Positions 1-64,000 of a DNA stretch of 64,000 bases are shown one piece after another (positions within the stretch are counted from its first letter, which is position 1; each line of letters opens with the position of its first letter). The DNA is from Nitrospiraceae bacterium (GTDB lineage Bacteria; Nitrospirota; Nitrospiria; Nitrospirales; Nitrospiraceae). A program made the translations under genes and the position numbers. The stretch lies in assembly GCA_050246315.1 (NCBI GenBank), contig JBFWWG010000002.1, positions 192,001-256,000 of the forward strand, read 5' to 3'. Below the pieces are notes generated by a model. That model ran no database searches. It was not told the origin of the DNA and saw only the letters and a list, made by a program, of their open reading frames with translations.

Positions 1-471
1 GTGCCGCATCCCCATGATTTCGCCCTCCGCGGTTTCGGCGGTGATCTCAAGACAAGCGGGCAGGTTTGTCCGGTTCACGATGAGGGAATGGTAACGGGTG
101 GCTTCAAAGGGATTGGGAAGACCGCGGTAAATCGATTTTCCATCATGCTGCACCAAGGATGTCTTCCCGTGCATCAGCCGTGGGGCCCGGATGACCTCGC
201 CTCCGTAAGCGACTGCCAAGGATTGATGACCCAGACAGACGCCGAGCAACGGCAGCAGGCCGGAGAACCGGCGGATGGTCTCGATCGACACGCCCGCCTC
301 CTTCGGTGTACAGGGGCCCGGCGAAATGACGATGCGGGCCGGCTTGAGCTTCTCGATCTCTTCGACCGTTATCTTGTCGTTCCGATAAACCTGGACCTCT
401 TCGCCGAGCTCGCCGAAGTATTGCACCAGGTTATACGTAAATGAATCGTAGTTGTCGATCATCAAGAGCAT
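1..471 (-). CDS. trpG: Anthranilate/aminodeoxychorismate synthase glutamine amidotransferase subunit (3' end runs off the window)
   Basis: Hand translation from ATG at 471 gives [25 protein letters not shown], the class I GATase TrpG/PabA N-terminal motif; lies directly downstream of trpE. Confidence 0.9.
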
Positions 472-574
472 GGTTGAACTCGCCATTCGTCAACAATCAC
501 TCGCCGTTCGAACAGCCGAACAGCAGATTCGTCTCCGCCGCATGACGATTGACGCGTGACCATTGACGCCGTTC

Positions 575-2071
575 TCATTCCAATCCCCGCTCCGCCATCT
601 CGATCGCCTTCATCATGGCCCGTGCCTTATTGCAGGTCTCCTGATATTCGTGCTCCGGCTGCGAATCAGCCACGATACCCGCTCCAGCCTGGATGTAGGC
701 CTGCCGGCCCTTCAGCACCACAGTGCGGATGTTGATGCACATGTCCATGTTCCCGCCGAAGCTGAAATAGCCGACGGCTCCGGCGTAGGGGCCGCGCCTG
801 GTCGGTTCGAGCTCCTCGATGATCTGCATGGCCCGAATCTTTGGCGCGCCCGACACAGTCCCGGCGGGGAAGCAGGCGCGAAAGACGTCGTAGGCGTCTT
901 TTCCATCCTGAAGCTGCCCTCGGACGTGCGACACAATGTGCATGACGTGGGAGTACCGCTCCACCTGCATCAGCGATTCCACGGTCACCGAACCCTGGAC
1001 CGCGACACGCCCGACATCGTTCCGGCCCAGATCCACCAGCATGACGTGCTCCGCACGCTCCTTTTCGTCCCGTAGCAGCTCCCGCTCCAGCTCACGGTCC
1101 TCCTCCGTGGACTTGCCTCTGCGTCTCGTTCCAGCGATGGGCCGGACCGCGATGTGCCCGTCCTCGCAGCGCACGAGGATTTCAGGGGAAGAGCCCACCA
1201 ACTCGACCTCGCCGATGCGGAGATAATACATGTAGGGAGACGGATTGATCGCGCGTAAGGCGCGGTACAACTCAAAAGGCTTGGTCTGTAAATGAGTTTC
1301 CCACCGTTGCGAGACGACCCCCTGTACGATATCGCCGGCTTGAATATAGTCTTTGGTGCGGACCACGAGTTTTTCGAAGTCGGCACGGCTCAAGTTCGGC
1401 GTGAAGCTGATCGGCGTACGGCGGGTTTTGGGCTGGTCGCGTCTGAGCGGACGTCGCAGCCGCGCGATGATTCCTTCGATTCGAGCCGTGGCGTCCTTGT
1501 AGGCATCTCGAACGACCGATTCCTTGGCCGAATCCACATGGGCATTCGCCACGACTTTGATCGTCTGTGTGACTCGATCGAAGATGACCAGCGTATCCGT
1601 AATCAGAAACGCGAAGTCGGGGACCTCGATGCCCTCCTTGCGCCTGAACCCAATGTCTTCGAAACAACGGACGGTATCATAGCCGACGTAGCCCACGGCG
1701 CCGCCCACGAACCGAGGCAACCCGGAGACGGTTACAGGACGATAGGCGGCCATATATTCCCGGAGCCTGGCCAGCGGATCTCCGTTGGCCGGAATGCGGC
1801 GTGTCAGTTTACCCTGTCGGACGATCAGGTCGTCGCGATCCTGGACGATGGTCACCGGCGAGCCGGATCCGAGAAACGAGTAGCGCCCCCAATGCTCACC
1901 GCCCTCGACGCTCTCCAGGAGGTAGGCGGAGGGGCCGTGGTCGATCTTGGCAAAGGCTGATACGGGCGTTTCGAAATCGGCGAGAATTTCCCGATAGAGC
2001 GGGATCAGGTTACCCTGTCGCGCCACGGTCCGGAATTCGTCGAGACTGAGTGAATAGGGCGCTTTCTGCAT
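575..2071 (-). CDS. trpE: Anthranilate synthase component I
   Basis: LLESVEGGE, NPSPYMY, SSPE, PIAGTRRRG, EHVMLVDLGRND, PAGTVSGAPK, QAGAGIVADS motifs. Confidence 0.95.
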   Translation of the reverse strand: MQKAPYSLSLDEFRTVARQGNLIPLYREILADFETPVSAFAKIDHGPSAYLLESVEGGEHWGRYSFLGSGSPVTIVQDRDDLIVRQGKLTRRIPANGDPLARLREYMAAYRPVTVSGLPRFVGGAVGYVGYDTVRCFEDIGFRRKEGIEVPDFAFLITDTLVIFDRVTQTIKVVANAHVDSAKESVVRDAYKDATARIEGIIARLRRPLRRDQPKTRRTPISFTPNLSRADFEKLVVRTKDYIQAGDIVQGVVSQRWETHLQTKPFELYRALRAINPSPYMYYLRIGEVELVGSSPEILVRCEDGHIAVRPIAGTRRRGKSTEEDRELERELLRDEKERAEHVMLVDLGRNDVGRVAVQGSVTVESLMQVERYSHVMHIVSHVRGQLQDGKDAYDVFRACFPAGTVSGAPKIRAMQIIEELEPTRRGPYAGAVGYFSFGGNMDMCINIRTVVLKGRQAYIQAGAGIVADSQPEHEYQETCNKARAMMKAIEMAERGLE

Positions 2072-2099
2072 ACCTCGACCATTGTGTGATGTGACGGCG

Positions 2100-2708
2100 C
2101 TATTCCATGCCGACGATGAGTTTCTGTCCGACTTCGATAATATCGTCCTGGAGACGATTCCATTCGCGGATCTTCGCCACAGACGTCCCGTATTTGCGGC
2201 TCAAGCGGAAGACGGTATCGCCGGGCTTGACCACATGCTGGACCGTCTTGCGGTCCGTCATGGCCAGCGCGCCGTCGGTCATCAAGGGGTCGGGGATCTC
2301 CGGTGCTTTGGCCATTGATTCCTCTAACGGAGGAAGCATCTCGGCAGGTTTGGCCTTGCTCAGAGTCTGCGACGGGATCCGTTTCATCTGCGACTGAGCC
2401 TTTTCCTGCAAGGCCATCGCCTCCCGCAATGAATCCGTCTCTTCCTGAGTCCGGGCCAATTGTTCGCGAACCGCCTGAACCTGCGCGCTCAGCTCGCGGT
2501 TGCGTGCCTCATAATCGGCCGCGTCCCGCTTCACTCGCTTGACCTCACTATCGAGTTCGGCCGTCCGCTTTTCCTCCTGGGCCAGCAGGCGCTGAAAATT
2601 CAAGCTCCGCGCCTTTTCCGCCTCGTAGGTCTCCTTGAATACGCACCCAGTGGTTGCCAGGAACAGACCCGTCATCATCAGGGCGCATCCGATCTTGATT
2701 ACTGCCAT
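2100..2708 (-). CDS. Lipoprotein with coiled coil and C-terminal LysM domain
   Basis: Signal peptide ending TTGC, heptad-rich middle, C-terminal HVVKPGDTVFRLSRKYGTSVAKIREWN...IEVGQKL (LysM). Alternative start 2741. Confidence 0.8.
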   Translation of the reverse strand: MAVIKIGCALMMTGLFLATTGCVFKETYEAEKARSLNFQRLLAQEEKRTAELDSEVKRVKRDAADYEARNRELSAQVQAVREQLARTQEETDSLREAMALQEKAQSQMKRIPSQTLSKAKPAEMLPPLEESMAKAPEIPDPLMTDGALAMTDRKTVQHVVKPGDTVFRLSRKYGTSVAKIREWNRLQDDIIEVGQKLIVGME

Positions 2709-3021
2709 GCGAGCACCTGTCCTTTCTCTGATGTCCTCCACCGCATCACGGTTGAGAGGATCGCTACAGAATAGTGGGCGGATCGTCGAAAGTCAAAGCG
2801 ATGAGCGCGGTCCCGCCATCGTCCTAGCCCGTTTGACCCCTCGCAGCCCCTATGGTACGGTCCCAACCGTCAGCCCTCGAACAAGCCCATGTTTCCTCGC
2901 TTCATAATCATCTAGGGAAGGTCTGAATAATTCCCAATTTCGATTGGTAGGTGTACAAAAGACGGGAAATCTGGCGGATCGCGGCCTAGGATTTTGAATT
3001 GATCAGACCTTCCCTAGCCTG

Positions 3022-3963
3022 ATGACCGTATCGAACGACCGCACACGAATCGTTGAAGGCGTCACCCTTCATCTGGCCCAACCCCTGTTCCGCGAACAGC
3101 AGTGGATCGGCGAGCGGGACGTCCTGAAACAACTGCTGGCCTGTTGGCTGGTCGTGGATCCGAAAGACCTGCCCCTGTCTCCGCGGCTGACGGGACCGCC
3201 CGGCATCGGCAAGACCACGCTTGCTATGAGCGCGGCCAAAGAACGCAAGCAGCAGGTCTTCGTGTACCAGTGTACGGCTGACACGAGGCCGGAGGACTTG
3301 TTGGTGACGCCGGTCCTGGCGGAGTCCGGCGCCATCGCGTACCATGCCTCTCCCCTCGTGACCGCCATGCTCATCGGAGCCGTCTGCGTGTTGGATGAAG
3401 GCAACCGGATGAACGAGAAGAGCTGGGCTTCGCTCGCACCATTACTCGATCACCGCCGCTGCGTCGAATCGATCGTGGCGGGGATCCTGATCCCGGCACA
3501 CGACGACTTCCGTTGTTGCGTGACCATGAACGAGGACGCATCCACCTACGAGGTACCGGATTATATCCTCTCCCGTCTGCAACCGACGTTGCGGTTGGGA
3601 TTTCCCCGCCGTGAGGATGAGTTGGCCATCCTCCGATACCATCTGCCGTTCGCACCGGCTGATCTTCTGTCGATGACTGTGGATTTCTTGCAGCAGGCCC
3701 ATCACTTGAATCTGGAATACTCCGTCCGAGACGGCATCCATCTGCTGCAATACGCGATCAAGCGCCTGGCTCAGGATCCCGGCCATCCCCTGTCCAAGGA
3801 TGCGGCTTGGAGCGAAGCCCTCGTGATGGTCCTGGGCGAGGACGCCCGTGACCTGCAAGGGCAGGCCAAGCGGCGGCACCGCGCACTGGGCGAACAACCA
3901 CTGCCCCGCGGCATGGGAGACTTCTTCTTCGAGAGCGACGACCCCCTGCACCCTGATCGATAA
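3022..3963 (+). CDS. MoxR/CbbQ-type AAA+ ATPase
   Basis: Walker A GPPGIGKT, Walker B VLDEGNR, VTMN sensor and SRL arginine finger. Confidence 0.85.
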
Positions 3964-3972
3964 GTCCGTCCG

Positions 3973-6033
3973 ATGTCTTTCGCGAGCGATACGACCGAGC
4001 GGGCGTTACGCCTCTCTGGCAGGATCACGCTGCTCCCCCTCGTGCATGGCAGCGGCGATATGGCTCAGGAAGTCCGGGAAACCCTGATCATGCGCCGGTG
4101 GGATTGTCTCGCCGTTCCGCTGCCCCCTTCCGCGGCGGATGCCGTAGAGACCGGCCTTTCCGAATTGCCTGCCGTTCATCTGGCAGTTGTCGAAGAGCCC
4201 CTTGGAGACGCGGGAACGGCCGACGCCTTCGGGTCAGCCGTCAGTTTCATCCCGATCGATCCTTGTCAGGGCGTCGTCATGGGGCTCCGCGTCGCGATCG
4301 GCGAAGGGATTCCCTGCGAGTACATCGATCGGGAGGTGACGATTTTTGAGCCCGAATCGATAGCGGCTCCGGATCCCTATGCGCTCAAGACCGTGTCGCT
4401 CGCGGCCTATGCCGCCTCATTGGTGGCGGTATCGCCCAGACCGGAGCCGGGCAGCCAGCGGGCGCAGCGGATTGCCTGGATGGCCTTTCGACTGCACGAA
4501 CTGGAACTTGAGTACAGCGATATGCTCTGCCTCTGCTCGGTGGCCGACTGGCCGTGGCTGCGAGAGGCCTATCTGGAGCGGAGCCCCTACCTCCCTCCGG
4601 AAGCTCCGACCACGACATGGACGGTGCATCCCGTCTCGCAGGATACGTTGTATTTTGTGCTGGGTGAACTGCCCTTCCTCACCGAATTGTACGAGCGGCG
4701 CCGAGCCGATATGCGCTCCGACCGCCACCTCGCGATTGATGGGTTGAAGGAACTCTTGCTGGAAACGAGGTCCCGCTGGATGGCCTCCAGACCGGCCGGG
4801 GTCGAGACGGTCACCAATTGGGTCACGCCGCAACTTCTTCAAGTCTATCTGCAATATGTCCGCAACCTGGCCCTGCTCGATCGACGGTTGACGCCGGACC
4901 TGTACACCCTCGTGCTCGCAGCCAAACAGATCGCCGGCGATGAGTTCGCCATCCAACTGCTGGAGACTGCGAAGCACTATGCGTTCCAATCGGAATCAGA
5001 GACAAGGTGGCGCGGCAGCATCGACGCAGGCATCGACCGCCTCATCCTGCCTGACGGACGCCTCGCGAAGGCCAAGAATCGACTGGCAGGGATGCCGTTG
5101 ATCTGGCGAAGCCTGTCGCTTCGTCCGGTTCCCAAGCAGATCGACAGCCGCCGGTGGGGCTTGCGCTGGGATCCCTTTCGCCAATGCTCTTGGCCTCCGG
5201 AAGATCAAAAGATTGAAAGTTTCGCCAGCCATGTCCGTGACCAGGCCCGAGCTCTCATGGGAGCCGACCTAGCCAAGGTTGATAAGTTCACCACCTCCTT
5301 GAAGGATGGCATTGATCTCCGGGAAAGCCTGAGAAATTGGACCAGTCGCCGCGGGCATAGCGGCGGCGCCGCCATGGTCCATGCTCCACGGCCAAACCGA
5401 CAGGCTGGACATCGCACCGCCGACCCTGCCTCAGGCCGGATCCAATCGGCGCCGGCCATCCTCTCGTCACAACCGGATCAACTGCATCGACCGGATCACC
5501 CGCATCGGATGGACATCTACGTCAAAGAAGTACCGCCAGCTCGCGGGCAAGTGGAAATCGTCGTCTTTCTCTTCGCGACGCCGGCCGACCCGGATTCCTA
5601 TACATGGAAAGCAACCTGGTATGCCGAACATCAACGGGAATCCACCCTCTGTTTTTTCGCCACCGACTTTCTTGAACACATGATCGGTCCCGGCATCGCC
5701 CAGTCGAAATATGGCGGTGCCCTGTTCTTGTACCCGCCCCGACCGATCCCGGACATCTGGACCGATCGTCGGCTCGATGGAACCACCGCCCTGGAGGACC
5801 GACTGATCGCCGCCGCGGCGATGCACTCGCGCGAAACGCACATCGCCCTGGTCTCCCCATTGCCTCCATCGGCCCGCTGGCGCAGGATCGCGCGGCACTT
5901 CAACCGCCGCCTGCTTCCGATTCCGTTGGGTCGTTTCAGTGCGCAGACCATCGATCGGCTGCGCACCTTCCATGTGCTGAACGGCCATGAGGTTCGGAGT
6001 TACGCCTCCCGCTTCATCAGGGAAATACGATGA
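3973..6033 (+). CDS. Hypothetical 686-aa protein, probable partner of the MoxR-type ATPase
   Basis: Long ORF starting 9 nt after the ATPase stop and overlapping ligA (ATGA); contains GIDLRESLR, similar to the segment preceding CoxE-type vWA domains. Confidence 0.65.
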   Translation: MSFASDTTERALRLSGRITLLPLVHGSGDMAQEVRETLIMRRWDCLAVPLPPSAADAVETGLSELPAVHLAVVEEPLGDAGTADAFGSAVSFIPIDPCQGVVMGLRVAIGEGIPCEYIDREVTIFEPESIAAPDPYALKTVSLAAYAASLVAVSPRPEPGSQRAQRIAWMAFRLHELELEYSDMLCLCSVADWPWLREAYLERSPYLPPEAPTTTWTVHPVSQDTLYFVLGELPFLTELYERRRADMRSDRHLAIDGLKELLLETRSRWMASRPAGVETVTNWVTPQLLQVYLQYVRNLALLDRRLTPDLYTLVLAAKQIAGDEFAIQLLETAKHYAFQSESETRWRGSIDAGIDRLILPDGRLAKAKNRLAGMPLIWRSLSLRPVPKQIDSRRWGLRWDPFRQCSWPPEDQKIESFASHVRDQARALMGADLAKVDKFTTSLKDGIDLRESLRNWTSRRGHSGGAAMVHAPRPNRQAGHRTADPASGRIQSAPAILSSQPDQLHRPDHPHRMDIYVKEVPPARGQVEIVVFLFATPADPDSYTWKATWYAEHQRESTLCFFATDFLEHMIGPGIAQSKYGGALFLYPPRPIPDIWTDRRLDGTTALEDRLIAAAAMHSRETHIALVSPLPPSARWRRIARHFNRRLLPIPLGRFSAQTIDRLRTFHVLNGHEVRSYASRFIREIR

Positions 6034-8066
6034 CGACGCCGCCCGATATCCGCAGCCGAATCGCATCGCTTCGGAACGAGATTCGCCACCACGACTACCT
6101 GTACTACGTGAAGGATCGCCCGGTGGTTTCGGATACGGAATACGATCGGCTGTTTCGAGCGCTCCAGGAGCTGGAGGCGACGTACCCCGAGCTGGTCACG
6201 GCCGACTCCCCCACCCAGCGGGTCGGCGGCCATCCGCAGGCCGAACTTCAAAAAGTAGCACACGAGCGTCCCATGCTGAGCCTGGATTCCATCACCAGCG
6301 TGGAGGAGGTCTATGCATTCGACAAGCGAGTCAAGCGGGACCTCGACCTCGATCGGGTGGACTATACGGCCGAACCGAAGTTCGACGGTTTGTCGATCGA
6401 GCTGGTTTACCACGAAGGGCGTTTTGTCAGAGGGGCTACGAGAGGCGACGGAACGATCGGCGAGGACGTGACCGTCAATTTGCGCACGCTGCGGTCGGTG
6501 CCGCTCCAGTTGCGGAGTGAAGCGGAACCGCCGACCCATCTGGCGGTCCGCGGCGAGGTCTATATGCGCCTTGACGACTTTCAAGCGCTGAACCGCCGGA
6601 TCACGGAACGGGGGGAAGAGGCCTTTGCCAATCCGCGTAACGCGGCAGCCGGTTCTCTGCGACAATTGGATTCCCGCAAGACGGCTGAGCGCCCGTTGGT
6701 CCTCACCTGTTACGAGATCATGGTTCAATCCGGAGGACCTTCCCCCACCCATTGGGACGAACTCGACGCTTTGGCAGAATGGGGTCTACCGATCCCGTTT
6801 CAACGACGACGCTGCCCGACCATCGATGAAGTTGTCGCGTTTCACCGAGAGATGGAAGCTCACCGGGATGCCTTGCCGTTCGAGATCGACGGCATGGTTG
6901 TGAAGTTGGATCGCCGCGTTTGGCAAGAGACGCTTGGCGCCAAGTCCCGCAGTCCCAGATGGGCCATCGCCTTCAAGTTTCCCGCACGAAAGGAAATCAC
7001 CGTCGTGCAGGATATCGTGGTGTCTGTCGGCCGCACCGGCACCCTGACTCCCTTGGCCCTGCTCAAACCGGTTGAGGTCGGGGGGGTGACGATCAGCCGA
7101 GCGACCCTGCACAACGCCGACGAGGTCGCCCGCAAAGACATTCGAGTGGGCGACCAGGTGAAGGTGGAGCGGGCCGGAGATGTGATACCCGCCATCGCCG
7201 AGCGGGTGCCGGTGCCGGGCGAAGAACGGTCGGAGCCCTTCCACATGCCACACGACTGTCCGGTCTGCGGCTCGTCCGTTGCCCGCGAAGGGGCCTACTA
7301 TTACTGCACCGGCCAGGCCGTGTGCGAAGCCCAACTCAAGGGCTCGATTCAGCACTTTGCCGCCAAGGGGGCCGTGGACATCGATGGGATGGGCGAGAAA
7401 ACGGTCGCGCAATTGATCGACAAAGGGTTGGTCCATGATATCGCAGACCTGTTCCGACTGACCAAGGACCACCTGCTCACCTTGGATGGTTTTGCCGACC
7501 GCTCCGCTTCGCTCCTGCTGGACGCGATCGAGCGGCGGCGGACCATTCCCCTCGATCGCTTCCTGATGGGCCTCGGCATTCGCCAGGTGGGTCAGCATAT
7601 TGCCCGCGTGCTGGCCGATCATTTCGGGAACCTGGAAGACCTGATGGTCGCCTCGCCGGAGCAGCTCCTGGAGATTCACGAGGTCGGCCCGGAGATCTCC
7701 CGAAGCGTCGCCTTGTTCTTTCAGGAAGAGCGAAACCAGGCGGTCATCCGCAGACTGGAGGAATCGGGCGTTCGCATTGAGGCCAAGTCTCGGAAAGGAT
7801 CCGCACTGGCCGCCGACCTTCCGTTCACGGAGAAGACCGTGGTCTTCACCGGGGGGCTTGAACGATGGAGCAGAGAGGCGGCGAAACGGCGCGTCGAGGA
7901 ACTTGGCGGCCGTGTCAGCTCAAGCGTCAGCAAAAAGACCGACTATCTCGTCGCCGGCCGCGAGGCCGGCTCCAAGTTGGCCGAAGCCCAGCGTTTGGGT
8001 GTGCGCATCCTGACTGAAGAGGAGTTCGAGGAATTGGCAGGGAAGGTGGAGCGACCGGAAGGGTAG
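6030..8066 (+). CDS. ligA: NAD-dependent DNA ligase
   Basis: KFDG active site, TRGDG, ANPRNAAAGSLRQLD, C4 zinc finger, HhH motifs, C-terminal BRCT. Confidence 0.97.
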   Translation: MTTPPDIRSRIASLRNEIRHHDYLYYVKDRPVVSDTEYDRLFRALQELEATYPELVTADSPTQRVGGHPQAELQKVAHERPMLSLDSITSVEEVYAFDKRVKRDLDLDRVDYTAEPKFDGLSIELVYHEGRFVRGATRGDGTIGEDVTVNLRTLRSVPLQLRSEAEPPTHLAVRGEVYMRLDDFQALNRRITERGEEAFANPRNAAAGSLRQLDSRKTAERPLVLTCYEIMVQSGGPSPTHWDELDALAEWGLPIPFQRRRCPTIDEVVAFHREMEAHRDALPFEIDGMVVKLDRRVWQETLGAKSRSPRWAIAFKFPARKEITVVQDIVVSVGRTGTLTPLALLKPVEVGGVTISRATLHNADEVARKDIRVGDQVKVERAGDVIPAIAERVPVPGEERSEPFHMPHDCPVCGSSVAREGAYYYCTGQAVCEAQLKGSIQHFAAKGAVDIDGMGEKTVAQLIDKGLVHDIADLFRLTKDHLLTLDGFADRSASLLLDAIERRRTIPLDRFLMGLGIRQVGQHIARVLADHFGNLEDLMVASPEQLLEIHEVGPEISRSVALFFQEERNQAVIRRLEESGVRIEAKSRKGSALAADLPFTEKTVVFTGGLERWSREAAKRRVEELGGRVSSSVSKKTDYLVAGREAGSKLAEAQRLGVRILTEEEFEELAGKVERPEG

Positions 8067-8133
8067 CGCTCGGTCCAAAAGCCCCCCGCAGCAACATGCT
8101 GCGGAGTGAGCAGGTCTGAACGAGGCACGAAGG

Positions 8134-9429
8134 TTACGAGGCCTGCACATTGGCCGGATCGAGAGCCGGCGCCGGTTTTTCTTCCTTGATGATCTGCACC
8201 CGTTTGATGGATCGTTGATCCGCTTCCTGTACGATCAACCGACAATCGTTGAGCATCACCTCTTCTCCGGTCGCCGGAATTCGCCCTAAATGCTCTTGGA
8301 TCAGCCCGCTGATCGTATTGGCCTCCTCGTCCAGATCCAGCTTGAGGAATTCGTTGATCCGGCGCACTTCCGTGCGGCCATGGACCAGAAGCTGATTTTT
8401 GGCCACACGCTTGATCAGCTCCTCGCTCTGGTCGGTCTCATCCAGGATGTCGCCCACCACCTCCTCGAGAATATCCTCAAGGGTCACGACCCCCGCAAAC
8501 CCGCCGAACTCGTTGACCACGATCGCCATGTGCCGCTTTTCCTGCTGAAATTGCTTCATCAGTTCGTCGGCTGTCTTCCTGGTCGGCACAAACAGCGGAG
8601 GCTGCGCGATGTCCTTGAGCCGGAGTTGAGAGTTGCCCCTGGCCAGCTCCGTCAGGGCCTTGCTCTTGTAGATCATGCCGATAATGTTGTCCAGGTTACC
8701 ATCGTAGAGAGGGATCCTGGAGTACTTCGACCGAAAGAGTTGCTCCTGTACCTCCGCCAGCCGGACATTGGCATCCAGCGCAAAGACGAATTGTCTCGGG
8801 GTCATGGCATGTTCGGCCGTCAGGTCATTGAGCTGGAACACACGGTTGATCATTCTGGCCTCATGGCTCTCGATCATGCCGGACTTACTCCCGACATCGA
8901 GCATGATTTTCAGCTCTTCTTCCGTCACGAACGGAACCGTGAGACCCTTTCCGCCCGTAACCTTGTCGATAAGCGGTTCCAGCACATAGAGCAGCGGCTT
9001 GAGGCCCTGTTGGATCCAGTAAACGGGATAGGCCATGTTGAGGGCCACATGGACCGCGTACTTCGCGGCCAAAGTCTTGGGGACGACGTCTCCAAAAATC
9101 ATCAAGACGAACGTCAGTGCGCCTAGTGCGACCGCCAAGGCTTGGGTCAGCCCTTCGATCACCCCGCTGAAGGCGTGAGCGTCGAACATCCTGATAATCA
9201 ACAGGGTCGTATAGGAGGGGACCAGCGCGTTGACCAGGTTGTCTCCGACCATAATCGTGGACAGGAGCCGTTGGGGATTCTGTCTGAGGCAGAGGGCCAT
9301 GCGAGCCCGCTTGCTTCCGGCCTCGTCCATGGCACGCAGACGGGTCTCATTGACCGCAAAAAAGCCGATTTCCGCCGCGGAAATAATGGCCGACAATAGA
9401 ATTAGGACGAGGAGAACAAACGCATCCAT
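8134..9429 (-). CDS. CNNM/DUF21-CBS-CorC_HlyC (hemolysin family) membrane protein
   Basis: N-terminal TM helices with SAAEIG, FGDVVPK, tandem CBS (SRIPLY, AIVVNEFGG..GVVTLEDILEEVVG), CorC-type C-terminus. Confidence 0.9.
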   Translation of the reverse strand: MDAFVLLVLILLSAIISAAEIGFFAVNETRLRAMDEAGSKRARMALCLRQNPQRLLSTIMVGDNLVNALVPSYTTLLIIRMFDAHAFSGVIEGLTQALAVALGALTFVLMIFGDVVPKTLAAKYAVHVALNMAYPVYWIQQGLKPLLYVLEPLIDKVTGGKGLTVPFVTEEELKIMLDVGSKSGMIESHEARMINRVFQLNDLTAEHAMTPRQFVFALDANVRLAEVQEQLFRSKYSRIPLYDGNLDNIIGMIYKSKALTELARGNSQLRLKDIAQPPLFVPTRKTADELMKQFQQEKRHMAIVVNEFGGFAGVVTLEDILEEVVGDILDETDQSEELIKRVAKNQLLVHGRTEVRRINEFLKLDLDEEANTISGLIQEHLGRIPATGEEVMLNDCRLIVQEADQRSIKRVQIIKEEKPAPALDPANVQAS

Positions 9430-9439
9430 CAGAATTTAC

Positions 9440-9589
9440 TCAGCTTTGGATTGAGGACTCGCAATGGCGCAGGTGCGAGTCGACATCGGAGCCAGGGAAC
9501 CCAAGTCGCTGATCGAATTGGTTGGGGATACAGAAACTGAGGAGAGAAGGAGGATCAAGATAGTAGGTCTTTGGGCCTATATCATCCAT
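9440..9589 (-). CDS. Putative 49-aa upstream ORF/leader peptide of the CNNM gene
   Basis: AGAGGGG SD before ATG at 9589; MDDIGPKTYYLDPPSLLSF...IQS*; stops 10 nt before the CNNM ATG. Confidence 0.3.
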   Translation of the reverse strand: MDDIGPKTYYLDPPSLLSFCIPNQFDQRLGFPGSDVDSHLRHCESSIQS

Positions 9590-9740
9590 TGACCCCTCTT
9601 TTTGTAGCATAGACAGGCATGGCCATCAAGGGATTTAACCATTGTACTAGTGAAATAAAATCCTAATATATCACTACGTTACGCTAATCTATCACCTCAG
9701 AGCCGTCACACAGATACGCTGATTCTCCGCAGCAGAGCTG

Positions 9741-10514
9741 TCAGAGGTTTTCATCTCTGATGATGATAGGGTCAACCTGAAGCTCTGCCCCGACCCTGAT
9801 CGCGACAGGTTCTGCCTCCTCTTCCGATCGATACTGCCCCACCTGAACCCGATACCGCCTTCCTTCAGATAAGGTGACTGAAACGATCTGTGCGTCATAG
9901 TGAAGGCTTCGGACCCGATGAAGCAACGCCTTGGCCATCGCAGCATCGGCAAAGGAGCCGACCTGGATCCGCAGATAGCCGGATTGCCAAGCAGGTCCCT
10001 GAAAATCGATCACCCTGAGTTCGACCTCGTCCGTTCCAGGCCCTACCATCCCGATCGCCCTCGCTCCAGCATAGGAGAGGTCCAGAATCCGTCCCTTCGC
10101 AAACGGCCCGCGGTCATTGATCCGAACGGTCACCTCGCGGCCATTGGTCAGGGACCGAATCAAGACGATTGACCCCAGCGGCAAGGTGCGATGGGCCGCA
10201 GTCAATCGGTGCATGTCATACCGCTCACCGTTGGCGGTCTTGTTTCCGTGGAAACCGGGCCCATACCAGGATGCAATCCCGTGCTCGACATAGCCCAGGG
10301 GATACCCAGGCGGATGGATCGTCTTAATCGTCTGATGCGGACTCCCGCAACCCTGGAGAGCCGCAGCTAGGAGAAGCGGCACGACCTTGAGGTATAGCCG
10401 GAACCAAATGAATCGATCAAGAGAGGCTCGATGGCGGAGGATCGCTCTCTGGTCAGACTTCACTGCGTAGATCGCGCAAATTCCGTGAATGGAGAATCGA
10501 GACCTGGCTCGCAC
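9741..10514 (-). CDS. rlpA: Septal ring lytic transglycosylase RlpA (DPBB + SPOR); true start probably downstream of 10514
   Basis: GIASWYGPGFHGNKTANGERYD, TAAHRTLP, INDRGPF, ILDLS; C-terminal SPOR (IQVGSF...YRVQVG); lipobox LQGC. Confidence 0.9.
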   Translation of the reverse strand: MRARSRFSIHGICAIYAVKSDQRAILRHRASLDRFIWFRLYLKVVPLLLAAALQGCGSPHQTIKTIHPPGYPLGYVEHGIASWYGPGFHGNKTANGERYDMHRLTAAHRTLPLGSIVLIRSLTNGREVTVRINDRGPFAKGRILDLSYAGARAIGMVGPGTDEVELRVIDFQGPAWQSGYLRIQVGSFADAAMAKALLHRVRSLHYDAQIVSVTLSEGRRYRVQVGQYRSEEEAEPVAIRVGAELQVDPIIIRDENL

Positions 10515-10517
10515 CCG

Positions 10518-10928
10518 TTAAAACTCGTCGAGAGATTGCCCTCGTAGGAGCCCTAAGGCCTTGGAGGTATTCGAGACCGTCAGCACCACGATGGCACGGC
10601 TGCCTTCACGGGACGGGGTGCAATACCCGCACTTGATGTTGATCCTGGCTTTTTTCAACAGATCGGCAACGCCGGAGAGGGCTCCGGGTTTATTTTCCAA
10701 GCTGAGAACGAGGGCCGTTTCTTCCCGGAACTTCACCTTGGCCGCCCTTAATGCCGCCCGCGCCTGATCGACATCGGACACCAACACCCGGAGATTGCCC
10801 TTACCGGTGACCTCAGGGGCGGAAAAGGCCTTGATATTGACCTTGGCGCCGGCGAGCACCGAGACCACTTGCGCAAGCGCACCCGGCTTGCTCTGACCCG
10901 TGATGACAATTTGACTTGCGACTGGCAT
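10518..10928 (-). CDS. Tandem ACT-domain protein
   Basis: Two ACT repeats (SKPGALAQV..VNI; NKPGALSGV..INI). Confidence 0.8.
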   Translation of the reverse strand: MPVASQIVITGQSKPGALAQVVSVLAGAKVNIKAFSAPEVTGKGNLRVLVSDVDQARAALRAAKVKFREETALVLSLENKPGALSGVADLLKKARINIKCGYCTPSREGSRAIVVLTVSNTSKALGLLRGQSLDEF

Positions 10929-10930
10929 CC

Positions 10931-11224
10931 CTATTCTCCCTCCTCCATGTGCCGGTACCCGTACAGCCACCGGGCCGCGCCCCCGCCGACATTGCGCACC
11001 GTATGGGATTGATGCGCGGGAATGAAGAGTTCATCCCCTGAGGAAAGACGCCTCGTGTGTCCGCAGACTTCCACCTCGAGGTTCCCTTCCAAGACGAAGA
11101 TGAGTTCGTCGACGGAATGCACGTAATCCTCCCATACTTGCCCGGGAGGATCAACCCAAAGCCCGCAACTGAACCCCTGTTCCTTCCACTTTCGCTCGGT
11201 CGCCCGTCGATCTGGAACCGCCAT
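10931..11224 (-). CDS. Cupin domain protein
   Basis: H..DE..FVLEG..E and GDELFIPAHQSHTVRN cupin motifs. Confidence 0.8.
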   Translation of the reverse strand: MAVPDRRATERKWKEQGFSCGLWVDPPGQVWEDYVHSVDELIFVLEGNLEVEVCGHTRRLSSGDELFIPAHQSHTVRNVGGGAARWLYGYRHMEEGE

Positions 11225-11369
11225 AGACTTTACGCCAGTCAACCCGTCGGTGACGGGACTCGCTTTATATAGGGGAGACCGATCACGGTCAAGTTCAAGT
11301 CTGGGCAAAGCCGGCGACGTCACTGGTCGGTCACCAAGCACTGACTGCAATCACAGCCCCCCAAACCCC

Positions 11370-11774
11370 TCAGGGCTCCGGGGTCAGATTGGCAATGAAT
11401 TCGTTCCCCTCCTGGCTTCGTGCCCGGATCCTAAGAAGCCTGCGGTCTCCCGCGCGATACAAGGTTCCCCGGATCGTTCCCCGTTCGCCCTCGGCTCTCA
11501 GCCCTCCCTCGACCAGAGAGAATCTCCCGTCTCCCTTGAAGACCCCGATGGTGCGGTAGGTCACAAACCGATAGGCGCCGTCCGTCGTGATCACGACCTT
11601 GACCCAATCATCAACATTATCCGGAATTCGTTTCAGCACCCCTTGCCACTGCCCGCTGACGGCGTCCATACCGGTAATTGATTCGGCCTCCCATGGGATC
11701 TGTTGATGCTCCTCCGGTCCGCCCGCGCAAGACAACAGGCCCGTCAATGAGAACAATATCAGCCATCCGCTCAT
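11370..11774 (-). CDS. Hypothetical lipoprotein
   Basis: Hydrophobic N-terminus with LLSC lipobox; beta-rich body. Confidence 0.55.
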   Translation of the reverse strand: MSGWLILFSLTGLLSCAGGPEEHQQIPWEAESITGMDAVSGQWQGVLKRIPDNVDDWVKVVITTDGAYRFVTYRTIGVFKGDGRFSLVEGGLRAEGERGTIRGTLYRAGDRRLLRIRARSQEGNEFIANLTPEP

Positions 11775-11871
11775 TCCCAACCGATAGAAATGTCCGACCA
11801 CGAAACAACCCTTTCTTTGCGTCCCCACGGGGGTATAAATCGAACGAAAGCTCGGGTCGATCCTCATCGCG

Positions 11872-12753
11872 TCACCCTTCGCCACCGGTATCACCCTGCA
11901 AGGCGGTCGCCATCCAGCTTCCCGCCGGGATGGCCAGCAACGGACACGAGGCTCCGCGCAGCACCCTCTCCGTCTGGCTTCCGCGCAGGACGTCGAGAAA
12001 TCCGTTCCGCCCTTCGGTGGACATCACGATCAGGTCGGCCGTCCGCTCGCGCGCCGTCTGCAGAATGACATCCGTCACGTCGCCTTGCTTCGTCAGTCGT
12101 TCCCATTTCCACCCGGGCAGATCCGGCAGCGGAACATCCGGCCCCTGCCCCTCCTGTCCGATATGCAACAGGCCAAAGGTCCCTGTCTCGCACTTCAACC
12201 GGTGTGCAATCCGAGCGGCGGCTTGGACCGCCGGCAGCGGGTCTGGTCGTGCGTCGATCGGGATCAGGATGTGGCGGAGCGAGACCGCCCCGTCGGCTAG
12301 AGATACAAATCCTTTGACGCCATGAGGGATGAACAAAGTCATCAGTCTGGACTTGACCGCGACCGGCGTCGCGACCGATTTCTCCAGCCATTGCATCCGG
12401 CCCTTATTCTGATTGGTTGCGAGCACGAGCAAATCGGCGGCATGGTTGCTGAGATAGCCGACAACCGCCTCCACCGGATCGGTCTGGCGGGTGATCACTT
12501 TTTTCACATCGATGCCGAGCTTCGGGACGGCGTTCCTTGGACTATTCGGCGGCAACAGCCCCCACCGTTCAAGGGTCTCACGCACTCCTGGAAATCCCGA
12601 CCAATCCTGATCCGCTTTGCCGGTCACATGCATCATCGTCAGATCGGCCTTGGCGACCAAGGCCGCTTTGAGCGCATGGGCGAAGGCTGTTGCGCTCGCT
12701 TCACTGAAATCGGAGGGGTGAAATACATGCTGCAACAGCGGGGTGGATTTCAT
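11872..12753 (-). CDS. Universal stress protein (two USP domains)
   Basis: HPSDFSEAS, DLLVL, DLIVMSTEGRNG..GSQTERVLR..CPLL. Confidence 0.9.
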   Translation of the reverse strand: MKSTPLLQHVFHPSDFSEASATAFAHALKAALVAKADLTMMHVTGKADQDWSGFPGVRETLERWGLLPPNSPRNAVPKLGIDVKKVITRQTDPVEAVVGYLSNHAADLLVLATNQNKGRMQWLEKSVATPVAVKSRLMTLFIPHGVKGFVSLADGAVSLRHILIPIDARPDPLPAVQAAARIAHRLKCETGTFGLLHIGQEGQGPDVPLPDLPGWKWERLTKQGDVTDVILQTARERTADLIVMSTEGRNGFLDVLRGSQTERVLRGASCPLLAIPAGSWMATALQGDTGGEG

Positions 12754-12774
12754 ATGACGGCATTCCTTTCTTCC

Positions 12775-13386
12775 TCAGAGAATCTTGGTACTCTGCGCGC
12801 TGAGAATGAACTGTTGAATGCAGTTCCTCATCGCGGTCTTGATCATGACTTCGATCACACCTTCATCGTGACGAGCCTGACAGGCAAAATCCTGTTGAGT
12901 TCCGCCTTGTTTGGTCACGGTCAATGAGACGGTCACCTGAAACACTCTCAATTCCCGCAATGCAAATTCCTCCACGACGCCGGAGATGACCGATGTCTCT
13001 AGCGGCGCCGGTGTCCGTCCCGGCTCCTCCGGTTGATTCACCTGATACCCTGAATGGATCAGCTCTCGCTTCAGGGCGTCAGCAAACACGATGCCAATTT
13101 CGCGGGACAGGTAGATGCGGCCGATGCCCTCAGAGGGCACACCAACTTCTCTCGGTCTCACTGATCTCTGCGTCGCCGGTTGATAGATGAAGTCGCTCAC
13201 CTGGACGGATCCCTGCCCTTTGGCGTCGTTGGAAGGAATATAGTTGAGGGAAATGATCAGCGGGCAACCGGAGAGGAACAGGGCGAGGACCAACCAGATC
13301 CATCGCCCATACCGATTAGTCAGAGCTTGCGGCATCACCGAACGATACGATCGTCCCAACGCCAAGAGACCATTCCTAACATCCAT
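12775..13386 (-). CDS. Hypothetical lipoprotein
   Basis: WIWLVLALFLSGC lipobox; start uncertain. Confidence 0.55.
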   Translation of the reverse strand: MDVRNGLLALGRSYRSVMPQALTNRYGRWIWLVLALFLSGCPLIISLNYIPSNDAKGQGSVQVSDFIYQPATQRSVRPREVGVPSEGIGRIYLSREIGIVFADALKRELIHSGYQVNQPEEPGRTPAPLETSVISGVVEEFALRELRVFQVTVSLTVTKQGGTQQDFACQARHDEGVIEVMIKTAMRNCIQQFILSAQSTKIL

Positions 13387-13593
13387 TGTATTCGACGGAA
13401 CCAGAGGGGCCTCCCGCCTGCCGGAGGCGCGCCGCCAGCACCGAATCCCTCATGGAACCACGACTTTGTCAAATGAGGTGCGCAACGCTATCAACGGCGA
13501 GGGATTGAGTCAAGGCCGAAGCTTTCACCGAGGATGCCTCGCCCAAATGCAGATCGACAATGACTGACAGACGTTTGTGCCTGCCCTACACGT

Positions 13594-14157
13594 TCACTTC
13601 TTCGGCGGGGGGAATTTCTCGAACATCTTCTCGGCCCCCTCACGGATCTGGGCTTCGTTCTCAGCGGGATCTTCCAGCACCGTGTCGCTGCCGCGCCCGC
13701 GCCAGATCATACGCTTGTCCTTGGCATCGTACATGTCCACGACCACAGTGCCGATGGTGACTGTGGTGGGACTGGTCGTCGAGGTTGAGACGCCGCCGCC
13801 CCACCCATAGCCGCCCCGATACCAGCCGTAGCCCGGACCCCATGCCGGCCCGTAGCCATAACCGAATGAGGTCGTGTTGTAATGCACCTCCTCGCCGGTA
13901 GCGGCATGATAGCTCACCAGCATATCCGGATTGGCGTCCACTTTTTGATAGCCCTTGCTCGTAAGTTGTTCGTCAATAGCCGCGACAATCCGGGCATCGA
14001 CGAATGGGCTCTTGGCGGGAGTGCCCTTGCCCCATGCATAGGTGTGATAGCTTGTGAAGTCCGTATTCTTATCGAAATCGACGACGATCTTCGGCGTACA
14101 CGAAGCAAGGACCACGCTCAGTAAGAGCGCCCCCCAAACTTTCGCGTCGACGATCAT
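13594..14157 (-). CDS. DUF4136 family lipoprotein
   Basis: LASC lipobox, DFTSYHTYAW, Gly/Tyr/Trp-rich loop, GTVVVDMYDAK..MIWRG; GGAG SD before ATG 14157. Confidence 0.8.
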   Translation of the reverse strand: MIVDAKVWGALLLSVVLASCTPKIVVDFDKNTDFTSYHTYAWGKGTPAKSPFVDARIVAAIDEQLTSKGYQKVDANPDMLVSYHAATGEEVHYNTTSFGYGYGPAWGPGYGWYRGGYGWGGGVSTSTTSPTTVTIGTVVVDMYDAKDKRMIWRGRGSDTVLEDPAENEAQIREGAEKMFEKFPPPKK

Positions 14158-14429
14158 GAATGTCTCCAGCAATCGAGTCAGGATTCCCCCGTTACGCCGA
14201 TCGCGGTTCCGACCAAACGTCCCACTCGCACGGTAGGTCGCTGGTATTGTAGACGAATCGAGAGCGAATGTTCATGGGGAGGAGGATGAATATGTCCATG
14301 TTGTCATTCGTTGAGTATTTGCACCTGGACGAGACGTGCATGGAGAGCCGATTCGGTTGCGATAAACGTTGGCACAATGCTAGTATCGCGCCCCTCTGGC
14401 GGTTGTAAGACATCCGGGAGGGATCGCTT

Positions 14430-15116
14430 ATGTTTTCGCGCCGTATGGTTCTCGTCATCCTGGTCGTCGCTCAGTGCGTACTCTCATGGTCTCCAGTCTC
14501 GGCCCAAACGGCGGAAAACTATCGCAAGGGTCGATGGGAATTTATGATCGCGCCGCAATATACGCTCTCGAGGAACATTGGATTCCAAGGCGGAACGAAC
14601 GTCAAGATTGAAGACAATTGGGGATTCGGCCTCCAGTTCGGCTACAACTTCAATGAGCACATCAACCTCGGCGGCTTGTTCTCCTGGAGCCGTCCCGATT
14701 ACCAGGGAACCGTCCAGGCAGCGCCGGGCGTTCCGATCGCGACAGGTCCTCGATCGACGAGCGGAACGATCGAAACTACCACCTTTGGCATGATTCTGAC
14801 CTATAACATTTTGGCCCGTCCGTTGACGCCATACCTCGACGCGATGGTGGCGGGAACTTACGTCAACACCGACATCGCAGCCGGTCCGCCTGTCTCCGGC
14901 TGTTTCTGGGATCCTTGGTTCGGCTATATCTGCGGGACAACACAGCCGACCAAATACGATACCTACCTGGCCTACGGATTCGGCGGCGGCCTTCGATGGG
15001 ACGTCAATCGCTCGTTCTTTCTCCGAGGTGGGTTCAGGCAACAATTCGTCGACGTGGCCAACACCGGCACCCCGAGCTTCACGCTCTTCAAACTGGATCT
15101 CGGCGTTAAATTCTGA
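14430..15116 (+). CDS. Outer-membrane beta-barrel protein
   Basis: Signal peptide, alternating beta strands, C-terminal LGVKF. Confidence 0.8.
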   Translation: MFSRRMVLVILVVAQCVLSWSPVSAQTAENYRKGRWEFMIAPQYTLSRNIGFQGGTNVKIEDNWGFGLQFGYNFNEHINLGGLFSWSRPDYQGTVQAAPGVPIATGPRSTSGTIETTTFGMILTYNILARPLTPYLDAMVAGTYVNTDIAAGPPVSGCFWDPWFGYICGTTQPTKYDTYLAYGFGGGLRWDVNRSFFLRGGFRQQFVDVANTGTPSFTLFKLDLGVKF

Positions 15117-15635
15117 TCGGCATCGAGAAGCTCTGAGAAGGGAGCGGAAGGGCCGAGCCGACAATATCCGCACCTTCTTTCCGAACCGCACGAACGTCTC
15201 CTCAGCAAACCCTATCAGGCTGTTAAACACTCTTCGCGTACCCGTGAAGGCCCGCACGGCGAGAGATCACGGATGAGCTCAGAGCCTCCTGCAAGATGGT
15301 CATAATGTCCGTCCTTCTCACCCGCCCACCCTATGATTGCTCCGCAATCGATCGCCCGGGACGCCCTTGCCACAAGCCGGCCTCGCGACACGAGGAGGCA
15401 AAGAGATCCACACCGCCTTTGCTGTGAACCATCGACTCATCGGGCGATGCCCATCTATTGACGGTGGTGGAGAACTTCCTTCAGGGTTGAGTCTCTTCGC
15501 GTCAGACCCATCGCACCAAGAATGAACAGCATTGAGCGCCCCGACAAAGCTGGCGGACTTTTTCGACATCCTGCTAAGGTACCGTGGCGGGTTGAGATCC
15601 CGCCACGGCAGGGTTCCGGAGCGAAGAGCAGGTCG

Positions 15636-18600
15636 TTACGAACACCCGCTGGTGGCGCCGCAATTGTCACACTTCAAACAGGTGCCGTTGCGCACCATCT
15701 TGAACTGCTTGCACTCCTGACAGGGGTCCCCCTCATAACCCTGTTGGCGGGCGATCTGCAAAGCGGTCAACGTCAGCGTTTCCCTTTTCAGCTCCACCTT
15801 ATGGGCTACGTTGCCATTGCCATGACTATGGGCGTGGCCCTGTCCGTTCCCACCATGATGACCGTTCCGCACCGGTAGATGCTCGGTGAGAATTGATGAT
15901 TTGGCCAGCGCCGTCATGTCCACTTCTTCCGCGACACATTCGGGGTCCTGCTCGTCCTTCTTCATCGAATCCATCCGCAGGTCCTCTTCCTGGACCTGGG
16001 CAAGGTCGGAGCGTTCGAGATACGTGACGGCGAGCTCGCGAAAAATGTAGTCGATGATCGACGTCGCCATCTTGATCCGGTCGTTCAGCTTCACCGGTCC
16101 GTTCGGCTCGAACCGCGTAAACACGAAGGCCTCCACGAATTCTTCCAACGGCACTCCATGTTGCAACCCCAAGGAAATTGCGATCGCGAAATTGTTCATC
16201 AAGCTGCGGAAGGCGGCTCCCTCCTTGTGCATGTCGAGGAAAATCTCTCCCAACGTGCCGTCGCTATACTCACCGGTGCGTAGGTACAGCTTGTGCCCGC
16301 CGATAATGGCCTTCTGCGTATAGCCGCTGCGGCGCGCCGGCAACGGCCGCCGCTTGGCCAGATACCGGACCAGCACGCGCTCTGCCGCCTTCTCCGCCAC
16401 CGTCATGACGGTCGGCATTGCCTCCACCGCCTTTCCACTGTCCGATGAGGCATTCAAGGGTTGGCTCAGCTTCGACCCGTCGCGGTAGAGGGCTACGGCC
16501 TTGACCATGCTCTTCCATGCAAGAAGATACGCGGCCTTGACGTCTTCCAATGTGGCGTCGGCCGGCATGTTGATCGTCTTGCTGATCGCCCCGCTGATGA
16601 ACGGTTGTGCGGCTGCCATCATGCGGATGTGGGCATCGACCGCAATATATCGTTGACCGAGGCGACCGCAGCGATTTGCGCAATCAAAGATCGGCAAATG
16701 TTCCGGCTTGAGATGCGGGGCCCCTTCGATCGTCATGGTGCCGCAGCAAAAGTCGTTCGCGGCGACCACATCCTCTTGGGTAAAACCCAGCGCCTTTAAC
16801 ATATTGAAGGTCGGGTCCGCCATTTGGGCCTCGGTAAGCCCCAGTTTCTCCCGGCAGAATTCCTCGCCGAGCGTGAACTTGTTGAACGCGAACTGGATCT
16901 CGAAGGCCTGGCCCAGCGAACTTTCCAATCGCTCCAGCGCCGCGTCGTCGAATCCCTTCTGCCGTAAGGTCTCATGATTGACGCACGGCGAGCCTTTGAG
17001 AGTTTGCCGGCCGACACAGTAGGAGACGATGTCCTGGATCTGAGCCTCGCCATAGCCCAGCACGGCAAGTGCCGGGGGCAGGCTTTGATTGATGATCTTG
17101 AAGTAGCCGCCGCCCGCCAATTTCTTGAACTTCACCAAGGCGAAATCCGGCTCGATACCGGTCGTATCACAATCCATAACCAGCCCGATCGTCCCGGTCG
17201 GCGCAATGACCGTCACCTGCGCATTCCGAAACCCGTAGGCCGTCCCTAACTCCAGCGCTCGGTCCCAGGCGCGGCGGGCCGCCAATAGAATTTCCGGTGG
17301 ACAGTGCTCCGCTTGAATCGCTATCGGCTTGATCGTCAAGCCTTCATATTCACCAGCCGGAGCGCCATAGGCGGCACGGCGATGATTGCGGATCACTTGC
17401 AGCATTGGCTCCCGGTTTCGTTCATAGCCGAGAAAAGGCGACAACTCTGCCGCCATTTCTGCGGACGTCGCGTAGGATTCGCCGGTCATGATCGCCGTAA
17501 TCGCGCCGCAAATCGCCAGGGCCTTTGGCGAATCATATGGAATGCCCTGTCGCATCAGGATGGTCCCGAGGTTCGCGTACCCGAGCCCGAGGGTCCGGAA
17601 CTCATAGCTCTTTTGAGCGATGGCTCGGCTGGGAAACGAGGCCATCAGCACGCTGATCTCCAGCGTGATCGTCCAGAGTCGCACGGCATGCCGGAAGGAT
17701 TCCAAATCGAATTCTCCATCGGCATTGTAGAACCTGGCCAAGTTGAGCGACGCCAGGTTACAGGCCGTGTCGTCGAGGAACATATATTCCGAACAGGGAT
17801 TGGAGGCATTGATACGCCCATCTCCGGGACAGGTATGCCACTCGTTGATGGTCGTGTCGTATTGTGTCCCGGGATCGGCACAGATCCAGGCCGCCCAGGC
17901 GATCTTGTCCCAAAGATCTCGCGCCTTGACCGTCCTGCTGACTTTGCCGTCGATTCGGCGCCGCAGTTCCCACTCGCCGTCCCGCTCCAGGACTTCGAAG
18001 AACCCGTTCGGGATCCGCACACTGTTGTTGGAATTCTGACCGGACACGGTCTGGTAGGCCTTCCCGTCCCAGTTGGTGTCGTATTCGTAAAATACGAAAT
18101 GCGTGTAGCCCTGCTTGGCATAATCGAACATGCGCTGAATGTAGGCTTCCGGAACCGCATCCCGTCTGGCCGCAGATACCGCATCGCGCAAAACCGTATT
18201 TCTATTGATGTCGAGTTCGATCTGACCAAGCGATTCGCCGTCGGCCACGATGCAGGCCTTCAAGACGCTGTTCAAGCGCTGGGCGCAGATCTTCGAGCCG
18301 GTTACCATCGCGGCAACCTTCTGTTCTTCGACGACCTTCCAATCAATGAACTCTTCGATATCGGGATGATCGAGATCGAGACAGACCATCTTGGCCGCCC
18401 GCCTGGTTGTCCCGCCCGATTTGATCGCCCCCGCCGCACGGTCACCGATCTTCAGAAACGACATGAGCCCGGAGGACCGGCCGCCGCCGGACAAAGGCTC
18501 CCCATCGCCGCGCAACCGGGAGAAGTTCGTCCCGGTCCCCGACCCATATTTGAAGAGGCGCGCCTCGCGGACCCACAGATCCATGATGCCGTTCTCATTG

Positions 18601-19178
18601 ACCAGATCGTCCTCGATGGATTGGATAAAGCAAGCATGCGGTTGGGGGTGCTCGAACGCATTGCTCGCCCTGACCACTTCCCCGACCGCAGGATCGAAAT
18701 AATAGTGGCCCTGCGCCGGCCCCGTCAGGCCATAGGCATAGTGCAGTCCCGTATTGAACCACTGCGGCGAATTGGGCGCTGCCATCTGGCAAGCCAGCAT
18801 GTAGCACATCTCGTCATGGAAGGCGGTCGCATCTTCAGCCGTCTTGAAATACCCGTGGTTCTTTCCCCAATGGGTCCAACAACCGGCCAGCCGCTCGAAC
18901 ACTTGCCGCGCATCCCGTTCGCCTCCAAGCACCGGCTTCCCGTCGGCACCGATCATTGGCTGACCTTCGGCATCCATCAGGGGAACTCCAGCCTTTCTGA
19001 AGTATTTCTGAGCCAGGATATCCACGGCTAACTGTGACCAGGAATTCGGCACATCGATGCTGTCCAGTTTGAAGACTGTAGATCCGTCCGGATTCCGGAT
19101 TTCTGATGACCGTTTCACGAACGTGAGGCCCTCATAGGGGCTGTGGCCGCGCTTTGTGAATCGTCGTTCAATTCTCAC
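15636..19178 (-). CDS. nrdJ: Class II (adenosylcobalamin-dependent) ribonucleotide reductase
   Basis: [35 protein letters not shown] motifs; C-terminal Cys zinc-ribbon. Probable GTG start at 19178 after AAGGAGG (ORF extends to 19199). Confidence 0.95.
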
Positions 19179-19297
19179 GACTCCCTCCTTGGAGGTCACC
19201 GAGTGGATGGATGGTGGCTGGGCTGAACTGTCAGATACCAGGCTGCCGCAAACAGGAGGTCAGAAACGAGCTGTCACTGTCTGAGATATTCAAACGC

Positions 19298-19345
19298 CAT
19301 CTACATATAGTGATCTCGATTTTTTGTCAACACTAAATGTTGTGG
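19298..19345. promoter_or_regulatory. Tandem NrdR boxes overlapping the nrdJ promoter
   Basis: CATCTACATATAGTGA (19298-19313) and ACACTAAATGTTGTGG (19330-19345) match acaCwAtATaTwGtg, starts 32 bp apart; minus-strand TTGACA at 19330-19325. Confidence 0.8.
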
Positions 19346-19744
19346 ATTCATGTGGATTCCAGGGAAATCCTGTGAATAGCGCTGAAGGCACTCTAGGCAA
19401 GCATTCCATGACTTTTTTTGGAGGTTATCCCCAGGGGCATGGAGAGAACATGGGACCTTTCCCTATCGGCAAAGGCCATATTTCCATCTTGCCTAGGGAG
19501 ACTGTTCCCTAAGAGAGCAGGGGTACGGGCTCGTCTGAGGGGCTACTCTGACAGGGTCGGTGAGAGCCGACAAATTATGCTGCGGAAGAGACACGCCTGT
19601 CATCATATGCCATATGCCGTGGACAGCGTTTGACAATCCAAGAGCCGCTCAGTAGCCTACCTCCCTCGCGATCCTGGGCTGTGGTCAATGCAACAGCCTG
19701 CCCTGCCCTTTCGTAGTCGCCCTGACAATCAAGAGGAGGTCTTC

Positions 19745-20038
19745 ATGTACGTGTGGAGTAAGAATTTGATCATGGCATTGCTTGGGATCTTCCTCCTGTT
19801 GCTTGGCCTCTTTTTGCTGGAAGGGTCCGAAGGGGCGAGTAGCGGTTTGAAAGTTCATACGACCCAGTGGATGTCGTTGAACTATATCGGGCTCGTGATC
19901 TGGCTCTTTGTCTGGATGATCGATCAGGCCCGTGTGCGGGGAAAGAACGTGTGGCTGTGGCTGATTCCTTTCCTTCTTGCTCCGTTGCCGACATTAATGG
20001 TGTTCGTGCTGTTTCTCCAGCGTCGGGTGAAGGCCTGA
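19745..20038 (+). CDS. Small hypothetical membrane protein (about 3 TM)
   Basis: GAGGAGG SD, hydrophobic 97-aa ORF; TTGACA-N17-TAGCCT upstream at 19630-19658. Confidence 0.65.
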   Translation: MYVWSKNLIMALLGIFLLLLGLFLLEGSEGASSGLKVHTTQWMSLNYIGLVIWLFVWMIDQARVRGKNVWLWLIPFLLAPLPTLMVFVLFLQRRVKA

Positions 20039-20054
20039 CGGCAGGTTTGTCGTT

Positions 20055-21302
20055 TCATTCCGTACGGGACGCCCCGGTCCCCATTCCCTCATAGCGAGTC
20101 AAATTTTCCCGCAGGTGCCAGAGCAATAGGAGTCCGGGCAAAGAGGCAATGAAGGTGACGACGAAATAGGGAGCCCAGCCGATCGTCTCGACCAGGTGCG
20201 CAGAAGGACGTCCCAGCAGGACCCGCCCCAGCGCCTCAACCGACGATAGCAAGGCGAACTGGGTCGCCGTGTATTTGTGGTGGCAGAGTGCCATCACTAA
20301 CGCCACGAAGGCCGAGGTACCCATGCCGCCGGAGAGATTTTCGCAAGCGATCGCGAAGACCAGCAGCGGGTAGCTCTTTCCTCCCCAGGCCAACAGAACA
20401 AACGCCAGGTTCGAGACAGCCTGAAGCAGACCGAAGGCAAGCAGGGCTCGCACAAGCCCCAAGCGTGTCATGGCAAGGCCGCCGATCAGGGCACCCGCCA
20501 ATGTCAGCCCCAAACCCAGCCCCTTCATGATGCCGACATCGGTGGCGGTGAATCCAACGCCCTTGATGAGAAACGCCGTGAGTAATGTCCCGGCAAAGGC
20601 ATCGCCCAGCTTGTAAAGCGCGACCAGACCCAGGAGAGTCCCTGCCCCCGCCCGTGAGAAAAATTCATCCAAAGGTCCGAGCACGGCCTCCCGCAACGAT
20701 GAGGGAGCCTGTTGAGCCGAGTTCGGTTCCTCGGCTATCCCGATGGCCCAGAGTCCGACCAGCATGACAAACGCCATCGTCGCGTAGGTCGCAGACCATC
20801 CGATCCGATCGGCCATCACCAGTGCGAGCGATCCCGCGACCAGCAATGCTAGTCGGTAACCGTTGACCCAAACGGCCGCGCCGAGCCCCCGTTCGAGCGG
20901 CCGAAGTGTTTCGGTGCGATAGGCATCGAAGACAATGTCTTGGGAGGCAGAGATGAACGCGACCGACAGAGCCACGATGCCCAGCAACCAAGGCCATTGA
21001 GAAGGATCGATCAGCGCCATGGTCAGGACGCCGGCCATCAAGGAAGCCTGCGTCAGCACCATCCATCCCCTCCGTCGTCCCATCCAGGGTGGGACATAGC
21101 GGTCCATCAATGGGGCCCAAAGAAATTTCAGCGTATAGGGCAGCCCGACCAGGGTAAACACGCCTATGGTGCGGAGATCGACTCCCGCGACGGTCAACCA
21201 AGCCTGAAGGGTCCCGGAGGTCAGAGCGAGCGGGAGCCCTGAGGCAAACCCCAACGGGAGCATCAGCCCTATACGACGATTCGCCAGTTCGCTGATTCGC
21301 AT
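20055..21302 (-). CDS. ampG: AmpG-family muropeptide MFS transporter
   Basis: LGFASGLP, KFLWAPLMD, GRRRGW, SASQDIVFDAYR, ATQFALLSS. Confidence 0.9.
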   Translation of the reverse strand: MRISELANRRIGLMLPLGFASGLPLALTSGTLQAWLTVAGVDLRTIGVFTLVGLPYTLKFLWAPLMDRYVPPWMGRRRGWMVLTQASLMAGVLTMALIDPSQWPWLLGIVALSVAFISASQDIVFDAYRTETLRPLERGLGAAVWVNGYRLALLVAGSLALVMADRIGWSATYATMAFVMLVGLWAIGIAEEPNSAQQAPSSLREAVLGPLDEFFSRAGAGTLLGLVALYKLGDAFAGTLLTAFLIKGVGFTATDVGIMKGLGLGLTLAGALIGGLAMTRLGLVRALLAFGLLQAVSNLAFVLLAWGGKSYPLLVFAIACENLSGGMGTSAFVALVMALCHHKYTATQFALLSSVEALGRVLLGRPSAHLVETIGWAPYFVVTFIASLPGLLLLWHLRENLTRYEGMGTGASRTE

Positions 21303-21447
21303 GAAACCTGGATAGTCAGAGCACGCAGGCGAAGCGGAGGCAGGATAACATTCTCGGCCGAGAGCATGTACAAATTACAGGAAACGGGAGGCATGCCGGA
21401 AGGTTCTCGGCACGACGCTCGAAAACGGCCGGTGAACGTGGATGGGA

Positions 21448-21849
21448 TTAACAGGCTTGGCCGTTGAATACGCAGGGTTTGTAACGACTGCGATCAAACT
21501 CGACGCCTTCCTGATACACAAGCTCGTTGCCGTTGACCCCGTCTTGTTCAGGGTCATTCCACATGGTGTGGTTCCACCAATAGAACAGCGGGAAGGACTC
21601 GGTATTGTACACGGGGTTACCATAGTTGCTGCGGCTATAGTCCTTCACCATCCGGCCGGTAATGTAGTCCACCTCCCCGTCGCCCTTGAGGGAGTAGAGG
21701 ATGAGAAAGAGTCTCGCCTCGTGGTCATAGAGTTCATCGACCCGGGAACTCAATTCTGGTTCAGGCGGCAGGCTGCCGCTCGCCCATCCGAGTTGGTGCG
21801 GACCGGCGAGGGCCGCAGTCGCGACGATCAACCAACACCAGACTCTCAT
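21448..21849 (-). CDS. Hypothetical secreted protein
   Basis: GGAGGAG SD before ATG 21849, signal peptide, DxxGDGxVDY-like motif. Confidence 0.6.
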   Translation of the reverse strand: MRVWCWLIVATAALAGPHQLGWASGSLPPEPELSSRVDELYDHEARLFLILYSLKGDGEVDYITGRMVKDYSRSNYGNPVYNTESFPLFYWWNHTMWNDPEQDGVNGNELVYQEGVEFDRSRYKPCVFNGQAC

Positions 21850-22035
21850 GAGAATCGCTCCTCCAAGTGTCGGGCGGACCGGCCAAATCAGCCACATCGT
21901 ATCATGGGTCCTCAACCTGTTCAACGCAACCGGGGAACTACCCGAGTCGATCGGGATCCAGGATCGAAATTGACACGCTCTACTCCATGCCCCGGCTTGT
22001 AGACCGTGGAGTGCTTCCTTATAATCCCTCCTCCC

Positions 22036-23424
22036 ATGAACGGACGCGATCGGATGAAACGCGCGACCCTGCATACCCTGGGTTGCCGGTTGAACCAGGC
22101 CGAAACTGCGCACCTGGCTGGCCGTCTCAAGACCAAAGGCTACAGGCTTGTCGAATTCGGAGAACCGACGGACCTGCTTGTGCTGAACACCTGCTCCGTT
22201 ACGCAGGACGCGGAACGGGATTCTCGCCGCGCAGTCCGGAGCACCTTGCGCCATTCACCCAAGGCCTTTGTCGCCGTGACCGGTTGCTATGCCCAAACCG
22301 GCGTGGAGGCGCTCCAGGGGATGGATGGAATCGACATGATCGTCGGTTCTCAGTTCAAGATGACCTTGCCCGATCTCCTCCCATCCCCCGAGGCGCTTTC
22401 GAAGCCGCCGTCACCTCACATTCTCCATAGCAAACGGATCGCACGGGAGGAATTCGTTCTGGACGGAACGGTCGAGTTCGAGGGGACGAGGGCGACCCTC
22501 AAGATCCAGGATGGCTGTGATGTGATGTGCTCCTTCTGTATCATTCCCCTCGCGAGGGGGCGCTCGCGCAGCCGGGCGCTCAGCGACGTGCTGCGCGAGG
22601 GTGGCGAGTTGGTCGCCAAGGGTTACAAGGAATTGGTGCTGTCCGGTGTGAACATCGGAGAATATGAATCCGGTGGGGCCGGACTGGTGGATCTCATCAA
22701 ATTGTTGGAACTCCTACCCGGTATCGAACGGATCAGAATTTCCTCGATCGAGCCGACGACCGTGACGGCCGCACTGCTCGACCACATGGCCCGATCAAAT
22801 CGACTTTGCCGACACCTGCATATTCCTCTGCAAAGCGGCAGCGATACGCTGCTCACAGCCATGAACCGGCCCTACACTGTTACGGATTTCACCGGGCTCA
22901 TCGAGCTGGCGGACAGGTTGATTCCAGATGTCTGTATCGGCACCGACCTGCTGGTGGGCTTTCCAGGTGAACAGCCCGAACAGCATGAGGCGACGATCTC
23001 GTTGGTTTCGGCGCTTCCGATCGCCTATTTTCATGTCTTTCCCTATTCGGCCCGACCCAGTACGCCGGCCGCCAAGATGGCTGCGCAGGTTCGAAGCGCA
23101 ACCATCACTGAGCGCACCGGCCGCCTGACCGAGCTCTCCCGCGCCAAACGGGTGGCCTACTATCAGCGATTCCTCGGGCATCGCCTCCCCGTCCTCTTCG
23201 AGCGGCCTGGCAGGAAGGGCCGGCGCATCGGCTTCACGGACAATTACCTCCGCGTACAGGTTTCCGGCGACGAGGATCTCACAAATGTCGTTCGAGCGGT
23301 CGAAATCACGGCCGTGCAAGATGGACTCGCATTGGGACACCTGGTATCTTCGCGTCCGGACGCAAGGACGCCGTTGCCTCTTCTCGCTGAACCCAATATA
23401 GACGGAACCATCTGCACCCAATGA
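22036..23424 (+). CDS. mtaB: tRNA t6A37 methylthiotransferase
   Basis: TLGCRLNQAE, NTCSVT, KIQDGCDVMCSFC radical SAM motif, HVFPYSARP, TRAM-like C-terminus. Confidence 0.88.
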   Translation: MNGRDRMKRATLHTLGCRLNQAETAHLAGRLKTKGYRLVEFGEPTDLLVLNTCSVTQDAERDSRRAVRSTLRHSPKAFVAVTGCYAQTGVEALQGMDGIDMIVGSQFKMTLPDLLPSPEALSKPPSPHILHSKRIAREEFVLDGTVEFEGTRATLKIQDGCDVMCSFCIIPLARGRSRSRALSDVLREGGELVAKGYKELVLSGVNIGEYESGGAGLVDLIKLLELLPGIERIRISSIEPTTVTAALLDHMARSNRLCRHLHIPLQSGSDTLLTAMNRPYTVTDFTGLIELADRLIPDVCIGTDLLVGFPGEQPEQHEATISLVSALPIAYFHVFPYSARPSTPAAKMAAQVRSATITERTGRLTELSRAKRVAYYQRFLGHRLPVLFERPGRKGRRIGFTDNYLRVQVSGDEDLTNVVRAVEITAVQDGLALGHLVSSRPDARTPLPLLAEPNIDGTICTQ

Positions 23425-24770
23425 ACCATCCGCGTGTTCATATCGAAACGTTCGGCTGTCAGATGAACGAGTATGACTCGGAACTGGTCCGCTCGTTGCT
23501 CAAGCAAGAGGGGTTTGTGCTCACGGATGTGCAGGAAGCGGCCGACGTCGTCCTGATGAACACCTGTGCAATCCGGGAACACGCTCACACCAGGGTTTAC
23601 GGCCATCTCGCCGAGCTGAAGGCGATCAAGCGACAACGCCCGTTGGTGGTCGGCATCCTCGGGTGCATGGCGCAAAATCTGAAAAAGGACCTCACGGACG
23701 CCCAGCCGATTGTAGATCTTCTCGTCGGGCCGGACGGCTACCGCCAGCTTCCGGGAATGCTCAGGAAAGCCTGGCAGGGGTTGGAGGAGGGCGACACCGG
23801 TCGGCAAATGGCGGTCGACCTCTCGGAGTATGAGACCTACGAAGGCATCCTCCCTGACCGAACTCCGGGGGTCAACGCCTGGATCGCGGTCATGCGTGGG
23901 TGCGACAATTTCTGCACGTTTTGCGTCGTCCCTTACACCCGCGGACGCGAACGCTCACGCGACCCGGAGAGCATCCTGCACGAAACCCGCCTGCTGGCCG
24001 ACCAAGGACATAGGCAGGTGACCCTCCTTGGGCAGAATGTGAACTCCTACCGCTCCGACGGGTGGGATTTCGCGCGCCTGATCATTGCGGTCGCCGATGT
24101 TCCTGGAATCGAGCGGGTCCGGTTCACCTCTCCCCATCCGAAGGACTTTCCGCAGTCGTTGCTCGACGCCATCGCACAGCATCCTCGCATCTGCAAACAC
24201 ATTCACCTCCCGTTGCAGGCGGGGAACGACCGGATTCTTGCTCTGATGGATCGAACCTACACGAGGCGGGAATATCTCGATCTGGTCAAGCGCATCAGGA
24301 GGGCTCACCCGAGGATTGCCCTCACGACCGATCTCATTTGCGGGTTTTGCAGCGAATCGGATGGGGAGTTTGAGGACACCCTTTCGGCGGTTGAGGCGGT
24401 GCGCTTTCACTCCGCGTTCGTTTTCAAATACTCGGAGCGCAAAAACACCATTGCGGCAAGGAAGCATCCGGACGATGTCCCGGAATCGGTCAAGGGCGAC
24501 CGGGTCGGCCGGCTCGTCGAGGCACAGCGGCGTATCTCGCTGGCCCTCGCTCGTTCGCGCATCGGGCAAACCGTCTCCGTCCTGGTCGAGGGGACCGCAA
24601 GAAAATCGGCCGCTCAATGGATGGGCAAGACGGACGATAATCTGACGGTGGTATGGGATAAGACCAAGGCAACGAACACAATACCCGGACAATTCCGCCA
24701 AATCTTCATCGAGGGGGCGACAGCCGCCACCCTCTTGGGCTGCGAGGCCCCCACAGTGTCTGCCGACTAA
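23421..24770 (+). CDS. miaB: tRNA i6A37 methylthiotransferase
   Basis: TFGCQMNEYDS, NTCAIRE, GCDNFCTFCVVPYTRGRERSR, LLGQNVNSY, FTSPHP. Confidence 0.93.
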   Translation: MNHPRVHIETFGCQMNEYDSELVRSLLKQEGFVLTDVQEAADVVLMNTCAIREHAHTRVYGHLAELKAIKRQRPLVVGILGCMAQNLKKDLTDAQPIVDLLVGPDGYRQLPGMLRKAWQGLEEGDTGRQMAVDLSEYETYEGILPDRTPGVNAWIAVMRGCDNFCTFCVVPYTRGRERSRDPESILHETRLLADQGHRQVTLLGQNVNSYRSDGWDFARLIIAVADVPGIERVRFTSPHPKDFPQSLLDAIAQHPRICKHIHLPLQAGNDRILALMDRTYTRREYLDLVKRIRRAHPRIALTTDLICGFCSESDGEFEDTLSAVEAVRFHSAFVFKYSERKNTIAARKHPDDVPESVKGDRVGRLVEAQRRISLALARSRIGQTVSVLVEGTARKSAAQWMGKTDDNLTVVWDKTKATNTIPGQFRQIFIEGATAATLLGCEAPTVSAD

Positions 24771-25124
24771 CGGCCAGACCCTCTCCTTTATCCCGAACCG
24801 AAACCATTCACTGCGACTGTTCTCCACTCATCGACCGTGTACAATTTTCGACCTCGCTGCACGTTTCTGCGTACGTCTCCTTCATGGAGGCTGTCCGATC
24901 TCCATGCGGCGCCTGGCGGATGTCGGCTGGCGGCGTCGCCAGCTCATCAACAACGGGATCTCAGGCATCGTCAGTAGGGGTCAAGAATACTATCGGCATA
25001 TCAATGTGTTAGTAGCTTGTGTGATTGAAGGCAGACGTGTGGTCATCTGGAAACACTTACTCACCGGAGACCGGAAGCCTGCTCCTGAATCAATTCATCA
25101 CCGCAAGTTCAACCTCTCCAATCC

Positions 25125-25140
25125 AGGCATATCGATTGCT
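25125..25140 (+). promoter_or_regulatory. Putative sigma54 (-24/-12) promoter
   Basis: AGGCATATCGATTGCT = GG-N10-GC with TTGC. Confidence 0.55.
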
Positions 25141-25201
25141 TTACTAAGGTGATCCGAAGGCCGACACCGTCAACTTCATTACCAAGGATTAAGCAGCACA
25201 C

Positions 25202-25285
25202 ATGAGTCTTGAAGCAGTCATTTCGATCGGACTGGTAGGATGGATGGCTTTGGGCTTTGTCCTCATGGGCTTGGGCATCTGGTAA
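25202..25285 (+). CDS. Putative 27-aa single-TM small protein
   Basis: MSLEAVISIGLVGWMALGFVLMGLGIW*, almost entirely hydrophobic, downstream of the sigma54-like site. Confidence 0.45.
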   Translation: MSLEAVISIGLVGWMALGFVLMGLGIW

Positions 25286-25366
25286 TCTCCCGATTCCAAC
25301 CGCCCTTCTTCGCTCCCTGGAAACCCGTCATAACCGCTAATCCCTTCTCGACACCTGAGGTGTCCC

Positions 25367-26365
25367 ATGCGGAACGCAAGGTCGAATCGCACCCATCCTG
25401 GAACTTGTCGAGCATCCCTCTGGATAACCCTGAGCCTGCTTATCATTCTCTCGGCGGGTGGCTGCTCGAGCCTGTTGCAGGAGAGTCGTAATGTCCAGAT
25501 AGGAAACCAGGGAACAGTCGAGATTGAGGAGATCGTGGACTGGTCCTTCGAGGCCAGTCATCCCATCGTCATCGATCGGGACACGATCATCCGAATCCTT
25601 CGTGGTATCCATGTTGGGAACGGACAGGGCTCGGAGGCGTTCACCGATCGGGAAGTCGAAATTCTTTCCCCCTCGATTTCAACCGCGTTGGCAAAAGCAC
25701 GCCCGGAGCAGATCGTCGTGTTTCAGGTTATTTCCAGACTCGACAACGCGCCGGAGGCAACAGGCGGAACGATCTATGTGAAGGGTCAATCGGTTTATCT
25801 CACGTTGACCCAGTTCCGATCCAAGCCGATCCACACCGGCTTTTGGTCCTGGGCTACGTCCAAACCTGTTCCTCCTCAAGAACTAATCACCGGGGCTCTA
25901 ACCTTCCGTCCTGAGTCCACGGTCCGGATGCAGCGCGCCGCCCCTGAGGTCGCCATGAATTACGCCAACCTCTCCACGTTAGTGATTGACTATCTTGTCC
26001 TGGCCCGACTCCCAGACCATGAACTCATGCCCGCAGCGGCAGAGCCGCAGACCATCACGACAACGGGGGCCGCCCCAGACGACCAGCCGCCGGTTCAGTT
26101 CTACCCAGGCTCACCGCTGCTCGTACCGGCCCTGCCCACGGTTCAGAGTCAGGAGCGAAGCACACAGGCAGCGCAAGACCGACCGGCTTTTGTGCCCGCC
26201 GTCTCGACTCCTCCGAGCGAGTCTGCGGCATCCACAACTCAGGCCGGCGCTCAACCTGCTCACAAGGATCAGGCGAGGCACAGCAAGGTCGTCAAGAGCA
26301 AGAAACCTCCGAAACCCTCTTCCAAGGCCAGTGTCAAGAAAGTCCCGCAGACAGACACGCGCTAG
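25367..26365 (+). CDS. Hypothetical lipoprotein with Pro/Ala/Lys-rich C-terminal tail
   Basis: Hydrophobic segment ending AGGC; GAGG SD. Confidence 0.7.
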   Translation: MRNARSNRTHPGTCRASLWITLSLLIILSAGGCSSLLQESRNVQIGNQGTVEIEEIVDWSFEASHPIVIDRDTIIRILRGIHVGNGQGSEAFTDREVEILSPSISTALAKARPEQIVVFQVISRLDNAPEATGGTIYVKGQSVYLTLTQFRSKPIHTGFWSWATSKPVPPQELITGALTFRPESTVRMQRAAPEVAMNYANLSTLVIDYLVLARLPDHELMPAAAEPQTITTTGAAPDDQPPVQFYPGSPLLVPALPTVQSQERSTQAAQDRPAFVPAVSTPPSESAASTTQAGAQPAHKDQARHSKVVKSKKPPKPSSKASVKKVPQTDTR

Positions 26366-26646
26366 CCCACATTATTATTCATGACGGTTCGTCGCGAAAT
26401 TGTGGACTCGCTATGCCAGACGGGCACGCAAAGCCATGAGGAAGGGAGGCGGACTTGAAACAGTCTGTTGACTGACTGAACGGCGAGCCCGCCCGCCATA
26501 CCAAGCTTCGCTTGGGCCGGCGGCTCATCGGGCGCAGCCCGTCTTCATTGATGCCGCCGGAGAAACACCTTCAGCGATTCTTCCCCTTCTTTTCCATATC
26601 AAGCTTTGCTTGAACCGCCGCGTTCGATCACATCAATGCGGGCTAG
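26362..26646 (+). mobile_element. MITE-like element, copy A
   Basis: CTAG at both ends (26362-26365, 26643-26646), imperfect TIR CCC(A/G)CATT; first ~125 bp match the reverse complement of 42233-42357. Confidence 0.65.
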
Positions 26647-26653
26647 AAGGCCG

Positions 26654-27358
26654 TTACGGAGTATGGCAGAGGTCGCTGTGCAGCAGAACCACCTCGCGTG
26701 AAAGCGGGGTTCGAAAGGTCATCCGGGAGTAGCAGGCATAGGTCACGTAGACATCCTGGAGACAATAGAGCGCCACCTCCTTCTCCTCTCCGCGTTCCCA
26801 CATGGCCAGCACCTGTCCTCCGCTGCCCGATTTATTGTCCACCTGCAGTGCACGAGCTAGGACATCCAACTTGATCCAGCCTCTCGTCTCCCAGTTGCTC
26901 CAGACCGCCATCGTGTCGTAGACGGGGTCGGTCCTGAAGCGTGCCAAGCTTATCTCGACCGGCGGCTTCACATGATGAATGATGGAACGTTTTTTGATGA
27001 AGGGCAGGTCGAAACCCAGCCCGTTGTGGGTAACATACAGGGAGGGCCGTTCCTTCCCAATCCGCTGCCAGAACTGCTGGAGTAGCTTCCGTTCATCGTT
27101 GCCGTACCAGGCCACCGCACCCCTCGGCTCCATGTCGTCGCTGAACAGCACCAAGCCGATGCAGACGATACGGCTGAATGTCCCGTCGAAACTGGATCGC
27201 TCGTAGAGTTCATCCTCGGTTTTTCGCTGAGCATCGGCTTCCGCCAACGCGAAGAGGTCGTCCGCCTGAAGGTCGGCACCGTGCAACACCCGCCCGGTTA
27301 ATCTGGCCCACTCCTCGCGGGGAGCGGGAATCGTCTCTATATCGAGCACCACCTTCAT
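26654..27358 (-). CDS. Stand-alone DEDD 3'-5' exonuclease (PolB proofreading-like)
   Basis: ExoI VLDIET, ExoII THNGLGFD, ExoIII YCLQDV. Confidence 0.85.
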   Translation of the reverse strand: MKVVLDIETIPAPREEWARLTGRVLHGADLQADDLFALAEADAQRKTEDELYERSSFDGTFSRIVCIGLVLFSDDMEPRGAVAWYGNDERKLLQQFWQRIGKERPSLYVTHNGLGFDLPFIKKRSIIHHVKPPVEISLARFRTDPVYDTMAVWSNWETRGWIKLDVLARALQVDNKSGSGGQVLAMWERGEEKEVALYCLQDVYVTYACYSRMTFRTPLSREVVLLHSDLCHTP

Positions 27359-27443
27359 CGTGTACCCTTCTCAGAAATCGACCATTTCGGAGAGCGACCC
27401 TTCTCGGTCGGTAGATTCCATCCCTCCATAGGAGTGCCTCCGA

Positions 27444-27857
27444 TTACGGGAGTTGAGAGGGCTCCGCCTGGAGTCGCTCAATCAACTCAGCATCGGCCGG
27501 CGGAAAGGCAAAGTCGGAAAGTTCTCCGGGCGTGACCCAGCGAAGCTCCGAGCAACCCAACGGTCGTGCCTCTCCCGCTTCGATACGGCAACGGAAAAAA
27601 TGCAACTCGACCCGACGCTCTGGATAGTCATGATTCACCACGCAGAGAGGAATGGGGAGGCTGATTCGCACCGCCAGTTCCTCCCACAATTCCCGTTTCA
27701 GGCAATCAACTGGATCCTCGCCTGAGTCACATTTGCCGCCGGGGAACTCCCAGAGGCCTCCCAGATGTGCGTCAGCTTTCCGTTTGGCGATGAGATAGCG
27801 CCCGCCTTGGCCGATGACCCCCGCCGCAACCCTGGTCACAGGCAGCGGGCCGCTCAT
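27444..27857 (-). CDS. mutT: 8-oxo-dGTP diphosphatase (MutT-type Nudix)
   Basis: HLGGLWEFPGGK..GE...CLKRELWEE Nudix box, FPPAD; ATGA overlap with mutY stop. Confidence 0.8.
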   Translation of the reverse strand: MSGPLPVTRVAAGVIGQGGRYLIAKRKADAHLGGLWEFPGGKCDSGEDPVDCLKRELWEELAVRISLPIPLCVVNHDYPERRVELHFFRCRIEAGEARPLGCSELRWVTPGELSDFAFPPADAELIERLQAEPSQLP

Positions 27858-28600
27858 GCAGGACGACCGTCGCAAGGATAGCTCTTGCAGAAACGCTTCA
27901 TGGGACACAAGAGACAGTAAGGATCCCTGGCAGTGCAGACCAGCGCCCCAAAATCCATCACCGCTTGGTTGAAGTCATACCCTTTGCCTCTCGGAATCAG
28001 CGCTTCGGACAGCGCCCAGAGCAGAGCTTTGTTCGACTTGGGATTTCCCTGCCCGAGAAAGACCCGCTGCAACACCCGCATGACATTGGTATCCAGGATC
28101 GGCGCATCCTGATTGAAGGCAAACGAACGGATGGCACCGGCCGTATACCGACCGATTCCCTTGAAGGACAATAACTCATCGGCCTCACTCGGCAGTCGGC
28201 CTCCGTACCGCGACACCGTTTCACGGGCGATACTGTGCAGACGATAGGGCCTCACGTTATATCCAAGGGGGTACCAAGTCGCGCGTACCTCCTCCGGACG
28301 CGCCGTTGCCAGTGCGTCGAATGTCGGGAATCGCTCGAGAAACTCATGGTACTTAGGGATCACGCGATCGACCTGCGTCTGCTGGAGCATGACTTCCGAT
28401 ACCAAAATCTTGTAAGGATCGGAGGTGCGCCGCCAGGGCAAATCACGGCCGAACTCTCGATACCATTTCAACAGAGCCCGTGCGAAACGCCGCCTTTCAA
28501 GCGCGCTGACGGCGGCCGACTCACTGCGACGACCGCGGACGGAATGCCGAGAGGAGGATCCGTCGCGTGGACGGGACCGGGCTGAACTTTTCTTGGCCAT
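27854..28600 (-). CDS. mutY: A/G-specific adenine glycosylase, catalytic domain only
   Basis: RDLPWR, VSEVMLQQTQV, HhH GIGRYTAGAI, LDTNV, C-x6-C-x2-C-x5-C FeS motif; no C-terminal domain. Confidence 0.85.
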   Translation of the reverse strand: MAKKSSARSRPRDGSSSRHSVRGRRSESAAVSALERRRFARALLKWYREFGRDLPWRRTSDPYKILVSEVMLQQTQVDRVIPKYHEFLERFPTFDALATARPEEVRATWYPLGYNVRPYRLHSIARETVSRYGGRLPSEADELLSFKGIGRYTAGAIRSFAFNQDAPILDTNVMRVLQRVFLGQGNPKSNKALLWALSEALIPRGKGYDFNQAVMDFGALVCTARDPYCLLCPMKRFCKSYPCDGRPA

Positions 28601-28833
28601 AATGAAAGACTTAAGCGGAATGAGGCTGGATTGTAGGAATCTTCCGATCGAAAGTAAACCTGTGTCCGCTCAGACAGTGAACACAAACCGATATTGCAAT
28701 TCCCAGGGAGTCCTCCCTATTCTGAGGTAAGATGAAAGCAGAGAATCGCAAAGTCCATCGACGCATCCAATGGACGCGCAACACGACGGAGAGCGCATTG
28801 TTTGGCCCGATCCTTGAGGCCAAGAGCGCTGTT

Positions 28834-29370
28834 CTACCGTGATGGTCCAAGGCTGGCGACATAGAGCGGATAGATGCCGGTCTTGGCATCCGACACATAA
28901 CGCGCCAGCACATCACGAATCACCGGAAAGGCCAAGGAGTCCCAGGGAATCCGATCATGTACGAACAGGTCCACCTCCAGGCTTTCGGGGCCGGCGCGAA
29001 ACTCCGGCACCGCCAGTTTCCCCCGAAATACCATATAGACCTGGCCGATGTGGGGCATGCTCACCACCGCATACAACTGGCACGCCTGCACGGTCGCCTG
29101 TGCCTCCTCCAGCGTTTCCCGACAGGCCGCTTCCTCCGTGCCCTCCCCGAGTTCCATGAATCCGGCGGGGAACGTCCAGAATCCCACTCGTGGATCGATG
29201 GCTCGCCGGCACAGCAGCACACGGTCTTCCCATTCCACGATGCAGCCGGCGACGATTTTCGGGTTTTCGTAGAGGATCGTATCGCACAGATCGCACACCA
29301 GTCTTTGCAAGTGATCGCCGGGCGGGACTTTCCTGCCGAGGGGCGCCGCGCACTGGGGGCAGAACTTCAT
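28834..29370 (-). CDS. Nudix hydrolase with N-terminal Zn ribbon
   Basis: MKFCPQC...CDLC..YENP, PAGFMELGE...RETLEE. Confidence 0.85.
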   Translation of the reverse strand: MKFCPQCAAPLGRKVPPGDHLQRLVCDLCDTILYENPKIVAGCIVEWEDRVLLCRRAIDPRVGFWTFPAGFMELGEGTEEAACRETLEEAQATVQACQLYAVVSMPHIGQVYMVFRGKLAVPEFRAGPESLEVDLFVHDRIPWDSLAFPVIRDVLARYVSDAKTGIYPLYVASLGPSR

Positions 29371-29403
29371 GGGTGCCGGTAACATCGCACGAGTTGTTGC
29401 TCC

Positions 29404-31440
29404 ATGCATAGCATAGAGGCCCGGCGCTTTGCATCAGGTTGGCGGCTGTTCATTCTCGTCACGCTGGTGCTCTTGGGAGCCTGCCGATCATCTCTGCCGG
29501 AATTGCCCATCATGCCCATCGAGCCTCCGCTGCCGCCCGGGCTCCGCATCGACCCGGCGGTCGCGCGCCTGGCTCGCCAAGTCGTCCCCCTGCTTGAATC
29601 CAACGTCGGCTCGCACAATAAGGCCACGCTCTTGGCGCTGACCGGGGCGCGCACCTTTCCCGCCATCGGGAAGCGTGGCGATGCCCTCGATATTCTGCTG
29701 GACCCCTGGCAAGGCATGACCCAACTGGAATCCTATGGGCTCCTCGTCAGCGCGCTCTCCAAACACGGAGTTGAGGGGTTGGACGACCTGCTGCTGACCT
29801 TGGAGAAGAGCCGAATCAAACCGGACCATGAGATATTGGCGACCAAGCGGCTCGGTGGTAGCGAGAAGGCCGCCGGCGATACGTTGGCCGCGTTGCTCGA
29901 ACAAGTGAAACACCATTGCGAACGCGCCATGCGGCGGCTGTCGACTGAAGACCGCCAGTTTCTCTTTGACCACGCGATGCGGTTTCTCGATGATTTCAGT
30001 CCCCAGTTTACGGATCCTGACAGTCAGACAAAATTTCTGCTCTACAGCAACCGGCGCTTTATCCAACTCATCCAAGAGTATGTGGATTATGATGCGCTGG
30101 TCACAGCCGCCCAACTCGCGACGAAACTGGGAAGCATGGACTTGCTGCGTAACCTCAACGAATCCCTCCGCACAGGCGCTAAGGTCAAGAAACCGCCGGA
30201 GGGCGTGAAGGGGGATGTGCTGCTGGTTCGCGAGACTACGGCCGGCACCATTGTGGTGGGAGGGCCTGGCTCCAACACCTACCAACTCGACGGCCGGATT
30301 GCCTTGATCATCGACCTCGGCGGCGACGACGTCTACCGGGGGGTCATCGCGGCGTCGGGTCATGCGGAACAATCCGTCCATATCGTGATTGATCTGGCAG
30401 GCAACGACGCCTACTCCCCCAGCGTGCCGCTCGGGTTGGCGACAGGACGAGGTGGCATCGGGCTCCTCATCGACAAGTCCGGCAACGACAGTTACGAGTT
30501 ATCCGAAGGGTCTGGAGGAACCGGATTTGCGGGGATCGGCCTCCTGTACGATGAAAACGGAAATGACATCTATACCGGTTCCAAATTCACCCAAGGCGCC
30601 GCGATCGGCGGGTTGGGGCTGCTCCTGGATGTCGAAGGAGACGATCAGTACCAAAGCTTCGGTTATGCGGTCGGCTTCGCTGGACCAGGCGGCATCGGGG
30701 TCGTCGCCGACCTGTCGGGCCACGACAATTACCAATGTGGACACAAATACTCGAGCATATACAATGCCGTCGATGTCCCCGACGGTGATCGCAGCAGTCC
30801 TCTGTATCAGTTCGAATGTTTCGGCGTCGGAGTCGGATCAGGCATCCGCGTCCTCTCCAAGAACCAGGATGATCTGGCCTATGCCCTCGCGGGCGGTCTC
30901 GGAATGTTGCTCGAATTGGAAGGGGACGACCATTACCAGACGGCTAACTTTTCTCAGGGGACCGGTTACTTCTTCGGCACCGGGGTCAAGTTGGATTTAG
31001 GAGGAAACGACGACCACTTGGCCGCCCGTTACGGGATTGCAGCCGGAGCGCATTATGGAGCCGGCCTCTTCATCGACTATCAGGGGGCGGACTACTACGA
31101 CTCGACCGGCCCCCATTACAACGCGGGCGCCGCCTGGGATGCGAGTGTCATGCTCGGAATCGACGCCGGATCGGATGACGACATCTATTCCTTCGAACGT
31201 TCCAACGGTTTGGGAATCAGCCAACACAATGCCTGGAGCGCCTTTATTGAAGAAGGCGGGAAGGATCGTTACCTGGTCCCACGCGGGCTTGGGGTGGCCG
31301 AAGCCGGAAGCGTGGCAACCTTCTTCGATCTGGCAGGCGCCGACTACTATGCCCGCACCTTCCCCGCCGGCAGCGGCAGACGCAACAACCAGGAGACGGT
31401 CTCGGACAGTCCCGGGTCTCTGTTCGTCGATCGCCAGTGA
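29404..31440 (+). CDS. Large lipoprotein with about 12 D-x-x-G-x-D-x-Y repeats
   Basis: LLGAC lipobox; DLGGDDVY, DLAGNDAY, DKSGNDSY, DENGNDIY, DVEGDDQY, DLSGHDNY etc. Confidence 0.75.
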   Translation: MHSIEARRFASGWRLFILVTLVLLGACRSSLPELPIMPIEPPLPPGLRIDPAVARLARQVVPLLESNVGSHNKATLLALTGARTFPAIGKRGDALDILLDPWQGMTQLESYGLLVSALSKHGVEGLDDLLLTLEKSRIKPDHEILATKRLGGSEKAAGDTLAALLEQVKHHCERAMRRLSTEDRQFLFDHAMRFLDDFSPQFTDPDSQTKFLLYSNRRFIQLIQEYVDYDALVTAAQLATKLGSMDLLRNLNESLRTGAKVKKPPEGVKGDVLLVRETTAGTIVVGGPGSNTYQLDGRIALIIDLGGDDVYRGVIAASGHAEQSVHIVIDLAGNDAYSPSVPLGLATGRGGIGLLIDKSGNDSYELSEGSGGTGFAGIGLLYDENGNDIYTGSKFTQGAAIGGLGLLLDVEGDDQYQSFGYAVGFAGPGGIGVVADLSGHDNYQCGHKYSSIYNAVDVPDGDRSSPLYQFECFGVGVGSGIRVLSKNQDDLAYALAGGLGMLLELEGDDHYQTANFSQGTGYFFGTGVKLDLGGNDDHLAARYGIAAGAHYGAGLFIDYQGADYYDSTGPHYNAGAAWDASVMLGIDAGSDDDIYSFERSNGLGISQHNAWSAFIEEGGKDRYLVPRGLGVAEAGSVATFFDLAGADYYARTFPAGSGRRNNQETVSDSPGSLFVDRQ

Positions 31441-31597
31441 GCGACAGCCCGACCACCCCTGAAAAAGCATGATCTTCCGCCTTCGGCTCCCCGTCTTCCA
31501 CTTCGCTCCGGCCCCGTTTGCTTGACTTCGGCTCGCCCGTGTCTATCTCCAACGAGGAACCGCTACTCGGCGGTCCCGCAGGAGGAGAGGAGAGACC

Positions 31598-33997
31598 ATG
31601 AGTGACGAAACCGATTTCACAACTCTGCCGATCGTACCGGTCAAACGAACCGTCTTGTTCCCCGGGGTCATGATGCCGCTGACGATCGGCCGGTCACGGT
31701 CGATCTCGGCGGTTGAAGCGGCTTCCAAGTCGGAGGACAAGACCCTCCTGGTCGTGGCTCAGCGTCAGCCGGATGTCGAACAGCCGACACAGAATGACCT
31801 GTACACCATCGGAACCAAAGCCATCATCAAGCAGATCGGCCGAACGCCGGACGGTCAACTGCATACACTCGTGCAGGGTGTGGACCGACAGGTCCTGATC
31901 AAGCTCGAAGGGCTGGATCCGTTCTTAGAAGGGCGCGTCCGGCCACTGTCGCTGCCCGGTGAGAGCGGGGCCGAAGCGGACGCACTGCATCGCGCCATCA
32001 TCGATTTGACAGGCGAACTGACCAAATTGGTACAGACCAGTGGTGTGACTGAAGCGCTCCTTTCCCTGGGTATGGATCCGGACCCAGTTGCGCTGGCCTA
32101 TCGCGTGGCCTCGTTGTTGAACATGACGCTGGCCGAAGAACAGGCCTTGCTGGAAACCTCCACGCGTGAGGATCTTCTCCGCAACGTCTATGCCGCGCTT
32201 GCTCGGGAGGTTCAGATTCTCCAGATTCGGAACAAGATCGCGAGCGAAGCCCAGGAGAAAATCGGGAAGACCCAACGCGAGTATATTCTTCGCGAACAAC
32301 TCAAAGCCATTCAACGGGAACTCGGCGAGGACGAGGACGAGGAAGGCGATGCGGCAGAACTGCGGCGCCGCATCCGGGAAGCCGATCTACCCGAGTCGGT
32401 CAAGAAGGATGCAGAGCGCGAGCTCGCACGCCTGGCCAAGCTGCCCCCGTCGGCGGGAGACCATCAGGTGATCCGCAACTACCTCGAACTTTTGCTCGAA
32501 CTGCCCTGGCTGAAGTCTTCTGAGGACAGTCTCGATCTGGCTCGAGTGCGCCAAGTCTTGGATGAGGATCATTACGGGATCAAGGAAGTCAAGGAACGAA
32601 TCGTCGAGCATTTGGCAGTGTTGAAGCTGAACCCGACCGCGAAGGCACCGATCCTGTGTCTCGTTGGGCCTCCCGGTGTCGGCAAGACCAGTCTGGGCCA
32701 ATCAGTGGCCCGCGCGCTCGGTCGCAAGTTCGAGCGGGTGAGTTTGGGAGGCGTGCATGACGAGGCGGAACTGCGGGGCCACCGGCGGACCTACGTCGGA
32801 GCCATGCCCGGCAGCATCATCCAGGCATTGCGACGCGCGGGGGTCAACAATCCGGTCGTGATGCTGGACGAAGTGGACAAGGTGGGCCGGGATTTTCGGG
32901 GTGATCCCGCCGCGGCCCTGCTGGAGATTCTCGATCCGGCGCAGAACCACACGTTTCGGGATCACTATCTGGATCTACCGTTTGATCTCTCGAAGATCAT
33001 GTTCATCACGACGGCGAACACCTTGGATCCGATTTCGCAGCCTCTCCTGGACCGGATGGAGGTCATCCGACTTCCCGGCTACAGCGAACAGGAGAAGTTC
33101 GAAATCGCGCAGCGTTACCTCTGGCCGAGACGGGTTCACGAGGCCGGGCTCAAACAGGAGTTAATCCGCCTCTCGCCAGAGCTCATGACGCTGATCATCG
33201 CCCGGTATACCAGAGAGGCGGGAGTGCGTCAGCTTGAACAACAGCTCGGCAAGCTCGCGCGCAAGATCGCGCTGAAGATCGCCGAATCCCCGGCCGAGCA
33301 GATGGAGTCCCCCATCGACCTCGCCAAAGAGGAGGTCCAGGAATGGCTGGGCATGGAACGGTTCCAGCCGGAGGAAATCCGGAAAGACCTGCCTCCCGGC
33401 GTCGCGACAGGCTTGGCCTGGACACCGACCGGCGGTGATGTCCTCTACGTGGAAACCAGTCTGCTGCCTGGCAGCCACGATCTCACTATCACGGGGCAAC
33501 TCGGGGAGGTGATGCAGGAGTCGGCGCGGGCCGCGCGCAGCTACCTCTGGTCACATGCCGAAGGGATGGGACTCGACATTTCCCGTTTCAAGCGGAACGG
33601 GTTGCACATCCATGTCCCATCGGGAGCGATCCCCAAGGATGGTCCATCCGCGGGCGTCACGATGGCGACGGCCTTGGCTTCGGCCTACACGGGCGTCCCT
33701 GTGCGGCGGGATACAGCCATGACCGGTGAAATCAGCCTGAGCGGACTCGTCCTCCCGGTTGGAGGGATCAAGGAAAAGGTCCTGGCCGCTCACAGAGCCG
33801 GCATCACACGGATCATTCTGCCCAAGGCCAACGAGAAGGACCTTAAGGAGGTGCCGGAAGAGGTGCACAAGGCCGTGCAGTTCATCCTCGCCGAGCGGAT
33901 CGACGACGTGCTGCGAGCAGCCATCGAAGAGACAGGCGGATCCGCGGCGAAAAGACCCGGCCCTACGGCGCCCGCCGAGACCGTCGAGGTCCTGTAA
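31598..33997 (+). CDS. lon: ATP-dependent protease La
   Basis: LON N-domain, [27 protein letters not shown] catalytic Ser, GGIKEK. Confidence 0.96.
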
Positions 33998-34034
33998 GGC
34001 TGCTCGGTTTACGTTGACACAGGAGTAAAGGATG

Positions 34035-34066
34035 AAAAGGGGCCGGCCGCTTGGCCGGCCCCTTTT
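34035..34066. terminator. Bidirectional rho-independent terminator
   Basis: AAAAGGGGCCGGCC-GCTT-GGCCGGCCCCTTTT between convergent lon and DUF4112 genes. Confidence 0.85.
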
Positions 34067-34109
34067 CTCTTGGATCACAAGCCATCAGAGATCGGAGGGA
34101 CCGTCCTGA

Positions 34110-34634
34110 TTATCTGCCCGACACCAGCTTCCAGAGGGCTGCGATCCCCCAGAGCACCAACACGATGGCCCCAAGAACCACAAGCAGCGTGGTGACCGCC
34201 AACGAGAGGACGAAGATCCAATCTTGAAGGGTTGAAGGACGCCGTTCCGCCGTCACATGTCGGCGCAGCAGATCCGCATTCCGGGCATTGCTGCGGAACC
34301 AGACCGAGAACACATCCCCCACGAGCGGTACCGCACCGACAATCGCATTGACGGCCATGTTGGCGGACATCCGAACCAACACGATACGAGGTACCTGAAG
34401 CTTGGCTGCGAGAAGCAGGATCGTTGAACCGATGAGGCCGGCCAACGCATCACCCGCACCGGGCAACAGGCCGAGCAGCGGATCGAGCCCGAATCTGATG
34501 CCGGTGCCTGGGATCCGAAACGACGTATCCAAAATGCGGGCTATCAGGTCCGCAACCCGTCGAAGGTCCTCCCGTTGGTCCTGCGCCGGATCCGGATCAG
34601 CATTGTCGCTCTGCCGGCGGGCCGATTGTTTCAT
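34110..34634 (-). CDS. DUF4112 family membrane protein
   Basis: LDTSFRIPGTGIRFGLDPLLGLLPGAGD, VPLVGD..F..N.RN..LL. Confidence 0.85.
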   Translation of the reverse strand: MKQSARRQSDNADPDPAQDQREDLRRVADLIARILDTSFRIPGTGIRFGLDPLLGLLPGAGDALAGLIGSTILLLAAKLQVPRIVLVRMSANMAVNAIVGAVPLVGDVFSVWFRSNARNADLLRRHVTAERRPSTLQDWIFVLSLAVTTLLVVLGAIVLVLWGIAALWKLVSGR

Positions 34635-34733
34635 CGTCAACCCTTGTGCGAGACTACCGTGGAGGCTGGAAACCTAGAAGCCGACGAGCAAGATCGGTTC
34701 ATCGGCGGTCCAATTCGAGCAGGAGAATGAACC

Positions 34734-35144
34734 ATGGATATTCCCGCAACGATCGTGAAGGTCGTCAAGAGCGATGAGCAATGGCGGCAATCGTTGACTC
34801 AAGAGCAATATCAGGTGCTGCGCAAGGAAGGCACCGAACGGGCCTTCGTCAACGCCTATCATGATAACAAACAGGCCGGCATCTATCACTGCGCCGGGTG
34901 CGACCTCCCCCTCTGGTCCTCCGAGCAGAAGTACGACAGCGGCACCGGCTGGCCGAGTTTTTGGCAGCCGATCGCGCCCCACGTCGTCGCCACCAAGACC
35001 GATTTTCACCTGCTCTATGCCCGCACGGAGGTCCATTGCGCGCGATGCGACGGCCATCAAGGGCATGTCTTCAACGACGGCCCCAGGCCGACGGGGCTCC
35101 GGTATTGCATCAATTCGGCCGCGATCAAGTTCGTCCCGTCGTAG
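34734..35144 (+). CDS. msrB: Peptide-methionine (R)-S-oxide reductase
   Basis: [31 protein letters not shown]. Confidence 0.95.
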
Positions 35145-35166
35145 AAGAGGGGCAGAAAGGAGATGA

Positions 35167-35282
35167 GAAGTCTTATTCAGGGCCTCATTCCCTGGCGATT
35201 AGGAAAGGTTTTCGTGGCAACGCCAAATTATTGAGACTTGGCGGCTCGACGAGCCCCAAACATTGAATCCCGACCCCATTTA
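35167..35282 (+). repeat. 116-bp repeat R1 (ends CCCGACCCCATTTA)
   Basis: Ungapped hand alignment to 40164-40279 gives about 88/116 identities; 3' half also matches 35654-35709. Confidence 0.75.
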
Positions 35283-35452
35283 TTCGACCCCCGGATCTCA
35301 TCCTCGACGACGGTCAGGTACTCGCGAATGGCGTCCTGGATGTTCTGAATAGCCTCCTGCTCCGTCGCGCCTTGGGACCAGCATCCAGGCAGGCCAGGAA
35401 CCGAGACCGCGTAGCCTTCCTCCGATTTGTGAAGGGCGATGCGGTATTTCAT
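35228..35452 (-). pseudogene. hicB: HicB-family antitoxin, apparently 3'-truncated and reading into repeat R1
   Basis: MKYRIALHKSEEGYAVSVPGLPGCWSQGATEQEAIQNIQDAIREYL; after IRG the frame continues into repeat-derived sequence; no hicA seen. Confidence 0.7.
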
Positions 35453-35597
35453 GGTGAACCTCTTTGTGGCAAATCCATCTTGGCCGCCGTTGCGAGGCAA
35501 TGCTTCGCTTGCGGGCCGACTTGAGGACAGTGTATGTATCCATCCAGCGAATGTCCAGGCCAGATGGCCCCTGTGTGGTGTTCGCAAGCGGTGTGGG

Positions 35598-35709
35598 GAG
35601 GTTTAGTGAGGGCTCTAGTTCATGGTGAATAGGGAGTGTTTCCGCGAGGGCGGACTATTGAGTCCTGATATCTCGACGAGTCCCAAACAATGAGTCCCGA
35701 CCCCATTAC
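35598..35709 (+). repeat. ~112-bp repeat R2 (ends CCCGACCCCATTAC)
   Basis: TATTGAGTCCTGATATCTCGACGAGTCCCAAACAATGAGTCCCGACCCCATT matches R1/R3. Confidence 0.7.
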
Positions 35710-35715
35710 TATCAC

Positions 35716-35792
35716 TCTTCAACGACGGCCCCAGGCCGACGGGACTCCGGTATTGCATCAATTCGGCCGCGATCAAGTTCATCCCGTCATGA
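35716..35792 (+). repeat. 77-bp direct-repeat copy of the msrB 3' end (35068-35144)
   Basis: Near-identical; encodes [24 protein letters not shown] versus ...KFVPS* in msrB. Confidence 0.92.
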
Positions 35793-35889
35793 AACTCAGA
35801 ATGCACGTCGTCGAACGTAGTCATGCAGTGATACGTTCCCTATCCATGACGGTTCGTGACACTCTACCCGTTTGATGCACAGAGTAGAT

Positions 35890-36071
35890 GGACGAGAACA
35901 CACGACAGCACTCTTGCGCCCGCGGCGGGGTGAAGCCACGACCGGCTTGATGGGATAGCACCTTATCCATATTCCGACTCCACATTCTCAGCAAGCGACG
36001 CCAGGATATGAAACACTGTCGCCCAGGCCGAAGGCGGCATGAATTTCCTCCACCCTTGCCAAATTGCTCAT
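35890..36071 (-). pseudogene. Decayed SnoaL/NTF2-like gene following an attC
   Basis: GGAGG SD, MSNLARVEEIHAAFGLGD, frameshift to ILASLAENVESEYG*, then WL..PRRGRK fragments. Confidence 0.5.
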
Positions 36072-36104
36072 CTCATGTCGCCTCCGTGGTAACAGATTCT
36101 TGGC

Positions 36105-36164
36105 GCCCAACGGTGGAGTTAATTTGCGGCGCGTAGTGCCGTCGACTTCAACGACTTGTTAGAC
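36105..36164 (-). mobile_element. Integron attC site (60 bp)
   Basis: Minus strand: R'' GTCTAAC, 5 nt, L'' GTTGAAGT, central hairpin, L' AATTAAC, 6 nt, R' GTTGGGC; lies 27 nt past the sirtuin stop. Confidence 0.8.
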
Positions 36165-36191
36165 CCCACTGATTGCGGGGCGCTACTCCCG

Positions 36192-39100
36192 TCACTCTCG
36201 CATGCCGCACCTCCGGAAGTATTCACTTAGTCGCTGGTATCGGGCATCTTGCGCAAGCTGTGGCGCAGCTTGCACGATCTCGTCCAAACATTGCCCCAAC
36301 TCTGGGGGCGCCCACTGTTGATCGCCAATCACAGCATCTAACAGACGCAGAGCATCTGCCGGGAATCGTGCGGACAACCCTGATTCGTGCAGTCGATGTA
36401 CGACGTAATGTGGATGTTCAATGGGTTGCAGCCAGTCTTGCACCGCAGTCAAAGCAGCGGGAAATTCAGTTCGGGCAGCAATGATCAGCCGGGTCAATGA
36501 CTCGCCGATTCGCGGCGTGGCGAGGTTGCGGGACTTGGGCCAAACGTGTTGCCAGAACGGCTGGACCCGGTTCTTCCAATAGTCCTCGCGCTGGTCGGCG
36601 GCTCCTTCTAGGGCCTGAGACAGCGCCTGTGCGCATTCTTCCAGCCCTTCTTGAGGCAGCGCTCCAATCGCAGATCGGAACTCATCCACGGTGTAGCCCT
36701 CGGTCGGCCCGAGCGCTGCGTAAGTCAGGAAAGCTGCGAACTGCTGGCGGTCTTCGCCTAGGTCAGCGTAGTAGTTTGCGCTCTCCAGGAACTGCGGTTT
36801 GAACGCAATCAGCAAGGGCTGATACAAGCGTGGCGACCACAGGAAACCTTCCCACACGGCTTTTGCTTCAACCGGATTGCTCCAACTGAACAGCGGCAAG
36901 AGGTGTTGCTCGGCCCAAGCGCGATCAACGCGGAAGATCGCGATCAATCGCGAACCCAGCAGCACTCGGCCGTGGCGGAACCGATCCACCTGCACATCGC
37001 AGATTTCCGTGAAGAAGGGCTTGATGTCGGTTGGAAGCTGATCGTTGTCGTTCGGATTGCGTTTGAACCAAAGGTTGATCAACGCCTGCGTGACATGCCC
37101 GACCGGATGATTGATGGCTTCGGTAACAGACTGCTCAATCGGTTCCCCATTGCGAGTCATCCCGGTGCCTGCTTCGAGTGGCAGGGCCAGAACTCGGTGG
37201 CACAGGTTCAACAGAATTTCCTCGTGCAGATTGATCGACTTTGAAATGGTCTCAATCCACCACGTCACACCGTGGGCAATCTCCTGAAGCACGGCGTCGG
37301 GCATGGTCTGTACCAGAGGCGCGGCGTAGCGCCACATACGCTGAACCTGTTTCCCATTGCCCCATGCATACAGTGCATCACTCCAGCGACTTTTAAGCCA
37401 ATTTCCCTGCGCAGCCAAATCAGCGAGAGCGAACAAGCAATTCAAAGGGTGCTTTTTGCAGACATCACGCCATGTGTCCTCGTGGAACGGCCGCCGTTCG
37501 GGTTGTGGCTTTGTAAGCCATTGAACGAGTTCACGCCGCTTTCGAGGTGCGATGTCGACATCCCGGCTTTCTTCATAGTCTGGATCGCCAGTGCCGCTCA
37601 TCCAGTGGGAAAACTCGTCACGCTCGTTGGCTGCCACCTGCCATTGCGGGTAGGCATTGGACAGTTCCGCCAAGCGCGCCGCTGCGGGTACCCCCAGGGC
37701 GAGGTCCGAGGCATTCAATTTGGCCAAATGTAGCCAGACTGAACGAGCCACCAAGTCTTGCCACCGTTCCGGTCCCAGATCATCCCGGTACATCTCGCGC
37801 GGCGGGCCGGCCAAGATGGCGGCCTCCAGACGTTCCTGAGCGGCTCCTGCCAATTGGCGCCCCTGCAGAACGAACAGTCTGAACACCTCCCGCCCCGTAT
37901 CGGTGGACCACAGCCACCAGGCGCCATCGGCCAGCAGCCAATCCACCCACTGCTCGGGTGCGATGCACGCCTCCTGGCTGGCAGCAAACAGGGCCAGGCG
38001 CTTGAAGGTGGGATACGGCAACTCGAACCAGGCCTGGGCAATCCGCCTCGCACGAGCACTGTCATTACCGCGAAGCGCCAGCCACGCATCGCGCAGCAAT
38101 TCGATCAGGCTCACCCAGTCGCGGAAACCCCGGTTCTGCCAGTGTGGGGTAATGGACGGTAGATCCCAGTGCGATCGGTCGCTGCGGTCGTCGGCCTCAC
38201 CAAGCTCGCGCAACAAGTCCAGCGCATCACGTAGCAGTTGCTGAAAATCCTCCAGCAGTTGCGGCAAGGCGGATGTCCAGTGCTCGCCGGCAAGGTCGCG
38301 CAGGGCCGAATGCACGTGATTGGCGACCAGCACCAGCTCCCAATCCACCAGTTGCCGCAAGCGCGTGGGTTCGCCCGTGTTCTCTTCCTCGTCGCCCCAA
38401 CGAAACGGCTTCTTCAAGGCCACCTGGGGGGCGAGCAGCTCACGCAACTCCAGGCGCAGCGTGGTGGTCAGCCCCTCCCGCTTCAGCCGACCTTTCCATT
38501 GATAGAGATCGGGATCGTGCCACACTTTTTTCACCCGGCCACTGAGCAGCAGACGCCACAGTGTGCGCATCAAGGGGCCAGGGATGGCCTTGGGCGCCTG
38601 TAAGCGGATTTCATCCCGTTCGGCGGTCTTGCCGTCACGCTCCAGCAAGGCAAAGCGGTCCAGTTCGTCCTCGATCAGCCGCGGCCAGCGGTCATGCAAC
38701 TGGCCGCCACGTTGCGCGATCCAGATGACCAGCCGCGGGTCATCCAGATGGCGCGTGAGCCAGCGGGCCAGATGAACCATCACGTCGTCCCACTGGCTGC
38801 CGGTGACGCCACCGGAGGCCAGCAGCATCGGTGGCGCGCGGTCATAGGGCGCTGGCCGGCGAATCAGGCTGAAACGCAATTTGGCGTCTGCCTCGTCGCG
38901 TGACGGCACGCCGAAGCGAGCCAGATCGCTGTGCTGAAAGCGTTCGTCCGAGAAGGCCTCCAGCAACCAGTCCAGCGAAGGGACGGGGTTGAAGTCGGCA
39001 AAACGTCTGGCCGGCAGTCCCGATTTGTCCGACAAGGCCCACAACATCCGGCCGACGAAATCGTCTTGTTGCGTGCTTGCCGAAGGCCGTGCCAGGGCGT

Positions 39101-40022
39101 GGCTGACGACGATGCGCTCCTTGCCCAGGACGCCGTCGCGGTAGGTGTCCGCCCAGGCGTGCAAGGTTTCATGGAGTGCCGAATGGTCATGACTGCCAGT
39201 GGGTACTTGGTAAAGGATGGGCGTGACGCCCTTGGCTTCCCACTCGATGGTCTTGCGGTGTTCCTGCCCCGGCTCGCAATCGCCCAGCGCCCAGGCTTGC
39301 GGCGTGACTTCGCCCAACATCCGGTCGGCGGCCAGCGCATCCATCATGTAGCGCAACACCGGATCGTTGATGCTGTAGCCCACGAAGCAGACCACGTAGT
39401 TGCGGAACAGCTCGCTGACAAAACGGGCGGCCCAGCGTTCGGTGAGGTAGGCCAGGCCGAAATCGCCGCTGGTGACCACCAGCCGGTTCAGGGCCGTGTC
39501 GTCCTCTTTTTCGGGCAGCAGGCCGTGCAGGTAGACCAGCCCGTTCCAGCGGCTGTTCTTCGGGATCGGCAACATCGGCGCGGCATAGGCCTGGAACGCT
39601 TGGCCTGTGCGCTTAGCCGCCGTATGAAACACGCGGTCGAAGTTGGTGGTGACGAGCCGCAGCGCGCCGGCGCGGCTGCGCGCCAGCCGCAACAGTGCCG
39701 CCTGCGTATCGGTGGCACCCTTGCGGCGCAACTGGGGTTTCAGTGCCTGCGCCAGTGCACGGCGGACGGCCAGCCGCTGCCCAGGCAGGCGCTGCTCTAG
39801 CCGGTCGAGCGTGGCGTCGAACTGCCAACGGTCGAATGCCTCGCGCTCGATGTCCGAGAGCGCTGTGCTGTTCAGCTGGTAGATTTTCTCCACCAGCCCC
39901 TTGAAGTCTGGCAGGCCGGCGGGGTACGAAATGCCCGCGCCGCAGAAAAACACCACGCGACCTTCCTCGTGCGCCTGCAAGAGCGCATCCGGAATATCGG
40001 GGCCGTAGGTGATGAATTGCAT
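36192..40022 (-). CDS. dsr1: Defence-associated sirtuin, Dsr1 type (SIR2 NADase + long helical C-terminus)
   Basis: VFFCGAGIS, TTNFD, YLHG, FVGYSIND SIR2_2 motifs within the first ~230 aa of a 1276-aa protein; N-terminus MQFITYGPDIPDALLQAHEEGRVVFF recognised as Dsr1-like. Confidence 0.8.
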   Translation of the reverse strand: MQFITYGPDIPDALLQAHEEGRVVFFCGAGISYPAGLPDFKGLVEKIYQLNSTALSDIEREAFDRWQFDATLDRLEQRLPGQRLAVRRALAQALKPQLRRKGATDTQAALLRLARSRAGALRLVTTNFDRVFHTAAKRTGQAFQAYAAPMLPIPKNSRWNGLVYLHGLLPEKEDDTALNRLVVTSGDFGLAYLTERWAARFVSELFRNYVVCFVGYSINDPVLRYMMDALAADRMLGEVTPQAWALGDCEPGQEHRKTIEWEAKGVTPILYQVPTGSHDHSALHETLHAWADTYRDGVLGKERIVVSHALARPSASTQQDDFVGRMLWALSDKSGLPARRFADFNPVPSLDWLLEAFSDERFQHSDLARFGVPSRDEADAKLRFSLIRRPAPYDRAPPMLLASGGVTGSQWDDVMVHLARWLTRHLDDPRLVIWIAQRGGQLHDRWPRLIEDELDRFALLERDGKTAERDEIRLQAPKAIPGPLMRTLWRLLLSGRVKKVWHDPDLYQWKGRLKREGLTTTLRLELRELLAPQVALKKPFRWGDEEENTGEPTRLRQLVDWELVLVANHVHSALRDLAGEHWTSALPQLLEDFQQLLRDALDLLRELGEADDRSDRSHWDLPSITPHWQNRGFRDWVSLIELLRDAWLALRGNDSARARRIAQAWFELPYPTFKRLALFAASQEACIAPEQWVDWLLADGAWWLWSTDTGREVFRLFVLQGRQLAGAAQERLEAAILAGPPREMYRDDLGPERWQDLVARSVWLHLAKLNASDLALGVPAAARLAELSNAYPQWQVAANERDEFSHWMSGTGDPDYEESRDVDIAPRKRRELVQWLTKPQPERRPFHEDTWRDVCKKHPLNCLFALADLAAQGNWLKSRWSDALYAWGNGKQVQRMWRYAAPLVQTMPDAVLQEIAHGVTWWIETISKSINLHEEILLNLCHRVLALPLEAGTGMTRNGEPIEQSVTEAINHPVGHVTQALINLWFKRNPNDNDQLPTDIKPFFTEICDVQVDRFRHGRVLLGSRLIAIFRVDRAWAEQHLLPLFSWSNPVEAKAVWEGFLWSPRLYQPLLIAFKPQFLESANYYADLGEDRQQFAAFLTYAALGPTEGYTVDEFRSAIGALPQEGLEECAQALSQALEGAADQREDYWKNRVQPFWQHVWPKSRNLATPRIGESLTRLIIAARTEFPAALTAVQDWLQPIEHPHYVVHRLHESGLSARFPADALRLLDAVIGDQQWAPPELGQCLDEIVQAAPQLAQDARYQRLSEYFRRCGMRE

Positions 40023-40078
40023 TCCTTGTGTTTTCTATCCAATACGCGCGTGCATTCGAGCGACTGAGAGCTCAGTCG

Positions 40079-40138
40079 GTCGAACACTCCCATTGAACGG
40101 CGCCGTGAAGCGCGCCGACCTCGCCCACGTGATTAGGC
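40079..40138 (-). mobile_element. Degenerate attC-like site (60 bp) upstream of the sirtuin gene
   Basis: Minus strand GCCTAAT-CACGT-GGGCGAGG-TCGGCGCGCTTCACGGCGCC-GTTCAAT-GGGAGT-GTTCGAC: same 7/5/8/20/7/6/7 spacing as 36105-36164 but L boxes pair poorly. Confidence 0.5.
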
Positions 40139-40163
40139 GTCGAGCGAAGCAGATGCAGGGTCG

Positions 40164-40279
40164 GAGGTCTTAATCAAGTCCTATCGCCCTGGTGAATTGG
40201 AAATGTTTTCGTGACATCGGCAGATTATTGGGTCTTGGCGTCTTGACGAGCCTCGGAAAATGACTACCGCCCCCATTTA
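40164..40279 (+). repeat. 116-bp repeat R3 (ends ACCGCCCCCATTTA)
   Basis: Homologous to R1 and R2. Confidence 0.75.
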
Positions 40280-40359
40280 ACCATGCAGTTGTTTCAACTG
40301 GGTTTTGACGTCATAATGCGAGTTGTATAGGATCTTAGCCCTTTAAGGGGGAGGACGAT

Positions 40360-40560
40360 ATGTCGACGGCGGAACGCATTTTCAAAGAAGCACAGAAACT
40401 TCCCGATAGGCTAGCGGAAGAGGTACTGGATTTTATCAAGTACATTGAACTGAGGCACGGACTGAGAGACCGACTCACTGAAGAACTGAAACGGGCGCAG
40501 GAACCGGCCATGCGCCATGTGTGGGACAACATCGAAGACGAGGTTTGGGATGGCGTGTAA
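40360..40560 (+). CDS. DUF2281-like putative antitoxin
   Basis: LPDRLAEEVLDFIKYI and C-terminal WDNIEDEVWD; GGAGG SD; overlaps the toxin start. Confidence 0.7.
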   Translation: MSTAERIFKEAQKLPDRLAEEVLDFIKYIELRHGLRDRLTEELKRAQEPAMRHVWDNIEDEVWDGV

Positions 40561-40888
40561 GCCCGGCGATCTTGTTTTGATTCCATTTCCGTTCTCCGAT
40601 CTGCAATCGACGAAGAAGCGCCCTGTAATGGTCTTAACCGCACCGGATCGACATGCCGACTTCATTGAATTGGCCCTCACTTCGGTCCCGCAGCAGACCC
40701 ACGCCCTTCAAGTTGATTCAGCCAGCATGACGGAAGGGATACTCCCTAAACTGTGCTGGATCAGGTTCGACAAAGTCTTCACCCTTTCCGAGAGCAGCAT
40801 CATCAAAACCTTTGGTAAATTATCCTCACAGACGTTGCAGAGCGTGTTGCAAGGACTCTGTTCTGTCGTGGGATACGGTCCCAGATAA
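40550..40888 (+). CDS. PemK/MazF-family toxin
   Basis: GDLVLIPFPFSDLQSTKKRPVMVL, LTS, IRFDKVFTL. Confidence 0.85.
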   Translation: MACKPGDLVLIPFPFSDLQSTKKRPVMVLTAPDRHADFIELALTSVPQQTHALQVDSASMTEGILPKLCWIRFDKVFTLSESSIIKTFGKLSSQTLQSVLQGLCSVVGYGPR

Positions 40889-40963
40889 CCCCGATTCGAC
40901 GATGTCACCACCGCTTGCCTCCCTGCTCGCGGTTTCTTCACGAACCGTCACGAATAATGTGGA

Positions 40964-42103
40964 CTACGTGGAGCGCATCTCCCACTGATTGCCCATCATG
41001 CCCACTTTGTTGCGATGTCGCCGAAGATCGTCGTGCGGCATGCTGTCGATGCTCATGCGGATATCCGCGTTCACATGACCCACTAGATAGTAACTATGTT
41101 CGACCAGACCCTTCACGATGCTTGTGCAGTCGATCTGGTGCACCTTGTTATGCACCAGTGTCGGCCGGGCCGGGCCGTTCGATCCCAATCGGTCGGGATT
41201 GCCTTTGGTATAGTCCGAGACGACCAATGCCGCGTCGCCACGGTTATAATAGACGCTCACGCTTCTGCCGAACTCGTGGAGTCGCCCCAGTGGGTGCCCC
41301 TCTTCCAATGCCGTATCGTCCACGTCGGGAGAGCAGAGAAAGATGTGTTCGAACAGACGAGGCAATGCGTTCCCCGGTGTGAAAGCGTCGCACCGTGTGA
41401 GCGCGTTTTGCAATAGATAGTTGCCCATGGAATGACACAACAGATGGAGATCCTGCTTGCAGAGCTCCTCCTCCGAACGACGCAGACTCGCGAGAAAATC
41501 CCGCACCTTCAGAATCCCGCGCCCCACCGCGTTGCCTGAACCGGCCGCCTCCGACCGGTCCGATTTGTAGGACACGAAGGGTAGCGCCATCCCGTCAGAC
41601 GGCCAACTGAACAGCACCACCTGCACATGCTGTTTCGGATCCCCCTCTGGACAATGATTCAGCATTTCCTGGAGCGACAGGGCCGAGCCGACCGCGTCAA
41701 CCCAGGAGACGTTGAAGCCATGGATATAGATCAGCACATCCGTATTCTTGAACATGATCGCTTGCAGATCGGAAAACGCCGCCTGCGATCCCAACTTGAT
41801 CTTCTCCTGTTGACCCTCCGCGACGGATCGATCGATCTTTTCGCGATAGGCGACAATGTCGGCGGACTCAGCGCACTTGGAGAGATATTTGATCAAGCCC
41901 TCGCCGTTCCCCTGTCCCATGATCCCGCAGTCCGCATCCAAGAACTTGGCCATCTTGGCCTCATCGGCCTCCACGGTCAGCCTGCCGAAACGGAGGTTCT
42001 CAACCCCGTCGTCGCTGAATTTCTTGCCGTAGCCGTCGGGGTGCCAGCGGTCCTTGCCGAGGTAATTGCGGTTGGTTGCGTAGAAGAGTTCTAGCTCGGT
42101 CAT
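40964..42103 (-). CDS. DUF900-type alpha/beta hydrolase
   Basis: FYATNR, IYIHGFNV, FSWPS, HSMGN nucleophile, PDVD, RLG, HSYY. Confidence 0.85.
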   Translation of the reverse strand: MTELELFYATNRNYLGKDRWHPDGYGKKFSDDGVENLRFGRLTVEADEAKMAKFLDADCGIMGQGNGEGLIKYLSKCAESADIVAYREKIDRSVAEGQQEKIKLGSQAAFSDLQAIMFKNTDVLIYIHGFNVSWVDAVGSALSLQEMLNHCPEGDPKQHVQVVLFSWPSDGMALPFVSYKSDRSEAAGSGNAVGRGILKVRDFLASLRRSEEELCKQDLHLLCHSMGNYLLQNALTRCDAFTPGNALPRLFEHIFLCSPDVDDTALEEGHPLGRLHEFGRSVSVYYNRGDAALVVSDYTKGNPDRLGSNGPARPTLVHNKVHQIDCTSIVKGLVEHSYYLVGHVNADIRMSIDSMPHDDLRRHRNKVGMMGNQWEMRST

Positions 42104-42118
42104 GCTCGTGGCTCCTTA

Positions 42119-42357
42119 GCGCGCATTATTCATGAACGCTGTTATTGCAATTGCGGATTCGCTGCTGGGCACCCATTGCTCCAAGATTGCAATGGGTCCC
42201 GGCCTGCGTGCGGAGTTTCAGCACGCAAGAGAGCGGGCTCGCCGCTCGGTCGGTCAACATACTGTTTCAAGTATGCCTCCCTCCTTCGCGGCTCCACGCG
42301 CCCGTCTCGCGACGCGACCCCACAATTTCGCGACAAACCGTCATGAATAATGCGCGC
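42119..42357 (-). mobile_element. MITE-like element, copy B (239 bp)
   Basis: Perfect 17-bp terminal inverted repeats GCGCGCATTATTCATGA (42119-42135) / TCATGAATAATGCGCGC (42341-42357); no credible ORF; similar to copy A. Confidence 0.75.
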
Positions 42358-42477
42358 CGCATATCGTGAAATGCTGTCACCGGCGCCGGCGGCGCTCGGC
42401 GAGATGTCCATATCGGCTTCGACGACTGAAGTCAAGAACGAGCTGTCTGGATGCGCTCCACGAGCAATCGACTCGTC

Positions 42478-43359
42478 CTATCCCTCCTCCGATCGAGCAG
42501 GCGAGATCACTTCGTACAGTGCGGAATAGTCCGCATCGCCCCATCCTTGACCGACGGCCTCAGATATGAGTGATCGCACTCCGTCCAACCCGCCGGTCTG
42601 TAGATTCAGACTCTCCGCCGCTTCTCGGCAGAGATCGATGTCCTTCAACAGATGCCGAGCGGAGAAATTCGGATTGTCGTACTGCCGGTTGAGGAGCCGC
42701 GGTAATTTCTTCTCGAACATGGGTGCGAACAACGCACTGTCGCGCAACAGCGTCATGAACGATTCCACCGGAACACCGGACCGTTGAATCATCGCCAAAC
42801 TAAGTGACAGGGCCGCGATATGCGAGGCGATCAATTGATTGAGCGCCAGCTTCACCAGAGCCGCCCGTCCGACCGGTCCGATCCAGCGAGGGTGAGGGCC
42901 GAAGCAGCCTAACAACCCCTGCCATGCGGCAAACTGTTCGGGGCTCGCTCCGACCATCACGAGCAGCCGACCTTCCTTCGCCTCGGCAAGGCTCCCAAGA
43001 ACCGGAGCCTCCAGGTAGTCGCCACCGAGCGCGGCGATTTTCCGCCCGCAGGTACGGCTTTCGTCGGGACCGATCGTTCCCATCTGGATCACGGTCTTTT
43101 CGTTCAAGACCGACGGTCCATCCAACAGATCCAACACGGCATGGATCGCCTGCGCATCCGCCAGCATCAGGATGATCACCCGTGCCTCCTGGATCGCCTG
43201 GATGGGATGTCCGGCCACCGGTATCCCTTGTCGCCGCAGGTCCTCAACCTTCCGACTCGTTCGATTGTAGAGACGCACGTCGTAGCCGCAGGCCTTGAGA
43301 CGCAGCGCCAACGGCCTCCCCATCAATCCTCCGCCCAGCACAGCAACCGTTACTGACAC
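42478..43359 (-). CDS. 3-hydroxyisobutyrate dehydrogenase-family NAD(P)-dependent oxidoreductase
   Basis: GGGLMG, YNRT, EAPVLGS, KLALNQ, KDIDL. Confidence 0.88.
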   Translation of the reverse strand: MSVTVAVLGGGLMGRPLALRLKACGYDVRLYNRTSRKVEDLRRQGIPVAGHPIQAIQEARVIILMLADAQAIHAVLDLLDGPSVLNEKTVIQMGTIGPDESRTCGRKIAALGGDYLEAPVLGSLAEAKEGRLLVMVGASPEQFAAWQGLLGCFGPHPRWIGPVGRAALVKLALNQLIASHIAALSLSLAMIQRSGVPVESFMTLLRDSALFAPMFEKKLPRLLNRQYDNPNFSARHLLKDIDLCREAAESLNLQTGGLDGVRSLISEAVGQGWGDADYSALYEVISPARSEEG

Positions 43360-43371
43360 GGCACCCTCCGA

Positions 43372-44166
43372 TTACTTTGGCAGCAACGCAATGACCCGCA
43401 CCGGTCCTCCGCTCCCGCCTTTGATCTTCATCGGTAACAGGATCAGCGTGGCGCCCTTCGGGGGAAGCCTTTCCAGATTGGCGAGGTTCTCCAAGCCATA
43501 GAGGTTTGCTCCGTTGACAACCTGGTGAACAATAAAATCTCCCGACGGCCCATGGTCTATGCTGGCCGTGTCGATGCCGATTCCGTCGATCCGACGCTCC
43601 GTCGTCAGATAGGCCGCTGCCTCCTTGGAAAACCCTGGAAAGTGCAGAGTGGCGGCGTCGTCGGGCGTCATGCTGCCCAGGTAGGCCGATCGGTCCGGCC
43701 AGAAGCGCCCCCAGCCGGTTCTCATCAAGACAATCGCTCCATCGGGAATCCTGCCATGAGCCTGCTCCCAAGTTCGGATGTCGTCGATCGTCATGCGATA
43801 GTCCCGATCCTGCCTCGCCGCCTCCGACACATCGATCACGACCGCGGGACCGATCAGATTCTGAAGCGGGATGGCGTCCAACGTCATCCCTTCCTTGGCA
43901 AAGTGAATCGGAGCGTCGAGATGCGTTCCTCCATGCTCCGCAGTACAGAATTGCGCCGAGGCGTACCAGTATCCCCCCGGGGAGGAACCCCACGAAGTCT
44001 GTTCCCAAGCGAAGGGCTTGTTGTGGGGCCAGTAGATCGTCTGTTCATCGAAGGGATAGGTGAGGTCAATGAGAGTCCGCTCATCAAGCTCGGCCAAAGC
44101 CGAGGACGCGAGCACGACCATCAAGGCCAGACTCATGAGAACGGACCGATCAATCGTTCGTGCCAT
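43372..44166 (-). CDS. Secreted cyclase/kynurenine-formamidase-family metallohydrolase
   Basis: EHGGTHLDAPIHF, GIDTASID, ENL, GGSGGPVR; signal peptide. Confidence 0.85.
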   Translation of the reverse strand: MARTIDRSVLMSLALMVVLASSALAELDERTLIDLTYPFDEQTIYWPHNKPFAWEQTSWGSSPGGYWYASAQFCTAEHGGTHLDAPIHFAKEGMTLDAIPLQNLIGPAVVIDVSEAARQDRDYRMTIDDIRTWEQAHGRIPDGAIVLMRTGWGRFWPDRSAYLGSMTPDDAATLHFPGFSKEAAAYLTTERRIDGIGIDTASIDHGPSGDFIVHQVVNGANLYGLENLANLERLPPKGATLILLPMKIKGGSGGPVRVIALLPK

Positions 44167-44256
44167 GGTGGCTCCTTTGCACCTGTTCTCAACGTCCCGC
44201 TCACCACAGACCGACGGGGCTGGCAGCAGCGTGATCGCCTATGCTACTTCTCTTCC

Positions 44257-45441
44257 ATGGTGGATGTCTCGCCCTCCGCTTCTCTTTCCGACTCTCTCTC
44301 TGGCGCCAGAGTGCCTGTCACCTATCAAATTAGAGGAGACGAGTCTCACGCGCGACGGCAGGCCGATCTCATCTGCATCGACCAAACGGTGGAAGCAGCC
44401 GAGGAGGTCATCCCAGCCGGACCGATACGGGATCAATTACTCGGCCGCATCGAATCGTTCGACAGAGTTGGAGAGGACCGGTGGAGCGCCACGATCAGTT
44501 TCCCGATCGAGCTGGCAAAGGCTGACGCCGTGGACCTGCTTCATCTGCTGTACGGCACGACCAGCCTCAAGAGCGGCATTCGTGTCACAAGCCTCGACCT
44601 GCCGGAACAGGGGCTCGACGGCTGGACCGGCCCGCGCTTCGGACAGGCCGGCCTCAGAACGCTCCTGGGAATCCAGCACCGCCCCCTGGTCTGTGCTGTT
44701 CTCAAGCCACTGGGCCTGTCGACACGAGACCTCGCAGTGCTGGCCTATCAATTTGCCCTCGCAGGAATCGATCTGGTCAAGGACGATCAAGGGCTCAACG
44801 ACCAGCCCTTCTGCCGTTTTGAAGATCGAGTGCAGGCTTGCGCGGAAGCAGTAACCCGTGCCAATCGTGAAACCGGACAGCACTGCCTCTACGCTCCGCA
44901 CATCGGCGCGGCCCTCCCGGTAGCCAGGGATCGCGCCCTCTTTGCGAAAGCCAGCGGAGCCGGCGCCCTGCTCATCTGTCCGGGACTTACAGGGTACGAG
45001 ACCTTGCGCCTGCTGGCCGCCGATCCGGAGATCACGCTGCCCCTTCTGAGTCACCCAGCTCTCCTGGGCACCTATGCCATCAACTCCGATACCGGTTTGG
45101 CCCCTGCACTCCTCTATGGCCAACTCCCACGCTTGATGGGAGCAGACATCAGCCTTTATCCGACCTACGGTGGCGACTTTGCCATGACCAGCGCGGATTG
45201 TCGGGCCATCGCGCGCGCAGCCTCGACCCCGTTCGGTGGGACCAGATCGATGTTTCCCAGTGCCGCCGGCCGGATGGGCTTCGGACAGATTCCGGAGATC
45301 GCGACATTGTATGGACCGGACGTGGTGTACATTCTCGGAAGCCGCATTCAGAAACATCCGGACGGCCTTGTGAACGGCTGCCGTCAGTTCATTCAGGCGA
45401 TCAGCCGACCCTCGTCCTCAGACCGACCGTCCTGGTCATGA
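44257..45441 (+). CDS. RuBisCO-like protein (form IV)
   Basis: GPRFG..GLR, LKPLGL, IDLVKDDQ (KDDE variant), HPA, PSAAG; ATG 44257 is in frame with the long ORF. Confidence 0.85.
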   Translation: MVDVSPSASLSDSLSGARVPVTYQIRGDESHARRQADLICIDQTVEAAEEVIPAGPIRDQLLGRIESFDRVGEDRWSATISFPIELAKADAVDLLHLLYGTTSLKSGIRVTSLDLPEQGLDGWTGPRFGQAGLRTLLGIQHRPLVCAVLKPLGLSTRDLAVLAYQFALAGIDLVKDDQGLNDQPFCRFEDRVQACAEAVTRANRETGQHCLYAPHIGAALPVARDRALFAKASGAGALLICPGLTGYETLRLLAADPEITLPLLSHPALLGTYAINSDTGLAPALLYGQLPRLMGADISLYPTYGGDFAMTSADCRAIARAASTPFGGTRSMFPSAAGRMGFGQIPEIATLYGPDVVYILGSRIQKHPDGLVNGCRQFIQAISRPSSSDRPSWS

Positions 45442-47702
45442 CTCTCATGGCACCTTCCGCCATCACGCCCGAGTGCCGCCGCACTGTTCCGGCCCAGCGG
45501 GCAGGACGGCCGCGAGTCCTGCTGATTATTCCTCCTCTGACCCAGCTCAATACGCCATATCCCTCCACTGCGTATCTGACAGGATTCCTGCGGTCACGCG
45601 GCTATGAGGCGTTTCAAGCCGACCTTGGTATCGAGATGGTTCTCTCCCTGTTTTCAAGGAAGGGACTGCAGGAGGTCTTCGAGACCATCAGGCGGCAGTC
45701 GAGTGACCTCCCGGGCGAGGCCAGACAAATGCTGGCGCTCGAACAGGCCTACGTCAACTCGATCGATGAAGTCGTCGCCTTTCTCCAGGGTAAGGACCCC
45801 TCTCTTGCCACGCGCATTAGTCAGGGCCGATTTCTCCCGCAGGGACCCAGGTTCGCTCGGCTTGCGGATTCGGACGAACAATCAGCCGCACTGTCAACCC
45901 TGGATCGAGCCAAATATTTGGCGACTCTCTACCTCGAGGATCTTGCCGACCTGATTCATGAAACCGTCGCCACGCAGTTTGCACTGAGCCGATACGCCGA
46001 GCATGTCGGAACCTCGGCTTCATCCTTCGATCAAGTTTTCCAGTCCCTCTCCGCCGCTCCATCCTTGACCGATCGCCTGATGCTTCAGGCCCTGGCTCAA
46101 CATATGACATCAGTTCGTCCCACGCTGGTCGGATTGACGGTACCTTTTCCGGGCAACCTCTACGGGGCCTTTCGCATCGCCCAATGGCTCAAATCCAACC
46201 ATCCGACCATCACCGTTGCGCTGGGCGGCGGCTATGCCAACACGGAACTCCGCCGTCTTCAAGACCCGAGGGTCTTCGACTATGTGGACTTTGTGACGCT
46301 GGACGATGGAGAAAAGCCGCTGTTGTATCTCCTGGAACACCTATGCGACCGGCGGGCGGTATCGTCGCTCTGCCGAACCTATTATCGGACGCAGAGCCAC
46401 GTGGTGTTTGCGTTCAACCATTCTGAGCCGGATTTGTCCATCCAGGAGGTCGGCCCGCCAACCTACGACGGACTTCCGCTCGATCGCTACTTGTCGATCC
46501 TCGACACGACAAACCCTATGCATCGCCTCTGGTCCGATGGTCATTGGAACAAGTTGACCGTCGCCCACGGGTGCTACTGGAAGCGTTGTACGTTCTGCGA
46601 TGTCGGGTTGGATTACATCGGCCGTTATGAAGCGACGGCCACCGATGTCTTGCTCGGACGCATCGAGCGGTTGATCCAGGAAACGGGCCGCCGCGGATTC
46701 CATTTTGTGGACGAAGCCGCGCCACCAGTCTCGCTCAAGTCGCTTGCGCTCAGATTGCTCGAGAAAGGCCTGACCATCTCATGGTGGGGGAACATCCGAT
46801 TTGAGGAAGCCTTCACGCCGGACCTCTGCCGGTTGCTGGCGGCTTCGGGCTGCATCGCCGTCAGCGCCGGTCTTGAGGTGGCCTCCGATCGCCTGCTGGC
46901 GAAAATGGACAAGGGCATTACCGTGGATCAAACGGTTCGGGTGGCAGCGGCCTTTCGGCAGGCCGGCGTCCTCATCCATGCGTATCTCATGTATGGATTC
47001 CCAAGCGAGACGATCCAGGAAACGATCGACAGCCTGGAACGGGTCCGACAACTCTTCGCCGCAGATCTGATTCAATCCGCGTTCTGGCACAGATTCGTCG
47101 CCACCGCTCACAGCCCGATCGGCCTCGATCCGGCAAGCCATGGCATCACGATTCTCGGACCGTTACATAAAGGGTTTGCGGAGAACGATCTGGTCTATGA
47201 AGATCGCTCGACCTTGGTACCCGATTGGCTCGGGCTCGGCCTTCGCACCGCACTCTCCGCTTACATGGAACGGCAAGGATTAGCAAGACCGGTGCATCGC
47301 TGGTTCACCCACCGCGCACCTGCGACGACCGTCTCAGGCGATTGGATCGCCTGCGCGTTGCGCGCGTCTTCGAAAACCGGCCGTTCCCTCGCCAATCGCA
47401 ACCGTCGCCTGATCTGGATCGGTGGACAGCCGGTCATCGAGCGGAGCGACACACAGACTTGCATCGTCATCCTTCCGAACGTCACAGAGGATCGTCGCCT
47501 CCGTCTGAACAGACCTCAGACGGATTGGCTGCGGGACTTGCTCGGAAGTGCGACTCCCCGGAGCCAGCAACCATCGGCGGCATACCGGAAACTGGCGGAG
47601 GTGCGAGAGACCTATCCGTTCGGTGGCCCCGCGGCGTTCGACTCCTGGTCACGGAAACGCGCCTGGCAAACGATCAGACAGGCTGGCTTGCTGTTGATCT
47701 GA
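45438..47702 (+). CDS. B12-binding-type radical SAM protein
   Basis: PLTQLNTPYPSTAYL, LGGGY, GCYWKRCTFC, FVDEA, HAYLMYGFP; ATGA overlap with the RLP gene. Confidence 0.85.
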   Translation: MTLMAPSAITPECRRTVPAQRAGRPRVLLIIPPLTQLNTPYPSTAYLTGFLRSRGYEAFQADLGIEMVLSLFSRKGLQEVFETIRRQSSDLPGEARQMLALEQAYVNSIDEVVAFLQGKDPSLATRISQGRFLPQGPRFARLADSDEQSAALSTLDRAKYLATLYLEDLADLIHETVATQFALSRYAEHVGTSASSFDQVFQSLSAAPSLTDRLMLQALAQHMTSVRPTLVGLTVPFPGNLYGAFRIAQWLKSNHPTITVALGGGYANTELRRLQDPRVFDYVDFVTLDDGEKPLLYLLEHLCDRRAVSSLCRTYYRTQSHVVFAFNHSEPDLSIQEVGPPTYDGLPLDRYLSILDTTNPMHRLWSDGHWNKLTVAHGCYWKRCTFCDVGLDYIGRYEATATDVLLGRIERLIQETGRRGFHFVDEAAPPVSLKSLALRLLEKGLTISWWGNIRFEEAFTPDLCRLLAASGCIAVSAGLEVASDRLLAKMDKGITVDQTVRVAAAFRQAGVLIHAYLMYGFPSETIQETIDSLERVRQLFAADLIQSAFWHRFVATAHSPIGLDPASHGITILGPLHKGFAENDLVYEDRSTLVPDWLGLGLRTALSAYMERQGLARPVHRWFTHRAPATTVSGDWIACALRASSKTGRSLANRNRRLIWIGGQPVIERSDTQTCIVILPNVTEDRRLRLNRPQTDWLRDLLGSATPRSQQPSAAYRKLAEVRETYPFGGPAAFDSWSRKRAWQTIRQAGLLLI

Positions 47703-47794
47703 TCCGGTCGAACCGAGCGCATCCACACAATCGGAAAGGCGATGGACGCCCCGAATCAAGTGGTCGGACTTTTCCCCATTCCTGCCGGAAAAGC

Positions 47795-47820
47795 GAAGAG
47801 CCGCCCTGAGGCGGCTCTTC
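47795..47820. terminator. Probable terminator hairpin
   Basis: GAAGAGCCGCC-CTGA-GGCGGCTCTTC between convergent genes. Confidence 0.65.
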
Positions 47821-47845
47821 TGCATTCCGACAGGCTATCCGGCCC

Positions 47846-48481
47846 CTACTTGTTGGGCTGTGGCGTGTACCGGAGATAGGGCTTGACGGCCTTAAACCCT
47901 TTGGGGAAGAGCTGCTTGGCTTCCTCGTCGTTGACCGCCGGCGTGATGATGCAGTCCTGCCCTTCCCTCCAGTTCACCGGCGTAGCCACCTTGAAGTTTG
48001 AGGTCAATTGCAGCGAATCGATCACCCGCAACAGCTCGTCGAAGTTTCTCCCGCAGGAGGCTGGGTAGGTCAGGGTGAGCTTGATCTTCTTATCCGGTCC
48101 GATCACAAACACAGACCGGACGGTCATGTTGTCGAGCGCGTTGGGATGAATCATGTCATAGAGCGTCGCAACCTTCTTCTCCGGGTCCGCGATCAGAGGA
48201 TAGTTCACGGTGCAGTTTTGCGTTTCATTAATGTCGTTGATCCACCCCTTGTGGGCATCGAGCGGATCGACGCTCACCGCGAGCACCTTGACGTTGCGCT
48301 TCTTGAAATCGTTCGCGATCTTCGCCATGTAGCCCAGCTCCGTGGTGCACACGGGTGTAAAGTCCTTGGGGTGTGAAAAGAGAATGCCCCAACCGTTGCC
48401 CAGCCACTCGTGAAAGTTGATCTTGCCCTCGGTCGTGTCGGCCATAAAATTCGGCGCTTCATCGCCTAGTCGCAATGGCAT
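47846..48481 (-). CDS. 1-Cys peroxiredoxin (Prx6)
   Basis: SHPKDFTPVCTTEL, YP...GRNFDE, ATPVNW. Confidence 0.93.
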   Translation of the reverse strand: MPLRLGDEAPNFMADTTEGKINFHEWLGNGWGILFSHPKDFTPVCTTELGYMAKIANDFKKRNVKVLAVSVDPLDAHKGWINDINETQNCTVNYPLIADPEKKVATLYDMIHPNALDNMTVRSVFVIGPDKKIKLTLTYPASCGRNFDELLRVIDSLQLTSNFKVATPVNWREGQDCIITPAVNDEEAKQLFPKGFKAVKPYLRYTPQPNK

Positions 48482-48694
48482 GGGATGCCTCCTTTTTCTA
48501 GAAGATTTATAAGGACGTAAGGCAGCGGCTCGGAAGGATGCTTGTCCGGCGAACCTTATCGTGTGCCTACGTTACAGCGGCAGCCACGCCATGTTCAAGA
48601 GCACCATGGAAGCCCTTCGACCATACGGAGGATGCGAGCAAGGCCCCGGATTGCTATAATGGGAAACGCGTGATTACCTACCAAGCGAGATACG

Positions 48695-50392
48695 ATGAAA
48701 CTGCTGTTCAGATTGTTGATCCTGTGGCTCATGCTGTTCGAGGTGGAACGGTCCGGCCCATTTGCACAAACCGTCATGGACAGCGCCTCGGAGGGTTCCT
48801 CACAGACCCCTTCGACCGATGCCCCCGCTCCTCCTCCCGATGCTCAGGGTGCCGCACCCGAAGGCAGCCACAGTTCCGGCTCAGAGCCTAACCAAACCCC
48901 TGATACCAACTCTTCCGGCCCTCAGGAGCTTGCGAGCCCCGGCTCCAGAGCGGCAGGCGAGCCGCAACCTCGTCCGGATTTGCCCTCGGAACTGACCTTG
49001 CCGACCCCGCAGGTGCAGGAGAGCCCCCTTCCCTCTCCGCACACCCCGGCTCCCAGCCCCATTGTGCCACATCCGGAAGCGCCTCCGGTTCCGCTGGAAG
49101 CGGAACCCATGAATGAAAAGCCGCCGGCGCAATCATCTGCGACTCCGTCTCAGGCCGAAGAAGAAGCGGCGCCTCCGGAGTCAATGCAGCCGTCGCCTCT
49201 GGTGACGACGACGGAGGCCAATCCCCTGGATGAGGCCAGGGTTCTGCTCCTCAAGGGTGAGTACCTGGACGCCGCAACCCGGTTCCGACAAACGGTTCGC
49301 GACTACCCTGATCTGATCGAGGCGCGGCTCGCACTGGGGGAGGCCCTCGCGGCACTGGGCGACATGGACGGGGCCCTTGAGGAATACCGACGCGTCATTC
49401 AGCGCGATCCACAGGCCACCGCCGGCCATCTAAAAGTCGCCGGGCTCTTGATGGCCAAACGCCATTGGAAGGAGGCGCAGGCCGCCTTGAATATCGCCGT
49501 CGCCCAACAGCCGACTCACCCTCAGGCTCACTATGCGATGGGTGTGATTCGATACAGCGTCGGCGACACAGGCGGGGCCATTGAAGCCTTTCGCCGTGTT
49601 ATCGAACTCAAACCGGATTCTGCTGACGCCCATTATCAGCTCGGATTGTTGCTGAAATTGACCAAGCAGAAAAGAGAGGCCGCCGTCGAATTCGCCACGG
49701 CGGCCGCTGCAGGCCATCCCCGCGCCCAATATTTTATCGGCGCCGCCTATGCTTCCGGCAGCGGCATCGACAAGCAGATGGCCACGGCGGTGCAATGGTG
49801 GATGGCGGCGGAGGATCACGGTGTGCAAGAAGCCCATGATGCGCTGGCGCGCCTACGGCGGGCCGTTTATAAATGGCCGGACACGCCAGAAGGCATCAAG
49901 GCTGCCCAGGCTTTTGCCGCCTACCGCGACGCGCTCTGGAAAGAGTTCCCCTCGATTACCCGCAGCGACAGGGAAGACAGTCTCGGCGGACATCTGTTGG
50001 CGCTCAATCACATCGGCGAAGCGATCCCGGTGCTGATTCGGGAAGCGAGCGCCATGGATACTTTGGCCGGATCGCAATTAGCCCTCATCTACGAACGAGG
50101 TGCGGACCCGATTGTCGCTCCCTTTGACACCCGCATCTTGCGCTACTTCCAATCTGCCGCTTCCGAAGGCGTACCTCAGGCGAAGTTGACGCTGGCGCGT
50201 ATCCGCGCCCTCGGCCTCGGCGTTCCCGCCGACAAGCAGAGCGCTCTGAACCTGCTCAAGGGCCTTCACGGAATTAAGGCGGAGCAGCTCCTGGCCGATT
50301 GGGCCGCTGCCGCAAACGGTGCGATACCTCCGCCGACCGGACAGGCACAACAGTCCGGCACGGCACCAGGTTCCAACAACAATACCAACTGA
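48695..50392 (+). CDS. Secreted TPR/Sel1-repeat protein with Pro/Ser-rich N-terminal linker
   Basis: Signal peptide, ~150-aa P/S/E-rich region, several TPRs, Sel1-like AQYFIGAAYASGSG. Confidence 0.8.
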   Translation: MKLLFRLLILWLMLFEVERSGPFAQTVMDSASEGSSQTPSTDAPAPPPDAQGAAPEGSHSSGSEPNQTPDTNSSGPQELASPGSRAAGEPQPRPDLPSELTLPTPQVQESPLPSPHTPAPSPIVPHPEAPPVPLEAEPMNEKPPAQSSATPSQAEEEAAPPESMQPSPLVTTTEANPLDEARVLLLKGEYLDAATRFRQTVRDYPDLIEARLALGEALAALGDMDGALEEYRRVIQRDPQATAGHLKVAGLLMAKRHWKEAQAALNIAVAQQPTHPQAHYAMGVIRYSVGDTGGAIEAFRRVIELKPDSADAHYQLGLLLKLTKQKREAAVEFATAAAAGHPRAQYFIGAAYASGSGIDKQMATAVQWWMAAEDHGVQEAHDALARLRRAVYKWPDTPEGIKAAQAFAAYRDALWKEFPSITRSDREDSLGGHLLALNHIGEAIPVLIREASAMDTLAGSQLALIYERGADPIVAPFDTRILRYFQSAASEGVPQAKLTLARIRALGLGVPADKQSALNLLKGLHGIKAEQLLADWAAAANGAIPPPTGQAQQSGTAPGSNNNTN

Positions 50393-50403
50393 GTTCATCA
50401 TCG

Positions 50404-53244
50404 ATGAGCCTCGGCCAGATCGCCGTAGACGTGATGGCGCGCCGGTCCTTTCCGTCGCGCCTGATCCAGGCGACGGCAATCGGCGGGTTGTCGGCCATTT
50501 TGGCGGCAGGAATCTTCGCCGGGGCCGGACCTGTCACGACCCTGCTCGATCGCGCACTGTATGACTGGTGGGCGATGAGACAAGCGACACCCTCTGTCGA
50601 AACGGTCATCATCATCGGCGGCGGGAACGAATCCCGACTAGTCGAGCCGGGTTTGCGGCGAGAACAAGTCGCGCGCGTGATCGATGCGCTACATCAAGCC
50701 GGCGTGCGGGCTATCGGCCTGCTCGACCCGCTGATCACACCCGGCGCTCCGGAACAGGGCGGAGCCGCCGGCGATACGCTGCTGGCCGAAGCGATCGCAC
50801 AGAGCGGCAGAGTGGTGATCCCGCTAGCCTTGATCCCGCAGGAGGGCCTTCGGCCAGGATCAACGGCGGACCGAGAGAACGGTATCACTCCGGTGCACCG
50901 GCAGTGGCTCCCGGTGGTCGATCCCAACTATGGAGGAGCGCCCGAGACCGTCCTCCTGGCCCCGCCGCTCGGGTCGCTCCTGGAAGCGGCAGCCAACGCG
51001 GGCCATCAGATCCTCACTCCGGACCGGGACGGAGTCATCCGGCACACACCGCTCTTCGTTCGGCTAAACGATCGTTTCGTTCCGGCTTTCGGCTTGGCGC
51101 TTTGGCTGACCGCCTCCGATCTCTCCAGCTCTCACCTCACCTTCCGGTCCGGTTCTTCGCTGAAGATTCGCAGGTCCGGCTCGACCGAACAGGATCTGGT
51201 TCTGCCACTCGACGGAATGGAGCGACTGATGCTCCCCGCGTTGCAAGCCCCCTTGCCTCCCTCGGCAACGGTCATCCCGACAGAAGAGCTGCTGCGCTTG
51301 GTTGAGGCGAACGACTTCGATCTCCTCCGCACCAGATTCGCTCACACCATCGTTCTGCTCGAAACTAGAGAGCGGGAGAAGGCAGTCTGGCGCATGACCA
51401 GACCTCCCCTGACTGACTATCATCTTCTGACATCGTTGATGACCGGTCGCTGGGCCACGCCCTGCGCCCCATCAGTCACTGTCGCCGTTTCCTTGTTGCT
51501 TCCCGCAATGGGCGCCTGGCTCTTCCTCACCTTGCACGCCGGGAGAGCGATCGCTCTGGCTAGTGTGATCATGCTGGCCTATTTGGGGCTGGCCTTTGGT
51601 TTGCTGTCCTTCTCTCACCTCGTCCTTCCGGTATTCGTTCCTCTCTGTGCTCTCTTGGTCACAACCGGCTGTGCCCTGATGTGGAAACAGACTGCCGCCG
51701 GAGTACAGATCCGGCTCCTGGAACAGGATGTTCAGCGTGTCCAGGCACACCTTACCGCGGTACGCGAAGCCGTGGCTTCCCAGGAATCCCTGGTCGAGCG
51801 GCTGACCGAAGACCTCGAAGCGGCAAGAACCGGCATGCTGGAATCGGCCACGAAAGCCCGTTCGCTCGAATCGTCCGCCCGGTCGATGCAGCAGGCGCTT
51901 GAGGAGGCTGCGGCAAAGGAGTTGGAAGCGCGCCGCCGCCTGAGCGAACTGGAGACGGATCTCGCCGGCCTGAGGGCCGCCTCTGTCACGGACGAGCCGA
52001 TGCCACAAGCCGAGTGGGAGGACCTCCGCGAGGCATGCCGGCAGTTCAATATTCTGTCACGGAACCCGGCGGTGTTGAAGAGTTTCAGAGAGGTCAAGAA
52101 GGCCGCACGTACTCCGATTCCCATTTTGATTCTCGGAGAATCCGGCACCGGCAAAGAACTCTTTGCCCGCGCCGTCCATCTGCTCAGTCCTCGATCCGCC
52201 CAGCCGTTCATCGCCGTCAACATGGCGGCGATCTCACCGGAGCTGTTTGAAAGCGAATTATTCGGTCATGTTCGCGGAAGCTTCAGCGGAGCGACCCAAG
52301 ACCGTCCGGGCTATTTCGAGTTGGCGGACCGGGGCACGCTCTTCCTCGACGAAATCGGCGATCTCCGGCCCGACCACCAGAGCAAACTTCTGCGGGCGCT
52401 GCAAGAACGGACATTTTATCGCGTGGGAGCCACCAAACCCTCCACCGTGGATGTCCGCATTATCGCCGCCACCAATCGGGACCTGATCCAAGGAGTCACG
52501 GACGGTTGGTTCCGTTCCGACCTCTATGCCAGGCTCCGTGGTTTGCCTGTGACCCTGCCGCCATTGCGTGACCGGCGCGAGGACATTCCGCTCCTCGCAG
52601 ACCATTTCCTGAAGGCGGCGGGGACCGCCATGTCCCGGTCTCCGCTCAGCTTCACGGAAGACGCCCTGAAGACGTTGGAGGAATATGCCTGGCCGCACAA
52701 CGTGCGTGAGTTGCAACAATGCATCGAACAGGCGGCCGCCCTGACAGACGGGGATCTCATCGGAGTCGAAGACCTCCGACTCACACGACCCTTTCCGCCA
52801 CGATCCCCTCGCACCGGTGGAGCAGGGTCCTCGCCCCCGGATGTGGCAGGAGACAGGGCGGTACTGGAATGCCTCCGCACTCACCGATTCGACATGCAAG
52901 CCACCGCAAGCGCTTTGGGTTGGGATCGGAGTACCGTCACGCAGCGATTGAAGGGACTCTGCTTCCAGGCTCTTGTCGATCACGGGCACGACAAGGTCCT
53001 GGCGGCGACCGCCCTAGCCCAGGACCCCGGCCTGATCCGAACGGTTGAATTGAAACTCATCGAGTACACCGATCACCTGTTCCAGGTTGCCCGAACCTAT
53101 CCCTCCGCGACGGACGCGATCGAGGCCTGTCGGAGACGATTCAAGAATCTGTCCGATCGTCACTTCAAGGCGGTGGAAGTACTGATCCAACGAGAGTTTG
53201 AAATGCTCGGTCGAAGCAACCGACTTCCCTCTCAAATCCAATAG
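50404..53244 (+). CDS. CHASE2-TM-coiled coil-sigma54 AAA+-HTH transcriptional activator
   Basis: N-terminal TM, CHASE2-like DRDGVIRH..L/PAFGL, 3 TMs, coiled coil, GESGTGKE, ESELFGH, GTLFLDEIGD, AATNRDL, WPHNVREL, HTH ASALGWDRSTV. Start 50404 or 50434. Confidence 0.85.
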   Translation: MSLGQIAVDVMARRSFPSRLIQATAIGGLSAILAAGIFAGAGPVTTLLDRALYDWWAMRQATPSVETVIIIGGGNESRLVEPGLRREQVARVIDALHQAGVRAIGLLDPLITPGAPEQGGAAGDTLLAEAIAQSGRVVIPLALIPQEGLRPGSTADRENGITPVHRQWLPVVDPNYGGAPETVLLAPPLGSLLEAAANAGHQILTPDRDGVIRHTPLFVRLNDRFVPAFGLALWLTASDLSSSHLTFRSGSSLKIRRSGSTEQDLVLPLDGMERLMLPALQAPLPPSATVIPTEELLRLVEANDFDLLRTRFAHTIVLLETREREKAVWRMTRPPLTDYHLLTSLMTGRWATPCAPSVTVAVSLLLPAMGAWLFLTLHAGRAIALASVIMLAYLGLAFGLLSFSHLVLPVFVPLCALLVTTGCALMWKQTAAGVQIRLLEQDVQRVQAHLTAVREAVASQESLVERLTEDLEAARTGMLESATKARSLESSARSMQQALEEAAAKELEARRRLSELETDLAGLRAASVTDEPMPQAEWEDLREACRQFNILSRNPAVLKSFREVKKAARTPIPILILGESGTGKELFARAVHLLSPRSAQPFIAVNMAAISPELFESELFGHVRGSFSGATQDRPGYFELADRGTLFLDEIGDLRPDHQSKLLRALQERTFYRVGATKPSTVDVRIIAATNRDLIQGVTDGWFRSDLYARLRGLPVTLPPLRDRREDIPLLADHFLKAAGTAMSRSPLSFTEDALKTLEEYAWPHNVRELQQCIEQAAALTDGDLIGVEDLRLTRPFPPRSPRTGGAGSSPPDVAGDRAVLECLRTHRFDMQATASALGWDRSTVTQRLKGLCFQALVDHGHDKVLAATALAQDPGLIRTVELKLIEYTDHLFQVARTYPSATDAIEACRRRFKNLSDRHFKAVEVLIQREFEMLGRSNRLPSQIQ

Positions 53245-53370
53245 ACTCCATGCGGGGCTATCCCCGCATCCCCTCAACAGCCTCTGAATTCCCGCAAGGT
53301 ATCCATCAGAAACGTTCTCGTATCCTGCTGTTTTTGCGTGAGTATTTGACTCGCTCTCGGTTTGGCTCTT

Positions 53371-53386
53371 CGGCACCCCAGTTGCT
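53371..53386 (+). promoter_or_regulatory. Putative sigma54 promoter for the ompA-target-sortase operon
   Basis: CGGCACCCCAGTTGCT = GG-N10-GC matching YGGCAC-N5-TTGC. Confidence 0.7.
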
Positions 53387-53605
53387 CATCCTAGGCTCGA
53401 ACGATGGCTTGATGGAATGAACGGCCGGAATGAAAGGAGGTGACGGAAAGCGCTGTTCCATCGGAGCCACGAAAGAAGGAGCGATAACAGATCACACCCG
53501 CACCACCTTCTCTCAGGGAGTACGGGTTGCTCTCCCGTCGTACTGGGCTCTGGGGGAGCGAGAGACAACGCTAGGAGATCTTTCAGGAAGAAAGGAGTTC
53601 CATCC

Positions 53606-54457
53606 ATGAACAAAGGTGCCGAACACATAGTCTATGCCGCCAATCCGACAGCCGGCAGCGCCGCCCAGGGAGAACAGACGGATCGCGGCGTGAACGAAGT
53701 CATGATCGTGGGAGGGAGCGTGCTGGTGCTGGCCATTGGGATAGGGATCGCCTGGATGGTGGCTTCGCAATCGGAGCAGACGACGCGGGCAACGTCCGTC
53801 TCCTTCCCATCATCGCCCATCGTGATGCCGGAGGTTTCGACCTCCGCGGGTCGCACGGGCGAGATCGCCGGCCAACCGGTACAACAACCTTCTGTCTCGA
53901 CGGCTGCCCTCCCGACCCAACTCAAAGAGTCGCACCACGCCGATATTTCGTTTGATTTCGGGAAAACGCGACTCACCAATGAGGCCAAGGTCTATCTCGA
54001 CGAGCATGCGGCCTTTATGACCAGAAACCAGGACTATGGGCTCCTCATCCAAGGTTACACCGATGGCCGCGGTTCGTCGCTCTATAACAGAGCCCTCGGT
54101 CTCAAGCGGGCTGAATCCGTCAAGGCTTACCTGATCAGCCTCGGGGTGCCGGAGCACCGGATCAAGACCGCAAGCCTCGGCGAAGATGGAGTCCTCTGTC
54201 TTGACGACAGTTTGGACTGCCTCATGCTCAACCGCCGCGCCCATCTGGAGTTCATTAAGGTCGGGTCCACACATTTGATGCCGCCTGTGGAGTCGGTCCC
54301 AGCGGACAGCACAACCGTCCCGTCGGAGCCTGTCACGGCTGAACCGATCGTAGAACCGGTTCAGGATTCGACCGATACTTCCATCCCCCTTCAGCCTGTC
54401 GAATCACAGGAGCCTGAAAATCAGCTCGTGCCGGACGAGCCAGGCGTCACGCCTTAA
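53606..54457 (+). CDS. Membrane-anchored OmpA-family peptidoglycan-binding protein (PdsO-like position)
   Basis: N-terminal TM; ISFDFGK, IQGYTDGRGS..YN..LG.KRA, SLGE, NRR. Confidence 0.85.
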   Translation: MNKGAEHIVYAANPTAGSAAQGEQTDRGVNEVMIVGGSVLVLAIGIGIAWMVASQSEQTTRATSVSFPSSPIVMPEVSTSAGRTGEIAGQPVQQPSVSTAALPTQLKESHHADISFDFGKTRLTNEAKVYLDEHAAFMTRNQDYGLLIQGYTDGRGSSLYNRALGLKRAESVKAYLISLGVPEHRIKTASLGEDGVLCLDDSLDCLMLNRRAHLEFIKVGSTHLMPPVESVPADSTTVPSEPVTAEPIVEPVQDSTDTSIPLQPVESQEPENQLVPDEPGVTP

Positions 54458-54539
54458 CGAACTTGCTGCGCCGGAGGCCGGCATGGTCCGACCTCCGGCT
54501 CCTCCAAGAGCCTTAAACGATTCGCCCCCAGGAGCTCCC

Positions 54540-56666
54540 ATGCGAATTCTTGCAATCGACAGGCATCGTGTCCGGCTGATTCCCCTCTTGATCCCACTCA
54601 TGATGGCCCCGGCTCTGATCTCGTCGCTATCCACTCTGCAGGAGATCGCGTCCGCCGCGGACGACGGACAGGGAATGTCATTGAAGGAGGTCACCAGCGG
54701 GTCGCTTTTGTTGAAAGGCCAACCCGGCTTGCTGATCCCGGCGCCGACTCTCCATACCGACGTGACCATCTCTGTAAGCGGCCTCATCTCCCGCGCCAGG
54801 GTGAGCCAACAGTTTTCCAATCCAGGCGAGACTTGGCTGGAGGGCATCTATGCCTTTCCCTTGCCGGAGAGAGCCGCCGTGGACCATCTCAGGATGAAGA
54901 TCGGCGAACGGATCATCGAGGGCCAGGTCAAGGAACGGAGCGAGGCGAAGCAAACATACGAACGGGCCAAATCAGATGGCAAACGCACGGGTCTCGTTGA
55001 GCAGGAACGACCCAACCTGTTCACAACCTCGGTCGCTAATATCGGGCCTCATGAAACGGTTCAAATAGAAATCGAGTATCAGGAGACGATCAGGTCGGAT
55101 CATGGGAAATTTCATCTTCGCTTTCCGATGGTCATCGGCCCTCGTTACATCCCGGGGCGTCCTCTCGACAGCGTGACCTCATCAGAACCACCTTCTTCGT
55201 CGAACCACAGTGCTCAAGGCCATGGTTGGGCGCCGGACACGGATCAAGTACCGGACGCCTCCAGAATTACCCCTCCCGTGCTGCATCCCTCTCAAGGCCC
55301 CATCAATCCGGTCAGCCTCTCAATCGATCTGATGCCGGGATTCCCGATCTCCCATGTGGATGCGCCCTACCATGCTGTTCAGGCCGTATCCGAGACCGCC
55401 ACGCATTGGCGCATCGCGCTCCGGGACGGCGCGGTGCCTGCGGATCGCGACTTCGAATTGATGTGGCGGCCGTTGCCCGGCTCCATGCCGACCGCGTCCC
55501 TGTTCACCGAATCACGCGAGGAATCGCACTATGGCTTGCTGATGATCACGCCGCCGGCGATCGAACATGACTCGTCGATCGGAGGTCCGCGTGAGGTCAT
55601 CTTCGTCATCGACACGTCCGGCTCGATGTACGGACTGTCTCTCGATCAAGCCAAGGACGCGCTGCGCCTGGCGCTCTCCCGGCTGCGCCCGGAGGATCGC
55701 TTCAACATCATTCAATTCAACAGCGTGACGCACCGGTTGTTTGCCGCTCCGCAGCCGGGCGTCCAGGCGCAACTCGATCAGGCGATTGGCTACGTCAACG
55801 GACTTCAAGCCACCGGGGGCACGGAAATGCTTCCAGCCCTCACCCTCGCCCTTGACGGCTCACCCCAGCCCGGTCGGCTGCGGCAGGTCATCTTTCTGAC
55901 AGACGGACAGATCGGAAATGAAACGGAATTGTTCACCACGATCCAGGAACGCCTGGGCGATAGGCGTCTGTTCACCGTCGGCATCGGGTCGGCGCCCAAC
56001 AGTTATTTCATGCGGCGGGCGGCAGAGATCGGGCGCGGCGCCTTCACCTATATCGGAAGGATCGACGAGGTGCGGGACCGCATGACCGATTTGTTCCAAA
56101 AATTGGAACACCCGGTACTGACCGACCTCGCAATCACAGACGAGGGCTGGAGGCAGATGGACCTCCTGCCGGCACAGATTCCCGACCTCTACATGGGAGA
56201 ACCGATTCTGCTCGCACTCAAGGCACCGTCGTTTCCTAATCACGTCACACTCAAGGGACGGATCGGCGCTCGGCCGTGGCAAGCCGAGTTCTCGTTGATC
56301 GATCGCCAGGATCGGGAAGGCATTGCGGTCCATTGGGCCAGAGAGACAATCCACGCCCTCACGGAGCGCCTCGTCCACAGTACCGATCACGCCTCGCTCC
56401 GAAATCAGATCGTCGAGGTCGCGTTACAGCATCACCTGGTCAGTCGATTCACAAGCCTGGTGGCGATCGACGTCACACCGGTCAGGCCGGTCATGGAGGC
56501 GGTGCACACAAAGCCGCTTCCGACCAACCTACCTCACGGTCAGGACTATGAACACATCTTTGGCTTGCCGCAGACTGCTACCTCCGCATCCCTCCATCTC
56601 ATGATCGGCGGACTGGCGCTGTTGTTAGCGATGCTCTTCGTGACGCGTTTCAGGTCTTCCACATGA
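54540..56666 (+). CDS. VIT + vWA domain sortase-target protein with LPQTA sorting signal
   Basis: VIT (YAFPLP..AAVD, EQERPNLFT), MIDAS DTSGSM, GGTE, LTDG; C-terminal LPQTA + hydrophobic stretch + RFRSST. Confidence 0.88.
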   Translation: MRILAIDRHRVRLIPLLIPLMMAPALISSLSTLQEIASAADDGQGMSLKEVTSGSLLLKGQPGLLIPAPTLHTDVTISVSGLISRARVSQQFSNPGETWLEGIYAFPLPERAAVDHLRMKIGERIIEGQVKERSEAKQTYERAKSDGKRTGLVEQERPNLFTTSVANIGPHETVQIEIEYQETIRSDHGKFHLRFPMVIGPRYIPGRPLDSVTSSEPPSSSNHSAQGHGWAPDTDQVPDASRITPPVLHPSQGPINPVSLSIDLMPGFPISHVDAPYHAVQAVSETATHWRIALRDGAVPADRDFELMWRPLPGSMPTASLFTESREESHYGLLMITPPAIEHDSSIGGPREVIFVIDTSGSMYGLSLDQAKDALRLALSRLRPEDRFNIIQFNSVTHRLFAAPQPGVQAQLDQAIGYVNGLQATGGTEMLPALTLALDGSPQPGRLRQVIFLTDGQIGNETELFTTIQERLGDRRLFTVGIGSAPNSYFMRRAAEIGRGAFTYIGRIDEVRDRMTDLFQKLEHPVLTDLAITDEGWRQMDLLPAQIPDLYMGEPILLALKAPSFPNHVTLKGRIGARPWQAEFSLIDRQDREGIAVHWARETIHALTERLVHSTDHASLRNQIVEVALQHHLVSRFTSLVAIDVTPVRPVMEAVHTKPLPTNLPHGQDYEHIFGLPQTATSASLHLMIGGLALLLAMLFVTRFRSST

Positions 56667-57250
56667 TGGGCACATTCCACCGGCTATCAGGCTGCTTGGC
56701 CATCGGCATCATGGGTTGTTTCGGGATGTGGGAATTGGCGCAAGGAGGGTGGATCCACTTGAAGGCGTCATTGGCGCAACACTTACTGCAACAAGCATGG
56801 GCGCAGACGATTGCGCGACAAACCCCAATCAAACCCTGGCCCTGGGCAGACACCTTTCCTATCGCCAGACTCTTGGTATCGCGTCACCAGATCGATGAGA
56901 TCGTGCTGGCCGGCGCCAACGGACGGACGTTGGCGTTCGGACCAGCTCACCATGAAGACAGCGCGAAGCCTGGCATGATGGGCGTCAGCATCATCACCGG
57001 TCATCGGGACACCCATTTCCGGTTTCTTCACCGGTTGGAGCCGGGTGACCGGATCGATGTGCAGACCGTACATGGCGCCTTGGTCAGCTACCGGGTCCTG
57101 GGCAGCAGCGTGGTGGACGGCCGGCTGCCGTTACAGGTTTCGGGAGGGGACGAAAACGTTCTGCTCCTGGTGACTTGCTATCCCTTCGATGCCTTGGTGT
57201 CGGGCGGGCCGTTCCGGTATGTCGTGATGGCAGAGATGAGTGATCGGTGA
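56663..57250 (+). CDS. Gram-negative-type (class GN) sortase
   Basis: KPWPWADT, LAFGPAH, GHRDTHF, LVTCYPF, RYVV; ATGA overlap with the target gene. Confidence 0.9.
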   Translation: MMGTFHRLSGCLAIGIMGCFGMWELAQGGWIHLKASLAQHLLQQAWAQTIARQTPIKPWPWADTFPIARLLVSRHQIDEIVLAGANGRTLAFGPAHHEDSAKPGMMGVSIITGHRDTHFRFLHRLEPGDRIDVQTVHGALVSYRVLGSSVVDGRLPLQVSGGDENVLLLVTCYPFDALVSGGPFRYVVMAEMSDR

Positions 57251-57416
57251 CCCAGCATAGAGTCGAGGGGACTGGCTCCGCGGTCTGGATCGCTAGGGGA
57301 CTGACACCCTTCACCGCGTCTGCGCGTGGTGTCTGTCCCGCTTCTGAACCAACCGTAATTGCAGCAGCGCGACTCAAGTTTGTGGCCGGGTATCCGAAAA
57401 AGAAACGGGAATACCC

Positions 57417-57779
57417 ATGGCCGTCACGAAGCCCCATGCCTCACGCCTGCGGATCTCCAATGATCCGATGTATCAGCTCTTACGCGACGGGGCGATCACC
57501 GAGTTCAACGCCAAAAAGGCCGCGGGCCAGACGGTAAGCCTGCGCAACTGTGACCTCCGGGGCCTTGACCTGCGTGGATTGGACGCGGACGGCTTAGATT
57601 TCAGCGACAGTTATTTCAGGCAGGCCGACCTGCGCGGCGTGGATTTCCGCCGCGCGAACCTCGAAGGGGCCAGCCTCAACAATGCCCAGATCTCAGGCGC
57701 CTACTTCCCCCTGGAACTCTCCCCTGAAGAAATCACCCTGTCCCTCACCCACGGCACTCGCATGCGGTACCGGAAATAG
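57417..57779 (+). CDS. Pentapeptide repeat protein
   Basis: CDLRG LDLRG LDADG LDFSD SYFRQ ADLRG VDFRR ANLEG ASLNN. Confidence 0.88.
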   Translation: MAVTKPHASRLRISNDPMYQLLRDGAITEFNAKKAAGQTVSLRNCDLRGLDLRGLDADGLDFSDSYFRQADLRGVDFRRANLEGASLNNAQISGAYFPLELSPEEITLSLTHGTRMRYRK

Positions 57780-58026
57780 CCTCGGCACGCGCTGTTCCAA
57801 CTCCTGCACGCAAAGAAGGCCTTGGCGCAGTCCGAAGCGTCATATCCGGCGTCGGAGCGGTGCCCCCATGCACCAAGAGCTTATTCACCCTGGGCGAGGT
57901 CAGCCACCCTGTCCTTGCCTACGGCATTCCACTCGCTATATTCTGTCATCCGCAGTATGGAGCATCTCACCTGCGGGTTGATCATTCCGAGCCTCGAGCC
58001 ACCCAGCTCGAAGAGGAGTATCCGCC

Positions 58027-58209
58027 ATGGGGAAAATCGTCGAGTGCGCCAAGGTTGATCCATCCTCCGGATGCAAGCACGTCGTTCGTGGGAAGACCGA
58101 AGAAGAACTCCTGAAGAACGCCATGGAACATGCGAAGCAACACGGAATTCGGGAGGCAACGCCCGAACTCATGGCTAAAGTAAAAGCAGCGATCCGGGAC
58201 GAGAAGTAA
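58027..58209 (+). CDS. DUF1059 family small protein
   Basis: C-x7-C..V.G.TEEELL....HA...HG; GAGGAG SD. Confidence 0.8.
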   Translation: MGKIVECAKVDPSSGCKHVVRGKTEEELLKNAMEHAKQHGIREATPELMAKVKAAIRDEK

Positions 58210-58370
58210 GAGTTTCGATCCCAACGTTCATGGCCTCACAATCGGCTGACCCTGACGGCGCTGGAGGTCGGCGGCTGATGGGCCGGCGGTACAGCCGAAG
58301 GTTGGTGCGGTACAACCGAAGGTTGGTATAGATGGGCGGCGTCCGATGCTTACCCTGATCCACTACACGA

Positions 58371-58442
58371 AGCGAGACGGCACGGACGATTCAGGAACAC
58401 CGTCACGAGGCGTTCGAGGCCGAAGCCCGCCGGGGTTGCTCG
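58371..58442 (+). repeat. 72-bp direct repeat, copy 1
   Basis: 7 mismatches versus 58728-58799 by hand alignment. Confidence 0.85.
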
Positions 58443-58562
58443 CAGGTGAGGACGACGCAGGCGTACCCAAAGTGGTACGTCGAGGAGGCTGATCGAGAAC
58501 GACCCCGCCGGGCGAGAGAATCGGATGCCGCAGTAGGTGTTGTATGGATCGTTCGTGCCGAA

Positions 58563-58639
58563 TGGTGCGCCCGGCTGGAATCGAACCAGCGACCCACAGC
58601 TTAGAAGGCTGTTGCTCTATCCAACTGAGCTACGGGCGC
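58563..58639 (-). tRNA. tRNA-Arg(UCU)
   Basis: GCGCCCGTAGCTCAGTTGGATAGAGCAACAGCC-TTCTAA-GCTGTGGGTCGCTGGTTCGATTCCAGCCGGGCGCACCA. Confidence 0.96.
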
Positions 58640-58727
58640 ACAGGAAGTGTTGAGTGCTGATGAGTTGGGAACAAGACTTGCCGTATCCTGCCAAGCACTC
58701 ACGCCATACTTGGTCTTCTGACAAGCC

Positions 58728-58799
58728 AGCGAGGCGGCACGGATGATTCATGAACACCGTCACGAGGCGTTTGAGATCGACGCCCGCCGGGGTTGCTCG
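58728..58799 (+). repeat. 72-bp direct repeat, copy 2
   Basis: See 58371-58442. Confidence 0.85.
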
Positions 58800-59011
58800 G
58801 TCCGTTGAGTCGTCGGCTCATACACCCACAAGCGAAAGAAAACACACCTGAGGTGTTTCTCCACTGGCGCAAGGAAGAGGGCTACTCCTGATGAGCCGGC
58901 GGCACACGCCAAGTCGTCAATGACAGGCCAAGATTGCTAGAGCGGTTTCTCCGGCGGCGTCATATGGGGAAGGCTTCGCCTGAAGAGCCGCCGGTACTAG
59001 CAAGCTTGGTA

Positions 59012-59088
<77 letters not shown>

Positions 59089-59092
59089 ACAT

Positions 59093-59692
59093 TCACTTAA
59101 CTGCCTCACCTACTTGTAGCAGTTCTTTCGCCCGATGAAAAGCGCGGGCTCGATGGCTGACCTGATTCTTTTCCTCCGGCGTCATCTCGGCCAGGGTCTT
59201 GCCCATTTCCGGAACCAGAAAGACCGGATCGTACCCGAACCCTGACGCCCCCTTCGGTTCCTCCGTGATGACTCCGTCCAAGGTTCCCAGCGCTACCTGG
59301 ACCCTCCCGTCTGGATAGGCAATGGCAGCGGCGGTAACGAAGCGAGCCTGCCGCCTGGCTCGATGCACGCCGTTGAGTTCGTGCAACAGCTTCCGCCAAT
59401 TATCCTCATAGGTCGCCGACTCCCCCGCGTATCGTGCGGCATAGACTCCCGGGCGTCCATCAAGCACCGCCACCTCCAAGGCGGTGTCGTCGGCAATCGC
59501 GGGGAGCCTGGTGTACTCCATGGCCGATCGCGCTTTTTTGATGGCGTTGGCTTCGCAGGTGGACCCGTCTTCAACCACGTCGGGCGCGCCTGGAAAATCT
59601 CCGATCGTCCGCAATCGAACGCCCAAGTCTTGAAGCAGGGCCTGCAGCTCCTTGCACTTGTCTTTGTTTCTTGTTGCAACAATCAGTTCCAT
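59093..59692 (-). CDS. rdgB: Non-canonical purine NTP pyrophosphatase
   Basis: [32 protein letters not shown]. Confidence 0.92.
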
Positions 59693-59718
59693 AATACAAC
59701 GTCATGTGATACTTGATC

Positions 59719-60465
59719 TTAATCGAGCTTGCCGATCAGGTTCTTCTGGAGCGTCACCAACTGCTCGATCGCCTGCCATCCCAGATTCAAGAATTCATCA
59801 AGATCCTTCCGGTCGAAGGGGTCTCGCTCGGCCGTTCCCTGGATTTCGACAAACCGACCCGACCCTGTCATCACCAAGTTCAGATCGACTTCGGCGGCGG
59901 AATCCTCATCATAGGCAAGGTCTACCATCGAACGGCCCCCGACCTTGCCCACGCTCACAGCGGCCAGGTAGTCAAGCATGGGGCGCTGTTTGATCATGTC
60001 CTTCTTCTTCAGTACCGCACAGGCATCGGCCAAAGCGATGAAGGCCCCAGTGATCGAGGCAGTTCTGGTTCCGCCGTCGGCCTGTATCACATCGCAGTCA
60101 ATCCAGACAGTCCGTTCTCCCAACTGGGTCATGTCCACGACCGCACGGAGGGAACGCCCCACCAGCCGTTGAATCTCCAAGGTTCGCCCCCCCTGTTTTC
60201 CCTTCACTGCCTCGCGCGGGCTCCGATCGTGGGTGGCCCTGGGGAGCATGGCATATTCCGCTGTCACCCACCCCTGCCCCTTGTCCTTGAGAAACGAGGG
60301 CACCTTTTCTTCGACGGATGCCGTACAGATGACTTTCGTATCGCCCATCTCCATCAGCACCGACCCTTCGGCGTACTTGATGAAGTTCCTGGTGACCTTG
60401 ATCGGACGCAACTGATCGCGTCGCCGGCCGTCCTTGCGGACTGTCTTATTGCCCAATTCTGTCAT
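59719..60465 (-). CDS. rph: Ribonuclease PH
   Basis: [41 protein letters not shown]. Confidence 0.95.
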
Positions 60466-60557
60466 GGTTGTCCCTTTCACCGAACGGAGGATGTTGCCGG
60501 CCGTCTCTACAGAGTTCGCGCAGCGGAGCCGATTATAGGAAAAGCACGGACGAAAGA

Positions 60558-60716
60558 TCAAACCTCCGGATCTTGCGGCGGACCGGATTCCATCGCTCGA
60601 CCTTCCGTGCCGGACCGAGTTCTTCGAGCAACCCGTACACGGATGTACAGCAACAACACGATGAAGATACCGATCGTGTACAGAAACAAATTTTCGTACT
60701 CGAACTCATAGGGCAT
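60558..60716 (-). CDS. Putative 52-aa single-TM small protein
   Basis: [34 protein letters not shown] helix followed by a basic patch. Confidence 0.5.
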
Positions 60717-60852
60717 GGGATAGCTTATGACTGAGCACACGTCCGCATAGCAATCGATGAGTTCCCTTCACTGGAGAGGGGTTAGAGCCCGCAGGAGGGA
60801 TGAAGCAGTGGCAGTTCCAAACCGACCAAAGCTGCTACATTTTTGCCGACAC

Positions 60853-60868
60853 TGGCACAAACTCTGCA
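60853..60868 (+). promoter_or_regulatory. Putative sigma54 promoter
   Basis: TGGCACAAACTCTGCA = GG-N10-GC, about 115 bp upstream of the HD-GYP gene. Confidence 0.55.
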
Positions 60869-60982
60869 TCCATTTTTTGCGCTTTTCCGCCGAGCCAGGC
60901 AGGATCGCCCGGCGCATAGCGTGACTTCATGATGAGACGAGACCGTCACCATTCCCCAACTCCAAGGGTCTAATCAAACACA

Positions 60983-62125
60983 ATGGACGCCGCCACACTG
61001 CAGCGAAGCCTGGCCAACCGCACGATGCTGATCGTCGATGATGAGGAACCGATTCGAAAGCTGCTGTCCGCTCTGCTGGAACGGCACGGCTATAGCTGCA
61101 TCACCGCAGCAGACTCACGAGATGCCCGAGCCAAGCTCAGCGAACAGGAGGTGGCCATCGTCCTGTGCGACGTCAATATGCCCGGCGAGTCTGGAATGGA
61201 CCTGGTGCGGCACATTCTCCATAATGACGCCACCATCGCCGCCATCATGGTGACTGGCCTCGACAGTCCCGTCCTGGCCAATGCCGCGCTGGACATGGGG
61301 GCCTTCGGCTATATCATCAAGCCGTTCGAAACCAACGAAGTCTTGATTAGCGTCTCCAATGCGCTCCGCCGCCGCAGGCTCGAAATCGAAAACCGCGCGC
61401 ATTGCGAAAACCTCGAACAAATGGTGCGGACCCGAACCGTGGCGCTCCAGCAGGCGTTGGAATGGCTGGAGCGGAGCGAGAAGGAACTGCGTTTCTCGCG
61501 AGAAGAAACCATCCAACGACTGGCCATCGCCGCCGAGTTCCGAGACCACTCAACTGCCAAGCACATCCAACGCATGAGCCGCTATTGTGAATTGCTGGCG
61601 CGTCGATTCGGTGTACCGGACGAACAGTGCGACCTCATCCGCACGGCCAGCCCGATGCACGATATCGGTAAGATCGGCATCCCCGACCATATTCTCCTGA
61701 AGCCGGGCAAATTCACCCCGGAGGAATTCAGTATCATCGCGCAACATGCGGAGATTGGCTACCGCATCCTCAGCGGTTCCGATGCGGAACTTTTAAAGGT
61801 CGCGGCCGTTATTGCTTGGACCCATCATGAGCGGTTCGACGGCACGGGATATCCCCGGAAATTGCAAGGCACGGACATTCCCCTAGAAGGCCGCATCACC
61901 GCCATTGCGGACTCGTTCGATGCGCTCACGACCCAGCGTGTCTACAAGCCGGCTTATGCCGTCAGCCACGTCGTGGATCTCATGCGACAGCAACGCGGCG
62001 CCCATTTTGACCCGGGGCTGCTGGACGTCTTTCTTGATTCAATGGAGGACGTCCTCCGGATTCAGAAGGAATATCCGGACGCGCTCGGAGCGGCTGCGGT
62101 GACGTTCAATGAGTCGCCCATTTGA
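60983..62125 (+). CDS. Response regulator with HD-GYP c-di-GMP phosphodiesterase domain (RpfG-like)
   Basis: REC (IVDDE, CDVNMP, KPF), MHDIGK, HHERFDGTGYP. Confidence 0.92.
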   Translation: MDAATLQRSLANRTMLIVDDEEPIRKLLSALLERHGYSCITAADSRDARAKLSEQEVAIVLCDVNMPGESGMDLVRHILHNDATIAAIMVTGLDSPVLANAALDMGAFGYIIKPFETNEVLISVSNALRRRRLEIENRAHCENLEQMVRTRTVALQQALEWLERSEKELRFSREETIQRLAIAAEFRDHSTAKHIQRMSRYCELLARRFGVPDEQCDLIRTASPMHDIGKIGIPDHILLKPGKFTPEEFSIIAQHAEIGYRILSGSDAELLKVAAVIAWTHHERFDGTGYPRKLQGTDIPLEGRITAIADSFDALTTQRVYKPAYAVSHVVDLMRQQRGAHFDPGLLDVFLDSMEDVLRIQKEYPDALGAAAVTFNESPI

Positions 62126-62275
62126 CGGCACCATCCGCCATCCGATAGAGTTCGTCATCCCGTTCTGATCTTGCCGAGAAGACCGATGATGACCGCCGAA
62201 GCCACCTCACCGCACTTGCCCAATCATGACCGATCCTCCCTGTCGACTTCTTAACCTCCTGAGCACGACGCACAA

Positions 62276-62782
62276 ATGCAATGTCCCCGCCATTGGCTGT
62301 CCTATGTGTGCGAGTCCGTGATCGAGGCCGGGGAACTGCCTTCCTGGGAAGCGGTACCCTATTTCTGCGACCGGCTCTTCAGTGAACACCCCAATCCGTC
62401 CATTCTCCAGGCCGAGAGGCCCTATGAGGCGTCGCAAACGCTCCTTCAGCGGCTCTATCGCCCGATCGTTGAAGCCGCTGCCCGAGAAGTCGAGATACCG
62501 TCCTCGGCCATGCTCCATGTCTTCGTAGATGTGAGCCTCACCGGGAAGTCGGCCGTGCTGGTCGTCTATTTCCCGGGTCAAAATCGCCCTCATCACCTGT
62601 TGATGCTTGATGCCGTCAGGACATGGGATCTGGTGTTCAAGAACACGATGGTGTTCAACGAGTGGGCCGAAGAGCGGGCCAAGTGGGTGGCGGAAGGATT
62701 GCGGTCGGCGGTCGCTTCATCCCAAACGGATCTCCTTGACCAGACCATTTCCTACCGGCTAGCGTCTCTCTCTGGCTCATAG
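62276..62782 (+). CDS. Hypothetical protein
   Basis: 168-aa ORF filling the gap; no recognised motif; overlaps the metH end by 31 nt. Confidence 0.4.
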
Positions 62783-64000
62783 CCTAAATTCGGCGCGAGC
62801 CAACGTTCAATTTCTGCGACCGTCATCCCCTTTCGACGCGCGTAGTCCTCCACTTGATCCCGTCCGATCTTGCCGACGCCGAAGTAGCGTGCCTCCGGAT
62901 GGGCAAAGTACCACCCGCTGACCGACGCGGCCGGATACATGGCCAACGACTCCGTTAGCGTGATCGAGGCATGCTTCTCTGCCTGGAGCAGGTCGAAGAT
63001 CAACCGCTTCTCCGTATGGTCCGGGCTGGCTGGATAGCCGGGCGCCGGCCTGATGCCCCGATACCGTTCACGGATCAGTTCCTCGTTGCTCAGCCGTTCG
63101 TCCTCACCGTATCCCCATTCGCGCCGGACCCGGAGGTGTAGATATTCCGCAAACGCCTCGGCCAGCCGATCGGCCAAGGCCTTGGCCATGATCGAATTGT
63201 AGTCGTCATGGTCGCGTTCGAACCGTTCGCAGAGCGCTTCGATGCCGATCCCGGCGGTCACGGCGAACGCGCCGACAAAATCCTGCCGACCGGCATCCTT
63301 GGGCGCCACGAAATCCGCTAGCGCCAAATGGGGCTGATCGGTCGGCTTTTCGGATTGCTGCCGCAGAGTATGGACGGTTGTGAGCACCCGGATGCGGGCT
63401 TCATCGGCATAGACCTCGATGTCATCCCCCACGCTGTTGGCCGGAAACAGCCCGTAGACTCCCTTCGCGGTCAAGAGCTTGCGGGCGACAATGTCCTTCA
63501 GCAACCGTTGGGCGTCGTCGAACAATTCCTTAGCCTTGGGTCCCACCGTCGCGTCCTGAAAGATTGTCGGATAGCGGCCTCGCAGTTCCCACGTATGGAA
63601 GAAAGGCGTCCAATCGATATACTCGACCAACGCCTCCAGCGGCTGGTGTTCGATCACCCGGACCCCGCATCGTGCCGGAGACGGCACATCAAGGGCGGCC
63701 CAGTCGGTTACGAACTTCCTGGCCCGCGCTTCTGCGAGAGGCGCCAGATGTTTCGGGCCTCGGTCCTGATGAGCCTGCCTGATCTGGTCCTGGTCGAGCC
63801 GAATCTGCTCGGTGAATCGCGCGCGATCGACGGGATTCATCAGTTGCCCCAATACCCCGACGGCCCGGGACGCATCCAGCACATGCACCACCGGTTCCCC
63901 ATAGGCCGGCGCAATCTTCACGGCCGTGTGGGCCTTGCTGGTGGTGGCGCCGCCGATCAGCAGCGGAATCTTGAACCCTTCGCGATTCATCTCTCGGGCC
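62752..64000 (-). CDS. metH: Cobalamin-dependent methionine synthase, C-terminal part (5' end outside the window)
   Basis: [41 protein letters not shown]. Confidence 0.95.

Follow-up and report, generated by a model that had tools for sequence, protein, structure and literature searches.

Three direct copies of a ~116-nt repeat at the boundaries of accessory modules beside msrB in a Nitrospiraceae bacterium

Introduction

Tandem islands formed by elements that integrate into tRNA genes or the 3′ ends of other genes, tycheposon-like arrays among them, carry partial copies of the attachment site as separators. Translocatable units of the IS26 type build direct arrays of repeats and segments, in which a unit is added beside an existing copy with no target duplication; IS26 itself is 820 bp long and encodes its transposase. 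In integron cassette arrays, same-orientation repeats of ~60–140 nt punctuate small modules rich in toxin–antitoxin (TA) and defence genes, and the enzyme may be missing from the cluster. According to the available portion of one preprint, many chromosomal cassettes encode defence systems (bioRxiv 10.1101/2024.07.02.601686). TIMEs, the miniature derivatives of Tn3-family ends, are characterized in the accessible sections of their description as non-autonomous, low-copy elements mobilized in trans; two copies in the same orientation can carry the genomic segment that lies between them, and the flanks are sometimes formed by the 3′ parts of different genes (PMC4133298).

Here, we describe a locus from a Nitrospiraceae bacterium in which three direct copies of a non-coding repeat, designated R, lie among accessory genes beside msrB. 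The window refers throughout to the whole stretch of DNA that was analysed, 64,000 nucleotides in length. Feature coordinates are collected in Table 1.

Table 1. Features of the msrB-adjacent island, in window coordinates.
Feature	Position	Strand	Remarks
msrB, intact	34734..35144	+	Pfam SelR, E 9.4e-51; last 77 nt (35068-35144, m) duplicated downstream
R1	35167..35282	+	116-nt repeat, 22 nt past msrB stop; sharp end ...GACCCCATTTA
Filler TTCGA	35283..35287		Between R1 and truncated hicB; 7 nt (TATTCGA) if R ends at ATT
hicB′	35288..35452	-	Codons 1-55 of 65-codon Nitrospira HicB; Pfam HicB_lk_antitox, profile 1-49/123
Upstream region of hicB	35453..35596	-	Compared by eye with N-terminally extended relative P0033
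R2	35597..35709	+	Most diverged copy; 3-nt deletion
m′	35716..35792	+	Second copy of msrB 3′ end including stop codon; 8 nt right of R2
Decayed stretch, no intact gene	35793..36104	-	Occupies next integron-cassette position
Canonical integron attC	36105..36164	-	60 nt; GTCTAAC...GTTGGGC (minus strand); directly downstream of dsr1
dsr1	36192..40022	-	SIR2-domain defence gene; PADLOC Dsr1, 2431.8 bits; horizontally acquired
Possible decayed attC or attI-like site	40079..40138	-	60 nt; GTCGAAC...ATTAGGC; by eye; weak
R3	40164..40279	+	116-nt repeat
Toxin–antitoxin pair	40360..40888	+	DUF2281-like antitoxin, PemK/MazF-like toxin (Pfam); promoter-like site 40305-40333

Results

A profile built from the three copies recovered R1, R2, and R3 in the same orientation (nhmmer, E = 2e-36, 1e-35, and 1.3e-32). 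The same profile detected no fourth copy in the 64 kb, where the next-best place scored E = 1.2, and no inverted copy in the window. Repeat searching returned R1 and R3 as a gapless 116-nt pair of 76% identity, together with a 52-nt family of three copies that are 77–83% identical. Over 116 alignment columns, identities amount to 88 for R1–R3, 78 for R1–R2, and 73 for R2–R3 (63–76%). The repeat begins with GAAGTC and ends with CCCCATT; both boundaries are common to the three copies, and the six flanks are mutually unrelated. The right boundary is sharp and falls directly after CCCCATT (1–6 of 18 flanking columns identical), while the left boundary is softer (7–8 of 17). These values bear out the preliminary description, made from the sequence alone, of three same-orientation repeats with ~76% gapless identity between R1 and R3 and similarity that ends after CCCCATT. 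The absence of codon periodicity that it reported is likewise confirmed, with differences distributed by phase as 13/10/11, 13/11/6, and 11/17/11.

All three copies reside within 5.1 kb, with start-to-start spacings of ~430 and 4567 nt (427 and 4570 nt for the in-register 52-nt family). The GC content of R is 0.48–0.52 compared with 0.594 for the window; R is richer in AT than the genome, as would suit DNA of imported or mobile origin. Alignment of the copies also revealed conserved short blocks, including a CTCGACGAG palindrome.

Several known classes of sequence were compared with R. No Rfam 15 covariance model matched around any of the three copies, even at E ≤ 10; elsewhere in the window, Rfam matches are confined to two tRNAs. 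A blastn search of R1 against plasmids and phages gave no match at E ≤ 1. A coding origin was rejected: from 1.84 billion protein representatives, a profile made from the longest open frame on the minus strand retrieved two matches, both tandem-repeat or adapter-like artefacts, and a protein search with the 69-aa ORF running over R2 found no homologue candidates. No promoter- or terminator-like site was found inside R. In comparison with shuffled sequences, folding of R gave z values of −1.4 to +0.85 as RNA and −1.3 to +0.5 as DNA, a weak test in both cases given that the true attC of this island itself reached only −0.9. Consensus folds carried positive covariation terms (+0.45 and +0.89 kcal/mol), which do not favour a conserved structure.

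A MITE with terminal inverted repeats was also rejected: the left 60 nt scored 12 against the reverse-complemented right 60 nt in all three copies, while shuffles averaged 13–14 and 789–902 of 1000 reached or exceeded the score of R. Inspection by eye found no matching short repeat, as expected of a target-site duplication, flanking any copy. A CRISPR array is ruled out by the 116-nt units and their irregular spacing. A strict core scan of both strands of the window placed no RYYYAAC/GTTRRRY cores in R, and an integron attC was rejected on this ground; a looser, energy-ranked attC scan was uninformative, as coding regions dominated and the true attC went unranked. Core scan, arm-versus-arm scores, and unit size and spacing agree with the earlier view that R is not an attC site, a MITE bounded by terminal inverted repeats, or a CRISPR repeat.

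The placement of R at module boundaries, also reported earlier, holds on closer analysis, with the order msrB, R1, hicB′, R2, m′, decayed stretch, attC, dsr1, R3, and the TA pair. The interval from msrB to the 3-hydroxyisobutyrate dehydrogenase gene occupies 34.7–43.4 kb of the window. In two of the three copies, the CCCCATT end abuts a truncated gene, namely hicB′ at R1 and m′ just beyond R2, so this end behaves like a repeatedly used breakpoint. The sharp end of R3 adjoins an apparently intact TA operon, with no truncated gene. The joints hold fillers of 5–8 nt.

The hicB joint was resolved by comparison with native relatives, which are 65 aa long, 82–93% identical, and carry C-termini of the form ...EDEIRGQDVREIEVAV. 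The window gene matches them to G55 only, in agreement with the preliminary claim that hicB is cut beside R1, and its ORF then crosses the filler and enters R1, where it stops at 35228–35230. A 99% identical protein from another sample (P0002) has the same fusion tail, indicating that the hicB–R1 joint was inherited and is not an assembly error. The upstream region of hicB appears native to hicB loci, judging from its resemblance to the extended relative. A recurrence of the repeat core after R1, which had also been proposed, dissolves upon this comparison, as the CCCCC at the joint represents the native hicB codons R54–G55.

On the other side of R2, repeat searching aligned 35068–35140 with 35716–35788 at 97% identity; read past the stop codon, m and m′ agree at 73 of 77 positions. 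The four differences are synonymous, V→I, synonymous, and TAG→TGA, and they read as those of a second functional msrB allele, distinct from the resident one. Together, m and m′ bracket R1–hicB′–R2 as a direct repeat of the target-gene 3′ end, as in the att sites of integrative elements, a likeness that holds for m/m′ and not for R. The bracketed stretch covers 571 bp (35145–35715), or 648 bp repeat to repeat, with hicB′ as its sole content and no integrase gene. The R copies differ by 24–37% versus 5% for m and m′, which implies events of very different ages.

The largest module has a distinct history. At the DNA level, dsr1 shares 81% identity with a Ralstonia plasmid and 77% with Shewanella plasmids; the homologous region spans 36155–40072, and the GC content of dsr1 is 63–69%. 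The adjoining attC shares 85.7% identity across 56 nt with the attC separating two cassettes in a class 1 integron and constitutes the sole intergenic match of the strict core scan, with one further match in coding sequence at 29719; the site is absent from the preliminary description. Because dsr1 carries its own canonical attC, it was first assembled as an integron cassette. The neighbouring decayed stretch had been labelled SnoaL, an assignment that found no support, as none of its five open pieces gave a Pfam match at E ≤ 10 and a search for homologues returned nothing. The possible decayed attC or attI-like site lies 25 nt left of R3, at the upstream margin of the dsr1 block, whose homology with plasmids stops at 40072; each core of this site is one base off consensus, and its L boxes are unpaired. 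From the plasmid identity and GC content of dsr1 and from the TA genes, we conclude that the cargo between the R copies is, as judged by sequence, accessory and foreign. The earlier proposal that R itself accumulates defence cargo is weakened by the attC that dsr1 brings along.

We also searched for an enzyme and for further copies of R. Across the window, 59 ORFs were scanned, and no recombinase or transposase domain (including Phage_integrase, HUH, DDE_Tnp_Tn3, and intI) was present in any of them; an enzyme acting on R would thus have to be supplied in trans. The scan of other genomes suggested at the outset was run as a strict motif only (GACGAGN{9,11}TGANTNCCGNCCCCATT) against the genome contigs of 185,579 species, one genome per species. 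It returned four loci and no related copy: all four are chance matches in which the profile aligned the pattern part only (E = 0.15–1.3). Since the pattern requires 20 fixed bases, diverged copies of R would escape it. Literature queries with 11–12-nt words of the R tip led only to unrelated eukaryotic and viral papers, and no description of R was found in the literature on Nitrospira integrons, mobile elements, islands, and msrB integration, including the accessible portions of PMC9024848 and PMC8649781.

Discussion

The described systems resemble this locus to differing extents. Like an integron array, the island contains a true attC. Unlike attC, R lacks RYYYAAC/GTTRRRY cores, and paired R/L boxes are not supported, with the caveat that the fold test is weak; moreover, in the attC sense the genes lie upstream, not downstream, of "their" R, and the cassette starts are truncated genes. 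Tandem att-site islands share direct imperfect repeats, one sharp boundary, separate cargo beside a conserved gene, and here a duplicated msrB 3′ end, but R belongs neither to msrB nor to any other recognizable gene or RNA, and neither an integrase nor a remnant was found in the window. The direct repeat–segment–repeat–segment arrangement recalls IS26 units, from which R differs in being 116 nt long and non-coding.

A further likeness involves Tn3-family ends, defined here as 38–48-nt repeats that start with GGGG and end with ...ACGYTAAG. The tip GGGGTCG is identical in R and in three of five plasmid Tn3-family repeats, which we treat as a lead only. R3 has ACGCCAAG at positions 34–41, compared with ACGCTAAG at 31–38 in the Tn3-family repeats; this inner motif, 3 nt further in, is matched at 7 of 8 positions in R3, 6 in R1, and 3 in R2. 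AT-rich bases just outside the tip are also shared. In global alignments of the R tip to the five repeats, 73–500 of 500 shuffles reached the observed score, and the comparison set is narrow, as the transposase protein search yielded the Tn21 subgroup only. Unlike Tn3-family elements and TIMEs, R has no inverted partner, no demonstrable 5-bp duplication, and no tnpA in the window.

In view of the junction pattern, we tentatively read the R copies as solo ends or attachment sequences left by a non-autonomous, trans-mobilized element, by which units of cargo plus R were stacked beside msrB; we assign this reading a probability of roughly 0.4. A small mobile unit encoding no enzyme would have R as its conserved end or attachment sequence, with the active end on the ...GACCCC(ATT) side, which reads GGGGTCG... 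on the minus strand. The CCCC(ATT) end would have been acted on repeatedly by an enzyme whose gene lies elsewhere in the genome; cutting or recombination of this end by a dedicated enzyme is the part that we infer. Possible routes include insertion of a cargo-plus-R unit beside an existing R, one-ended transposition, or end-directed adjacent deletion. The result would be a head-to-tail stack of msrB–R1, hicB′...R2, msrB′–decayed cassette–attC–dsr1...R3, and TA, in which the right end of every block is marked by a precise R and the left end is arbitrary and often truncated. This reading is weakened by the small number of copies (three), by the absence of others from the 64 kb and from the hits of the strict motif scan, by the lack of an enzyme in the window and of an inverted partner or target-site duplication, by Tn3-family alignments no better than shuffles, by the fillers at the joints, by the very different ages of the events, and by the apparently intact TA operon at the sharp end of R3. 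It is also weakened by the m/m′ duplication, a pattern more usual for elements that use a tyrosine recombinase and replace the target-gene 3′ end.

That last observation motivates the strongest alternative, which we nonetheless regard as unlikely. R1 and R2 would be the two att arms of a decayed tyrosine-recombinase integrative element that targeted the msrB 3′ end and brought its own copy, with R3 as the arm of an older element; the rebuilt attP would read R2–8 nt–m–22 nt–R1, ~340 bp in total. The exact bracketing of R1–hicB′–R2 by m and m′, with the stop codon in both, is a classic signature of integration at a gene 3′ end, the allele-like differences fit an element-borne replacement end, and the conserved blocks and palindrome could be protein-binding sites. 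However, the bracketed element is only 648 bp, with no integrase in it or in the 64 kb, and 116-nt arms that are direct repeats of each other would be unusual. R3 lacks an adjacent msrB fragment, and the truncation of hicB right at R1 would need a further deletion.

It is distinctly less probable that the copies are passive, having arisen when illegitimate or homology-assisted recombination duplicated the 116-nt stretch as DNA of other Nitrospira strains was taken up, and that no enzyme recognizes them. The 5–8 nt fillers and the C-run at the hicB joint do resemble illegitimate joints, m′ resembles the msrB allele of a related strain, and neither an enzyme (in the window), nor structure, nor copies elsewhere (in the strict motif scan and the plasmid and phage search) were found. 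Three copies with a nucleotide-identical right end and different right neighbours would be hard to obtain from random breakpoints, however.

A bolder reading, in which R is the recombination site of an undescribed, non-integron cassette system in Nitrospira, is quite doubtful. A recombinase encoded elsewhere would attach circles of cargo plus R at the CCCC/ATT end of a resident R, with occasional use of pseudo-sites inside genes; this would generate TA/defence stacks punctuated by direct repeats and could take in ready-made integron cassettes.

We consider it improbable that R belongs to an integron, whether as an atypical attC or attI that an integron integrase recognizes or as a non-coding cassette that has been repeated. 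The true attC and the possible decayed site next to R3 agree with this possibility, as does the start of minus-strand R3 right after GTTAAAT, which fits GTTRRRY; two attC clusters without an integrase also feature in the accessible text on Ca. Nitrospira inopinata (PMC9024848). On the other hand, the ends of R are devoid of such cores, R1 and R2 have AATAAAT and TAGTAAT where R3 has GTTAAAT, no attC follows R1 or R2, and intI is absent from the window.

A role for R as the target or end of an HUH enzyme (RAYT, IS200/IS605, or IS91-like) is very improbable. The preliminary description raised a RAYT/IS200-like enzyme as a possibility from a presumed resemblance of the GACCCC end to the ends of such elements. 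Rolling-circle, one-ended mobilization could account for blocks with one precise and one variable end, and the absence of terminal inverted repeats and target duplication would fit HUH elements, but the proposal found no support: no conserved hairpin was found (positive covariation terms; z near 0 and folding no better than shuffles, a weak test), and no HUH or Y1/Y2 transposase gene occurs in the window. Finally, a cis-regulatory or small-RNA module upstream of accessory genes is the least probable explanation, as its conserved blocks and similar start-codon spacing in two of three copies (on the minus strand, R2 144 nt before hicB and R3 141 nt before dsr1) are countered by R1 pointing into the msrB 3′ end, by unrelated sequences between R and the start codons, and by the lack of any Rfam match, supported structure, or promoter/terminator-like site in R.

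Conclusion

Should R prove to be a local scar only, the locus amounts to ordinary island archaeology. If R is instead a working end or attachment site, it would mark how nitrite-oxidizing and comammox Nitrospira assemble defence and TA islands with no local recombinase, and it would provide a sequence tag for finding such islands. Separately, the locus shows a full-length Dsr1 defence gene that travelled as an integron cassette into a Nitrospira chromosome, beside a housekeeping gene, and it is useful for tracing the movement of defence genes between Proteobacteria and Nitrospirota.

A repeat with one sharp end

The window (GC 0.594) comes from a Nitrospira chromosome and carries an accessory stretch of ~7 kb flanked by housekeeping genes, msrB and a 3-hydroxyisobutyrate-dehydrogenase-like gene. 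Within it lie three direct copies (R1, R2 and R3) of a 116-nt unit, R, whose place, size, identity and orientation, as given in a preliminary description, we confirmed. A repeat search of the window aligned R1 and R3 without gaps at 76% and found a 52-nt core common to all three (77–83%); pairwise identities among the copies are 88/116, 78/116 and 73/116. The three-copy profile proposed in that description recovered R1–R3 at E 1e-32 to 2e-36 in the 64 kb scanned and no further copy, the next place being no better than E 1.2. To the right of R, identity falls to 1–6 of 18 columns, with a slower fade on the left (7–8 of 17). All inference about R draws on these three copies at one locus.

Features of the accessory stretch and of a second repeat family (window positions)
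Feature	Position	Strand	Remark
msrB	34734-35144		left border of accessory stretch
R1	35167-35282		direct copy of R
hicB'	35231-35452	-	hicB truncated at R1
R2	35597-35709		direct copy of R
m'	35716-35792		second msrB 3' end
ACGAACCGTCAYGAATAATG	35838-35857	-	solo motif
attC	36105-36164	- (top strand)	canonical, 60 nt
dsr1	36192-40022	-	SIR2-domain defence gene
attC- or attI-like site	40079-40138		60 nt, upstream of dsr1 cassette
R3	40164-40279		direct copy of R
ACGAACCGTCAYGAATAATG	40940-40959	+	solo motif
239-bp element	42119-42357
ACGAACCGTCAYGAATAATG	42333-42352		right arm of 239-bp element
Dehydrogenase-like gene	42478-43359		right border of accessory stretch
ACGAACCGTCAYGAATAATG	26373-26392	-	solo motif

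In all three copies the sharp end, ...GACCCCATT, joins unrelated DNA, and in two of the three a broken gene adjoins it. At R1 this gene is hicB, which had been suspected of being cut: its match to many Nitrospira relatives (65 aa, 82–93% identical, C-terminus EDEIRGQDVREIEVAV) stops at G55, past which the frame runs through a 7-nt filler into R1 sequence. The joint is real and inherited, because the same fusion tail occurs in a protein of 99% identity found in another sample. A supposed recurrence of the R core after R1 did not hold, as the CCCCC there is native hicB (codons R54–G55); at most, it offered micro-homology. Read on the minus strand, this joint (35274–35292) contains GGGGGTCGAATAAAT, then GGGGTCGGGATTCAAT, then GGGGCTCG 20 nt further, i.e., three GGGG(Y)CG words at spacings of 15 and 20 nt, which could represent a slipped terminal unit or chance arising from the native hicB C-run.

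Eight nucleotides right of R2 starts m', a 77-nt second msrB 3' end that matches the resident one (m) at 73 of 77 positions. The four differences (two synonymous, one V→I and TAG→TGA) are those that would be expected of another functional msrB allele from a related strain. The sharp end of R3 faces a DUF2281/PemK toxin–antitoxin operon, apparently intact and with its own promoter-like site.

Candidate origins of the repeat

R is a real, discrete, junction-forming repeat, most likely belonging among mobile-element ends or attachment scars in a broad sense. Systems that recognize one defined end or site produce a pattern precise at one end only, the other end being variable or the next copy of the site. 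We favor an explanation of this family, a mobilized end or site, at a probability of roughly 0.4. In the simplest reading covering all joints, which we take as the most likely, each block would consist of an arbitrary left end, cargo and a precise R, and blocks would pile up head to tail next to msrB; the left neighbor of R would be native to it, and only its right end would be the site of action. One-ended or rolling-circle mobilization, addition of a circular cargo-plus-site unit beside an existing site, or adjacent deletions directed by the end may each be responsible, and three copies cannot tell these modes apart. The minus-strand tip GGGGTCG, shared exactly with 3 of 5 real Tn3-family terminal repeats compared, is reminiscent of that family, as is an inner ACGCCAAG. 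Overall, the alignment is no better than with shuffles, and the window holds no partner end or tnpA. Non-autonomous Tn3-derived elements are described as mobilizing genomic segments and sitting between the 3' parts of different genes (PMC4133298).

The main rival, which we consider possible though doubtful, is a tyrosine-recombinase element inserted in the msrB 3' end, with R1 and R2 as attachment-site arms. The m/m' duplication brackets exactly R1–hicB'–R2 and is the signature of such integration with a replacement end carried, but the bracketed remnant is only 648 bp and lacks an integrase, no msrB fragment lies beside R3, and the hicB truncation requires a further event. Passive duplication of R through illegitimate recombination is unlikely, and a non-integron cassette system using R as its site somewhat more so. 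R lacks the RYYYAAC/GTTRRRY cores of attC sites, in line with the initial statement that it is none, and an integron-related role is quite improbable. The HUH-enzyme target or end first proposed is slightly less probable again: none of 59 ORFs scanned over the whole window encodes an integrase, transposase or HUH domain. Least probable is a regulatory or RNA module; Rfam gave no match to R at thresholds as loose as E ≤ 10, and R has no supported secondary structure, in a fold test that is weak because the island's genuine attC also scores only z −0.9.

R is not coding DNA: differences spread evenly over the three codon phases, bearing out the lack of periodicity noticed earlier, and a search of its open-frame translations against 1.84 billion protein representatives yielded just two hits, both repeat or adapter artefacts and neither a real protein. 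Terminal inverted repeats are absent, consistent with the earlier rejection of TIR-bounded MITEs, and no target duplication is visible around R. Plasmid and phage collections contained nothing similar, and we found no published description. A genome-collection scan returned four hits, all chance; because it used a strict 20-base motif, absence elsewhere is weak evidence. So far, R does not amount to evidence that a new cassette system exists.

Other elements in the window

HicB proteins of this 65-aa type are extremely numerous and varied in data derived from Nitrospira. In total, 7284 proteins match hicB' at E ≤ 0.001, all but three of the best 120 (117) share 81% identity or more, and the nearest relatives with a source name are mostly Nitrospira by that naming. 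Few have an N-terminal extension, and upstream contexts differ among these. This suggests a multi-copy or mobile toxin–antitoxin module.

A second small repeat family is represented by the 239-bp element between a DUF900 gene and the dehydrogenase gene, which ends in 44-nt inverted repeats (73% complementary, tips GCGCGCATTATTCATGA...). The motif ACGAACCGTCAYGAATAATG occurs 4 times in the window at ≤3 mismatches versus 0.03 expected, once as the right arm of this element and three times solo; an overlapping 97-aa ORF (42142–42435) is probably not a gene. Next to lon, a 678-aa ORF (29404–31440) is a repeat protein with internal direct repeats of 51 and 38 nt (families D3 and D7) and no Pfam match. 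Within 43525–47702, a RuBisCO large-chain catalytic domain occupies the C-terminal part of a 638-aa ORF whose length from its GTG start is probably too long; an 834-aa radical-SAM/B12-binding ORF begins within this ORF.

A defense gene in an integron cassette

PADLOC calls dsr1 as Dsr1 (2431.8 bits). Directly downstream is a canonical attC, overlooked by the preliminary description, that shares 85.7% identity over 56 nt with a class 1 integron attC located between oxidoreductase and qacG2 cassettes on an E. coli plasmid. Since its top strand is the dsr1 strand, the pair is a textbook cassette, which makes the chromosomal dsr1 an integron cassette; no accompanying integrase occurs within 64 kb. 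Upstream, a possible decayed attC or attI, with near-consensus cores but unpaired L boxes, may bound the cassette. The stretch after the attC (35793–36104), earlier labeled SnoaL, contains no intact gene; the label is unverified because none of five pieces matched a Pfam family and no homologue was found.

The dsr1 block is homologous to plasmids at the DNA level over 36155–40072, with 81% identity to a Ralstonia solanacearum plasmid, 77% to Shewanella, and 70–77% across Shewanella, Pantoea, E. coli and Nitrosococcus records. Its GC reaches 63–69% versus 59% for the genome. These features point to recent cross-phylum transfer. Two attC clusters without integrase are reported in Ca. Nitrospira inopinata (PMC9024848), and chromosomal cassettes are described as often coding for defense systems (bioRxiv 10.1101/2024.07.02.601686). 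It follows from the attC and the dsr1 cassette that an integron somewhere put together at least the defense cargo, which reached this locus as an array fragment.

Follow-up and report, generated by a model that had tools for sequence, protein, structure and literature searches.

The question raised by this locus is whether a full-length defence-associated sirtuin gene of about 3.8 kb, with no integrase at its side, can be an integron gene cassette, and whether such a cassette could still move. A sequence-only reading of the window (the whole stretch of 64,000 nucleotides that was analysed, C2:192001-256000 of genome G000) had proposed this from two attC-like sites flanking the gene. Very probably, the unit is a genuine 3974-bp integron gene cassette whose sole cargo is full-length dsr1 and which is now decaying and stranded outside integrons. 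The score of its attC, the cassette boundaries in relatives and the lack of the unit in close relatives were directly observed; its insertion at a resident attC and its loss of mobility are what we infer. The features of the locus are collected in Table 1.

Table 1. Features of the dsr1 locus, in positions of the window
Feature	Position	Strand	Basis or remark
Variable 5.8-kb segment holding the cassette	35145..40964		comparison with same-genus G001 and G002
HicB-like orphan antitoxin	35228..35452	minus	Pfam HicB_lk_antitox, E 7.5e-10 on ORF 35228-35587; internal start MKYRIALH
Cassette, 3974 bp, one ORF	36111..40084	minus	crossover points (between G and TT) of both R' cores; junction alignments of relatives
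Cassette's own attC, 60 nt	36105..36164	minus	R'' GTCTAAC ... R' GTTGGGC on the minus-strand top; R1 model match
3' UTR of 27 nt, stop codon to R''	36165..36191	minus	conserved up to R'' in L028, L014, L017, L030, L032, L009
dsr1	36192..40022	minus	1276-aa defence-associated sirtuin 1
5' UTR of the cassette, 56 nt	40023..40078	minus	inverted repeat ACTGAG..CTCAGT; AAGGA ribosome-binding site
Decayed attC of a former upstream element, 60 nt	40079..40138	minus	alignment to an attC of G000
DUF2281-like antitoxin	40360-40560	plus	Pfam
PemK/MazF-like toxin	40517-40888	plus	Pfam

The gene has the extent that had been described, and its naming as a Dsr1-type SIR2 defence gene is backed by three comparisons. 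Its product matched the PADLOC profile PDLC02183 (Dsr1) with 2431.8 bits, residues 1-1272 lying on positions 1-1273 of the 1275 of the profile; Pfam recognised an N-terminal SIR2 domain (SIR2_2, residues 123-269, E 1.9e-22); and the motifs of SIR2 NADases are kept (GAGIS at 28-32, N127 and H166), with H166 aligned with the catalytic H146 of KomC, a solved SIR2 NADase. On profile and motif comparison, membership of the Dsr1 family and intact predicted catalytic motifs are established. A Pfam search gave no family for the C-terminal ~1000 amino acids after the SIR2 domain, a long part which is presumably the sensor. As the unbroken relatives (n=17) measure 1264-1287 aa, the copy in the window is not shortened. 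From its family membership, the protein would be expected to defend against phages: infection would activate the N-terminal SIR2, NAD+ would be broken down and phage replication would be blocked.

Regarding expression, a promoter search of the minus strand at the 5' leader of dsr1 gave no sigma-70-like site, and transcription would probably start in the 337-bp gap that separates the gene from the neighbouring toxin-antitoxin operon. RNA-library contigs of all four runs, each from a different study, matched dsr1 without differences, one of them covering 40000-40221 and another 36018-36295; such contigs can stem from DNA carry-over, so they are a weak hint of transcription.

The sites were scored with a covariance model, R1, built from 16 intI-adjacent attC sites in 9 loci, a set that excludes the window and every dsr1 locus; of its 15 pairs, 8 show compensatory changes. 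Being home-made from 16 short sites and distinct from the model of IntegronFinder, it gives rough E-values. Of 82 loci (80 intI-flanking loci and two regions of G000), 36 gave R1 matches, with 156 sites in all. The site directly downstream of dsr1 reached 35.6 bits over the full model (1-68; E 1.6e-6 in the window), a mid-range score among the 156 matches, against 8.7 bits on the plus strand. It is the sole significant match in the 64-kb window, the runner-up having 13.0 bits (E 0.47), and it ranks 8th of the 15 matches at E<=1 in the whole genome of 4.39 Mb (E 1.1e-4). The strict pattern RYYYAAC-N-GTTRRRY occurs at just 2 places in the window. Moreover, L'' and L' boxes with a bulged base can be recognised, and the R and L boxes are able to pair despite an eroded distal stem. 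Nonetheless, the bottom strand folds at only -8.3 kcal/mol (z -0.45; shuffling gave an equally good fold in 64 of 200 cases, and the top strand has z 0.96), compared with -16 and -20.6 kcal/mol (z -3.7 and -3.6) for the attC sites adjoining intI in this genome and z of -3.4 to -3.7 for reference sites. The attC announced downstream is therefore present, and to call it well-formed was an overstatement, since it folds no better than shuffled sequence. Its R'' pairs at 5/7 positions with its own R' and, as had been pointed out, better with the upstream R' (6/7); with GTTAGAC, the core found 5' of dsr1 in relatives, it pairs at 7/7, as expected for a closed circle.

The upstream site has further decayed. 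Its R'' reads GCCTAAT and its R' GTTCGAC (40085-40079, with the crossover G at 40085), one base off the GTTRRRY consensus, and R1 did not match the site even with filters off, returning a 4.5-bit fragment alone at 40123-40138. It aligns, with one 15-nt gap, with a 75-nt attC of the same genome (C2:427424-427498, 37.9 bits with R1), the deletion falling in the 5' arm, and its best non-self blastn match in the genome is 18/18 nt inside that very attC, in the same orientation (E 0.005). This alignment to a real attC, with its 15-nt deletion, identifies the site as a decayed attC. Hence the degenerate 60-bp site first proposed exists as a relic, and its equal length with the downstream one is coincidental, as it comes from a deletion in what aligns with a 75-nt attC. 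The distance of ~56 bp to the ATG was accurate (56 nt), and the stretch between R' core and ATG is conserved in L009, L014, L017, L030 and L032.

The boundaries of the cassette recur in other genomes. Among 22 relatives that include the 5' end, 7 (L009, L014, L017, L022, L029, L030 and L032) have a GTTAG(A/G/C)C core ~49-57 nt 5' of the ATG, and in the junction alignments of these seven the similarity to the window starts at that core. At the other end, 27 relatives have a 3' flank, and 7 of them show an R''-type box after the conserved 3' UTR, exactly as GTCTAAC in L014, L028, L030 and L032 and as variants in L009, L017 and L029; the two sets of seven overlap. Outside these boundaries the flanks are unrelated among relatives. 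In addition, several dsr1 loci show integron context: L014 carries a 54.6-bit attC at the place of the window's own attC and an intI remnant adjoining the gene; L129 (Phycisphaerales) has a C-terminal intI remnant, heading an attC array, 175 bp 5' of the dsr1 core, with four attC matches downstream on the same strand; R1-scored attC sites of 23.3 and 24.7 bits end in the 5' core of L017/L126 and L029, respectively. All five genomes tested with a cassette-type dsr1 hold an intI above the TIGR02249 cut-off. The R1 match and the matching boundaries in relatives together uphold the integron-cassette reading; it had been open to refutation had neither site scored and had homologous loci lacked such flanks, and we found that one site scores and that relatives share the boundaries.

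The claim that the cassette is unusually large also holds. The median attC spacing in 36 integron loci was 562 bp, against 3974 bp here, and among 119 intervals separating successive attC matches only 3 were as long. On the other hand, the term CALIN, brought up earlier for attC clusters without intI, does not suit the locus: CALINs share with the window an attC without a neighbouring intI and require at least two scored sites, whereas the locus has one R1-scored site and a relic. According to the definitions given in 10.1101/2024.07.02.601686, where both are IntegronFinder categories of attC without intI, a SALIN (a single attC without integrase, threshold 1) plus a relic fits the locus better, by the R1 model and not by IntegronFinder itself.

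No integrase is found nearby, as had been stated: none of the 8 TIGR02249 matches of the genome falls in C2:192001-256000, and tblastn with both intI proteins gave no match in the window. On the same contig, no other attC and no intI was found within ~198 kb, the nearest attC matches being at C2:426164-428719. Genome-wide, the suggested search for intI revealed two intact genes, on contigs C1 and C8 (462.7 and 462.4 bits, no stops, above the TIGR02249 cut-off); thus, a helper in trans exists.

Comparison within the genus places the cassette in a variable segment flanked by msrB and a DUF900 hydrolase gene. In G001 the segment is absent and the two genes are 91 bp apart; G002, whose flanks are 97% identical, has neither dsr1 nor the toxin-antitoxin pair and carries a methyltransferase ORF in their place, and homology breaks at 35966. 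The cargo at this locus differs in each of the three genomes, and the absence of the unit from both G001 and G002 suggests that it was gained recently. The outer breakpoints against these relatives (35145 and 40964 for G001, 35966 for G002) miss the attC cores. The cassette may therefore have arrived inside a larger piece, by another route. Perhaps a block of ~5.8 kb, comprising HicB, the cassette and the toxin-antitoxin pair, came by homologous or illegitimate recombination from another strain with the attC sites as passengers, which we regard as a real possibility without favouring it. The differing cargo is in line with such an exchange, and so is an RNA-library contig of a G002-like strain which ceases to match at 35966. 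Even so, arrival in a larger block would leave the cassette nature of the unit unchanged, and no transposase or other recombinase was seen among the Pfam matches for ORFs between 19688 and 57779. Nor does the block behave as a conserved unit: among at least 22 loci with toxin-antitoxin homologues, the 19 examined (18 with Nitrospira/Nitrospirota titles and one Rhodospirillaceae) share with the window the gene pair alone (40286-40888 at most) and none of its flanks, and they gave no attC matches. This pair, preceded by a promoter-like site on the plus strand (40305-40333), is transcribed divergently from dsr1 and is regarded as a neighbour of the cassette; likewise, the HicB-like antitoxin is the downstream neighbour of the cassette, in a stretch absent from G002.

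The weakest part of the earlier reading is mobility in trans, by which one of the two integrases of the genome would still excise the cassette by recombining the upstream site with its own attC. Both intI genes are intact, and the cassette's own attC retains consensus R'' and R' boxes, their spacing and the bulged L box with a mid-range score; in addition, a single RNA-library contig from one run, at low depth, diverges from the window at 40129 and hints at a variant upstream context in the community. Excision, however, needs two folded partner sites, and the upstream one has the 15-nt deletion, the altered boxes and no model score, while the fold of the downstream one is far weaker than those beside intI. 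Moreover, in the experiments of 10.64898/2026.03.17.712381, as reported there, integrase-based capture missed only a 4-kb cassette, lengthened by an IS, and recovery fell with size. The stretch was also held in 14 DNA runs from 6 studies, which may include the source sample, and all sampled words were present in 14/14. A working mobile unit is thus improbable in our view, and present-day excision appears unlikely from the state of the two sites. That dsr1 is an ordinary island gene without integron history, flanked by a terminator or by palindromes that arose by chance, is extremely improbable. In favour of this reading are the weak hairpin, the failure of the upstream site in the model and the many close dsr1 relatives without attC (in L013, for instance, dsr1 comes after a type I restriction-modification operon and its start overlaps the end of hsdS); it is contradicted by the genome-wide score of a site placed right at the gene's 3' end and on its strand, by the same boundaries in other phyla, and by the attC and intI remnant of L014, and no terminator-like site was found on the minus strand at the locus.

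For the stranded cassette that we prefer, the following course may be proposed. An integron integrase would have recombined a circular cassette into a resident attC, so that the relic attC is now followed by TTCGAC with the 56-nt leader, then by dsr1 and last by the attC belonging to the cassette. Lying now outside both integrons of the genome, the cassette would be losing its mobility through decay: the upstream attC would have lost 15 nt and had its core mutated, and the cassette's own attC would have kept boxes and spacing and lost most of its hairpin stability. In view of the decay of both sites, we take the cassette as largely fixed in place.

Other dsr1 loci may show the stages of such a process, with an attC that is intact in L014, weakened in the window and L028, and deleted in L032 and L030. 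Closely related copies from several phyla share 80-88% nucleotide identity, and the hosts of Dsr1 cassettes, with phyla taken from record titles, are Nitrospirota, Planctomycetota, Desulfobacterota, Pseudomonadota, Fermentibacterota and perhaps Chloroflexota. In the tree, the 7 cassette rows fall in a clade of 12 (SH-aLRT 98) whose other 5 rows lack attC flanks; cassette-type genes do not form one clean clade. We lean slightly towards the view that full-length defence genes of ~4 kb can travel between distant phyla by way of integrons, with one Dsr1 cassette lineage, marked by a shared 5' core and leader and an R''-type box behind a shared 3' UTR, whose attC then decays in most hosts, fixing the gene in the chromosome.

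For this genome alone, the outcome is a routine annotation: a single Dsr1 defence gene that stems from a cassette. More generally, defence genes on integron cassettes are a recent discovery whose accounts, in the sources consulted, stress small compacted systems, and here a 1276-aa sirtuin sits in a cassette of seven times the median attC spacing. If the spread across phyla was mediated by integrons, the size limit on cassette cargo would be softer than assumed; integrons would then be a delivery route seeding large defence genes outside integrons, and the rule of streamlined systems only would have exceptions. Surveys demanding two scored attC sites will miss such stranded cassettes, and the series of intact, weakened and deleted attC could reveal how cassettes become fixed.

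Defence systems on integron cassettes have been described in three preprints (10.1101/2024.07.02.601719, 10.1101/2024.07.02.601686 and 10.64898/2026.03.17.712381), in the main texts of which "Dsr" and "Sir2" occur 0 times; their supplementary tables could list Dsr1. With the phage-defence cassettes reported there (BRiCs and those of sedentary chromosomal integrons), our unit appears to share one promoterless system, boundaries defined by attC and a short leader. Those cassettes are presented as small and "streamlined", and Darracq et al. (10.1101/2024.07.02.601686) found integron-borne systems to be shorter than the same types elsewhere, which they tie to size constraints on cassette recombination; here, in contrast, 1276 aa cover a profile of 1275 positions. 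Hosts differ as well, being environmental in our case (Nitrospira-like, Planctomycetota, Desulfobacterota and others, by titles) and Vibrio or clinical plasmids in those reports. As to the protein, the DSR1 tested in 10.1101/2021.12.14.472415, a name that goes back to Gao et al. 2020 as cited there, protected Bacillus subtilis from phi29 with transient NAD+ depletion and no culture collapse; by sequence comparison, the product in the window would resemble DSR1 in its full-length profile match, N-terminal SIR2 and catalytic His and Asn. A parallel to the locus is the Tragantia homologue of Marinobacter (Kieffer et al., 10.1101/2024.07.02.601719), which is described as lying outside an integron with a degenerate attC kept, in a genome with a complete integron and a CALIN. 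That homologue is close to a cassette-borne defence gene. Unlike that case, the window holds another defence family, the attC of its cassette still reaches a score with R1, and comparison with relatives maps both boundaries to the base. Defence cassettes as such were already known, and what is new here is an unusually large Dsr1 member.

The Dsr1-like gene of the window lies in an integron gene cassette, as the sequence-only reading had proposed: the site at 36105-36164 is matched by an attC covariance model, and relatives of the gene in other genomes keep the same boundaries. The protein is covered end to end by the PADLOC Dsr1 profile PDLC02183 (2431.8 bits, residues 1-1272 on positions 1-1273 of 1275) and holds a Pfam SIR2_2 domain at residues 123-269 (E 1.9e-22), which bears out its assignment to the Dsr1-like SIR2 proteins; the ~1000 remaining residues have no Pfam family. 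Its matches among solved structures were small SIR2 NADases only. In the alignment with KomC (8zsf), the query motifs GAGIS (28-32), TTN (N127) and LHG (H166) fall on KomC motifs, with H166 aligned to KomC H146, which is replaced in the mutant of entry 9xvc "KomC(H146N)"; the SIR2 catalytic residues are intact in the predicted protein. As 17 unbroken relatives measure 1264-1287 aa, the 1276-aa window copy is not shortened. Judged from family membership, it would act like the tested DSR1, whose protection of B. subtilis against phi29 is described as involving a transient drop in NAD+ and no collapse of the culture (10.1101/2021.12.14.472415).

Features of the dsr1 locus and its neighbours
Feature	Position	Strand	Description
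dsr1 ORF	36192..40022	minus	1276 aa, the single long ORF of the finding
Downstream attC (cassette's own)	36105-36164	minus	GTCTAAC...GTTGGGC, 60 nt, begins 27 nt past the stop
Upstream site (relic attC)		minus	GCCTAAT...GTTCGAC, 60 nt, stops 56 nt short of the ATG
Cassette	40084 to 36111	minus	3974 bp
Left neighbours			lon, DUF4112 gene, msrB
Right neighbours			DUF900 hydrolase gene, metabolic genes

Since Rfam holds no attC family (its scan of the window returned two tRNAs only), a covariance model, R1, was built. Two proteins of the window's own genome (G000), one on contig C1 and one on C8, pass the TIGR02249 cut-off for integron integrases, and the C1 IntI protein served as query for fetching 80 intI loci from other genomes. 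A strict harvest of candidate sites by R''/R' consensus match and a fold with paired ends yielded few (7 in dsr1 loci, 52 in the 80 intI loci) and was therefore replaced by the model. The training set of R1 comprised 16 distinct sites (57-73 nt, 9 loci); three of them adjoin the C1 intI of G000, and neither the window nor any dsr1 locus contributed a site. For the sites in loci L115 and L080 and one G000 site, strand was set by likeness to neighbours of the same type or array; automatic assignment by bulge count failed for these and was rejected. RNAalifold on the R1 alignment returned the helices expected of R boxes and bulged L boxes, with compensatory changes in 8 of the 15 pairs. At E<=0.05, R1 recovered 156 sites in 36 of the 82 loci searched (the 80 intI-flanking loci and two regions of G000), 16 of them being training rows; the model generalises beyond its training sites.

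The downstream site is the sole significant R1 match in the window (minus strand, 35.6 bits, E 1.6e-6, full model length), followed by a runner-up of 13.0 bits (E 0.47); with filters off over 34000-44000 the outcome was the same, the plus strand of the site scoring 8.7 bits. Genome-wide it ranks 8th of 15 matches at E<=1 (E 1.1e-4), and the other matches cluster at the C1 intI, at the C8 intI and at C2:426164-428719. The bottom-strand fold of the site reaches -8.3 kcal/mol (z -0.45, equalled by 64 of 200 shuffles), that of two attC sites adjoining the C1 intI -16 and -20.6 (z -3.7 and -3.6), and that of the dsr1 attC in the Phycisphaerales locus L014 -19.8 (z -3.4). The earlier description as well formed overstates the site: boxes, spacing and bulge are retained, but the hairpin is poor, the distal stem being eroded.

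The upstream site is a relic attC. R1, again with filters off over 34000-44000, finds just a 4.5-bit fragment there, the final base of its R'' is T and not C, and its core reads GTTCGAC and not GTTRRRY; aligned to the R1-positive attC C2:427424-427498, it shows one 15-nt gap in the 5' arm, in agreement with the degeneracy first remarked. Its top non-self blastn match in the 4.39-Mb genome is 18/18 inside that same attC, in the same orientation (E 0.005). On recounting, the downstream R'' is indeed complementary to its own R' at 5/7 positions and to the upstream R' at 6/7. Directly after the R' core, the leader contains the short palindrome ACTGAGCTCTCAGT (40062-40075), and palindromes occupy the same leader position in three relatives (ACTGAGATCTCAGT in L017 and L032, CTGAGATCTCAG in L030); they could be an operator, a hairpin or mere shared ancestry.

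By sequence comparison, the relatives of dsr1 settle the cassette nature of the unit. A scan of one genome per species gave 28 loci encoding relatives of the protein (best-segment identities 51 to 89%). Among their hosts, as named in record titles, are Nitrospira, Betaproteobacteria, Phycisphaerales, Desulfobacteraceae, Pseudomonas, Anaerolineales, Heliomicrobium and Acidobacteriota. Of the 22 loci with a 5' end, 7 (L009, L014, L017, L022, L029, L030, L032) show a GTTAG(A/G/C)C core ~49-57 nt ahead of the ATG; in five of these (L009, L014, L017, L030, L032) the core-to-ATG leader can be aligned with that of the window, and the sequence 5' of the core is unrelated. At the other end, 27 loci have a 3' flank, and 7 of them keep the 3' UTR as far as an R''-type box; four of these boxes (L014, L028, L030, L032) read exactly GTCTAAC, and three (L009, L017, L029) are variants. 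GTCTAAC is the perfect complement of GTTAGAC (7/7), as expected of a cassette circle closed at G|TT. R1 gives the dsr1-proximal attC 54.6 bits in L014 and 42.1 in L028, and an upstream attC that has the 5' core as its last box gets 23.3 bits in L017 and 24.7 bits in L029. Moreover, tblastn with the G000 IntI located in L129, the same Phycisphaerales locus, a frame-shifted C-terminal intI remnant (9613-9826) 175 bp ahead of the dsr1 core, and four same-strand attC matches follow; in this locus dsr1 stands first among the cassettes of a degraded integron. All 5 tested genomes with a cassette-type dsr1 also have, somewhere, an intI that passes the curated cut-off, one of them with an internal stop.

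Several side observations concern these arrays. About 120 nt between the intI remnant and the dsr1 core (L129 9860-9980; L014 10269-10394) are repeated once inside the array. The dsr1 attC of L014 (7858-7917) is, by eye, nearly identical (few differences per 60 nt) to an integron-array attC of Candidatus Eisenbacteria (L052 19692-19751), and in the window, L028 and L009 the shared R'' is followed by a different attC interior; one and the same gene therefore travels with different attC interiors. In a same-order genome (G025, L122), the 77% nucleotide identity of dsr1 is confined to the ORF; the flanks are not shared, and there is no attC match.

The cassette boundaries are not general in the family. 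The GTTAG(A/G/C)C core is absent in 15 of the 22 relatives with a 5' end, that is, in most close relatives. In L013, Pfam places dsr1 after hsdR (its C-terminus), hsdM and hsdS, the dsr1 start overlapping the end of hsdS; a type I restriction-modification operon directly ahead of an attC-less dsr1 is seen at L013 50-4013 and in the upstream flanks of L015, L020 and L026, the Pfam check covering L013. Defence loci of a second kind therefore carry this family too. A nucleotide tree of 26 rows, built without L028 and the short fragments L034-L036, places the 7 cassette rows in one 12-row clade (SH-aLRT 98) together with 5 rows lacking attC flanks; the cassette label changes 4 times on this tree, which is unrooted, so that the order of states is not readable. 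Several cassette-type copies are damaged: the attC is degenerate in L009, carries an internal deletion in L032 and is truncated after R'' in L030, dsr1 of L028 is in three fragments separated by ~1.3 and 1.7 kb, and those of L029 and L032 have early stops, which may be assembly errors. A crossover at R'' was considered as the cause of divergence right after GTCTAAC; L032 is better explained by the internal attC deletion (R'' + TCCAAC + GTTATGA). A search of genome contigs with the 5'-junction motif for further cassette-type copies returned only five loci already known, and that of metagenome contigs one contig, whose ~190 nt at each junction are close to the L030 locus.

Regarding its arrival, the msrB-DUF900 gap is just 91 bp in the same-genus genome G001, and window 35145-40964 is therefore extra here. 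In a second one, G002, the flanks are 97% identical to the window, homology ends at 35966, and a methyltransferase ORF stands in place of dsr1 and the toxin-antitoxin pair. The simplest route would be insertion of a cassette circle at a resident lone attC, now the relic. The main alternative is that the unit arrived inside a larger block, in favour of which the outer breakpoints against G001 and G002 do not fall on attC cores. The neighbouring DUF2281/PemK pair, transcribed away from dsr1, was considered as an upstream cassette and rejected for lack of support: in the 19 loci examined of 22 returned (18 titled Nitrospira/Nitrospirota), only the two genes are common with the window, with no attC match and no shared flanks. 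The small ORFs between the attC and hicB (35615-35824 and 35821-35994) have no Pfam family. A ~125-bp repeat lies at 42233-42357, inside a probably spurious 97-aa ORF (42142-42435). Copies 80-96% identical to it are numerous in G000 and recur in most of the family's genomes; one G000 copy adjoins the C1 integron integrase (C1:517347-517466).

That no integrase lies nearby was borne out: neither intI nor another tyrosine recombinase was detected in the window (TIGR02249 profile, tblastn with IntI), and the genome search for intI led to C1 and C8. The two complete integrons of G000 have opposite layouts. That at C1:505910-516426 encodes a 411-aa IntI with an N-terminal extension, followed by same-strand attC sites with an rve transposase ORF between, and that at C8:83078-85871, of the classical divergent layout, a 340-aa IntI whose attC sites lie upstream on the opposite strand. 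The C2 cluster, on the window's contig ~198 kb from the finding, comprises five attC sites without intI, and three lone attC matches occur at C5:132981-133040, C1:377543-377605 and C16:37671-37734, the first ~600 bp from an 84-aa intI fragment (C5:132231-132365).

The cassette is unusually large, as had been remarked: same-strand consecutive R1 matches in integron loci (n=119) are spaced at a median of 562 bp (95th percentile 2682 bp), and only 3 of the 119 intervals are as long as 3974 bp, at least one of which spans an intI gene while any may conceal a missed site. GC content failed as a cassette marker (0.58-0.65 inside vs 0.59-0.62 outside). The unit has probably lost its mobility, because its partner site is broken, its own attC folds poorly and large cassettes recombine poorly; in one report the only cassette not recovered is described as one of 4 kb that an inserted IS had lengthened (10.64898/2026.03.17.712381). 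Mobilisation in trans at present, as once envisaged, is the one part of the earlier interpretation that looks unlikely; the observation itself is confirmed and the rest of the interpretation supported.

All sampled words of 35800-40500 occur in 14 DNA runs, some of which may be the source sample; the runs belong to 6 studies and are metagenomes of wastewater, sludge, bioreactor, landfill and aquatic origin. RNA-library contigs match dsr1 without differences in 4 of 4 runs, each from a different study; one (40000-40221) covers the ATG, leader, core and relic, another (36018-36295) the stop and attC, and stretches without such cover count as no evidence. Since DNA carry-over is possible in RNA libraries, these contigs only hint at transcription of dsr1. 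In a single RNA-library contig from a related strain the match ends at 35966, the G002 breakpoint, and in another single contig at 40129. A sigma-70 scan of the dsr1 strand, which is uninformative for this organism, found no promoter.

We found no published report of Dsr1 on an integron cassette, although supplementary tables of the integron-defence preprints could contain one; neither "Dsr" nor "Sir2" appears in the main text of 10.1101/2024.07.02.601719, 10.1101/2024.07.02.601686 and 10.64898/2026.03.17.712381. Defence systems on integron cassettes are themselves established (10.1101/2024.07.02.601719; 10.1101/2024.07.02.601686), and they are described as having at most two components and as being shorter than the same types elsewhere (10.1101/2024.07.02.601686, section 5). 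The kind is therefore known, and what is new is Dsr1 as cargo, the size of the cassette and the spread of one cassette lineage across several phyla. Kieffer et al. report that one homologue of a cassette-borne system, accompanied by a pseudo-attC, is located outside integrons (10.1101/2024.07.02.601719), and the dsr1 of the window likewise lies outside integrons.
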